From assembly GCF_009914755.1 (NCBI RefSeq), contig NC_060935.1: a stretch of DNA of 64,000 nucleotides; one strand, written 5' to 3'. The notes under the pieces were generated by a model, which saw only the letters and a program-made list of their open reading frames with translations, searched no databases and was not told where the DNA came from. Source of the stretch: the human T2T-CHM13v2.0 reference genome, Homo sapiens. Shown here in pieces: positions 1 to 64,000 of the stretch (position 1 is its first letter; each line of letters starts with the position of its first letter). The translations under genes and the position numbers were made by a program.

Positions 1-92
1 TTGTTGCATAGATGAGGAAACTGAGACCTGGGAAGGTTAAGAAATTGCTTGAGGTAACAGTTATTACTGAACCATAAATTAACACTAGGTTC
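1..92 (-). mobile_element. MIR SINE fragment
   Basis: Matches the MIR core in reverse orientation: gatgaggaaactgagacctgggaaggttaagaaattgc. Confidence 0.65.
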
Positions 93-236
93 CCGAAAAC
101 AAGGATTAAGAAAAAAATCATACATTGTTTTAAAATTAATGTCCTGCCTTAAAATCCATCTTCCAGTGATTAATTTCCACTAACATGAAAATATATATAT
201 ATATATGTATTGCTTAAAAATATGTAAAAATATACA

Positions 237-558
237 TTTTTTTTCTTTTTTCAAATGTCTTTAGAGTCAGGATCTTGCTCTGTCACCCAGGCTGGAGTGG
301 GTGGCATGATGGTAGCTTACTGCAGTCTCAAACTCCTGGGCTCAAGTGATCATCCTGCCTCAGCCTCCTGAGTAGCTAGTATAGATGCAGTGCCACCATG
401 CTAGACTATTATTCTCTATTCTATTCTATTCTATTCTATTCTTTTTAGAGATGGGGTCTTGCTATGTTTCCCAGGCTGGTCTCAAACTACTGTACTCAGG
501 CAATCCTCCCGCCTTGGCCCCCCAAAGCACTGGAATTATAGGCATGAGCCACCCAGAC
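237..558 (-). mobile_element. AluJ-type SINE with a (CTATT)5 microsatellite in the inter-arm linker
   Basis: Poly-T, then tcttgctctgtcacccaggctggag...ggcatgagccacc; J-type ctcctgggctcaagtgat; (CTATT)5 at 416-440. Confidence 0.9.
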
Positions 559-654
559 TCAAAAAATATATTTTAGAGCTTGGAATATCTGTGTGCAGCC
601 AAGAGACCTCATGTGGAAATCCAGTATCAGTGGCCTGGATTTGAGTGGCATATA

Positions 655-898
655 AAATATACAAAGGGGAGAGAGCCATATGAAGACAGAGGCGGAGATT
701 GGAGTGATGCCTCTATAGGCCAGGAATGCCAAGAATTGCTGGCAGCCATCAGAAGCAAAGAGAGGTATGGAATGGAACCAACTCTGTAAACACTTTGATT
801 TTCGACTTCTTGTCTCTGGAAATGTAAGAGAATACATTTCTGTTGTTTTATACTACTGTTGTGGTAATTTGTTATAGCAGCCACAGCAAGTGAATACA
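655..898 (+). mobile_element. MaLR LTR 3' part (MLT1C/D-like)
   Basis: gaagacagaggcggagattggagtgatgc...ccaggaatgccaagaattgctggcagcc...gtaatttgttatagcagccacagcaagtgaataca, a typical MLT1 3' end. Confidence 0.8.
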
Positions 899-959
899 GA
901 ATCTGTATTAGTTTAGTGGCTTTGATTTACTACAAATCCAATTAGTCAACAGCATGGAA

Positions 960-1545
960 AAGCTATCACAAGGGCCACTAGGACCTTGGGACTCACTTAA
1001 TAATAGTATAGAGTCCAAAACAAGGGGGTAAAATGTTATTCAATTTTAAACTGATCAGACTCCACCCAATTATGTGTTCACTTCTAGGAATCACACCTGC
1101 AGGCCAGAGGAGAAAGCTGGAGGAAGTCCAGGAGAGACAGGCCAGGGCTGTGAAGGGCTAAGTGGGTTAACACCACCACATCACTGAAGCAACTGGAGTT
1201 TTCAGGTTTCAAAAAACTCAGGGGACACAACTGCTGTCTTCATCACTAAAGGATTATCAAGACGGGAAGTAATCTAATTTGTTCCCTGAGGTTCAACATG
1301 ATTGAACTAGGATCAGTGGGTGGAGTCACTGGGAAGCATATTTTTCAAGGAACTGAGTGTCAACAATGTCACAGAGTCTCTGAACATCACACTGGCCAAC
1401 TGCCTTCCATTGGTGGAAGTTTTCAAGCCTGGGCCAAATAAATCATCTGGCAAGGATGTTGGTAATGGAAGAATGCAAACCCCAAGCATGCAATCTGCCA
1501 AGATGACCTTATGCTCCTCACGAGCTCTGTGAATCTATGAATCCA
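960..1545 (+). mobile_element. L3/CR1 LINE 3' fragment (ancient)
   Basis: Degenerate CR1 3' motifs (ctggaggaagtccaggagag, ggaagttttcaagc, agatgacct) ending in tctgtgaatctatga, like the CR1 (ATTCTRTG)n tail. Confidence 0.6.
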
Positions 1546-1751
1546 TAAAATGCATCATTTGACAACTATGTGAGTCAAGAGATATCTGAAACATGTGGGT
1601 AGGATATGGAGATCCTGAGCATGAAGAAATATGTATGGTGGGAAAAGAGCACCAAGGCCCAGTACAGAGCAATGGCTAAAAACTTATAGCCAACTCCCAG
1701 AAGCCTAGCAGCAAGAGTAGGTGGTCACAGCCATGCAGGAGAGGTTGTTTT

Positions 1752-1755
<4 letters not shown>

Positions 1756-1811
<56 letters not shown>
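1756..1811. repeat. (TG)28 microsatellite at an Alu tail
   Basis: Perfect TG run read directly, followed by (GTTTT)n. Confidence 0.97.
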
Positions 1812-2401
<590 letters not shown>

Positions 2402-4204
2402 TCAAGCTTTCTCTTGTAGCTCTTATCGTCCAATATGGCCAGTATCCCCTAACAAACCACTTGTGAGTAACTGCTTGTAATATTTGCATGTATTATCTCT
2501 AACGGTTATGTCAACACTACAAGGTATTATCATCTTAACTCAGGGAACTCAGGCATAGGATAGGTTAAATCATTTGTCCAAGACCACACATTTCAAAAGA
2601 GTTTAGGATTCCCATTGGAATCCAAGTATAGAAGCCAAACTGTTCTCCTGCATCACGGTATTTCCTCTGTACCCTACTGTGGGCATTTAGTTTGTTCAAG
2701 GTAAACAATAATACCAAGCAAGTGGGAAGGAAACGGGTGGCTTTCCCTTTCTGGGCCTCATTTACCTCATCTATAAAATGGGAAAAGATGGGAGATGATG
2801 AACACAGGGAGCTCTTACAGCTCTGACACCCTGGTGCTGCCCTGCAACTAAATGTTACTGGATTCCTTTTCTCTCAGTGTCACCTCCACACTGTTGGGGC
2901 TGAGAAAGTAGTGACAGAGAAGGCTGTAATTCTCTAGTACCCGCCCCCCCACAAGGAAGACACAGCTGGTAACTTTTCCCATTGCCTTGAGGTCAGAGCA
3001 GTAACAGAAGGAGAAAACCAAGAACAGGCAAAAAGTCTGCTGTATGAGCTCATTTGCAGGTGTGCAGCATGGAATGACCCACATAAATCCTGACATTTAG
3101 CGCTTACTCTTACTCCGTAAACCAGGACTGTGCTGTAAAGTATCAGCACACAGATCTGAGGGCCAGCAGTGCCCAAAGCCCAAGGGATGTCCATGAGGAG
3201 TTAAAGCACAGTGTCTTTGTTTGGAAAAGATTAAGTTATCCATGGAGTGTGAAAGAAAAAGTAGCCCGGCCACATTCCAGAGGCTCCAGTAAAGCAGCCT
3301 CTTGCAGATGCTTCCAGTGTTGATGCTGTACTGAATCAGGTTAGGAAGCATCCTTCAGCCCACCCTGCTGGGGACCTCTGGCTAGGCAAAGCCTCCTCTT
3401 TCCAACTGCCCCTTCTACTGGTCCTCTAGCAATGGAATACCAGAGTCTAGGGACTCCAGAGGCCCAACAGCTCAGGAGGGGGAGGTTGCCAAGGTCCTGT
3501 GAGACTTCGTTCCTCCCCTGCCCATCATCACTCCATGACCCAGAGAAGGGGGACCATCCCAGCATCAGGGGTTGGGGGACAGACTGGACATCTAATCAGG
3601 GAGGGGCTCTCACTATCTCACTTCTAGGAAAGGGCAAAATGGGATGATTTCGGAAATTCTCCACCCAAACCAGTTTCCTCTTCAATTTCCTAATGATGCC
3701 CATTCAGGAAGGGAGTCCCAGTTAGAGGAACAGAGCAGGAAGAAGGCTCCTGACCCACAGGATCCCACGTACCTGGAGTTTCCAGTGAGCACACCACTGT
3801 GCCCAAATGGAATATCCCAGCAGATGTTTCTGGTTTTATTCTTTCTTTTTCTTTTTGGTTTTGCAGGATGCAAGGCAAGATGGCAGGGTGAGCAGGAGAG
3901 AGGTATCAAATAGTCAGTGGAAAGAGTGTGGCTTTGGAGCCTGAACTAGGTTCCAATCATAGCTCCACACTCGTAGTGTAAGCTTTGTAAAATATCTCCT
4001 AAATAGTGCCCAAAATGAAGAAGGTGAATGGTAAGGGTACATGTTCTTGTTGGGGCCCCTTCTCCCCACAGAAAACCTACTGACTCCCCATAACCCTAAC
4101 AGAGAGCCCGCCATCCCAGTGCACGAGACTTCTCCTGCAGATATCCAAAACTGGGGGCAGGGGAGGGGAGTGGATAAAGAACCACACAAGGTAAAAGAGA
4201 GAGA

Positions 4205-4441
4205 TCCATAATGATAACTTCAGTGAGCATATTATATACAAATCACATCATAACATATTACACTCCAGGCACTCTGCAGGCATTATCTCATATCGTATTA
4301 CCATCCTAGGAGGTAGTTATTATTATTTCCATTTTACAGATGAAAAAACTGAGGATCAGAAAAATTAAGGGATTTATATAAGTTTACACAGCTAGTAGGA
4401 ACAGAGCCAGGATTCAAATCCAGGCTTTTTGACTCCAGAGG
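4205..4441 (-). mobile_element. MIR SINE
   Basis: ccattttacagatgaaaaaactgagg...cagagccaggattcaaatccaggc...tgactccagag. Confidence 0.8.
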
Positions 4442-5429
4442 TGGAGTCAAAGGTTGAACTATTCCCCATGAAGACAACACGGCCAAACCGATTCCTTACA
4501 TTTCTAAGGCAAGAAGAAAACTCCAGTACAGGGTAAGGGTTTAATATAAGAAGCTATCTTATTAGGGGCCTCCATCCTCTGAAAATAAATCACTGGCCCT
4601 CCTCATTTGTGTCTAGAAGTCCCAGCAATCAGGCATGGACACTGACTGGCTGGAAACCTGCAGGTTAGAACCCCGAACTTGCTACTGACCTTTAACCCAG
4701 AATAACTCCTACCTCTGAAGAAGGTAACATAAAGAAATGGGAGCACAAAGCATCCTCGACTGCACCATCCACCTCTTCAGAGCACTTCCTCCTTTGGCAA
4801 CAGCTGCACATCACTGACTCTGAATCACACATTTATACTGCGCCTTTCCAGATCCAGACTCAGTTCCCTAGTGTCAAACTGTGTCAGCAGGGAGGGATGC
4901 AGACAGCAGAGAGAGAGCTCAGTGAATCACTTTTCTCTGCTAGTGATGGTTTCTGATGCATGTTAAACACCTCCCTGCAATTCCTCAAGTGTCTATTAAT
5001 CAGTGAACCAAGAACACAGAGGGCACCAAGGAACAATCTGCCATTGCAGGGAAAAAAGCAAATTGTATCAGGCCTCGTTACTAATGCACAAAGACTTCTA
5101 AATCCAAGAGGAGGTGGTGATAGTAACAGCCTAGTCATTGAGACACTTGGTCCCACTGGCCACAAAGTGGACAATAAACAAACCCTCACCTGAAAGGGGC
5201 AAAATCTACTTCTCCTTAGCCTCATGTGGACACTGGCTGAGCCAAGAAGAGAATCTGCCAAAATTGATTAAGAGAGAAACTTGTAAAAATTTGCTCTTGA
5301 CAAGCGTCAGTCTCTTCTCCCCTATAAAACAGCCCTAGAATACCATCAGTTCTCCCCAGCTCAGAAGACTAAACAGGATACACGATGGTCCCCAAGGTTC
5401 TGGTGCCCACTTGCCTTTTCAGGCTAAAT

Positions 5430-6140
5430 ATCTTCCCCAGGAAAGCTCCTGCCCTGCCATGGTTATGACCCTAAAGCTGTCTCTCTGAGTTCCGTCCACT
5501 CTCTAGAGTCCCAGATCCCTATATCCAACTGTCTATTAGACACTTCTTCCAAGATGTCCTCTAGGCACCATTAAATCAACATATTCCAAAGTGGAACCCT
5601 TTGCCATCTTCCTAAACTGTTTCTATTCTTTTATTCCCCATCTTGGTGAAGGTCACCAAGGAGCACTTGGAAGAATGGCTGTGACATTTCTGTCATCACA
5701 ACAACTTGGGGAGGGGGCGTCTGAAGGGCAAGGAGCCCAGAGTGCTAAACACCACCATCCCGCACAATGAAAAGCTGTCCCTCCCCAAATGCCAAGAATC
5801 ATAGCACCTAGAAATGCTGGAAGGCATCCTACCTTTTCCCCTCACTCCCCATCAGTCAGCAAGACTAGTTAACTCTACTTCCTATATCCCCAACCTGGCC
5901 CATCCTCTCCATCCCCACAGCCACTCAGTAGAATGGCTGCAACAGTCCCTAAGCCCATCATCCTATCTCTGCACCCACCCACCCACATATTCCCAATTCT
6001 CTTTCTACGATCCTCCAGACAGTTGCCTGTAAATAGCTCTAAATCTATAAACTGTGCCATTTCCAGCCTTAAAATCATCCAGTAGTTCCCATTACCTTCT
6101 GGAAAAAGGATAAACTTCTTAAACCTGTTCCCTGCCTCAT
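5430..6140 (+). mobile_element. L2 LINE fragments interrupted by a MER20-like hAT relic (~5660-5800)
   Basis: L2 motifs (tatatccaactgtctattagacacttc, aatcaacatattccaaagtggaac, ttcccattacc...ggataaac); the inner block tcacaacaacttgggg...tgctaaac...cccgcacaatgaaaagctgtcc resembles the MER20 family. Confidence 0.6.
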
Positions 6141-7769
6141 GGCTCACCACCCCCACATGGATACCCAGGCTCCAGGGGTGTCTCAGTATCTTTGCACACA
6201 CTGTTCCCTTTTCTTGAGGACCATGTCCTTATCTCTCTGGCTTTTGTCCTTTAGAAGCCTTCCACGATATGAGGCTGAGGTAAGAGCTTGTTTGTGCACA
6301 CACGGAGAGAACTTTTACTGCCTCATTGTGGTTGTTGTGCTTACCCTGCTTCTCTGTTGGCTCTGATTCTCCATCACAGAGCCTAGTATACAGTATTGGC
6401 TTAATGAACAGCCAGTGGATTAGAATGTACAACATATATATAACGCCCTGACAGTTGCCAAAGTCTCATGCAATGCAATGACCTGGAGAGGTAGTACTGA
6501 CACTATTACCATTTAACAGAAGAGGTTAAGTCTTTCGCCCAAGTTAAAAAAAATAGTTAGCTAAGGGTAGAGCCAAGAAGTGAACCAGGTTCTTTTACAG
6601 CAAATTCTTTGTTCTTTGTCATAATACCACTCTACACAAAAGGCTACAGAACAGACATCCAGGTGGGGGCGAGAGACGTCATCATCTTGTCTCCTTCAGA
6701 CTGAGCTCCAAGAAACCCATCACATTACCCAGCTGCACAGCCCCATTCCTCCCCATTTTTCCTTCCTATACCTCAATCATATAGTGCAGAAACCCCAAAG
6801 CCAGCAAAAGAGCCTACTCTTACTGTCAGAAACAGCTGCATTCTGCCAGCCTGTAACATGATGGCTCCAGTGTGCTGGCTGGGAGCAGGGGACTGGTGGT
6901 AAGTGGCAGCTTTTAGAGATGCCATGCATTAAGTACACAAGGCTTTAAATGGGCCACCCGCAGAGAAGGTGTATTAGGCAGTGAGGGGGAGGAGGCCTGC
7001 AAGCTATCCCGCTGTGCCACGTGAAAGGCTGGTAGTTCCTAATTACTTTCTGAGAGTTTTCATGAACACCTCACATATGCCATTTTGCTTCAGGAACACA
7101 AAGCAATTAGAAATAAGGTTTCAGACTTTATGACTCTAACTAGCTGCAGCGGAGAGCATTTGCCTGCACACACACATTTGGCTCAAATGTGAATGTAAAA
7201 GGCGATTAAGGAAATGTGCAGTTCGGTGCTGCAAGCCTCTCAGGGGACAAGGAAAATGACAAACGCTCATTTCAGGGCTCTGGGTGGCAATCACTACCCA
7301 CTTCCACAGTGTCATTCAGATATCACCATGACAACCACCAAAAGGCTTCCTTCCTCTATGGCAAAGACAATAGAAATTTTAATTAAGGCCATTCCTTTTT
7401 TTTTCTGACTGATGGAAGAAAAACATCCACAAAACGTTACCCAGAAATACATGACCAGGAACACTTTCAGAATTCAAAAATATTTTTGCTGCTTTCCATG
7501 AAGTCACATGATCCATCCCGGCATCCCCAAAGCCCACATTCTCCCACTCTTTCAACAACTCGAATTTTTATAGATCTCATAAATTCAGATCTGTCTGGAT
7601 CTTTTATCAAACATTATGAAACTAGGGAAACATTCCAATTCAATTTTCTGACTATGATTGAGAACAGGATTTTAGTCATTTTTCTTTCAGTCATAAAATT
7701 CAAAAGGTCTGGTATATTTTCATAAAGTATTTTCAATAAACTGAGACAGCCCAAGATTAGATTTGAGTG

Positions 7770-7990
7770 TTCAGTGGCCTTTGGAAAGGAGCAGATCTGG
7801 ACTTGAATACCTGCTTTGTAATCCTGTGTGACTTTGAGTTAGTTACTTAACCTCTCTGAGATTTAGTTTCCTTATCTGGAGGACAGAAGTAATAGTGCCT
7901 ACTTTGGAGCATTTCAAGAAGAAGCAAGGCTGAATGTAACAAGTTAGCACTCTGCCCAGTCCATAGTGAGCTACTAATAATAGCAGCAAG
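7770..7990 (+). mobile_element. MIR SINE
   Basis: ctgtgtgactttgagttagttacttaacctctctgagatttagtttcc. Confidence 0.7.
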
Positions 7991-8269
7991 TATTATTATT
8001 CTTCCTTATTTTGCCCTGAAAGAATTAAGAAGGCCTTGTCCACACTTCCTAGGAAGTGTTTCTGGCATGTGTTGGCTCCTCTACCTTCTCACAGTCCTAA
8101 ATCCTGGCCTTTATCATCTCTCACGTGGACTAGTCCAACACCCTCCTAACTGGCCTCCTTGCTTCTAGACTTTGTTCCCCCTAGTTCACTGTCCTCAGAT
8201 CACCCAACTGCTCCTCTAAAATCCAAACCTATGCTGATCACTCTGCTCTGCATGAACCTCTGATACTCT

Positions 8270-8491
8270 GATAGGACTTTCATGGGGAAAACTATGGCTT
8301 CACTGAAAAACATTTTTAAAGGCCTAAATGAGAGCTATAAAACACCAATTTTGTAAAGATGCCAATTCTTCCCTAAATTAATCTATATATTCAATGTGAA
8401 ACCAATCAAGATCTCATAGGGTTTTTTGTGAATCTTTGCAAACGGATCTTAAAATCTAAATGGAAAAGCAAAAGGACAAGTATAGCCAAGA
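8270..8491 (+). mobile_element. Old L1M ORF2 fragment
   Basis: gtaaagatgccaattcttccctaaattaatctatatattcaatg...aatcaagatctc...atggaaaagcaaaaggacaagtatagccaag matches L1 ORF2-region sequence. Confidence 0.7.
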
Positions 8492-8586
8492 GCTCTTGGA
8501 TGGTGTTTTCTAGAGTAAACAATATTTTGATTCAATGGGTTTTACTCTGGGGAAATGTGTTCAATATAGACAAAACTTTTGCATAT

Positions 8587-8903
<317 letters not shown>

Positions 8904-10215
8904 TTAATAAAAATACTAACAGGTGACTTCTAATTATGAGTGGAGAAAACTGGGTAATTTTCTCTGCCAACTCAGTGTAGGAATGAGGCCTGGGAAAGGG
9001 AAAGCAAACAAGAAAAGCAGACTGGGAAAGAGGTAATGATCTTTACTGAAGGCCCGCTATGTCTCAGGCACTGTGCTATGTACTTCCCATATGATTTTCA
9101 TTTAATATTCATCACAAGCAAGTATAGTAGATAGCATTATTTCCATTATAGGGCAGGAAAACCTTTAGAAGGATAAGTGATTTGCTGAAAGGCAAAGATC
9201 CCTTATAAGTGGTAAGGGCATGAACTGAACTTTGCTCTTTGAGCTTTATACCATACTTGTGAGCTGTTCTTGGCCTGCTCTTACTGGTCCCAGGTGTCAG
9301 CAGGGAGCCCAGGTGCTAGGGGTAGGCAGGGAAGTGTCAGTGAGCTCACCTGGATAAGGTGTGGGGGGCAGGCACTTGGTGGTGCTGCTCCTCATCTCTC
9401 TCCCCTTTAGCTGGGAGGGTGCCTAAACCTTACTTGCAGACAAACACAAATGCACATAGTTAATGGGAAGGCCTTTAAGCCCCAGAGCATGTCACTGTCC
9501 AGCCAGAGAAATCCAGGTCACACTCCAAGTTGCTAACCTAATGTGTAATGGGAAAATAACTCTACACATTTAAGGCTCTCACAGGCTGTAAATCCTCAGC
9601 TTTACTCTGATTGCATGGCAGCAAATTCTGCTCTCAAACATACAGTTGGAACTCAATAAATTTCACTTCACTGATCCATAAATCTTGTTTAAAAAAATAT
9701 ATGCATGGTTCAGTCTGTCCTTAGCTCAGGTGGAAAGGAAGACACTAGAGTGAATTTTCATTCTGTTAATGCCTTGTAACTTTCATGAGGTGTTTTACTA
9801 GGTTACAAGTAGACTATGAAATTCTGGCATAAGCAATTATACTTGGACAATAAAATGGAACAAATGACCTACAGCATAGACACCCCATTATATTTCTTCC
9901 TTTTGCATTTATTCAACTTGACATAAGCACTCATCACTGCCTTCCAGATCTTTTCCCTTTAAATAAAATTGTACACAAAATTGTATACAACATTGTGATC
10001 ATTAACAACTGGGTGGTCCTTGAACAAACTCAAAGGGCAAGAAAGAAATGAGAGGATGAAAGGGAGGAGGCTTTGAGGAATGGCTCAATTCCAACATCAG
10101 TTCAGTTCATGGACAAACACTCATGAGATCTCTCACTTTTTTCCCCCAAAAAATCTTTTTTCTAGGACAGAAATTCTCTAACTACCTCAAGTGGCATAAC
10201 ATGTGGAAGTCATGA

Positions 10216-10518
<303 letters not shown>

Positions 10519-10900
10519 ATGATGTTCTTTTTGTATGACCCAATGGGATACATATTTTATGAAACATTTTTGGTTCCCTACTTATAAAAAATAATATATA
10601 CTCCTTAGAGAAAAATGGAAAAAAGCTGTCTAGGAAAGCAGAGAGCTGAAGAAAAAATAAATCAGCTCTAGGTTCACCAGCCAGACAATAGGCTGAGAGC
10701 TCAATATTTAATTTTGTGCTAAATTAAATCCATTTTTTCACTTTACTATAGTGAAGACAAACTAATATAAGCCAAAAGTTTGAGAAAACTGCATGGGGGT
10801 TTATCCTTTCTCCTCTAAATTCCACCACTAGCAACTCATTTATTTAGGTAAGCATTATCCTTCCCAATATGTCTTTTCTCTTTTTTCGGGGGTGGGAAGG

Positions 10901-12018
10901 AACAGCTTTATTGAGATAGAATTCACATGTCAAACAATTCACTTAAAGTGTACAGTGTAGCTGGGCATGGTGGCTCACGCCTGTAATCCCAGCATTTTGG
11001 GAGGCCAAGGCCGGAAGATAGCTTGAGCTCATGAGTTCAAGCCCAGCCTGGACAACATAGCAAAACCCCATCTCTACAAAAAATACAAAAAAATTAGCTG
11101 GGTATGGTGGTGCACGCCTATAGTCTCAGCTACTCAAGAGGCTGAGGTGGGAGGATGGTTTGACCCAGGAGGTGGAGGTTGCAGTGAGTGGAAATCACAC
11201 AGTGCACTCCGGCCTAGGCAGAAGAGCCAGACCTTGTCTCAAAATATAATAAAAATAAAGTATACAATGCAATGGCTTTTAGTATACTGAGAGTTATACG
11301 ATCATCACCCCAATCAAATTTAAAACATTTCATTGCCCTAAATGGAAGTCCCATACTCTCTAGCGATCACCCCAGCTCCAGCCCTAGGCAGCCATAAATC
11401 CACTTTCTATCTCTCTGGATTTCCCTATTCTGGACATTCCATATAAATAGGCTTAGACACTAGGTCATCTTTTGTGACTGGCATCTTTCATTTAGCATAA
11501 TGTTTACAAGGTTCATTGTTGCGTTCTTGTTGTAGCATGTACCAGTACTTCATTCCTTCCTATGGCCAGATAATATTCCATTATATAGACACACCACATT
11601 TTATTTATCCACCCATCAGTTGACGGACTTTGGGTTTTCACTTTGAGGATATTATGAATCATGTAGCTATGAATTGCGTACAAGTTTTTGTGTAGGTGGA
11701 CATGGTTTCACTTCTCTTGGGTATATACCTAGGAATGGAATTCATGACTCATATGGTAACTTTACGTTTAACCTTTTGAGAACGTGCAGCTGGCTTCCAA
11801 GGTGGCTCCACCATTTTACACTTCTACCAGCAGTGCATCAGTGTTCCCACTTCTCTACGCCCTCACCAGCACTTCTAAAGTATCTGTCCTTTTTAATATA
11901 AACATCCTAGGGTGTGTAAAGTAGTATTTCATTACGGTTTTGTTTTGCATTTCCTTGATGGCTAATGATGCTGAGCATCTTTTCATTTGCTTATTGGTCA
12001 TTTGTGTATCTTCTTTGG
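10901..12018 (-). mobile_element. L1MB-type LINE 3' end, interrupted by an Alu
   Basis: cagctttattgagatagaattcaca...ctattctggacattccatataaat...ggtatatacctaggaatggaatt...ttgcatttccttgatggctaatgatgctgagcatcttttc. Confidence 0.85.
10959..11255 (+). mobile_element. AluJ-type SINE nested in the L1MB
   Basis: Dimer; degenerate TSD taaagtgtacagtg (10944-10957) / taaagtatacaatg (11256-11269). Confidence 0.9.
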
Positions 12019-12039
12019 CCCAGCTTGTCTTTTAAACTG

Positions 12040-12260
12040 CAAGTACCTCTGGACAGAGACACTCCCTGAATTCAAATGTTACTTATTAGCTGAATTATCC
12101 TAGGCAAGTCATTTAACTTTTATTAGCTTCAGGTTCCTTCTCTGCAATGTAGAGATAATATTAACTACCCAACAGATGTGAGGATTGAAATAACACAGGT
12201 AAAGGACTTAGCAGACAGCTGGGCACACAATAAACAGTCAGCAAGTGACAGTTATTATTA
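12040..12260 (+). mobile_element. MIR SINE
   Basis: acttattagctg...ggcaagtcatttaact...ctctgcaatgtagagataata...gtgaggattgaa. Confidence 0.7.
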
Positions 12261-13659
12261 ACAACACCCTTATTCACACTTTACAATCCATAAATGCTTT
12301 GAAACAGCTCTTCCCATAAGGAGAGAGCCTAAGATCTGGGACAGAGAAGTTGGGAGCAAAGGGCAAGGGGAGCTCAAAAGAGTTGAATTAAAAGGAAAAT
12401 GAAAACAATTACTTATGGGCCATTTTCACAGTCTTGTTTTAGTTATCATTGCCAAAGGTCAGCCTAGAGCCTACTCCTGCACCCTTCCAATCATGATGTA
12501 AACACCTAGTTCACTGTATTAAATCCATTTCTGTTTAGAAAAGCGAGAATAACTTCTCACTACTGCTACTGAACCCTGACTGAACAGGAAGGAAGGAAGG
12601 TCTTAGTCACAGCTCTATAATTACAGCCATGCACACGGCCTGGCATATAACATTAGGTGATCAGTAGCTGAAGTGAACCAAATGGAATCAATGAGTACAT
12701 TAATGAATGGAATGAATAAATGGGCAAACAGAGCATGTTTGGGATGTTTGCTCAGTTAGGTGAATGAGGATCCCCTCATCCAGAGGGTCCCAGGGAAGGC
12801 TGAGATCAGTTCCCAGGACTGGCAGCCAAGGTTCTCATTGACCATCCATAACCCATCACCATTGCACAGACGCCTACATTAGAATATCTTTCATTTTTTT
12901 GTTGCCAACACTCAGGGATTATAGATTGTAGAGAATGCTGTTTTCCTGTATTTCTTAAAGTCATGAGAAGGTGAAAAGGCCTCCACTGTGCTTCTTGGCA
13001 TATAAATAACTCACAGCATAAAGAAAGGGGAGTCAATGGTTCCAAATTCAAAATAAAGATAGGCTCTTCTCACAACGTCCAAATTACAGAGTCCTCCAGG
13101 CAGAAATAGAGACATCTTTCAAAGAAATTCTATTTGCCCATTCAATTCCAAAAGACATAATCAAACTAAGAAAACTCTTCCATGCCTTCCACAAATTGAT
13201 TTAGTTTCAGCAGCCACCTGGGGCAGCACACAGTCAGACAGCAAACAGGCCTTTCAGTTTTTGTCCTTCTTGCCATGTTCTCTTCCTTCAGAGACTGGAA
13301 AAGGATCGCTGCAACTTCATTCTTCAACATGGTACAAAGATACAGCCTGCTCTACATTCCTGCTGTACAATTCTGCAAATCACTATCTTTCCCTCAGATC
13401 TTTCACAGCCAAAATTGTAGAACCCTCTCAAAAACCTTCAAGCTATCAGAGTATGACAGGTTTCGATTTTGCAGTCCATTTTGGGCTCCCTCTTGACAGG
13501 CCTTCATTGGCTTAAAACATTTGTTATTCTTACGTGCTATCATTTATTGAAATCATTTACAGAACATTCCTTCACACATGTCACCTCATTCTCCATGCAC
13601 AAGCAACATCTGAGTGCCTGCTCTGTACCCATCCATTGGGAATATAGCTCCTCTAAGCT

Positions 13660-14340
13660 CCAAACAGATTTTTTTCAGGGTCAGTACTTCCAAAGACTAT
13701 TTCTGAAGTTGTCCATCACAGCATTATTTTTACAGTCAAAAACTGGAAACTATGAAGTAATGGTTGAGCAAAATAAGGTGTTTATACTTGATGAAACATT
13801 GTACAGCCATTAAACATAAAGTTTATAAAGAATCTAAGCTTAACAGATCTTTGTGTTAAATGAAAACCAAGCAGCAACCACATCATATATAAAATATAAT
13901 CTCAATTATCTTTACAAAATGCAAGGAATGAATATTGGATAAAAATAAGCCAAAATGTTAATTCTAAGATTATGCATATCTCTTCTGCATATTTCTCTGA
14001 ATATTACTGCTTATTTGTGGAAAATTTAGAAAATAAAAGCATACATAATAAAAATTAACTGTAATATGCCACCACTGTTACTAATTTGGTATTTTGCTAT
14101 CCATTATTTAAGAATAAAAATTCATAAATATACTTTGCATATATTGCTTTCAAATTTTAAAACTTCAAAATGGGGAAGAATAAGAAATGTTTAGACATAA
14201 AAAGATAACGCAATGTTAACTGAAAAAGTCAAAATCATATATATGACTAAAAGCATGTTATGTAAAAAGACTTCTCACTACTTTGTACCCTGTCAAATCC
14301 ATGCCATATCATGTACACCTATTTAAAATAAATAAAAGAC
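13660..14340 (+). mobile_element. Old L1ME/MC-type 3' fragments
   Basis: AT-rich; catcacagcattatttttacagtcaaaaactggaaac...tacagccattaaa is typical of an L1M 3' region. Confidence 0.55.
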
Positions 14341-14342
14341 AG

Positions 14343-14662
14343 GGCTGGACACAGTGACTCACGCCTGTAATCTCAGCACTTTGGAAGGCCAAAGTGGCAG
14401 ATTACTTGAGCTCAGGAGTTTGAGACTAGCCTGGGCAACATGGCAAAACCCCATCTGTACCAAAAATACAAAAATTAGCTGGGTGTGGTGGCACACACCC
14501 ATGGTCCCAGCTACTTGGGAGGCTGAGGTGGGAGGATATCTGGAGCCTGGGAAATCGAGGGTGCAGTAAGCCATGGTCATGCCACTGCACTCCAACCTGG
14601 GTGTCAGAGCAGGAAGATCCTGTCTCAAATTTTAAAAATAAATTAATTAAAATAAAATAAAT
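14343..14662 (+). mobile_element. AluJ-type SINE
   Basis: ttacttgagctcaggagtttgag...gaggtgggaggatatctggagcctggg, with an A-rich tail. Confidence 0.9.
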
Positions 14663-15597
14663 GTTATTTCCCCACTCTTCTATAAAATCCAGAAGATACA
14701 TTAAGGTGAAGTGAATATGGCTGCTTTTCCCCTTTGTCTATTATCCCATTTTTTTATGTAATGCAGTTATATGACCTTCATAGTATAAAAGAATTTTTTT
14801 TTAATTCTATACTTTCCTCAAGGTCATGATAACCCAAACTGTATATTAGGCAATTTCTCTTTAAGCAAGCTGAGCCCACAGCCCCTCTCCAAGCTGACTT
14901 CTTTGCAGCAGAGCCCCAGGGAAGAGCAAAATGAGGCCCTCTGGGGTGGAGCCACAGAACCTCAGCCACACACAGTGCCATGGTATTGCTAGAAGGTGAA
15001 AAGCTGGGTAAGAAGGCCTCAGAAATGACTGGAGAGGGAGATCAGTTTGTTTTTCAACTGTCTCTGTATTTCATTCCCTTAAGCATTCTTCCCCAAAGCT
15101 CCCACTCCACCATCCCCTGGAATGGGGGTAATGGATTAGGCGCTGAGTAATCATTAGTCTCACGACCCCATCTGAACTCAAAGCTACAAACACTTTCAAT
15201 ATGAAGTGTTTAATTTATTTAAGACAGGAATCACCTCCACTTTACAGCTGAGGAAGATGAGGCTCTAGAAGGTTAAGTCCAATCAGCCAAAACTCAGGCC
15301 TTAGTCTCTGAAGGCTGTGCTTTCCTTGATAGCAGCCCTCTAGGGCCCTGGAGTGAGGGACAGCTCTTCTCATTCAGGCTCTCGGCACTGCTGAGGGCAG
15401 GTGACAGCCTAACCAGCTGTCACACATCAGGACAGCCCTAGAAGTTCCAGCTGGCCATCTGACAAATAGCAGGACTGTTGTGGGCTGAACTGTGTTCCCT
15501 TCAAAATTAATATTCAAAGTCCTAATCCCAGAACTTCAAAATGTAACTGTGTTTGGAGATTAGATCCTTAAAGAGGTGATCAAGTTAAAATGAGGTA

Positions 15598-15637
15598 GGA
15601 AGGAAGGAAGGAAGGAAGGAAGGAAGGAAGGAAGGAA
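15598..15637 (+). repeat. (GGAA)10 microsatellite between the outer and inner 5' TSDs of the SVA
   Basis: Ten perfect GGAA units read directly. Confidence 0.97.
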
Positions 15638-15654
15638 AGAAAGAAAATTGGAAA

Positions 15655-17415
15655 GGCTCCTCCTCTCCCTCTCCCTCCTCTCCCTCTCCCTCCTCTCCCT
15701 CTCCCTCCTCTCCCTCTCCCTCCTCTCCCTCTCCCTCTCCCTCTCTTTCCACGGTCTCCCCCTGATGCCGAGCCAAAGCTGGACTGTACTGCTGCCATCT
15801 CGGCTCACTGCAACCTCCCTGCCTGATTCTCCTGCCTCAGCCTGCCGAGTGCCTGCGATTGCAGGCACGCGCCGCCATGCCTGACTGGTTTTCGTATTTT
15901 TTTGGTGGAGACGGGGTTTCGCTGTGTTGGCCAGGCTGGTCTCCAGCTCCTAACCGCGAGTGATCTGCCAGCCTCGGCCTCCCGAGGTGCCGGGATGGCA
16001 GACGGAGTCGCGTTCACTCACTCAGTGTTCAGTGGTGCCCAGGCTGGAGTGCAGTGGCGTGATCTCGGCTCGCTACAACCTCCACCTCCCAGCTGCCTGC
16101 CTTGGCCCCCCAAAGTGCCGAGATTGCAGCCTCTGCCCGGCCGCCACCCCGTCTGGGAAGTGAGGAGCGTCTCTGCCTGGCCGCCCATCGTCTGGGATGT
16201 GAGGAGCCTCTCTGCCTGGCTGCCCAGTCTGGAAAGTGAGGAGCATCTCTGCCCGGCCGCCATCCCATCTAGGAAGTGAGGAGCGTCTCTGCCACGCCGC
16301 CCATCGTCTGAGATGTGGGGAGCGCCTCTGCCCTGCCGCCCCGTCTGGGATGTGAGGAGCGTCTCTGCCCGGCCGCCCTGTCTGAGAAGTGAGGAGACCC
16401 TCTGCCTGGCAACCGCCCCGTCTGAGAAGTGAGGAGCCCCTCCGCCCGGCAGCCACTCCGTCTGGGAAGCGAGGAGCGTCTCCGCCCGGCAGCCACCCCG
16501 TCTGGGAGGGAGGTGGGGGTCAGCCCCCCGCCCGGCCAGCCGCCCCGTCCGGAAGGGAGGTGGGGGGGGTTAGCCCCCCGCCCGGCCAGCCGCCCCATCC
16601 GGGAGGGAGGTGGGGGGGTCATCCCCCCACCTGGCCAGCCGCCCCGTCCGGGAAGGATGTGGGGGGGTCAGCCCCCCGCCCGGCCAGCCGCCCCATCCGG
16701 GAGGTGAGGGGCGCCTCTGCCCGGCCGCCCCTACTGGGAAGAGAGGAGCCCCTCTGCCCGGCCAGCCGCCCCATCCGGGAGGGAGGTGGTGGGGTCAGCC
16801 CCCCGCCCGGCCAGCCGCCCCGTCCGGGAGGTGAGGGGCGCCTCTGCCCGGCCGCCCCTACTGGGAAGTGAGGAGCCCCTCTGCCCGGCCACCACCCCGT
16901 CTGGGAGGTGTACTCAACAGCTCATTGAGAACGGGCCATGATGACAATGGCGGTTTTGTGGAATAGAAAGGGGGGAAAGGTGGGGAAAAGATTGAGAAAT
17001 TGGATGGTTGCCATGTCTGTGTAGAAAGAGGTAGACATGGGAGACTTTTCATTTTGTTCTGTACTAAGAAAAATTCTTCTGCCTTGGGATCCTGTTGATC
17101 TGTGACCTTACCCCCAACCCTGTGCTCTCTGAAACATGTGCTGTGTCCACTCAGGGTTAAATGGATTAAGGGTGGTGCAAGATGTGCTTTGTTAAACAGA
17201 TGCTTGAAGGCAGCATGCTCGTTAAGAGTCATCACCACTCCCTAATCTCAAGTACCCAGGGACACAAACACTGCAGAGGGCCGCAGGGTCCTCTGCCTAG
17301 GAAAACCAGAGACCTTTGTTCACTTATCTGCTGACCTTCCCTCCACTACTGTCCTGTGACCCTGCCAAATCCCCCTCTGCGAGAAACACCCAAGAATGAT
17401 CAATAAAAAAAAAAA
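15655..17415 (+). mobile_element. Full-length SVA retrotransposon (probably SVA_D-like)
   Basis: CT-rich hexamer domain (15655-15745), antisense Alu-like domain (~15750-16130), GC-rich VNTR (~16130-16910), SINE-R (~16910-17401), AATAAA at 17402-17407, poly(A); TSD AAAGAAAATTGGAAA at 15640-15654 and 17416-17430. The subfamily call is tentative. Confidence 0.98.
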
Positions 17416-17632
17416 AAAGAAAATTGGAAAAAAAAAAAAAGTTAAAATGAGGTATTTAGAGTGGATCCTCATCCAATATGACTGGTGTTCTCATAAGAGG
17501 GGGAAATTGGACACAGAGATGACTATGTGAGGATACAGTGAGAAGGTGGCAGCCTTCAAGCCAAAGAGAGAAGTCTCAGAAGGAACCAAACCTGCCGACC
17601 CCTTGATCTCAGGTTTCGAGCTCCCAGACTGA

Positions 17633-17944
<312 letters not shown>

Positions 17945-18109
17945 AAGAAAATAAACTTCTATCATTAATGCTACCCAGCCTGTGTTATTTTGTAACGCCA
18001 GCCCTAGCAGACTAACACAGGGACATCAAATGCTTCAAATTTGGCTGGAGAAGAGGAGCAGGCAGGTGGGGTTTACGGTAATCACCTCCACAGAAATCAG
18101 TACAACAGA

Positions 18110-18335
18110 GCTGGAACAAGCCAATTTAGGCTTCATAAATTGGAGGGATTTGAATCTCAGTTCTCCCCCCTACTCTGTGACCTTAACCTGTTTCCTCATT
18201 TACAAAATGGAGAAAATTACAGTACCATCTTTGTAGAGTTTCTGGGTGGATTAAATGATACATGCATTGTGCTGAACACTTCACATGCACTGACGTACAG
18301 TAAGTACTCAGCAGCCAAGTATTAATAACACTAAT
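18110..18335 (+). mobile_element. MIR SINE
   Basis: ctgtgaccttaacctgtttcctcatttacaaaatggagaaaattacagtacc...ggattaaatgataca. Confidence 0.7.
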
Positions 18336-19735
18336 AATTAATATTAGTAGTGATATAGGAGCACATCCTAGCGGGAGAAAATGTGTGACCAAGAGGTGGT
18401 GTTTGAGGTTACTGAGGAACAAAACAAGCTTCAGTTTCTCAGTCTTTCTATGTTCACACAGAAACAGGATCCTCTTAATGTTCATTGCCTTTCCCCTCAA
18501 GATATTCCAAAAATCAGTGACAACCACATCTTGTACTATGTGTATTCTGGTAAAATTCTATCCATAAATTACTGAGCAGAAAGAGACAGTTTCACAGGGC
18601 CTGCATGGCAACATCTGAAGGAAAACAGAAGGCAGCGGTAGTACCCTGGATACAGAGTAGGGCCTGCTCCCCACCACACTCTCCAAGGCAGCAGCCTAGA
18701 CAGGTGCAAATACTGTGCTGAGAGCCTGAGCTCCTGGAGAGCCTGGGCCACACTCTCACTCTGCCCCTGTGACACCTCAGTCATGCTCCCTCTCTGGGCT
18801 CAGTTTCCTCCTCTGCAAACTGAAGCACTGCACTAGCTGAGCTTGGCTGTGCCAAAGAGCCCAAAGACCTTGATACTTAAGTTCATCTGCATCTTTTTGC
18901 AGCCTGATGCTTGCTTCACTGCCCACATTCAGGCCTCATGTATGAATTAACCATGCTCCTCTCTGGGTGCTGGCAATGAGGGAAAATAAAGTGTCATGGT
19001 TTCACTTTTCATAATAGATCTGACAGCCCTTCGGAAACCTCACCATAAAAAGAAACCAGCTGTTGCCAGAGGTAATAACCTAATGGCCAATCTTGCAGAG
19101 ACAATGACCCTAAAGAGATACGGCAATGGCCACCAAGAAGAGGTAGATCAAATTTAAAGTGGGAGAGGGGAAGATTAACTTTATGGGAAGATGACAAGGA
19201 TAATATACTTGGCCAAATACAAGTCTAGAATTGCTGTGCTGAGTTCTGCACTTTTAAATTTGAGAAAATCTCAAGTGCTAGTAATTAGACCTGAATTTTA
19301 TCAGCACCAATTAATATATGAGTAATGTTTTATAAACACTTCCACATCCAAGGTGTCACTTAATTCTCATTCACAACAAACATTTCTTTCTATCATAATC
19401 AGATAAGGAAAGGAGTTCCAGAAAATTAAGCGACTTGCCCAAGATCACACACCTAGAAAGCCCAGGGTGGCAGGCAAATTGCAGATTGGAGTCCAAAGTC
19501 AGTGATCTTTCCAAGCTTATTTATGCCTTCCCTCTGTAAGCCAAAGCAAAGATGAGGAGAGAGCTTATATTCAGTGTGACTTCATTTATGTTTGTAATCC
19601 AGCTTATTAGCGAAGCTGGGAAGAAGCCAGCTCTGCAAATTTTACAAGTCCCCAAACATAAAAATAAATGTCATGGGATACCACTAGGGAACATCCCTGG
19701 AACACGGCTTCCCCCACTAAAGCAACTGGGACAAC

Positions 19736-19920
19736 TGGGTTGCAACTGGGACAATTTTGCCCCCCAGGGGACATTTGATAATGCCTGGAGAGATTTTTGG
19801 TTGTCACAACTGGGAAGCACTACTGGCATCCAGGGGGTAAAATCCAGGGATGCTGCTGAACAGCCTGCAATATACAGGACAGCCCCCCACAACAAAGAAT
19901 AATCTGGCCCAAAATCAACA
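19736..19920 (+). mobile_element. MER20 (hAT-Charlie DNA transposon relic)
   Basis: aattttgccccccaggggacatttg...ttggttgtcacaactggg...ggacagccccccacaacaaagaataatctggcccaaaat, close to the MER20 consensus. Confidence 0.88.
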
Positions 19921-21324
19921 AGGGCATTCTCCATCTAAGCAAACTAGAGGAGCAGAAAGATGGACTACACTTTGCAAAGAACAAAGCTCCATACAAATAT
20001 GAAGTGGAGATAACATTCTGGACTTGGCTTTGAGTTCTTCCAGGCTTGGCTCCAGCTGTAATCTACTGTGTGATCCTGGGCAAGTCACTTAACCACTCTG
20101 TCACATTTCCCGACTGTAAAGCAAGAGTGATGTGACATTTTTTAACTGAGTGATTCTGAAACATTCCTATATCTGATGACCTGGCATCCTGGCTAAAATG
20201 CAAATTCCTCGGTTTTATTCCCAGGGATTGTGCATTTTTAACAAGCACCCAAGAGGAATCTGTTATAGGTGATTAGCAAATTGCAGTTTGAAACAGCACG
20301 AGGAAATCAAAATGTGTGTATCTTTTTTCTAAGCAGGATTTGCCAGTTTGGGGAATGGCATCATCAGCACCCCAGGTGTTAACCCGCAGGCCTCCTCACC
20401 TGTGGGAAAACTACAGGGGTTCTCTCAAGGGAGCTTCAACTTCTCTAAGGCTGACAGGGCCAGGGAGCAGGCCAGCCATGAGACAGAAGCTAAGGGGCAG
20501 CTGCAACCACAAAAACAGCCCTTCAACCTGGGAGGCTACTCTTGGAACAAAGCTCCAACCACAAACACCCCAGAGGGCATCGGAGAAGGGGTAAGACTCA
20601 GGACATCAAGTCGTGTGCATTAGCCAAAAAGGAGTGCAATCTTTCTCAGTCACAAAAAGGAACCCACGGCCAAATCCAAACACACACAGCCAAGGTGCTT
20701 ATTCACTCATGGCAGTAGTCTTGTCCCTTATTGACTCCTCTGTAAAGAGGTCTCTACAACATTCAAGAGGAAACTGGCAGAAGTGAGGTCTCGGGGATAA
20801 CAGAGAGCCATGCAGGGTTGAACACTCACTGCAGGCACCCACCTCTTTGACCTGTCTTCTAGACCCAAACTGAAAAGCCATCCTCAATTCACTCAGAGCT
20901 CTTTCCCCACGCTCTCCCACCTGCTCCAAAAGCTTGAGAAAAAAGTTAATCCAGTCCCTGTGCTGATGAATCAAATAGAGACACACTCATATCCTGCTTC
21001 TTCCTTTTTATCTTTAACCTAAACCAAAGCATCCTCATCCCGTCCACGGCACCTGCTTAATTACCAAGCAGAGCGACACAGCCAGAGCACACCCTGGTAA
21101 CAGAAATGGGCACAAGATACATCTCTGGAGGCTTCCCATCAAGCCAATCCCTCACATGAAAGCCCTGATGCAATGCTCTCATTTGGCACTTTACCCTTTC
21201 TGCTTCCAAAAAGGATGTGGAGTAACCTACTGCTGCAGATGTCACAGGCTTCTACTATGTATCTTCCCATAAAGGGAAACTGCTGATAGGGTATGGCAGA
21301 CACACCTTACTCCTTATTCAGTGG

Positions 21325-21458
21325 AATGTTTCTAAAATGATGCCAGAGCCCCAGTCCAGACCAAATAAATCAGAATCTCTGGCACTAGGTCCCAGACATA
21401 TTTTTTAAAAGCTCCCCAAGGCATTCTAATGTGCAGCCAGGGGTGGCACTCACTGGGC
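21325..21458. mobile_element. MER5-family hAT relic
   Basis: aaatcagaatctctgg...ttaaaagctccccaaggcattctaatgtgcagccagg. Confidence 0.7.
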
Positions 21459-23029
21459 TAAGGCCTTGCAGTGGGGACTTTGGCCTCCAACTTCAACCCA
21501 CTAAGCTAAAAGTACAGTGACATTCAGCACCAAAGAGAATTTGGTATAACTATAAAGGGAGACAGAAAAAGCTTCCCCTCTTCAAAAGGATGAATAATAC
21601 TCTGACATGGATATTTTAAATGGGAGCTGAAGAGCAGAGAACTAGCTTCTTTACTGAGTGCCCAAAACCACTGGGTTTTGCCTCTTAAATGCTGACTTCA
21701 TTTCAATCAAGACCTACACTGTACGAGACACTGAAGGAGGGAATAGCAAAGTGTAAAACAAGGCATCTCATCTTACGTGTGTAGAACTTCCAAGGACAAG
21801 CTGGGAGCATCAAGCAGTTAACATTAAGGCAGGATCTCCAGGTGCTGTGATAGAGGGGAGGGCAGGGAGCTGGAGGTCAGTCAGCCCAGACTGGGTCCCC
21901 GGGAGGCTTCAGGCTCCATCTCCTCTGGGCTTCTAGCCATGCTCAGATATTCTCACAGGTGCTGCAAGGACTCAATTCCCAGACTCTTTCCTGTGTGACT
22001 CGCTCCACCCTGCTGGCCAATTGCCAGCCAGCTCTAAAATGCCTAAGTGAGGGGACACAAGGGGCCTCTTGCTGCCCATGAAGTTGCAGCTATATTCATT
22101 TCTCTTCCAAATTAACATCCTACTGCTCCATAATAAAGCTGTCAGCTCTCAACAATGGACCCACGCTAAGAAAGGTGGCCAAGGCTGTTCTGGTAGAGGG
22201 CACAGCTGCTTTATGCCAAGGGTGGGAGGCCCAGGGTGGGACCTTTCCCTCCCACAATGACAGCCGGATTTCCTATTACCAGAATGTTCTCAAACGCCCC
22301 TCCTTGCCTGGCCATCTTCCTTCACTGTACATTTACCGCTTGGCCAATGCAATTGGGGCTGAAATGCAATTAGTCCCTGCTCCAGCCACATTTTTTTTTC
22401 CCCCAAAGAATGAATCTGATAGACCCACAGCATCCAGAGGAGAGTGCCACTCTGAATGCTAATTGCCCCCACAAGTTCTGCAGAGGGCGCGGGAGATGCT
22501 GGCCCGCACAGCATGGGCACTCTAGGATTCAGAAACCCTACCTGGTGTTATCAGCAGCAACTCGATGCAAGGACTGCCCTCCCAGTCTCGACAGCAGTAG
22601 CCAGAGACCCTCAAATTTCCTCCAGGGTAACATAAGGCTGGCAGCTGGCGTCGCAGTGGTCACGGGAGAGAGGTGAACAAGGCTGCCTGCAGACAGTGCG
22701 CAGCTTTGCTCTGTTCCACTCCACTGAGGGGAAGCGACAGCAGGTGAGGATTTAAAATGCAGCAGATGAGATTTAGGTTAGATTCACAGATGAACTTCCT
22801 GACAGAGAGAGAAGCACTGGAAAGGCTGACCCAGTACTTAAATTTCACTGGCAAACCACAAGAGGCTGATTGTACTGTCCGCCAGGAAGCAAGTGAGCAG
22901 CAAGGAGGCAGCCTTCTGTGCACAATGGTCAGAAGCAGGGACCTCACCCAAGCTGGCCTGCAGCCGCCTCACCACACCATAACTTTTTTGCTTTTTAATA
23001 TAAGGTAAATAGAAGAGTCCACCAAAATA

Positions 23030-23450
23030 CACTTTTAAATGTGCTTATTCTTTGATCTAGGAATCCCAGTTCCAGGAATTTAAGAAAATCGTTCTTTAAA
23101 AAGTGAAATATTTTTATGTATTTTAGGAGAAAAGTAGAAGCAATCTAAATGCCTAACTATGGAACAGGGAATGATTAAGAATATTATGGCATGTGTGCAC
23201 CACAGACTGTTATGTACCAAATAAAAATGTTCTTAAGGAATATGTAATGATCTGGGAAATACACATGATATCGTAAGTGCATAAAGCATATTTAAAAAAA
23301 AAGCTTATGTGCATTTGAAAAAAGAAGAAAGGGAAATTTACCAAAACGTTAGCAGTAATCACCCCTGGACTTAGAAGTAGACATTTTTTTCTTTCTTGAT
23401 ACTTTCCCAATATTCTAAAATAAGCACATTATTTGAATAATTAGAAAACA
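23030..23450 (+). mobile_element. Old L1ME-type 3' fragment
   Basis: ctttgatctaggaatcccagttccaggaattt...gaagcaatctaaatgcctaac...accaaaacgttagcagt. Confidence 0.55.
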
Positions 23451-24503
23451 TCGACATTTAAAGTGGGAAAAAAAAATCAGTCTCATCTGTGACGTACCTC
23501 AGCGCCATAAATCTATTTCATCGGCACAGCCATTATTCCCAGAAAGCAAACCGGTGACACTCAATCTCGTACTTGGCAAGACAAACATTCTCGCTTCCAA
23601 AATGGCCCTGCGTACCCACTGCAGCCACCAGAAAAACACTGATCAGCATCTCCTTCCAGGAAGCACAGGGTCTTCCCCCTCAATAATTCATGGGGGTCTC
23701 ATTCTATGGCCAGACCTTCCTTCACATCCAACTACAATGTGCCTAAGTGAGTCTGAAAGGCAAGGGAGAAATGTGGAATCCTGCAAAGAATTGGGACTTA
23801 TTGGATTAACCCCGGGAAATACTAAAGTGATCTAGAGTTCACCACTATTTATCAATGTCCACTGCATACCAGGAAAGGGACAGGATGCTTTCACATGCTC
23901 TGCAACATGGGAATCATTAGCCCTGTTTTACATATGAGAAAATGGAGGTTACGGAACTCCAGCCAACTTGCCTCAAATCACACAGATGGTTAAGTGGCAG
24001 GGCTGGGACTAAATGCTTGTCACTTGACCCCAAGACAAGAAAGGTTTTTCTCCTCAGCAGCCTCCAGCATTCATGTCTTTGGAGAAAACATGATGCAGGC
24101 CACACCTCTCTCTCCTAGACTTATACCCCACTCCCAGTGCCCTGAGACAGGCCACTCTGCTGTTTCTTGCCCACTTTCTATCTCCACCACTACCCACAGA
24201 TGCAAATATAATAGCCCCATGTGGACACCTCAATGATCCCCTGTGGCCGAATTCCCCAACCCACCTCAATGACCCTTAAGGGGATGGGGTTCACTATCAA
24301 GGCCCTCTCCAGAGGTGTCTGAGACACGTTGCCTTCAGGCAACATTGCCCTGAACTCACAACATCTCTGAGGCAGGCTGGCCTCTTATCTCCTTTTACAG
24401 ACAGGAAAACAGATTGGTAAGTAGGTTGACCTGCTCTAAGTCTAATAAGAAGCAGACCTAGGACTAGAACTCAGGTCCTCTCATATCTGGCCAAGTGGAC
24501 TTT

Positions 24504-25745
<1,242 letters not shown>

Positions 25746-26085
25746 TCACACAACCCTGAAGAGGAAACAGGACTTTTCAACCTATCTCCCCAATTATGCA
25801 AGGCCCAAAAGGCTTAAGTCTGAAAACAGCCACAGAGACTGCACCAATTTAGATGGAACCAGCTTTCTCCCTTGCAAGGACTGCCAGTAAGCTCCACCTA
25901 GTTTTCTGATCTGACTGAGATGACATTGATGCTCTTTTTTTCCCACCATAAAGGCTCTTCCCTGCCCACCTTCCTCCAACTTATCCTCAGTGGCACCCCT
26001 GAGGTCAGGCTGGATTAGGTCCCACAGAATCCTGGATTAATAGCCCTATTCGGACACTACCACTATTATCAAAAGTGGCTTTTGA

Positions 26086-26388
26086 GGCCGGGCACGGTGG
26101 CTCACACCTGTAATCCCAACCCTTTGGGAGGCCGAGGCGGGTGGATCAATTGAGGTCAGGAGTTCAAAACAAACCTGGCCAACACAGTGAAACCCTGTCT
26201 CTACAAAAAATACAAAAATTAGCCGGGCTTGGTGGCAGGTACCTGTAACCCCAGCTACTTGGGAGGCTGAGTCAGGAGAATCACTTGAATCCAGGAGGTG
26301 GAATTTGCAGTGAGCCAAATTCACGCCACTGCCCTCCCGCCTGGGTGACACAGCAAGACCCTGTCTCAAAAAAATAAAAAATAAAAAA
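26086..26388 (+). mobile_element. AluS SINE
   Basis: Full dimer starting ggccgggcacggtggctcac, with an A tail. Confidence 0.93.
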
Positions 26389-26478
26389 TTGGCCGTTGAC
26401 TTGCCTGTCTTCCCCACTAGAATGAGAGCTGCTTGAAGGCAGAGATATGCTGTATTCACTGTTCATCTTCTGTGTCTA

Positions 26479-26942
26479 TCTATATTAGCTTCCTATTGCT
26501 GCTATAACAAATTATCATAAATTTAGGTACTTATAACAACACAAATTTATCATCCTAAGGTTTCGGAGGTCAGATATCCAAAATCAGTCTTATTGGACTG
26601 AAATCAAAGAGTCAGCAGAGCCGTGCTCCTCAGGAGGCCCTAGGGCAGAATCCATTCCTTGCCTCTTCCAGCTTCTAGAGGCTGCCCACATTCCTTGGCT
26701 CAAGGGCACAATGCTCCAACCTCTACTACCCTCCTCATATTTCCTTCCCTTACTCTGATCTTATAAGGACCCTTCTGATTACATGGGCCCACCCAGATAA
26801 TCCAGAATGATCTTCCCATCCCAAAGTCCTTCCCTTCATCATATCCGAAAGTCCCTTTTCCCATATAAGGTAACATATTCACAGGTTCTGGGTATTAGCA
26901 CATGGACATCTTTTGGAGGAGCCCATCATCTGGCCCACTCCA
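26479..26942 (-). mobile_element. MaLR solo LTR (MLT1C/D-like)
   Basis: tattagcttcctattgctgctataacaaatta...ttccagcttctagaggctgcccacattccttggctc...taaggtaacatattcacaggttctggg. Confidence 0.88.
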
Positions 26943-28013
26943 CTATCATAGCACTTACCACATGGCAGATGCACAGTGACTGTTTGCCTTGTGCAAGAGG
27001 CCATGCTCCATGTAGTCCTAAAGCACTAAGAAGTTGAACCTTCTTGGTTGGTTTAGGAGGGACCCAAAGCTTGGATCCCATTGTTCTAGACAAAATGTCC
27101 CACAAGGGGCCCTGAAAGTCATTCTTCTCTCTGTAACCTACAGCTCCAGGTTTCTTCAGCTAACGTGGAAGCAGCCCACATCTCACCTCCACAGCTCCAC
27201 TCTAGGTAAATGCCTACTAGTTGATTCTCTGAACTCTGAAAGTATGGATAGATGACTCAATCTCAAGAGTCATTCACAATCTACATCTTCCTGGGGCTCA
27301 CAATTCACATGGCGTCATCACAACACGGACAGAAGCAGGATAAGGGTTCTATCACTGAATAGCATGAGTCAGATTTGATAAATACTGCACATTCTTTAAA
27401 ATTCTATCAAAATCAAGCCTTAAATTAGCAGGCTACAGCAACAACCTAGCAACCCAACCACGTTCATTTCCACTTGAGCCTGGTACCTTCAAATCCCAAC
27501 AGGAGTCAGACCTAGGAGGAGAAAGGTCCTAGGCTCACTCACCTTGTGGAAGGCAGCAGGTGGCTATAAGGGGCAACTGAAGCAGCCCAAGCTGGGATCT
27601 GAACCTTCACTCTCCAACCTATCCTCTGTAACCTTGAGCTTGTTAATCAACTTCTCTGAGCTTTCTCAATATATACACATCAGTACAATGAGCCCGTTGA
27701 TACTGACCAGCTGGTAAAATGCCCAGCAAGTAGTATGTTTTCACTAAGGGTTGGCTCCCTTCTACTTGCCCCTGAAATAATAAAGCTGGCCAGGCAGGTG
27801 AATCCATTAGGAGGAAGTGTAAACTGGTGTAAATGCACTGTTTCCCTAACATTAACCACACATTGCTCACACCGCCTCTGTAATTTCTGCCACATCTTGT
27901 CCAACCTGTACTTCCACTTTTTTCCTTTAAATAGACCACAAGGACTCTAGCTATATCCTAAGCATAACAGCTGCCAAATGATGACTTTGATGTTCTAGTT
28001 ATATTTTTCTTCA

Positions 28014-28461
<448 letters not shown>

Positions 28462-28543
28462 TCACTTAACTAAAAACTATTCTGTATGCCCAGGTCACTT
28501 CTCTTCTCTGAGACTCAGTTTTCTCCAGTAAGAAAATAAAAAG

Positions 28544-28848
28544 AACCAGATGCAGTGGCTGGTGCCTGTAATCCCAGCTTCTCAGGAGACAGGCAGGAGG
28601 ATCACTTGAGGCCAGGAGTTCTAGACCAGCCTGGGCAACATAGTGAGATCTCACCTCTAAAAAAAGAAAAACACTTAGCCAAGCATGGTAGCTCACACCT
28701 GTAGTCCTATCTTCTTGGGGGGCTGAGTCAGGAGCCCAGGAGTTGGATGCTGCAGTGAGCTATGATCACACCACTGCACTCCAGTCTGGGTAACAGAGCA
28801 AGACCTCATCTCTTAAAATTAAAAATTTGAAAAAAAAAGAAAGTAAAA
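28544..28848 (+). mobile_element. AluJ-type SINE
   Basis: ggaggatcacttgaggccaggagtt...gctgcagtgagctatgatcacaccactgcactccag. Confidence 0.88.
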
Positions 28849-31409
28849 AGGATAGTCTAGATAACCTTTCCATTCCCCTCCAGTTCCAATACTCAGATTT
28901 ATTATCAAATGACCCAAATAAACAAAAGATTCTAAGCAGGGAAAAAAAAGACAACAAATATTACTCAATATAATTAGAATCAGAGAGAGAGAAAGGATGA
29001 GAGAGGGAATGACAAAGAGATATGTACCATCTCTTCCTTCTTCACAAAGGACTTTGACTTTGAGCTTCCCTTCTCTGGGATTTGTGATACCAGCCGTTTT
29101 TCATAACAGAGGACACTTACTTTTGTAATGGGACAACCTGGATTTGGATCACAGCTTGGGTGGCTGCTAGTTTTATCACCTTAGGCAAACTAACCTCTGA
29201 GTTTCTACAATTATAAAATGGGCAATGCCTCCTTCACAAGGTTGATGGGGGATTAAATGTGAGTAACTTGTATAAAGCACATGGAAAGGGCTGGCTATCA
29301 GAAATGTTTGTTATTACTACTCTACCTGTACTAATTGGTTGAGTACACATCTGCCTCTCCCACTTAATTGTAAATTCCGAAGAGAGGAATGGCTTGCTCA
29401 TCTCTTTCCCCTACAGTGCCTAGCACAGTGCTTTACATAAAATAAAGAGCTTCACCTGAATTTGTAGAGAATCAAAGCTTACAGAAAGAATGCCTGTTCC
29501 AAGGGAGGAAATTAGATATGCCCAGAGATGTATAAATAACAAGCAAATAGCAAATCTCCCCTGACAAAAACAAATGTCCCCATTTCTAAACAAACAAAAC
29601 AAAGAGAAAAGGTTTTTCAAAATCCATCAAAATATGGACAGTGGTTGTCTTTGGTGCTTGGTCCTTAATTTCCTCCATCTTCTTTGTAGTATAATATTCT
29701 AAATTTCCCACAAAGTGTACATAATAGGAAAAATTATTTAAATTATTGTCAGGACAAATAAGACCACTTGCCTCTGAGTCCGAAAAGTCAGGGACCTGGA
29801 GTCCAGTCTCTGCCATTACATATCTGACTACCTGACTTCAGACGTGTCACTCCAAGTTCCAGTAAAGTGACAGGAACTATGCCCACTCTGACGACACCAG
29901 CAGGCTGCTACAGGAGCAGAGTGCACAGCTCCATGCCGTGGAAACTCTTTCTTTGCTAACCAGAGCCCTAGAATCTCTTAAGCACACCTAGAGCCTCACC
30001 CGTGGTATCTCACTTTTTATTCCAAACCAGACCTGTATTGCTTTATTGGTGTCACACCTGCATAAATGTTGTTCATGTAATAAAAAGAGAAAATAACCCA
30101 CAAAGTGACAGCCTTTTTGTAATCTTATAAACATGCTACAAAAGTAATGAGAATGAATTCGGGGCTGTAATCATAACTCCGTTAATGAGCAATGCCTGTG
30201 TCTGAAACACCACCAGCTGGGAGCCCTTATTTTCGCAGGGCGTTTTTTTGTTGTTGTTGTTCCTTTTACATTTTTTTTCTAACACATTGAGAACTTCAGA
30301 CCTCTGTTCACTGGCAGATCATCTGGAACAGAGCAAAACAGCTTACCAGATGCGTCAGAAAGAAAGATGGGACCTTGAAAACTCTGAGCCTAACAGCTCT
30401 AGACCAAACATTTCCCCTGCCTAAACTCAAATCAAACTAGCAACCTCTTTCTTAAAAGGAACTACTAGCTAGGGTGAGTGCAAAAAGGGTTACAATCCCA
30501 TGCAAGTGATGCTTAAAAGTCACAGACAAGAAGGCACTGTGTCCATCAGCCCCACAGACCCTATGGATGAGGGGGCAGAGAGGGGCACAAAAATAGCAAA
30601 CTTATTTTACAAATTTATGTTCAGACTTAGCCTGGGATATTAGAATAGGTCAGTGGAAGAAAGGCAGCATGCAAACATATTTGTAGGAACTTTAGTTTAT
30701 TCCTACTTTGGGAGATAGGTCTTCAGATGCATGACTTCCAGTAAGGAGTCAGCTATCCAACAATAACAATTACAATCCCTAACAGCTCAACTTCTTCATT
30801 AATGAAATGTGGACAATAATTAAGTTGCATCATAACTTGCTGTGAGAATTCAATGAGATAATATATGAACATACTGAGATCACTGTCTGGTATCTAGTTA
30901 GCTATCAATAATATGCAATGCTGCATTACAGTTGAGCATACGTTGTCCTGTTTGAGCATAAGAACAACTGTGTGAGGCAGGTTTTATTATTCTCAAAGGA
31001 CACTGGCTCAAAGAGATAAAAGGACTCGTCTAGAGTCACGCAGCTAAAATGTGACAGGTATCCAGTTGCTCTTAGGACTAATATTCCCTAATCCTGGCTG
31101 GACCAGAGAAGGCTGCTTCAGCAGGAGTTTGAGCAGGTGACCTTTCCAGTTCAGCTATGCTGTATGCCTGCGTCAGAGATTCAGGGTTCTCCAAGGCCTC
31201 TTTGAATATCTGGAGGCTGGAAACAGGTTTGATATGGAAGTCAGATGAAACCCTTCTAGGACAGTTGTCTCATCTGAACCTAGGAGCCCAGGTATGGCCT
31301 CTGGTAGCAGCACAAAATACATTCTTGACATTCTTATTTTCTACATTTAAAAAACAAAACAAAAAAACCTCTCAGCTAATGATCCAAGGACTCTCTAGCT
31401 GCCTTAATT

Positions 31410-31610
31410 AATGAAAAATAATAGCTATCAATTGGTAAGTACTGCATTAAATCCTTTACAATCATCTCATACAATTCTCACAATTGTCCTGAGGATGGGG
31501 GAGTGGCCTTGTCCCTACTTAACAAACAGGCAAAGAAACTGAGACTCAGAGAAGCTGAAGGACACAAAGCTAGTAAGTAGCAGAGACTGAATTTGAGCCC
31601 AAGCCTCCAA
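31410..31610 (-). mobile_element. MIR SINE
   Basis: gaaactgagactcagagaagctgaag...agctagtaagtagcagagactgaatttgagcccaag. Confidence 0.7.
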
Positions 31611-33999
31611 AGAAATTGCCACACTGCTTCAATTAACCCCTCATTCTCTCTCCCCTCATTCCTGGGTACTCACAGGGTATAGGCCTGGAACACTGGCTTC
31701 TTTTCCCTTCACCAGATATAGTACAAACCCTAGGTTGGAACTTTGTGCTTTTGCAAACCAAGACTGCAAGTGCTGCCAGGGTCTTTAGTCTATTTCTCCT
31801 CCCGATCTTGCCTGAGTCAGAACAAACCATCAGAGCACCCTTCTCTTAGCCTAGGGAGCTTCTCCTGCCACCCATCCCAGGTAAAGGCTCCCTGCCACAG
31901 CTGCTACTGAGGAACTCAGTAACCACCATCAACCAAGTACCTCTTTTAAGAGGGAAGAGAGAAGACAAGCTAAGGAGCTGGTGCAGAGGAGAGACAGGCT
32001 GCCCCTTTCCCCTGAGAGCAAGGGGAGTCAGGCCCCAGGACAGAGGCCTCCACTGATGTTGGACTCACCATAGCCTGCTCCATCCAGTGCAGACATTAGG
32101 AGCAAGACACATGGGGAATTTCCAAGCTAGCCCTACTCAGTCCTCTGACCTCACAATCCATAGTGACCATGACATCCTCACCCCACCATTCCACAGTCTG
32201 ATACCTGCCTCACTTTCCCCCTAACCTATAACCTCTGATGCCCTCTCACTCTCAGTGCCCTAGGGACCCCGCTACCCACCTACTCTTTCCGGGAATCACT
32301 TTGGGTAGTAGCTGCCCCAGGCCATCTTGGCTGGGCCATTATCCACAAATATGCAGCCATGGCCAGCAGGCCAAAAGGTGAGACGTTAGACGGCTGGCTT
32401 GAGCAGACTTTTCATAATAGAAAAACCTTGTTCCTAATCAAGGCCATCTTCAAATCCTCAACTCACAGAGTACCAGCAGCTCAGGGCAGGGTTGGAGAAG
32501 GTGGCACTCTACAAGCAAGAGCCCTGTGTGTTAGGGGAGGGCTGCCATGGAGTGTACACACCGCAAACCCAGGTGGCAGGGCAGGTGGCACTGATTCCCC
32601 AACAAACCAGGGTTTCAGAGTCAACAGCCTCTTTAAAGTCAAGCCTTCCTTCACTCATTTTCTCCCTGGAAGGCTGGAGTGAGGTAGGGACTGGAGCAGC
32701 CCAGCCCATGGAGAGCAGAGCAGAGAGGCAGGCGAACTCAGCAAACCAAGTCACTGAGAAAGGGGATAGAAAATTGGGAGGAGGGGGAGGGAGCACAGCA
32801 GCCTGTCTGGAAGCACCTCTCTGATACACAGCCCACACCCAGTGCTAAAATCTGCCTTCCTGCGCTCCTTGCCTGCAGTAAGCCCACCCTATTCCCCACA
32901 CTTCTTGCCTTTGCCCCTCCCCGCCTTACATAAACTCAGCCGCCTCTTGCACTCCCCAGAATGTCAACTTCCAAGACATGCTCATCTTCCTCATCGCACT
33001 TACTCTACAGTCCAGTCCTTCCACCCTTCCGTTAACAGGACTGAAAACTCTATCCTAAGCCAGCACATAGCTTCCCAGGTCTCTAAGGCACAATGCTACC
33101 AGGAAGGCTGAGTTTCACAACTATTCTAAGGCCCTGGCTGGGGTAAAAAATCTCCTCAGGTCTGTCTCTAACCAACCCCCGTCCCTCCCACCTCCCCAGA
33201 GCCCAGCCTGGTCCACAGCCCTCCATTTAAGGCTGGGCCCTTCCACTCCCACTCATTAGGGCCCCACCCAGAAATACCCCAGCACACAAACAGGACACCT
33301 TGTACAACTATCAGTCTTAGACCCACCCTCTCTCTGATAAGGACAGGAGGGAAACTGAAACTGCCTGAGGGAGGAGCCTCACTCCACCTTCTCTATTTCC
33401 CACCTGGACCTTTCTGCTCCCCTCCTGCTGAGGGGCCTGGGAGAGACAAGTCAGGTGACACCTGACAGACACCTCTTCCTCTGCCCACAGCCCCCAGGCC
33501 TGAAAATACACCCGAGGGCACTGGCGGAGCACGCAAGGAGGTTTTCAGGCACCATGGCTGGGACAGGGCAACATTTTTCTATTTTTCAGAATGTTTCAGA
33601 CTCTACCTGCTGAGAGGACTCAGGTCTCCTACACCTGGTCTGGAAGCTGCCTTGAGGAAGGGGATGGGAGTGAGATGCATTTAGGAAGGCAAAGGAGGAG
33701 GGGTACAGACGGGTTCTAAAGTAGATTAAAAACTGAGGGATGCACCCTTTCTGCCCTCTGGGAGGAGATGGGGCTGTCCCACCGACAACGAAAGGGGAAC
33801 CCTTCGGGGGCAGTGCTGGTGCCTTGGGGGAATGCCCTTATCCTTCTAGGGAAATAGACTGCAACACCTTGGGCTTAAACCTTGCCTTGCCAAAGCCAAA
33901 AAAGAAAGGGGGAGGCCTGCAACCCACCAATCTCATTTTCAGATTTCCTCTCTCCAGCTTAGACACATTAATAATTAACTTGCCTACCTAGGAGCTTGC

Positions 34000-35240
34000 C
34001 GGCGTTGCCATAAAAGATGAGTAATGGCACCGGAGTCCCAGCCCTATGCCCGCGGGCTTCAGGGCTCGGGGCTGGGACGGGCGCCTGGAACAAAGCCTCT
34101 GCATTCCTCCGGGAAGGTGTGTCTGAAACCAGAGCTGTCACAGGCGAGAAGCTGACCCCTTACCTCCTCCGTAGCCGGCTCCTGGCAAGTGTGGGTGTAG
34201 AGGAAGGGCAGGCGCCCCTGCACACTTGGCGGAACGCTTGGCGGGGTCGCCTTTGCCCACCTCCCGGTCCCCACCCTCTCCACTGCTGGCCAGTTGCTGT
34301 CCCCGCAGCCCGCACGCCTGCGGGGCCGTGGGGTCCCCAACCACAGCCGATTTTGGGAAGCGGCGCTCTCTGCTGCTGAGGTAATCCTGTTAACAAGAAC
34401 GCAGTCTGTACTTGGAGACCCGATTTTTAAAAACAACAACGGCTCCCTTGGCGTCCTTCCCGAGGAGTAACCCAAAGCCGGGCGCCGGCTCAATGAATTC
34501 TCTTGCAGAAACTCCAGCGGCCAGCTACGGCTCCCTCGCTCATGGCTGGCCGGGGACTAGCCGGCTCCAGTCACGCCCGCGCCCAGACACAAAGCACCCC
34601 CAAAAGGAGCCCGTGCACCCTGCGCCCTGTCGGCTCGACAACCCGCAGACCCCCCGAAAGTTACAGCGCGCACACACACCTGCAGGCCCCCCTTGGTCGC
34701 CCCTGCCAGACCCCCAGCGTGGCGGGGCACGCGTCCCAGGGAGGACAGCTCCGCGGCTCCATGCGACTGCTTCGCGAGCCCGGGCGGGCCACCGGTCAGC
34801 GGCGCTGGGCTACGGAGCGCGCCGGGGCCTCAGCTCGCCCGCGGCGCATCGCGCGCCCTCCTCCTCCTCGCCGGGGCCTTTCCGAGGAGCCCACACCCAC
34901 TTGACATCAGCACCGATCAAAGCACGTGGCGCAGCGCCAGACAGCGGACCCCAGCGGTCCAGAGCGCGCCCCAGGTGCTGCCGTTCGGCCAGGACGGCGC
35001 GTCCGAGCCCAGCACATTCCTTTCCTCGTAGAGGATGCTGCAAGTGGGAGGGGTAGAGAGGCTGAGGAGGGGGAGGGAAACGGGCGGAGGGGCAGGACCT
35101 GCGGCCTCAGAACTGCGCTGTTCTGGCGTCTAGCCAGACACCAGCAGACCTGTCATCCGTTGCCGCAAGTGCCCATCGGCTGGGAAGACCAGGCTGCAGG
35201 AGACCCGGGTTGCTGTCGTCTCCCCTCCAAGAGTCCTGAC
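34000..35240. promoter_or_regulatory. CpG island, probable promoter (likely minus-strand transcription)
   Basis: About 1.2 kb of non-repetitive GC- and CpG-rich sequence in an otherwise CpG-depleted window; GC box GGGCGG at 35082-35087; E-box CACGTG at 34923-34928; minus-strand donor-like sites at 34900/34901 and 34163/34164. Confidence 0.85.
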
Positions 35241-36180
35241 CTTGAATGCTCTTCCCCACAATGATTCAAGGAGTCTTCTAACAACCCCTGGTAAATTGCG
35301 GGAACGGATTCTGACAAGCCAGGAATGAAGACTTGGTTGGATGTGACTGCGACCTCATCGCCCAGGAGGCCGCTATCAGGCACCCAGCGAAGGAGACCAT
35401 ACCCTCTGGCTTGTCTCTGCCCTGGCAACCTCAACTATGTCTCTTTTCTTTCTCTCTTTTCTCAATGCCCTTGGCAATAAGGGATCACTCTCCTGGTCCT
35501 GCAGGCAATCAGAACTACAGCACCTCTCAGCAGCCCACACACACTTCTAATTCATTCATTAGCACCCGTCCAAATATTCACACATGCAAACATTTAAGGG
35601 TTAGTATATGCCAGGAGCAACAGATAATCTTCCTACACTCACAGTGCTTCTACTCTAGTCAGGGAGACCTATATTAAATACAGAACAAGGTAATTACCAT
35701 TGTTGCGAGGGGATTACAGAGGTGTTATAAGAATGCACCAGGGAGCCTTAAGTCTTGGCAGTCAAGAAAGGATCCCTGACGAAGTGATACTTGACAAAGC
35801 TGAGACGTTACCCAGTGAGTGGGAAAGTTCAGGCAAAACCACTGGGTATTAAAGTGTAAGCTTGCTTCCATTCACAGGTGGAGATGATTAGGCAGAAGTG
35901 GAAATGCCATGCTAGGCACATCTGGGCTTTTATCCAGGTGGGGCATAGGGTGGCTCCCAGGCCCTAGAAGAGAGCCTGGCTATCTGTCCAAAGAGGCCCT
36001 TATGTCTGTTTTCTCATCTCTCCCTGATCCATGGCTGCCCTACCTCTGCAAAAGAGCGCTGTACAGGAATTTGGGAACCTTCACTTGAGGCTCCAACTCA
36101 GTCATCAATTTGCTGTGTGGCCATACAGAAATCCCTTCCACTCTCTGGTATCAGTGTCTCTATCTAAAATAAGAGGTTGG

Positions 36181-36347
36181 GTCAGGCGTGGTAGCGCTAG
36201 CCCGCAGCCATAGCTAGTCAGGAGGCTGAGGCGGGGGTGGGGGCAGGGAGGGAATGGCTTGAGCCCAGGAATTTGAGACTGCGGTGATCTGTGATGCACT
36301 CCATCCTGGGTGACAAAGCGAGATCTTGTCTCAAAACAAAATAAAAA
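36181..36347 (+). mobile_element. Free Alu right-arm-type monomer (FRAM/FAM-like) inside a MIR
   Basis: Single monomer with A tail; near-perfect 16-bp TSD taaaat(a/g)agaggttgg on both sides. Confidence 0.85.
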
Positions 36348-36819
36348 TAAAATGAGAGGTTGGATTAGGACATTGTTTCTCCATATATTTTTTTAAACCA
36401 TACTTCCTTTTGGATAAATATACAAATGCCATTCCCATTCTTCTATGGTGACCAAATTATTTTCCAAATCAAAAATTATAATAGTGAATACGCTTTTTAA
36501 AACTATATATGCCCTTTAAGTATTAAGCAATATTCTGTTTTTAGATGTCTGCTGAAGATAGCTTGGAGGCCAGAGTAAAGAAATGGCCTCCAAAGCCCAC
36601 CCTTCTGTTATCTTTCCCCACCCTCCCCCACAACCCAGCCACCAGCACTTATCATCTCTAGCCTCGTTTCATGTACTCTTTCCAGGATAAATTGGCCAGA
36701 CAATGAATAGAAGCCCTGGGTCATCCAAAAAAACAAAAAAGGCATGCTATGCAAGACTCCTTTGAATAATAACTTCCAGTAATGTTGGCAAGAAGACACT
36801 TTGAAGGAAGCATGCAATG

Positions 36820-37125
36820 ACCTTGGGGACAATTTGGCAATATGAATTAAAAGGCTTTAAAATGCTCATATCCGGTGAACCATCAATTCCGCAACCAAGA
36901 ATTTATCCAGAATACTTCATTGTGGATGAGCACAAAGATTTATCCGCAAGGATGTTCATCTCATCATTTTTATAAGAGCAAGTAATTGGAAATGATCTAA
37001 TTGTACGACAGGAAATTGGTTAATAAACTGTGGTACATGCTTACGATGGAATACATACAACTTTTAAAATGATATTTTAAATACTTACTGTTGAATAAAA
37101 CAAAATGTTACAAAACAAATCATCC
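36820..37125 (+). mobile_element. Old L1ME-type fragment
   Basis: ggacaatttggcaatatg...caaggatgttcatc...aataaactgtggtacatg...atggaatac. Confidence 0.7.
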
Positions 37126-37313
37126 CAATTGTGTGTGGAGGGGGAAGGGGGGGTCTGTTGGGGAGGGAGGTGGTAAGCACCTGTGTTTATTTTTCTTACT
37201 GGTTGACTCAGAACCTACTATCTGAGGTAAAATGTGATGCCACTATGGCATGTCATCCTCACAACAAGTAAATTTATCAACCCATATTAAAGTATAGAAG
37301 AACCTTAACATTA

Positions 37314-37529
<216 letters not shown>

Positions 37530-37597
37530 CTACTACCATCTACTCACCATTAGGGGTTTGATAGTAATCTTAAAGGTAGATTGGTTTTGCCCCCAGA

Positions 37598-37908
37598 TTT
37601 TTTTTTTTTTTTTGTATTTTTATTTTGAGACACAGTATTCTTGCTCCATCATGTTAGTGCAGTGGTACAATCACAGCTCACTGCAGCCTCGACCTCCCAG
37701 AGCTCAAGTGGTTCTCCCACCTCAGTCTTCTGAGTAGCTGACACTACAAGCATGTGCCACCATGCCCAGCTAATTTTTTTTTAAATTTTTTTAGAGATGG
37801 GGACTCACTATGTTGTCCAGGCTGGTTTCAAATCCTGGGCTCAAGTGATCCTCCCGCCCTGCCCTCTCAAAGTGCTGGGATTACAGGCATGAGCCACAGC
37901 ACCTGGCC
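37598..37908 (-). mobile_element. AluJ-type SINE
   Basis: Full dimer containing cctgggctcaagtgatcctccc. Confidence 0.9.
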
Positions 37909-38876
37909 CTCATGTAGATTTTTGTTGCTCTTAAGCCTAATTTTAGTGTGCATAAAAATTACTGTCCATGGTAGTTTAGGGTACATTTGACTTTATGAGA
38001 TTTTTTTTTACCATACACTATAATTTTAGAACCTAATCATTGTTTGAAAGTTCAGTTAATAAATAAATAAATAAATAAAAGACTACTAGAGGGATATTTA
38101 CCAAAATGTTAACAATGTCAGAATTACAGTTGATTTTTACTTCCTCCTTTGGAATTTTCTGTGTTTCTGAAGTTGTCAGACAATAAACATATAGTACTTT
38201 GGTAATCACAACATAAAATGCTGCTTAAAAACAACTGCATTTAAAAAACTCTCCAAAAGATAAACTAAAAAGAAACTATGCCTTGACTTTTAAAGGGGTG
38301 ACTGACCATGCCCTTCATATTCCTTCCCTCTGCAAGCTTTGATACGGCCCCAGTTGGTGCCCCAACACCCAAGGACAGAAAGTACATCGTCGCTAGGATA
38401 CCATGCAGGAAAAACTGGCAAGAAAATTATTTTTACATTTACCTCCTGGGCTATGCTTATAATAATGCTCAGAAGCTTAAACTAAAGGTTCCAACATGAA
38501 GCAGCCATGACCATCAGCTAATGAGTCTGTCCCCTACTCCCAAAACTCTCTACCAAATATTCTGGGTTCTTAATAAGCCGAGAGCATATACTGCATATAC
38601 TCTTGGTCCTAAGAACCCAAAACTGTTCACCTTGCTTTTCTCACACCTGGTGTGCCACCAAGCACACAGGCAAGAATCAGCTGAATAAGAGCAAGCCATA
38701 GATAAGACTGGGCTCAGTAATAACTGGTTGGGTGATCTCTGCCTCCCCCGCTTCTTGGTAAATAGCCTAATAAAGCCCCTACTTTCCTTTTAGGGGGTGG
38801 ATGTAAAAGCTTTTGAACAAAAGGAACTGCACCACCTCAGTGTAGGGGATTATTATTTAATGAAAGTATGTGCTGG

Positions 38877-39257
<381 letters not shown>

Positions 39258-39452
39258 CTACAATTTGCTTCACATTTTGAGCTTTCCAAGAACCTAGAGG
39301 GCTCATAGACCAGAGGAAGGAACAGAGGTAAGAAAGACAACTCTGTTGACTTTCTCTTGTGGCATTACCCAGGAACTCTTAATCCAAGGACTGAAGGCAG
39401 ATAGGATTAAAACTCCAAGCTGAGGGCCCAAGTTTCTCAAAACAGTATAGGT

Positions 39453-39625
39453 AGATGGGCATGGTGGCACCTGCCTACAGCCCCAGCTACTTGGGAGGCT
39501 GAGGAAGGAGGATCTCTTGAACCCAGGAGCTACAGATTACAATGAGCTATGATTGTGCCACTTCACTCCAGCCTGAGCAACAGAGAAAGACCTTGTCTCA
39601 AAATCAAATAAATAAAAAATAAAAA
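39453..39625 (+). mobile_element. Alu right-arm monomer (FRAM or truncated AluJ)
   Basis: gggcatggtggcacctgcc...gagctatgattgtgccacttcactccagcctg, with an A tail. Confidence 0.82.
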
Positions 39626-40349
39626 TACAATAGGCAAAACCACGAGGACAGGATCTAAAGATAAGGGATGCTTGTATTATTTGACCACTTTAATTCAATA
39701 ATCATTTAATCCCTTACCAGTCATTGCAAATACCAACATTCTCTGCTCAAAATAAAACGCATGATTTCCAAGCCAGACAGAGCTGCCATTAGGTTACATT
39801 TTAAATCCACCTAGAGTCTAATCAAGCTAATTTTACTGTTATTCTGTCTATTAAAACATGAGGCCTTTATTTAGAGAGTGAACAGAGGGGAGGAAAATAC
39901 AAACATTAAACGCTGGGAATTTTGATCATTCCAGAATTGCTTCTGGGAGGAAAGTAACAGAAACAAACCTGAATTTTAAAAATAATTTTAACGGGACCAA
40001 ATGCATCAGAAGGTCCACCCACTGGAGAGCTGGCCAGTGCCTTAGAACCAGGCAACAGCTCAGGGACAGAAATGAGGCTCCCTGCCGCACCTAAGCTGGA
40101 AACATGGAGCACACCACCAAGGAAGACAACTTGGGCCTAGCACCTGGCACCTAGGGGCCATTAAGGTGGGAAAAAAGCCTACTTGCTCCATGGCCAGAGA
40201 CCAAAAGCTATCTAAATACAAGTTTTAATAAAACAATTAATAAATAGCTTTATTGATTTTTTAAAATCAAAGAACAAAACCAAATCACAAAACACCTAAT
40301 AAGCTAGAACAACTATGGCCAATGATCTTCATACTTATATTTTAACCAG

Positions 40350-40497
40350 AACAACCCCACGTTAGAAATGAAGATTTCAGGGGCGCACCACCAGAGAATT
40401 GAATGCCAAAAGTCTAGAGTGAGCCCAGGAATCTGCATTTTAGCAAACCCTCAGTGATTTGGCTGCTTGTGGTCTGGAACCCACACTGAGAAATTCT
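40350..40497. mobile_element. MER5A-like hAT relic
   Basis: gagcccaggaatctgcattttagcaaaccctcagtgatt...cccacactgagaaa. Confidence 0.7.
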
Positions 40498-40594
40498 AAG
40501 ACAAGAGGCCAGAAAGACCTAATATACCTGTCTACCTTTACCTTCTAGCAAGAGTCACCTAAGGAGGCTTGAATTAATTCATAATTGAAGCTGA

Positions 40595-40934
40595 GGCCAG
40601 GTACAGTGGCTCACACCTGTAATCCCAACAGTTTGGGAGGCTGAGGCGGCCAAATTACTTCAGGTCAGGAGTTCAAGATCAGCCTGGCCAACATGGCAAA
40701 ATCCTGTCTCTACTAAAAATATACAAAACAAACAAACACAACACAAAACAAAACAAAACAAAAAAAACTTAGCTGGGCATGGTGGCGCGCCTGTAATCCC
40801 AGCTACTTGGGAGGCTGAGAATGCCTTGAACCCAGGAGGCAAAGACTGCAGTGAGCCGAGATTGTACAACTGCACTCCAGCCTGGGGCACAGAGTGAATG
40901 AGATTCCATCCCCCCCCCCCCCAAAAAAAAAAAA
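40595..40934 (+). mobile_element. AluS SINE with an expanded (CAAAA)n linker and a C13 tract before the tail
   Basis: Dimer; C13 at 40910-40922; gaagctga on both flanks. Confidence 0.9.
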
Positions 40935-41224
40935 GGGAAGAAGAAGAAGCTGAACAGAATCCAACTGGAACCTCTTGGGATATCTTTTGGATTCCTAGTT
41001 CTCCAAAATTACAAAACTAGGGCACGATGAAAGGTGCCAGAAAGAGGAAAATACAAGTAAAGAAAGCATTGGCCACACAGGAAGGTCTATAAAACTGTTA
41101 AATTTTAAAAGGATGAAGATGGTATACCTTTGACACCTGCACAGTCTCATCTTGTACTCATAAGCCAGGTATGAATGCTCTCAACTCACCAGTGTTATCA
41201 CCTATAAACTCCATGAACTCTCAT

Positions 41225-41430
41225 AGATGTGAGTTAAAATCTAGGCTCACCCACTTACCAGCTGGGGGACCCTGGATAATTTTTTTTCTTCCCTGAGCCA
41301 CTATTCCTCAACTCTAATGTGGGATTAAAAATACCTACCTCTGTAGTATTATTATGAAGATTAAATAACAGAATGGTATAATAGCATGGGACACAATAGT
41401 ACTAAATAAATGATGGCTATCATTATTCAT
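41225..41430 (+). mobile_element. MIR SINE
   Basis: ccacttaccagctgggggacc...aaaatacctacctc...gaagattaaataa. Confidence 0.7.
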
Positions 41431-41433
41431 TCC

Positions 41434-41744
41434 TTTTTTTTTTTTTTTTCTGAGACAAAGTCTTGCTTTGTCACCTAGGCTGGATTGTGGTGGCATGACC
41501 ATAGGTCACTGCAGCCTCCAACTCCTGGGCTCAGGTGATCCTCTCACCTCAGCCTCCCCACCCAGTAGCCAGGACTACAGGTGCACACCACCTCACCTGG
41601 CTAATTTTTCAATTTTTTTTGGTAGAGACAGGACCTTGCTATGTTGCCCAGGCTGGTCTTGAATTCCTGGACTCAAGCAATCCTTTTGCCTGGGCCTCCC
41701 AAAGTGTTGGGATTACAGGCATGAGCTGCCACACCCCACCTGTC
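41434..41744 (-). mobile_element. AluJ-type SINE
   Basis: Full dimer containing actcctgggctcaggtgatcctctcacctcagcc. Confidence 0.9.
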
Positions 41745-41749
41745 AACTA

Positions 41750-42960
41750 ATAAACATTTATTTTCAGGCCTTCTACAAATCATGACTAGTAACCACCATA
41801 GATGTAGTAGTGACAGAAGAGACAGAGGGACAGAAATACTGATAATAAATAAGCAAACAAAATATTTCAGATATTAACATGTGCTATGAAGAAACCAAAC
41901 TGTGATATGTGCAGGTCAGGGTATGTATCAGGTAAGACCTCGCTAAGGTGTGGTATTTAAGCTAAGACCCAGGGGAAGAGCTGTCCTGGCACAAGAATAG
42001 ATGGGAATAAACTAAGTTTGTTCCTGGGAAGGAAGAAGGACAAGTGAGGCTGGAACTCAGTGACCAGTGGGAAGGGTAGGAAAAGATGAGGTAGGGGAGT
42101 CGGGTTAGCCTTATAATACCTAGTAGGAATTTGGGTTCTCTTCCAAAGACAATAGGAAGCCATGGAAGGGTTTAAAAGAAAGGAGGCATAATCTGATTTG
42201 CTTTTCAAAAAGATTTCTGTATCTTCTATGTAGAGGATGGCCCGGGGATTAAGGACGATAAAAACCTAATAGTTACTCGGTGCTTAGCTATGTGCTCTGA
42301 ATTGTCCTAAGAACTCTGTATGTATGATCTCCTTTAATCCTCATGAAAACTTTTTGAAATGAGTACTATTATAGTCCCAGTTTTACAGATGACAAAACCC
42401 AGGCATAAAGAGGTCAGGTAACTTGCCTATCACAGTAAGTGGAGGATCCAGTATGCAAAGCCAGTCTGACTACAGTTCCATGCCAATGCCTCTGAAAAGA
42501 AGTGGGGAAAAGCAGGGAGATGAGCTAAAGAGACTGCTGCAGCAGTACAGGCAGGAGAGGACAGTGGCTGGCCAAAATGGCAACAGTGAAACTCCTGGGA
42601 GGGATTCAGCTTTGCCAAGTGTGTTAGTGGTAGTGCCAACAGGACTCACTGATGGGATTTATGACTGGAGAGAAGGAAAGAGAAAAACAAGACTTCCAGC
42701 GTTTTGGTTTGAGCAACTGAGTGGATGCCAGCACTGTTTCCTGAAATGAATAAGCCTGGGAGAAGTACAAGTCAAAGGGGAGGGGAGGTGTTAAAATTGA
42801 TCAAGAACTCTATTTTGGACATGTTAGTTTGACATGTTGATTAAACGTCCAAGAGGAAAAGTCACAAAGCCAGTGAGCTATGGTGGTCTCCATTCAGGGA
42901 GGGGGCAGAAGATGTAATCAGTGGCATCTCATGGTCTTGTGAATCCTTCCTGGGTATAGG
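41750..42960 (-). mobile_element. L2 LINE 3' region with a nested MIR (~42265-42485)
   Basis: aacatttatt tail; ggaagccatggaagggtttaa...ataatctgatttgcttttcaaaaagatt; ttttggacatgttagtttgacatg. Confidence 0.75.
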
Positions 42961-44308
42961 GAGAAAGTGGCTCTCCCCGCTAGAGACCTTCAGTGGCTTG
43001 TAACAAGCAAGAGCAGAGCCAAATCGCAGCACAAGATTGTAACTTGTTCAAGGCTGAGAGCACGCTGCCCAGGCAACCCTCTGTGATCCAGCAAAGTCTG
43101 CCTCCCAGCCCCATCCTCTGCATCAGCTTCCTGGGAGCCTATCTGAGCAGCATTCTTTCAGGATGACCTCCAGCAAACCAGGCCTCCAGAAAGCAACAGG
43201 AAGCCCTCTGGTCCTGGAGGAGAGGCTGGAGACAGGAGACGTGGAAGAAAGATAAGTTATCGTGCCTCCTGCCGGCTTGGGAGAAGAGGACTTCACCGTC
43301 CCCTTCCACTTCAACACTCCCTTTTTTGGTCCTCCTATCACTGCAGCCCATCAGGGTATGAGGTCCTGGAACCACTTATAAGGGCCTGAGTGCCATGATA
43401 ATGAAAGGGTTTCCAAAATAAGCTTCCCAAATGCCCTGCTGGCACTCAGGCTACAGCATTTCCAGAAAAATGCCAACCTCGCTTGATAAAATACTTTTAG
43501 AATTGACACCTCCTTGGCTCAGATGAAGTGGGTGTGTGCTGGGGGTCAGGTAGAGGTTTGGAGGGGAAAAAAAAAGCAATTTTCAAAGTTCAGCTGAAAT
43601 GTCAGGAACATGAAGCAGCCCATGTTTACACAGAGCTTTCCAAAACCCAGAGTAGCTTCCAAGTCGCTTTTTAAAAAATGGCTACATCAACTTGTCCAAT
43701 GAACTGGCTTTTTACCTAAACAGAAACAGTACCAGGCTATTGCCATTCTCCTTGTCTCCTTAGGCTTAATCTCCTAATATAATTTATATTCCTATTGATC
43801 CTGATTGTTTTATTTTGTTATCCATATTTCACCCTTTTCCCATAAGTTACCTCAAATCCACTGTGGAACAGGATAAGCAATAAATGAATACTCAGTGTAT
43901 GGTCTTCATATTCCTGGATATTAAATGTTCAGATTCATGTAATTAATAAAGGTTGTTTACTGTGGATATTAATTAGAGGTTAAGGGGAGGAAATATCCTA
44001 ATTAATATGTAAAATACTTTGAAATTTTTATCTCTTACAGTAAAAAAAAGAGTCTGGTTATAATTAGCACCTGTATTTTTCATACTTTTCTGTCCCTAAT
44101 TGCCTAAACCATAATTTCTGGGGAAAGTAGGTGAAATCTTAATGTACTACATGTGAATGGGCGATTTTCTGGCTCTTACCATTCAAACTAGGAACAAGAC
44201 GCCAGTTCAGTAACTGTGTTACTTCTTGCAAATAAGACTTGTCAAAGCTACTGTGGGGAAATTGGGAAAAAGAACCTAAATCTATCCACAAATAAATATC
44301 GAATGTGA

Positions 44309-44585
44309 GGCTGGGCATGGTGGCTCACGCCTGTAATCCCAGCACTTTGGGAGGACAAGGCAGGCAGATCAACTGAGGTCAGAAGTTCAAGCCCAGCCTA
44401 GCCAATATGGTGACACCCCGTCTCCACAAAAGTACAACATTAGCTGGGCATGGTGGCATATGCCTGTAATCCCAGCTACTCGGGAGGTTGAGGCAGAAGA
44501 ATCGCTTGAACCCGTTGCAGTGAGCCAAGATCGTGCCATTGCACTCCAGCCTGGGTGACAGAGTGAGACTCCGTCTCAAAAAAAA
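44309..44585 (+). mobile_element. AluS SINE with a short right-arm deletion
   Basis: Dimer; gaacccgttgcagtgag lacks the usual ggaggcggag. Confidence 0.92.
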
Positions 44586-45275
44586 GATTAAATGTGTCGG
44601 TCCTTTTCTAGTGTGGGGAGGGGTAAAGGCATGTCAGTGCCCACTGCTATTCTCTGGTGTCCTTTTAAAGGTAGAAACATGCTTTAAAATATGAAATAGC
44701 CAGCAGTCTGGAAACACAACTTTGGAGACATAAAAGTTATTAGGTTTTCCAAATCACTGATATGAGCCAAAATCCTTACTGAGACTAGGGGGCCAAAGAT
44801 AGAACTGAAAGCCTTGTGACATTTGCAAACACCACCCTAAGTGCCTTCTTCAGGGATACTCTCTCTACATAATCCTGAATGTTGCAATTATTCAGATCCC
44901 CATGTGCAAGCAGCACATGTTTTTGAGGCTCATTCTCAAGGGACCAAAGGAAAAGTGGTATTTTTGTCTAGCATTTTTTTTATCACCAGAATTCACTATA
45001 ACCAGTATCTTGGCACTCCAAGAGCACACAGTGATGACAGATGCTTATAATGTTCACCCTGAAGACTTGCAACCTTGTGGAAGAACAGACGGATCAAATT
45101 ATGCCTTGTTGCAGTTTGAAATGTGTTTTACTGCCTTCTAATATTTTGAAGACTGACAATCTATGCAGCACACGGTAGGTGGCAACACTGAGCCAGGAGA
45201 ACATCCCATTTGCCAACCTTGCTGAATAGAGAAAGTTTAATATGATAATGAACCCCTTTTGAAAAATCAGGTCTC

Positions 45276-45592
<317 letters not shown>

Positions 45593-46754
45593 CTATTAGA
45601 ATAATGACAACAGGGACAAAGCAATTAAAAACACATGCCTAACAAATTTGGAATCAAAAGCACCATCAAATGTACTTCCTGGCATGTTGTCATTTCCCAC
45701 CTCCACTCTCCCAATCATTGGGCAAATCCAATTATATTCCTGGAGACACCCGAATCATGCCTCTTCTCTCCCTTTCTCTCCAGTGGCTTTTATGAAAATA
45801 ATATTCAACTTTAATGCATCTGCACTTCAGGAGACAGTGTGACAAGAACAATAAACACATTCACCATGTGCAGAAACCAGGGAAAATGAGTTCTGAGACT
45901 ATCTTTGCCAACCCCAGGTGTGGGCTTTCTTTTCCCTAAACTCAGGCGATATTGGAATGTAGCAGCTGTCAGAAAGCAGCAATGGCCTGTGCCAGAAATA
46001 CCTTTGCTGAGCTGCTCTAATTGCCAAGAGATAAGAACCCATAACTCACACAGACACTTGTAGCTCTGGCTCAGAAACAGCAGGCAGAAAGGAAAGAGCA
46101 TGCCTTCCAGCAATGTGACCTTGGGCAAGCTGTTTCCCTCCCCCTGAGCCTCAGTCTCCCTCATCTTTGAGGACTACCAGCAACATGTATCAAGTACCAA
46201 TTACAGGATTGGATTTATAGCAGGTTAATAACCTGGAGTCGTTGTTATTAACAATCTCCAAATTGTTAATAACCGTGGAGTAAAATGAGCTTGGAGATGG
46301 CCACCAAGCTCTCTGGACAAGAGACAGTTTGCACGCTTGAAAGGGCCTTGATTTCCTGGGAAGACACTACAAGAATCAGTCACATAAAATCCCTGAATGC
46401 TTTGGCCTTATTCATTTGTTCTAACAAATATTTATTGAGGGTATACCATGTGCCAAGATTGTGCTGGGCACTGAGGACAATATGGCCCAAGTCTCATGAG
46501 GTATATAGTCTAGTAGAGAACACAAGCTTTCAAAATAATCATCTAAGCACATGAGAATGTACATCTATGATAAACACTACAGAAGAGAGGTATACGACCA
46601 TCTGTATCATAGCCACCTAAATTGAGAAATTGGCCCAGTCTGAGGAGCCATATAATGAGGAGTGAATAAGACAAAGAAGAAAGTTGAAGAGGACCTTGTT
46701 TATAAGAAATTTAACTTAAAGAAACAAACTAGGAAGCACTTAGCTATCCCTTAA

Positions 46755-47177
<423 letters not shown>

Positions 47178-48287
47178 TAATGTGAGTGCCTTCGTATTCT
47201 TCCCAACCTCCTGGGTTTGTCTTTTTCCTCTTACTTATATTTTCCCTAGTCCTGATTTCAAATTCCTATTTCTATTTTATCATTGTATCTAGTGTTCATG
47301 GACCTTCAGAGGAAGGAGGCAGGATGCAAACACAAATGTTCTAATATTCTTCCTAAGGTTAAGGGGTTGAGATGGAAAGAATGAACAGGGTGCCCTTTGT
47401 GTCCCCTTGCTGGTGTGTTACCCTAGAAGCAGGGAAAGACACGTGGCTTCGTCTGCATTTATACAAATGGTGCATTCTGTTTGATTTGTGTGATCTAGAA
47501 TGATGGTGCTTTTTCCCATAGCCCCTTTATCATGTATTTATGCCCCAACGAGTAGCTTTCCTTGTGCTCATTTTTTTCTCTGAAACATTTACTGGTCTAT
47601 TAATACATTTAGTGAACTTACATTCTCAATATTCTAAGATAGGTGCCCCCCTCACTTTTTTTTTCAATTTTGCTCTTTTAATAAAGAAAATTCATTAAAT
47701 GTGTAACTGAAGTTCTCCCTTTATACCTTTGAAAGGCATGATATATACATAAAAATCCTTAATCAGACCATACATCATGATTTTTGGATCAGAAAATAGT
47801 CACCTTCCTCCTATAGTGATTAACATTCACATGTTGGAAGGCCGAAAACAGAATAGAGATGAGAAAGAGATGTGGGAGAGACCATTTTTCAATGTGCAGT
47901 TTATCTGCACCTCATTAAAAAATAGAATGCTTTAGGAATAAAACATCCATTTCTTGTAAAAAACAACAACAACAATGTTCCTCTTCCTGGGAAAATGAAA
48001 TTTTTGTAAATAATAATCAGACACAATTCAAGAAACCACAAACTGTGGCTCTTACCCTTCTCTGGTCCTTGCTTGAATAAAGCTTTGGACTGTCTTTCCC
48101 AGGAAAGAAATACACAAACACAATTTTTTACAATAATAAACACAATTTTGAATTTTAGAAGATTCAAAGATCTCCTAGAGGAATATTCATGAATTTCTTA
48201 GGCAGAATCTTCCTAAATGGAGCAAATACCTAAGGATGCCCAAGATCTTTGACAATGTGGCAAGAACATTTGAAAAAATATACTATA

Positions 48288-48591
<304 letters not shown>

Positions 48592-49439
48592 GAAAAAATA
48601 TACTATGAATATTAGCTATACAACATAGATAAAAGCTATGAAGATTAATTAAAATAATAGGAAATTTTAAAAATTTACGTATTTAGTTTTTATTGAGTCA
48701 ATTTAAAGAAAAATACTACACGGGTATTGCAAAAATGCAGAGGTGAGACAGGAATGCTTAAAGTTAAAGAAATACTGCACAGGCAATGCACAGATTCTAG
48801 TTTTAAAACTATGCAGATGCTGTCACTCACAAAGTAAATCATTCAGGGCCACTGATTTTTTTCGTGTTTTCTCTCCTCATGTTCCCCAAACCAATTAGCT
48901 TGGCAACATACCCTACTCCACCCCAACAAGGCCTTCCTTCTATTAATGAGCCAGAGAATTTCTGGTTTGCTGCAAAGTTTATGAAGAGTGAAAGGGTGCC
49001 TTGGGATAGAAAATGTGTGTGGGGTGAAGGGACTGGGGACTCACCCTGAGCTCTCTGGGCAGAGGTAACAGACCAGCTGCATTTCACTGACCCCTAGATC
49101 TGATGAGACCCAGACATCACCATAGGAAGTGAGTAAGAAACCCAATGGTTCAGAGAATGGTACCACATTTGCCAAGCCAAAGCCAGGGCCACTGGTGCCG
49201 GGGGCAAGAAGGGTTAGCTGTGTGGATCTGTCTCCCTCTTCATAAACAATCAAAACTTTAACATTCCTATCTCCCCTACTGGGCTGTAACTTCCAGGGGA
49301 AGAAGTACCACTTGTGTCTTCTCAGCCCTGTGTCTCTGGCCCCTAGCACAGTGGCTGGCACATAGTAGGTACTCTGAAAAAATGGAAGAACTATTTTGGG
49401 GTAAGGGAAGAGAAGTATCTCAGATCTTTTCTTCTGCTG

Positions 49440-49745
49440 TTTTTTTTTTTTTTTTTTTTTTTGAGACAGAGTCTTGCTCTGTCACCCAAGGCTAGAGTGC
49501 AATGGCGTGATCTGGGCTCACTGAAACCTCTGCCTCCCAGGTTCAAGCAATTCTCCTGCCTCAGCCTCCTGAGTAGCAGGGACTACAGGCAGGTGCCACC
49601 ATGCCTGGCTAATTTTTTTGTATTTTTAGTACAGACGGGGTTCCACCAGATTGGCTGCTGGTCTTGAACTCCTGACCTCAGGTGATCCGCCCGCCTCAGC
49701 CTCCTAAAGTGCTGGGATTACAGGCGTGAGCCACTGCACCTGGCC
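49440..49745 (-). mobile_element. AluS (Sx/Sz-like) SINE
   Basis: Long poly-T followed by a full dimer. Confidence 0.93.
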
Positions 49746-50694
49746 TCTTTTGTTTTTCTCTCTGGTGGCTAACAGATGCTTTGTACTAGTAGATGCTCAA
49801 GAAATGGTTCCTTTAAAAGTGAATAAACTGCCTGACATAACCAGTAAGTGTTCAAAAATGAAGATAATTACCTTTTTTTGTTTGTTTTTTTAAAGGACAA
49901 ATGAATCCAACATAGTGCCTTTGTTTTTTCACTTTCCATAGGCAAGTACAGAGTGGCAAACAAAAGGGGAGGAGTGATGGAGCCCTGAATTAAAGCTGCC
50001 TGTGGCTTCCCCAGGGCTGTAGACAACAGGCCCAGTCCTCCCTAGCCAGGTGGCTCTGAAGTCATTTCTATCTATTCCATCCCCTAGGGAAGGAATTTTA
50101 GGGCTGAGTGTGACACCAAGAACCAGGTGCCCTCCACTCTCTGGATAAACGATTCAGTGAAGATGTGGCATGTCTTTCTCCAACTCAACCCTAGCACTTA
50201 CCTCCAAGAAATAACTACACTCAGGAGAAGAAAAGTAGTAGAAGCGATGTCCAAGTGAGCTTCCCTTACTGGCTGGGTGAAGGAGGTGGCAAATCCCTGA
50301 GGTCACTCTTTGCTCTTCAAAAATGGGTACCCCTCCCTAGGGTGTCCTTACCCAGATGGGTCAAATGTTAATGAACAAAGGCTCCATAATCTCAGAGCTG
50401 GAAGCAATCCACAAGCTCAGGGCCCATCCCTTTATAATATCCCTGCTGACTGGTCGTCCAGCTTGGATGCCCCTAATGATGAGAGACTCATTATCTATCT
50501 TTGGGCTGCTCTATTGAACACCTGGATCTCTATTGTTTTTCTCTGAAAAGGAAGATGGTTTCCAAGGCACTCATGAACAACTTAGCTCATAGAAAGGGGC
50601 ACCACAGGAGAATCTGGTTCAATTTCCCCTTCTGCCAGCCTAGTGACCTCTTAATTTAGAATCACTGACTCATAGAATTTCTAGAACTAGAAGC

Positions 50695-50930
50695 AATGGC
50701 AATAATAGCTAACATTTACAGAACACTTACTATGAGCCAAGTATATGCTAAGAGCTTTATAGGCATTATCCTATTTAATACAACATTTAATTCTCACACT
50801 CTCCTTTGAGCAAGGTATTATTTATTAGCTTTTTTATACATGAGGAAATGAAGCCTCAGTGAGTTTATGTAGCTTGCCCAAGATTATACCATGAAGAAGT
50901 GGGTGAGCTAGGAATAAAATCCAAAGTTTT
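50695..50930 (-). mobile_element. MIR SINE
   Basis: aataatagctaacatttacagaacacttactatg...catgaggaaatgaagcctcag...cttgcccaag. Confidence 0.78.
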
Positions 50931-51174
50931 GTACTTAAAACCTTAAAAAAACAGACTACTATGTCAAAACCTAATACATAAAGTAAAGCAGCATTATGTG
51001 TGAAGGCCCCTCAGCCAGTGCACAAGCATGGGTAATTATAAGCAACAAACACATCTTGAACTCCTCTGCTGAAAGCACCTCTCTCGAAGGGATTTCCACT
51101 GCCTTGTTCACTGCTGTACCCCAGTGTTGCTCCTGGTACATGGAAGCATAAATATTGCTACCTGAATGAATCCA

Positions 51175-51370
51175 GTGTTTACAGAGTGTTTACTCACGCG
51201 TAAGTTCTAAGGATCTTACATGTATTTGCTCAATTAACCCTCACCACAGGTTCTATGAAGCCCATTTTACAGATGAGAAAACTGAGGCACAGAGCACTCA
51301 AGTGGTGTTCCCAAGGTCACACAGCTAGTGATAGCGGAATTCAAATTCAAACTTGGGGGGTCAGATTTTG
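51175..51370 (-). mobile_element. MIR SINE
   Basis: cccattttacagatgagaaaactgaggcacagag...cccaaggtcacacagctagtg. Confidence 0.8.
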
Positions 51371-52254
51371 TGCCTCATTGACTATACAGAACCAATCCAT
51401 TCCCTTAGAACAGGTCTAAGGAGAAAGACTTGAGGCCTGCAGGAGACGCCCTGAAGGCCATGTCAACAGCTAATGGCTGGGCTTCTACTATCAACCACTT
51501 CTGCATCCCTGACATCCTGCCTCTGGTTTTTCCTATTCTCCTCATAATCCTACTGTGAAGTAGACATTGGGGCCTTTAGCATCACCATTTTCAAGTTCAC
51601 TGCTCTGAACTCCCAGGAATGCCACCATTTATAGAGAAACTCAATGACTAGCACCTACTTCAACTCAGCTGTTGCTGACGAGCTGACTCTGCTCTTCTCA
51701 GCCCTGCTGTGTGAGTTCCCAGCTGTGTCTCACACACTAGTATCCCAAACACCATCGGGGAAGAGAGTGAAGAAGCAGAGTGGCAGAGAGAAGGCCAAAG
51801 ATGATAAGGAAGATTGTGAATGGTGCTTTCATCAGTATTTCACAGCAGTTTGATTCCAAGCCCACAGTTTAAAAATGAATTGCTGCGGCCGCTGTAAACT
51901 GCTGTCTTCTGGGCTTTGCAGCTCTGCAATAAAAATTCAATCTAAGCAAAGCAATTTCTCCACTTAGGCAACTTTCTTCTTGCCCCTCCCAGAGAGGTTA
52001 GGAGACTGTCTTTTAAAATAGTAGATAAACTGCTGAATGCCCTTTAGATTCTATTTCATAAATTTCTACTTCAATAAAACCACCAGTGACAATAAACAAC
52101 AATGCTAACGCTCAAAGTTGAGTTAAATGATTCAGAATAACTGTTCTAGATGTCCACTTCAAATGTAAAATTTACCTTTTGAATTTGAAAACAGAGCAAA
52201 CCCTGTAAACTTTTTAAGCTGACTCCCAAAGCTAACCTAACACTTAAAGCACCA

Positions 52255-52552
52255 GTATCTGATGAAATATAATGCAAGCCACATACGCAATTTCGAAACT
52301 TCTAGGTTTTTAAAAAGAGAAAATCAGTGAAATCAATTTTCATAATATATTTTACTTAACCCAAAATATTATTTCAATATGTAATCAGTATAAAAGTTAT
52401 TATTGCAATACTTTACTTTTTTTTTTTCTAGTATTAAATCTCTGAACTCTGGGTGTATTTCACATTGACAGCACATCTTAACCCAGACTAGCTGAATTTC
52501 AAGTGCTCCATAGCCACATGTGGTCAGTGGCTACCTTTCTGGACAACACAAA
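52255..52552. mobile_element. MER33-like hAT-Charlie relic
   Basis: aaatataatgcaagccacat...atatattttacttaaccc...tttcaagtgctccatagccacatgtggtcagtggctacc. Confidence 0.82.
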
Positions 52553-53060
52553 TCTAAAGCTTTCAAGTCCCAATTTAAACACCTGCACAGTCTCTCCCTC
52601 CCCCGATACAGGAAAGTACACAGACAGGGCAGAATCAGAGGCTTTTTAGCAGTGAGAACTTGCTGTTGAGCCAAAGCACAGCCTCTTACTCCTTATTTTA
52701 TATCAAATCCTGTCAAATCAACCACAGGCTTCAAAGATAAATGCTATACTGGAGTGACTCTGATTAAGTCATTGGGCAAGAAAATGGGAATGGGAAGGAG
52801 GGATTATTACAATAAATAAGAGTATTGATAATCCCTTACATTTACAGAGTCCACACAGAGATGGGTACTCGCATTCATCATTTCATCAGACACTCACACC
52901 TGATAACCCTGAGACACGAAGAACCTTCGTGACCAGGAGATCATCCAGGCAGACAGAGACAGTGCCAGGAGAAACTAAGCCCAGGGCTTGGCCTCAGAGT
53001 CCCAGGATCTGTCCTTGGGTTCCCAAAGTGCATAAAAGCAAAACTCACTGGAGGCACTTA

Positions 53061-53755
<695 letters not shown>

Positions 53756-54022
53756 CTATTCTCACCCAGGAGACCTCATTCACTGAATTGGACTGCTGGT
53801 ATCATTCTTTCTATGTATGTGAGGTACATCATAACAGACAGGTTAGTAAGACTTGTTGAATTCATGCTGAGCAAATTGTTGGAGATGTTTTTCTCTGTAA
53901 TTTCAGTGACTTTGCTCCAAGAATCCTGGAGAAAATTTCTTCTCTGTCTGATAATAACGTTAATAACCAATATTTATTAAGCATTTACTATGTTTCACAA
54001 ATATACATTATCTCATTAATGA

Positions 54023-54392
<370 letters not shown>

Positions 54393-56465
54393 CCAAAAGA
54401 GTTAATATTTTAATCAAGGTTAATTTGAAGTAGGTCTATATAATGCAAAAGCTTCATTATCATTATTCCTCCTAATACTAATACTGGTTTCTTTCTGGCA
54501 TCTAGTGTATTCTACTAGCCAGTAATAGTGTGTTTACTGTGTTGGCCTACCCTTCACACAGGTGTCTCTCCTCTGTGATTTCACAACCCCTGTAATTGAC
54601 TGTTGTCTGCCTTCCCCAAAAGACTGAGAGTTCCTTAAGGACAATACCTCTTCACAAAGTCCTGTAGTGCTTGGTAAGGGATGATGGATAGATGGACAGA
54701 TGGACAGATGGATGAAAGCCTGAAGGGCAGAGAAGGAGGGCTAGATCACTGGATTTTATCAGCCAGGCAAATAGAAGCTCCATAAAGTTTCTAAGCAGGG
54801 GCAGGATAAAAACTTTGATCCAGGAATATCTGGCACTCTGTGGAGGTGAGGGGTGGTGAGGGGACATGAGGGGAAGGGAGTAGTTAGGAGGTCCTTAGCA
54901 GATCTGAAGGGAAGGAGTCCCAATGCTGGGAGGCAGTAATGCCATATTAAATGGCAGTTTCAAAGGCATCAGGGATCTGGGCCCAAGAAGTGGGCCCGCT
55001 AGGGACCTGATTAAGAACAAAAGTCCTACAAAGTCTCATACTTTCACTCTCTGGCCTCAAAGGACACTGCTGCTCTGCCTTCCCATCTAGGTAACCGGTG
55101 CTCTTTGCTTTGCTTTTAAGGTATAACACATTCCCAGCCTCAAAATCCCAGCCTGCTCATGAGGGAGCCACAGACACAAACAGGCAAGATGCCCTCCACT
55201 GTCGTTTCCTCCTCACTTAGTGGGAAGCCACTCACTTTCCCAACCTCTCCTCATGGGGGCAGCAGGAGCCTGCTGTGGCGCCACCCATGATCTTTCCCCG
55301 TCTGGGTGCTTCTGCTTCTAGTTCCTGGGCTCTTCCTGCTAGAGACCTAAAGGTGGGCAATGCTGGCCAGGAGAGATGGCGTCCATGCCAGCCCATGTCC
55401 AGCCAGGCTGAGGCTTCTGGCCTTTCTCCCAGCACCTTCTCCCAAACAATCTAGACACTGGATAACCTGCCCTAAAGAGGACTGGACACCCCACCCACCA
55501 GAACCCTCAACCCTGGGACCTCTCCCCGAACGAACGTGTGAAACCCTCCTTTCTCACTCCCTATGACCAGGCAGGATTATACCAACCTTAAAGTGGAGGG
55601 GAGGGGGGGACTTTGAAATTGGTCACAGAATATTTTTAGGGTTTGGGAATCACAGGGATTTTAGTTTGTTTATGCTGACTTTTTTGATGTGTTCAAAGAA
55701 TTTCACTTTAAGTGTTTCCCAAGAGGTTTGCAAAATCAGTATGCACAGAGGATGCCACAAACCTGCCCACAAAGCCCTCCTTCAGTACCTAATTAGAATG
55801 GCAAATCAGGATATCTGAAGGCTCTAGGTTTTGAAGTGAAATTTCTGTAGAAAACAGCATAAAAGTACTCATTACTGACAGGCCTCAACTTGCTGTGGGT
55901 CTTAATGAGCTTTCTGTTAGACTCTGTTAGACTCGGGCTCCAGCAACACCCCCTCCCCCACAGAGACAACCTAGGGGAAACACTCCCTCGGCCACCATTC
56001 TGCTCGGTAAGGTATTTTCCTCTCCACTGATCAAAGTGGAAGAAGAAGGAGAAATTTTCAAGTTTAAAAACTCTCATTCCAACTTTGGAGTTTGCAGGCC
56101 CCTAATCCCCAGGTGAAAGGGTAAAGTGATTGGGTCATCTGGGCTGCTGGTTCCAAAACGCAGCTGCGCCAGCACCCCCTGGGAACCTATAAAGAATACA
56201 GAGGCCTGGGCCCCACAGGACCTGGCATTTTTAAACACCTTTCATGACCACTGACTAGGCTACTGTTTTCTCAGCTACTGGGTTGTACAATCACACCTGA
56301 AAGTATCACCTCACACATGTTAGGAGGCCATTATCAAAAAGATGAAAGATAAGTATTGGTGAGGATGTGGAGAAAAGGGAACCTTGTACACTGTTGGTGG
56401 GAATGTAAATTCGTACAGCCATTATGGAAAATGGTATAGAGGCTCCTCAAAAAATTAAAAATAGA

Positions 56466-57112
<647 letters not shown>

Positions 57113-57714
57113 CATGCATATATATACATAATGGAACACTAGTCTGCCTTTAAAAAGAAGAAAGTCCTATCATTTGAAACAACATGGTTAAACCTGGAGG
57201 AATTTATGTTGTAAAGCAAGCAAAGCACAAAAAGACAAATACTGCATGATCTCAATTACATGTAGAGTGTAAAAAAGGTGAGCTCATAGAATCAAAGAGT
57301 AAAACGGTGGTTACCAGAGGCTGGGGTGGGTGGAGGGGTTGGGAGATGTTGCTTGAAGGATACATAATTTTAGTTAGGCAGAAGAAATAAGTTCAAGAGA
57401 TCTATTGTACCTCATGGTGAGTACAGTAAATAACAATATATCGTATACTCAAAAATTGCTGATAGATTTTAAGTGTTTGTACCACAGAATAAGTATGCGA
57501 GATATTATATACATTAAATAATATAGCCATTCCACAGCTATCAAAACAACATGCTATACACAATAAATACAATTTTTGTCAGTGAAGCACACACACACCC
57601 CTGACTGTATCAGAATGTCCTCCATTGCCTCACCCTCCATTTCCCTCACATCAGGAAGGTAAGGCCATAGTAATGATGAGGAAGAAAGAATAGATAGGTA
57701 AGATGGTATCTGCA

Positions 57715-57826
57715 CAAATACATGTGTTCACACATACATGCACACATATATACTCGCACCCCACATGCACACACATGTGCACACACACAGAGTGAAGGAG
57801 GAACACACACACACACACACACAGAC
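57715..57826. repeat. Imperfect (CA)n simple repeat
   Basis: cacacatacatgcacacat...acacacacacacacacacacag. Confidence 0.85.
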
Positions 57827-58529
57827 ACCCCTCAGCTTCTCTTGCAAGTTCACAGGAGCTGGAGAAGATGAAAAGCACAGAAGCTTGAAGCAAGAAGCTC
57901 TTTTCTCACATCCCACATGGATGGAAGTACTTTAGCAGAACTTGATCATGAGCTCCAGGATTCCCACAGCCACCTCCGTGAAGCCCTTGCCCACTTTCCC
58001 GCTTCCAGGGCATCCTCAACACAGGTCCTGTGGGTTTCAGGTCTATAGAGACACCTCTCTGGCCTCCTCAGCATCATCCCTGGAGCAGGACGTCATTGCT
58101 TCTCAGCATGGCATTCAAGCCATTTAAGATGTGAATCTTTCTTCTGCTTCCCCTTGTGCCTGTCCACTCAGACAACCCAGACCCCTTGTCACTCCATACA
58201 CTGGATTTCTTACCTCTAAGCCTTGCTCATGTTGACTCCATCCCCCAGAAAGCTGCCCAACTCCCACTCTCTTTACCCCCTCCCCATCTCTATTTAGCAA
58301 GCTTTATCTGTCTGTCTGTTTCAGTGTAACCCCCCCATCTGCCTCCTTTGTGCTCCTCCCCACCATTCACCACTACACAGAAGCCATGCCTTCCACCTAA
58401 GCCCCATCTTCCCTGCAGGTGGGAAGGGGTGGCACAGGGTCCTGCTCACCTTCTAGGCCTCATTTAGAAGACTCTAGATGCTCAGCAGTTGAAATGCATT
58501 TATAATGTTGGTTTATTGTCCATGAAACC

Positions 58530-58720
58530 AGGAGTTCTCAGATTTTAAAGTGAACAACATGGGGAGGGAGCGGTGTGACTGAAAATTGTAAACTCTCAGA
58601 GATTCTGGTTCAATAAATCTGGGTATGGCCCTGAAATCTGCATTTGTAACAAAGCACTCTATTATACACACATGAATCTGATGCAGATGGCCTGTGGATC
58701 ACACTTAGAGAACACTGCTA
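58530..58720. mobile_element. MER5A-like hAT relic
   Basis: cagagattctggttcaataaatctgggtatggccctgaaatctgcatttgtaacaa...atcacacttagagaacactg. Confidence 0.7.
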
Positions 58721-60129
58721 AGCAATTAACTTATAACAAATGCCCCAAAATTGTTTGCTCATTCATTCATTCATTCCAATGTCTGTCTGCCCACTATATG
58801 CCTATCCTAGGTACTTGGAGGAATAAAGAAGAGAATCAAGAATTGGATCTTACCCTGAGAGTCTATCTAGCACAGGAGTTAAGACATGGATATAAATCAC
58901 CAATGTAAACCAAGGCACGATACAGAAAGTAACAAATGCTGTCAGAGCATGGAGATCATGAGCTACAGAAATTCAGAGGAGGGAGAGAAACCAAACTGGA
59001 GACAAACAGATGGAGGGGAGGGGAGAGACCAGAACATCAAGCCAAGATGAGGTTCTGAGAATGGGAAACTGGTCAAGAAAGTCAAACTCTACAAGGGGCA
59101 TGGGAATTAGGCCTGTCAACAACCTTTGGACTTGGTGAGTAGGAGGCCAAGCAGATCTCAGAGAGTGGAGGATGAAAACCAGACAGCAAATGGTTAAGGG
59201 GGGAGTGAAGGCAGAGTAAAGTGTGTGTGGGGCGGGGGGCGGGGGCGGAGCACAGAGAAGGGAGGGAGCAGGGAGAGGAGTCAGTGGGAGAACAGAGCGC
59301 TGAGAACCATTTTCCAAGAGCTGAGAAGGATTTTATCCTTTGCTATATACCACGCCCTAGAATCTGTGAGGCAAGAAAATAGAACCAATGGGCATGGACA
59401 TGAATATCATTACGGGTGAAGTCTCAAATTAAGGCATACTAGCCTTCAAAGAAATGAAAGAAGAACACCCAGAGCAATGATGGAAAGAGATCCCAATCAG
59501 GAAGTTTCAGGGATCCCAGTTCTTCCTGGTGCAAAGCTGTCCCCTGATGTTCCAGGGAGCTGGAAACAAAGGGATAAGAAGGCTGTGCATACCCACAAAG
59601 AAGAGGGTATGTATGTCCCTACTTCCTCTCCTTTGGGAAGAGATAAGACTTTTTTTTTTTTTTTCATAAAAGGAAATCTCTGCTGGATACAGAATAGAGT
59701 CCTGACTCCTAAGCATGGTCCGCAGGCCTTCCACAATCTAATGCTCAAGTACTATCCAGCCTGATCTGCTCGCCATTGTGGCCCCACAGATATCTTAGCC
59801 TCACATGCCTACCCTTAGCCACATTCCCTCCACCTGCCCATTCCCTCAGCCTGAGCCATTCACATCTCCAAGCCAATGCACATAGGGCTGCCCTGCATGG
59901 AATAGCTTTTTCCAAACATTTTCCCAAACATTTTCCCCTCATTCAGATACCCTTGCCTAACTCCCAGGCCTTTATGCTATAGATAAAGTGTTTCCTCCCC
60001 ACCTCACTTCCTCGTTCATGTTTCCCCAGCTACATCTTTCTCTGCACTGCATTTTCACGACACTCAGGAATCCTTCTACCTTGGCATTCATTGCACTGTG
60101 TAGAAAGCATCCATCGCAGGCCTGCCTCA

Positions 60130-60400
60130 CCTTCAAAACTGTTAGCTCCCCAAGGGCCAGGAACCAGTCCCCAACATCCTTCTATTCTTTTAATCATAAC
60201 ATTTACTGAGTGCTTGCTACGTGTCAGACAGAATTTATCTGTATTATCTCATTTAATCCTTCATAATTTTATGAAGTTTATCATCCATATTGCAAAGACA
60301 AAAACAAAGCCTGGTAGCATTACGTATCTTACCCAGTGTTACACAGCTGGAAAGTGGAATACTGGTATAGGAACCCAGGCAGTTTCACCTTGCCCTTCAG
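60130..60400 (-). mobile_element. MIR SINE
   Basis: aacatttactgagtgcttgctacgtgtcagac...tctcatttaatccttc...acacagctggaaagtgg. Confidence 0.72.
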
Positions 60401-60497
60401 CCTCCTCCATGCAGCATGGGGAAGGTGTTCAGTTGACATTAGTTGAGTGAATAGGGATGGCTGAGAATACTCTCCATCAGTCTAAGAGGGGAGACAT

Positions 60498-60760
60498 CAT
60501 GACGATGATGATGATGATGATGACGAAGAAGACAACAACAATAACGGTGCATTCTACCAAGCACTTACCACGAACTGGGCTCTAGGTTAAGTGATTTACC
60601 TGGATTGTCTCACTGAATCCTTATCTTATGAGATAGATATTTTTATTAGTTCCCATGTATAATGCAAATACGGAGGCCCAGAGATGATAAGTAAAAGAAC
60701 TCAGATACGAACCCAGGCAATCTCACTCTGAGACCCAGACTCTTATCCACAGGGTCATGC
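60498..60760 (-). mobile_element. MIR SINE with a (GAT)n/(GAA)/(CAA) triplet tail
   Basis: atgacgatgatgatgatgatgatgacgaagaagacaacaacaataac, then agcacttacc...ctcactgaatcct...gaacccaggcaatc. Confidence 0.7.
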
Positions 60761-61479
60761 CATCATCTAGGTAAGCTATGTAAATGAAAACGTAAAAGTT
60801 TAGAGGCAATGCAAAACCATATGGGAAAGGAGATGGTTAGAGACATTTCTGGGTTAGTAACTTGTCAGTTTTAATCAGGGAATGCCTCTTGGAAGAGCTG
60901 GTCCAGAGCTGCATATTTTAAAGAAAGGAAGAATAAATTAGGGAGCTCCAAAGGGATGAGACTGGATGATAAAGTGCTGGTGAAGGTTTATCCATAAATA
61001 CTCAACCATATCTAATTACTAGCATCTCTGTGCTTCTGTTTATCTTTAGTTCCCATCCCTATGAGACAAAACAAGTATGATTTCAGAGGAAACTAAGGTC
61101 TAACTGAGGAATGGAACCTGTGAGGTATCACACAGCACCTGGACTGTGATCTGAAATAGCCTTCCACACTGCTGAGTGCTAATGCACTATATCTGTGGGG
61201 CCCAGCCTGACCCAAAATGGATACACACAGGTCCCCCAAGATCAGTTCCCCTCTTCCTCCTCAGCAAGGATTTTTAGTGAATTTTAGCTGGGCACCTTAT
61301 AACCCAGAATAAAGACATTTCGATGCAACTCTGAGTAGCTGTGTGAATAAGTCCTGATGAATGGATGTAGGTAGAAGGACCATGCAGGACTTTGGGTATT
61401 CCTAAAGGGGTAACTGTGTGTGTTAAGGAAGTGAGAGGGGAAAGGGAGGTGATCCTATCCACTGTTGCCTGGAATAAAA

Positions 61480-61698
61480 ATGACGGCAAAACTCAAGCAG
61501 CCATATTAAGCTCCTTTCTGCTAAGGAGGGCAGAAAAGCAAAACATAGAGTGCTTGGGGCCCAGAAGACTTTGTGAGACCAGCCCAGTAGTTCTGGGATG
61601 ACAACCTCCAGACTTTCATGTGAAAGAGAAATCAATTTCAGTCACTGTTCTGTCAGAGTTTCTATCATTTGCAGCTAAACATAACCCCAACTAATACA
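61480..61698 (+). mobile_element. Old MaLR LTR 3' end (MLT1 family)
   Basis: acctccagactttcatgtgaaagagaaat...catttgcagctaaacataaccccaactaataca. Confidence 0.65.
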
Positions 61699-61757
61699 AA
61701 TAGGAATAGTTACTTTTAACTTAAAAAAAAAAAAATTCCCAGACTTTCGTCATAATA

Positions 61758-61978
61758 CAGGTGGAGTGTCTTTTACCTGAAATGCTTGGAACCAGAAGTG
61801 TTTCAGATTTGGGGTTTTTGCATATTTTAGAATATCTGCAGAATACATATTGGTTAAGCATCCCTAACCCCAAAATCTGAAATCTAAAATGTTTCAATGG
61901 ACATTTCCTTTGAGCACCATGTCAGTGTTCACAAAGTTCCAGGTTACAGATTTATCAACATTAGGAATGTTCAACCTG
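61758..61978. mobile_element. Tigger4a-like TcMar MITE with TIRs and TA TSD
   Basis: TA|caggtggagtgtc...gaatgttcaacctg|TA; internal gaaatgcttggaaccagaagtgtttcagattt. Confidence 0.85.
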
Positions 61979-63382
61979 TAATTATACTTTGAGTATTTCT
62001 TGACTTTAAAAACACAAGAGAACAAAGCCTCTATGTATCCAACAAAGCTTTTTCATGAATTAACTAAATTTAAAAAATTTTTAATTTGCTTTTTCACAAT
62101 GGCATCTACATATATTTGAAAATAGTATTTTTTTGACAACTGACACTACAATAATTCTGAGGTTCCCCACCAAGGGGTCAGCCCAAGATTTGGGGAACCC
62201 TTGCCCTAAATGACACAGGGAGGTCAAAGAAAAGTTTCATGGAGGCAGTGAAGTTTGAGCTATGCCTTAAAGGCTAAGGATTAAGTTGCCAGATGCACAG
62301 GAAGGGACAATGAAAGGACACTGTAGACACAGGAAACAGCAAAGGTAAAGGCATGGTGAGGATACTATTAGTTCCTATTGGATTACAGTCTCAGAGACCA
62401 GTCTTAAACCTTGGTCTTTTTCACAGTAATCAGCAAAATGCCTTGTACTGATTAACCAAACGAACATAAGAAATTTTAAATGAGTATGAAGAATCCAAAG
62501 AAAGTTATAAGAAAGTTCTTTTGTGAATCCTACAGTGACTATAATCTGTAAGACTTAAAGTCCTAAGATCTTGTGCCAAAAGAAAATGAACACAATAAGA
62601 ACAATTTTGTACACTATTTCCAATTTAAAAGATTAAATAAGCTAAACCAAATGATAAGGACCGGGGCTTTCCAGAATAGTAATAAAACCAAGATTCTGGA
62701 TCACATGCTTGACAGGTAGATTTCATTTTATGCTCTACATATTTTTTTGCACTGAAATACACAGAAAAACTTACACAAAGTTTATATTAGAGCCCTTTAT
62801 TTATTAATTCTTAATATTTGAATAAATAATTCTGTATTTAAGGGCACCACTTTCACTGCCTCCTAAAGGTAAGTATACTTGGTTGACTGGAAAGGGCAGT
62901 GTTTTTCTAGTTTGTGTTTATTTTTCTGTTCAAACATATGAAAAGTCTATTCTTCACTGTGCAGGAAAATGCAAAGCAGATTTAGAGGGTGCTTATGGGT
63001 TTCTTTCACCTCTCCCTTAAGAAACTGGTAAGACAGGAATGTGACAAATGGCACAAGGTTTATAAAACAATAATTTGCCCTTTATCATGATTAGAAAGTT
63101 GGCTGACTGAACAGAAACTTATATAAAGTTCAGAAACAGACCCCTCACACACACAGGAAGCTACAATTAGTTGGGGAGTCATATGGAAATTTCAGGGCTT
63201 CACTGGTTGAGAAGCAAACAATGCAAAGATAGAGGACACTCCACAAGGCAAGAGGGATTTGTAGGGTTTCTGGCCTTACATATTTTGTTAAACAATAGCC
63301 AAAAAATAAGATAAAATAAAAATATCACTATAAATGTTTTCTTATCCAGCACTATTGGAGCAAACAATAAAGAACCAATAAT

Positions 63383-63703
63383 GGCCAGGCACAGTGGCTC
63401 ACACCTGTAATCTCAGCACTTTGGGAGGCTGAGGCAGGAGGACTACTTGAGGCCAAGAGTTCAAGACCAGCCCTGGCAACACTGTGAGACTCCATCTCTA
63501 CAAAAACAACAACAACAACAACAAAAATTTAAATTAGCCATGTGTGGTAGTGCACACCTATAGTCTCAGTTACTCAGGAGGTTGAGACAGGAGGACTGCT
63601 TGAGCCCAGGAGTTCAAGGTTATAGTGATCTATGATCACACCAACACACTCCAGCCTGGGCAACAGAGCAAGACTCTGTCTTTAAAAAAAAAAAAACAAA
63701 AAC
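63383..63703 (+). mobile_element. AluJ-type SINE with a (CAA)n linker
   Basis: ggaggactacttgaggccaagagttc...gcttgagcccaggagttcaagg. Confidence 0.9.
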
Positions 63704-63782
63704 TAATAAGATAGGATGCTGGATGCTGTTAGTTATTTGAAAGGTCACAGAAATTATTCAAATAAATTTCTTTGGAAGATAG

Positions 63783-64000
<218 letters not shown>

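What the first reader, a model, noticed from the sequence alone, without database searches (positions are those of the whole stretch)
15582..17454. SVA inside two nested pairs of perfect TSDs: probably re-mobilised with both flanks of its source locus
Seen: the order is outer repeat AAGTTAAAATGAGGTA (15582-15597), (GGAA)10, inner repeat AAAGAAAATTGGAAA (15640-15654), complete SVA with AATAAA and poly(A), inner repeat (17416-17430), second A tract (17431-17438), outer repeat (17439-17454). Removing everything between the outer repeats restores a continuous MLT1 LTR. Established: L1-mediated TPRT makes one TSD per event, SVAs can carry 5' and 3' transductions, and cleavage occurs ~10-30 nt after AATAAA. 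Inference: a transcript began upstream of a source SVA elsewhere, in a GGAA tract, read through it and was polyadenylated ~20-23 nt after the SVA AATAAA, just past the source's 3' TSD. The daughter copy would then preserve the parent's TSD pair as a lineage barcode. Alternative: two successive insertions, a tiny (GGAA)/poly(A) retro-insert first and the SVA into it later.
Basis: partly seen in the sequence, partly recalled or inferred. Interest (0 to 1): 0.8.

Follow-up and report, generated by a model that had tools for sequence, protein, structure and literature searches.

The report
SVA copy carrying its parent's flanks
This SVA retrotransposon in a PLEKHA7 intron is a daughter of a source SVA on chromosome 2 and carries short pieces of that source's flanks, including its target-site duplication; this is a tidy example of an effect already in print.

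Summary
Both nested repeat pairs sit at the stated coordinates, each twice in 64 kb, and 0 of 100 shuffles gave two matches.

The T2T genome has a source SVA at chr2:85.489-85.492 Mb. Upstream lies an Alu-type SINE whose tail has become a purine microsatellite ending in (GGAA)n. Its 3' flank runs on without poly(A).

Fourteen other loci carry parts of these flanks, each inside its own exact 13-16-nt TSD. Eight have 5' transductions of 20-141 nt. Six have a ~950-bp 3' transduction or its 3' part, and two of those are orphans without SVA. The chr11 and chr7:55.56 Mb copies have a 12-nt 3' transduction that ends inside the source TSD.

The chr11 and chr7 copies are sisters (support 99/97). They share changes the CHM13 source lacks, so chr11 is either chr7's parent or its sibling from an unsampled intermediate.

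The two-step alternative is refuted. Transduced source TSDs are already described (Kirby 2025), so this is ordinary but well resolved.

The parts
15582..15597 (+). 5' copy of the TSD made by the chr11 insertion (AAGTTAAAATGAGGTA, 16 nt)
   Evidence: exact pair with 17439-17454, and only 2 matches in the window.
15598..15640 (+). 5' transduction, microsatellite part: (GGAA)10 plus AGA, copied from the Alu-tail microsatellite upstream of the chr2 source
   Evidence: the same tract precedes the same junction at chr2:85.49 Mb and in 7 other offspring.
15641..15658 (+). 5' transduction, second part: the source SVA's 5' TSD copy (AAGAAAATTGGAAAGGCT). The whole 5' transduction, 15598-15658, is 61 nt.
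   Evidence: exact 27-nt junction in 9 loci; the same 18-mer (with one A>G) follows the source SVA's tail; 5' transduction length.
15659..17418 (+). SVA body, antisense to PLEKHA7: hexamer-like tract 15659-15745, Alu-like region about 15746-16130, VNTR 16131-16908, SINE-R about 16909-17401, AATAAA 17402-17407, first A run 17405-17418
   Evidence: alignments to 11-12 family copies.
17419..17430 (+). Ultra-short 3' transduction: the first 12 nt (GAAAATTGGAAA) of the source's 3' TSD copy. Cleavage fell 20-23 nt after AATAAA, inside the source TSD.
   Evidence: in chr3, chr5 and chr19 copies the same motif continues GGCT plus about 935 more nt of chr2 flank. The chr7 copy stops at the same point.
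17431..17438 (+). Poly(A) added to the read-through transcript. The boundary with the A-initial TSD is ambiguous by 2 nt.
17439..17454 (+). 3' copy of the chr11 TSD

Best explanation
The SVA at 15598-17438 is an L1-mediated retrotransposed copy that descends from a source SVA at T2T chr2:85.489-85.492 Mb, either directly or through one intermediate.

The source sits just behind an Alu-type SINE. That SINE's A-rich tail has evolved into a purine microsatellite: (GAAA), (GGGAA), (GGGGA), (GGGA), then (GGAA)n. The source SVA is bounded by its own 18-nt TSD, AAGAAAATTGGAAAGGCT.

The RNA that gave the chr11 lineage had its 5' end inside the (GGAA)n tract. It therefore carried 61 nt of upstream flank, including the source's 5' TSD copy. 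It was cleaved and polyadenylated 20-23 nt after the SVA's AATAAA, inside the source's 3' TSD copy, and so carried 12 nt of downstream flank. TPRT into an old interspersed repeat in a PLEKHA7 intron then made the outer 16-nt TSD.

Shown:
- the source locus;
- the shared flanks at 14 other sites, each with its own TSD;
- the sister relation of the chr11 and chr7 copies.

Inferred:
- that the 5' end reflects a transcription start in the microsatellite rather than incomplete reverse transcription;
- whether chr11 is a first-generation daughter.
For: 1. Source locus.
- One search shows Alu-type SINE + microsatellite + 18-mer + SVA + A-tail + 18-mer (one A>G) + unique flank at chr2.
- among 8 loci that share the 3' flank, chr2 is the only one where the sequence continues past the downstream AATAAA and cleavage site. 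The other 7 have poly(A) there, followed by unrelated DNA.
- the 290-nt element upstream matches 24 places in the window at 74-78 %, which marks it as a high-copy SINE.

2. Shared junctions.
- the exact 27-nt 5' junction occurs in 9 loci; reversed control 0.
- the SVA end followed by the 3' motif occurs in 5 loci; control 0.
- a 260-nt unique part of the 3' flank is >=99 % identical at 7 loci, and 93 % at chr13 because of an 18-nt deletion.

3. Independent insertions.
- all 14 offspring have exact TSDs of 13-16 nt.
- The 5' transduction lengths are 20, 21, 29, 61, 91, 118, 130 and 141 nt.

4. Same 3' end in a second copy.
- chr7:55.56 Mb ends ...GAAAATTGGAAA + poly(A) + its own TSD AAGACTCCATACC.

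5. Phylogeny.
- chr11 + chr7 form a clade with support 99/97.
- they share 4 exclusive SINE-R substitutions.
- they share a 4-nt insertion, 2 substitutions and the loss of a CCCCACGG unit.
- chr7 is the best non-self genome hit of the chr11 SINE-R (869 vs 857 bits; 40 of 1815 candidates scored).

6. Empty site.
- the flanks are contiguous in 2 of 3 other copies of the host repeat.

7. Precedent.
- Kirby et al. 2025 (PMC12593883; sections 7, 12 and 23 read) report ultra-short 3' transductions that are the source's TSD. They also report 32 of 217 transduction-carrying SVAs with both 5' and 3' transductions.
Against: - No ape or pangenome sequence could be searched, so the presence or absence of the insertion and its age are untested.
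- The 3' transduction is only 12 A-rich nt. On its own it would be weak; it counts because it matches the source and recurs in the chr7 copy.
- The chr11 copy differs from the CHM13 chr2 element by about 6-8 changes shared with chr7, so direct parentage from the present chr2 allele is not shown.
- The CHM13 source has private states not seen in any offspring: (GGCA)4 and 4 of 885 flank positions. Its AATTAAA instead of AATAAA is shared only with the chr1:7.13 copy.
- AATTAAA in chr1:7.13 conflicts with that copy's lack of the three late chr2/chr4 changes. This implies one homoplasy or a conversion that I did not resolve.
- Nothing here separates a 5' end that is a transcription start from one that is an RT stop.
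Confidence: 0.93

Rival explanations
1. Granddaughter reading. The chr11 copy was made from an unsampled intermediate copy, or from a chr2 haplotype absent from CHM13, rather than from the chr2 element as it stands. That progenitor already carried at least (GGAA)10, the source TSD and the 12-nt 3' piece, together with the changes shared with chr7. The inner repeats would then have been passed on twice.
For: The stem of the chr11+chr7 clade is 0.0069 changes per site, about 6 substitutions in 864 columns, plus a shared 4-nt insertion and a shared loss of one hexamer-region unit. None of these is in chr2 or in the 9 other copies in the tree. Both copies have the same 3' end and the same plain A14-16 tail directly before the motif.
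Against: No third element with these changes appeared among the best 40 of 1815 SINE-R candidates. The data are explained equally well, with one element fewer, if chr11 is a first-generation daughter that aged and then gave rise to chr7. The chr11 root-to-tip length of 0.0116 equals the family's median tip of 0.011.
Confidence: 0.4
2. Two successive insertions at the chr11 site. First a small retro-insert of (GGAA)n, the 15-mer and poly(A) arrived, and later an SVA inserted into it and made the inner TSD locally.
For: The nested geometry alone would allow it.
Against: The same microsatellite/18-mer/SVA junction lies at 8 other loci and the same SVA-end/motif junction at 4 other loci. All have different outer TSDs and flanks. 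One locus, chr2, has both flanks continuing as ordinary genomic DNA. A locally made TSD could not recur elsewhere.
Confidence: 0.01
3. The varied 5' ends in the microsatellite are stops of L1 reverse transcriptase on a longer RNA that began further upstream, for example on G-rich RNA structure, and are not transcription starts in the GGAA/GGGGA tract.
For: The eight 5' ends are scattered over about 120 nt of G-rich repeat, giving lengths of 20-141 nt. Other family members are clearly 5'-truncated, in the VNTR or inside the 3' transduction.
Against: None of the 10 copies that reach the SVA 5' end or beyond extends into the Alu-type SINE directly upstream. Raiz et al. 2011 (PMC3287187, passages) cite work reporting numerous transcription start sites throughout SVA.
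Confidence: 0.35

Closest known systems
SVA insertions with ultra-short 3' transductions that are the source element's TSD (Kirby et al. 2025, Mob DNA, PMC12593883)
   Same: A few nt of non-SVA sequence lie between the SVA poly(A) and a second poly(A), and they match the source's TSD. The source is confirmed by finding its TSD inside the transduced sequence. An SVA with both 5' and 3' transductions is also reported there (32 of 217).
   Different: That study covers 543 non-reference polymorphic insertions. Its supplementary tables hold neither the motif GAAAATTGGAAA, nor cytoband 2p11, nor PLEKHA7 (cells longer than 400 characters are cut). This family is therefore not among its 55 active sources. 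The present family lies in the reference and looks older.
5'-transduction groups of SVA (Damert et al. 2009; Hancks et al. 2009). Neither paper is held here; both are known to me only from recall and from citations in PMC12593883.
   Same: There is a group of SVAs sharing upstream flank from one source, with variable 5' ends, and offspring that may act as sources in their turn.
   Different: The transduced piece here is a simple purine microsatellite from a SINE tail plus a TSD, not an exon or unique sequence. Whether those papers list this group could not be checked.
SVA and L1 3' transduction families and orphan transductions (Xing et al. 2006, not held; Hoyt et al. 2021 bioRxiv, passages read)
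   Same: Read-through of a weak element poly(A) signal to a downstream AATAAA gave about 950 nt of flank in six offspring (two hold only its 3' part). Two of them are orphans truncated inside the transduced flank.
   Different: The chr11 copy used the element's own AATAAA. It carries flank only because cleavage falls 20-23 nt downstream, beyond a short genomic A-tail.

Membership tests
SVA retrotransposon inserted by L1 TPRT | Composite structure: hexamer repeat, Alu-like region, VNTR, SINE-R, AATAAA, poly(A) | tested here: met
   (VNTR 16131-16908; periods 37-49 and multiples); co-linear alignment with 9-11 other SVA copies; the 490-nt SINE-R has 1815 candidate matches in the genome.
SVA retrotransposon inserted by L1 TPRT | Insert bounded by a target-site duplication, with a terminal poly(A) next to the 3' TSD copy | tested here: met
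   Exact 16-nt TSD, with an A run at 17431-17438 directly before it.
SVA retrotransposon inserted by L1 TPRT | Target resembles the L1 endonuclease site (TTTT/AA on the nicked strand; consensus recalled) | tested here: inconclusive
   The top strand reads ...GATC|AAGTTAAAA, so the nicked strand reads AACTT/GA. That is only a loose match.
SVA 5' transduction | Non-SVA sequence lies between the 5' TSD and the SVA 5' end and maps to the upstream flank of another SVA | tested here: met
   61 nt (15598-15658) match the flank upstream of the chr2:85.49 Mb SVA. The same junction occurs in 9 loci.
SVA 3' transduction | Sequence after the element's poly(A), followed by a second poly(A), maps to the downstream flank of the same source | tested here: met
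   12 nt (17419-17430) equal the start of the chr2 3' flank in its earlier A-state, as kept in the chr3, chr5 and chr19 copies, where the flank continues for about 935 more nt. The piece is short, so it rests on this context.
Source/offspring relation | The source's flanks continue as ordinary genomic DNA on both sides, without an enclosing poly(A) or TSD; the source's own TSD lies inside the offspring's transductions | tested here: met
   (chr2 is the only one of 8 without poly(A) at the common 3' end).
Named SVA subfamily (A-F, F1) | Diagnostic positions of the Repbase/Dfam consensus sequences | not testable with these tools
   No repeat library was available. The only comparison possible was with 4 labelled rows of Kirby Table S2. 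The Alu-like region carries three blocks seen in the one E-labelled row and absent from the one D-labelled and two F-labelled rows that show this region. Subfamilies A-C are not represented there.
MLT1 (MaLR LTR) as host repeat | Match to the MLT1 consensus | not testable with these tools
   Both flanks belong to one old repeat with 812 and 855 candidate copies at 72-87 % identity, and they are contiguous in other copies. The family name was not checked.

The most novel reading that the evidence does not exclude
The purine microsatellite that grew out of the SINE tail upstream of the chr2 SVA is the zone where its transcripts start, and it is what made this element a long-lived master. It has at least 14 offspring, whose neutral 3'-flank divergence from the source ranges from 0.15 to 1.6 %. 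Because the microsatellite is copied along as a 5' transduction, daughters inherit a portable start zone. The chr11 copy would then itself have been a source and the chr7:55.56 Mb copy its daughter.
Probability: 0.2. Interest if true: 0.5.

Novelty: new member of a known kind. Interest (0 to 1): 0.25.

Why it matters
The locus shows, fully resolved in one genome, how a parent's TSD can ride along on both sides of an SVA and serve as a lineage mark. That mark ties 14 dispersed insertions to one source and gives a relative order of the source's own mutations. For annotation, it explains why repeat masking extends beyond the SVA here, and why the nested repeats are not evidence of two local events. 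It adds nothing to mechanism beyond what is in print. The open biological point is whether a SINE-tail GGAA/GGGGA microsatellite can supply start sites to an SVA.

Tried and rejected
- Rfam scan of 14000-19000: 0 matches, so no RNA gene is involved.
- Damert 2009, Hancks 2009 and Xing 2006 are not held. Whether this transduction family is already listed there, or in the T2T transduction tables of Hoyt et al. (bioRxiv supplements closed), is unknown.
- A literature search for SVA + PLEKHA7 + retrotransposon gave one irrelevant paper. PMC8149882, on reference SVA polymorphisms, has no chr11 or PLEKHA7 mention in its main text.
- Comparing VNTRs to decide whether chr11 is the parent or the sibling of chr7 was uninformative, because the alignments slip between repeat units.
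- The one position in the 5' transduction that distinguishes chr11 from the other copies (a G>A in the last GGAA unit) lies 1 nt upstream of the chr7 copy's 5' end. It cannot settle parentage.
- A first megablast of the upstream SINE against the window gave nothing. The more sensitive blastn task gave 24 hits.
- The top-40 lists for the two chr11 flanks did not share loci. Continuity was therefore tested on three fetched copies instead.
The 3.2-kb loci already held were enough.
Full report
**Observation**

- outer repeat AAGTTAAAATGAGGTA at 15582-15597;
- (GGAA)10 at 15598-15637;
- inner repeat AAAGAAAATTGGAAA at 15640-15654;
- an SVA with a hexamer-like tract (15659-15745), a VNTR (16131-16908), AATAAA (17402-17407) and a 14-A run;
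- the inner repeat again at 17416-17430;
- a second A run;
- the outer repeat again at 17439-17454.

Each repeat occurs exactly twice in the 64-kb window, even with one mismatch allowed. None of 100 dinucleotide-preserving shuffles gave two matches. Rfam finds nothing in 14000-19000.

**Empty site**

The two chr11 flanks each belong to an old interspersed repeat, with 812 and 855 candidate copies at 72-87 % identity. I fetched three other copies of that repeat. In two of them the 5' flank, with one TSD copy, and the 3' flank align to directly adjacent positions. The third has a deletion there. The name MLT1 could not be tested.

**Finding the source**

The window's assembly can be searched.
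- A 103-nt query across the GGAA / inner-repeat / SVA junction matched five other loci over its full or nearly full length, and three more partially.
- The exact 27-nt junction GAAAATTGGAAAGGCTCCTCCTCTCCC occurs at nine loci, including chr11. The reversed-pattern control gave zero.
- The SVA end followed within 3-33 nt by GAAAATTGGAAA occurs at five loci: chr3, chr5, chr7, chr11 and chr19. The control again gave zero.
- In the chr3, chr5, chr19 and chr4 copies the motif does not stop at GGAAA. It runs on GGCT and then for about 935 more nt, including an antisense SINE.
- A 260-nt unique part of that flank is at least 99 % identical at seven loci. It is 93 % identical at chr13, where the lower value comes from an 18-nt deletion. 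The other rows are old-repeat matches at 69-78 % plus one 61-nt fragment on chr10 (40 of 70 candidates scored).

Only chr2:85.49 Mb has both the long upstream microsatellite and the long downstream flank.
- At the point where seven other loci have poly(A) followed by unrelated DNA, about 20 nt after a downstream AATAAA, the chr2 sequence simply continues.
- Upstream, chr2 has a complete 290-nt SINE that matches 24 places in the window at 74-78 %.
- The SINE's tail runs (GAAA), (GGGAA), (GGGGA), (GGGA), (GGAA)n, (GGCA)4 into AAGAAAATTGGAAAGGCT. Then come the SVA, an A-tail, the same 18-mer with one A>G, and the unique flank.

The source's TSD is therefore 18 nt. A near-copy of the same motif also precedes the SINE, which suggests that the SINE's own TSD overlaps the SVA's target (inference).

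**The family**

I mapped the ends of every copy against chr2 and searched for flanking duplications by script. All 14 non-source loci have their own exact TSD of 13-16 nt.

| Class | Copies |
|---|---|
| 5' transduction only | chr1:7.13, chr1:50.26, chr2:105.7, chr6:108.98, chr20:55.63 |
| 5' transduction plus the ~950-nt 3' transduction | chr4:3.54 |
| Long 3' transduction, 5' end in the hexamer region | chr3:193.29, chr5:150.2, chr13:40.18 |
| Long 3' transduction, 5' end in the VNTR | chr19:45.49 |
| 3' flank only, no SVA (orphans of 684 and 943 nt) | chr8:80.79, chr1:150.77 |
| 5' transduction plus the 12-nt 3' piece | chr11 (this finding), chr7:55.56 |

The eight 5' transductions measure 20, 21, 29, 61, 91, 118, 130 and 141 nt. 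None reaches the SINE.

**Mechanism for the chr11 copy**

The 61 nt at 15598-15658 are the last ten GGAA units and the source's 5' TSD copy. The 12 nt at 17419-17430 are the start of the source's 3' TSD copy. The RNA was cleaved between 17427 and 17430, which is 20-23 nt after the end of AATAAA. That lies inside the source TSD and before its GGCT. Poly(A) and the 16-nt chr11 TSD follow. The SVA is on the + strand and so is antisense to PLEKHA7 (hub annotation).

**Lineage within the family**

- In the SINE-R alignment of 11 copies, chr11 and chr7 alone share four substitutions. Two copies were dropped because a regex anchor failed.
- In the Alu-like and hexamer region of nine copies, chr11 and chr7 alone share a 4-nt insertion, two substitutions and the loss of one CCCCACGG unit.
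- An IQ-TREE tree was built on 864 non-VNTR columns of 12 copies. chr1:50.26 was left out for lack of a SINE-R anchor, and the two orphans were left out because they have no SVA. The tree gives chr11+chr7 support of 99/97 and chr2+chr4 support of 85/83. Everything else is an unresolved star.
- chr7 is also the best non-self match of the chr11 SINE-R in the genome (40 of 1815 candidates scored).
- The chr11+chr7 stem is 0.0069 and the tips are 0.0047 and 0.0012. The chr11 root-to-tip length of 0.0116 equals the family's median tip of 0.011.

Two readings fit. In the first, chr11 is a first-generation daughter that accumulated changes and later produced chr7. In the second, both come from an unsampled intermediate or from a chr2 haplotype not present in CHM13. 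I could not separate them:
- VNTR comparison was uninformative.
- The one informative position in the 5' transduction lies 1 nt outside the chr7 copy.

**History of the source**

- The 3' TSD copy reads ...AAAATTGG in the chr3, chr5, chr19, chr11 and chr7 copies, but ...AAAGTTGG in chr2, chr4 and chr13. The A>G change therefore arose at the source after the first group left.
- chr2 and chr4 share three further changes in the Alu-like region.
- chr2 now has AATTAAA, shared only with chr1:7.13. That copy lacks the chr2/chr4 changes, so one of these characters is homoplastic. This is unresolved.
- In about 885 comparable positions of the 3' flank, offspring differ from the source by 0.15-1.6 %. 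Four of the differences are private to the source.
- Human-chimpanzee divergence is about 1.2 % (a recalled figure, not a tool result). On that scale the family spans from roughly the time of the split to well after it. This is a rough inference without ape data.

**Comparison with what is known**

Kirby et al. 2025 (PMC12593883; abstract, sections 7, 10, 12 and 23, and supplementary file 1 searched) report the following:
- 40 % of 543 polymorphic SVAs carry transductions, and 32 of those 217 carry them at both ends.
- Sources were confirmed by finding their TSDs in the transduced sequence.

That paper's tables do not contain this motif, cytoband 2p11 or PLEKHA7. This source is therefore not among its 55 currently active ones.

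The same paper states that orphan transductions had not been described for SVA before its single case. The two reference orphans found here, on chr8 and chr1, are further examples.

The older catalogues (Xing 2006; Damert 2009; Hancks 2009) are not held, and the T2T transduction tables are in closed supplements. I cannot say whether this family is already listed.

The subfamily could not be assigned. The Alu-like region shares three blocks with the one E-labelled row of Kirby's Table S2 that I saw. It shares none with the one D-labelled and two F-labelled rows that show this region. Subfamilies A-C are not represented there.

**Verdict**

The kind of event is known, and the particular family and its source are resolved here. 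Interest is modest.

The boldest reading still open is that the SINE-tail microsatellite supplies the start sites that made this source productive, and that it travels with its daughters.

Noticed in passing
G000 chr8:80,789,984-80,790,675 (L033 1354-2073) and chr1:150,770,415-150,771,375 (L036 1098-2086): These are two orphan 3' transductions of the chr2 source: 684 and 943 nt of chr2 flank with poly(A) and exact 15- and 16-nt TSDs, but no SVA sequence. Kirby et al. 2025 state that orphan transductions had not been described for SVA before their single case.
   Followed up: partly
G000 chr2:85,488,570-85,489,005 (L024 about 270-705): At the source, a near-copy of the SVA's TSD motif also lies directly 5' of the upstream SINE. 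The SINE's own TSD seems to overlap the SVA target, so the motif stands three times at the locus. The SVA went in at the end of a SINE tail.
   Followed up: partly
G000 chr7:55,561,864-55,561,898 (L028) and chr13 (L040 about 1080-1110): The chr7 and chr13 copies have lost the T of the SVA's AATAAA, leaving a plain A run. The CHM13 source and chr1:7.13 have AATTAAA. The element's poly(A) signal is unstable in this family.
   Followed up: no
G000 chr3:193.29, chr5:150.2 and chr19:45.49 Mb (L030-L032, L037-L039): These three long-3'-transduction copies share three derived states in the transduced flank (alignment columns 65, 248 and 762). This points to an early state of the source or to a secondary source of their own.
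   Followed up: no
G000 chr10:74,543,514-74,543,574: A 61-nt stretch is 100 % identical to part of the chr2 3' flank. It may be a very short fragment of another family member. I did not fetch it.
   Followed up: no
G000 chr10:81,402,359-81,404,649 and chr7:134,305,473-134,307,911: These SVAs have the same unusual 15-nt variant of the hexamer repeat and a SINE-R 98 % identical to the chr11 copy, but they lack the transduced junction. They could be relatives or ancestors of the chr2 source.
   Followed up: no
G000 chr20:55,627,030-55,627,170 (L029): The longest 5' transduction (141 nt) has a duplicated block of the GGGA/GGGGA microsatellite relative to chr2. The transduced microsatellites range from about 10 to 19 GGAA units between copies, so they changed length after or during copying.
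   Followed up: no
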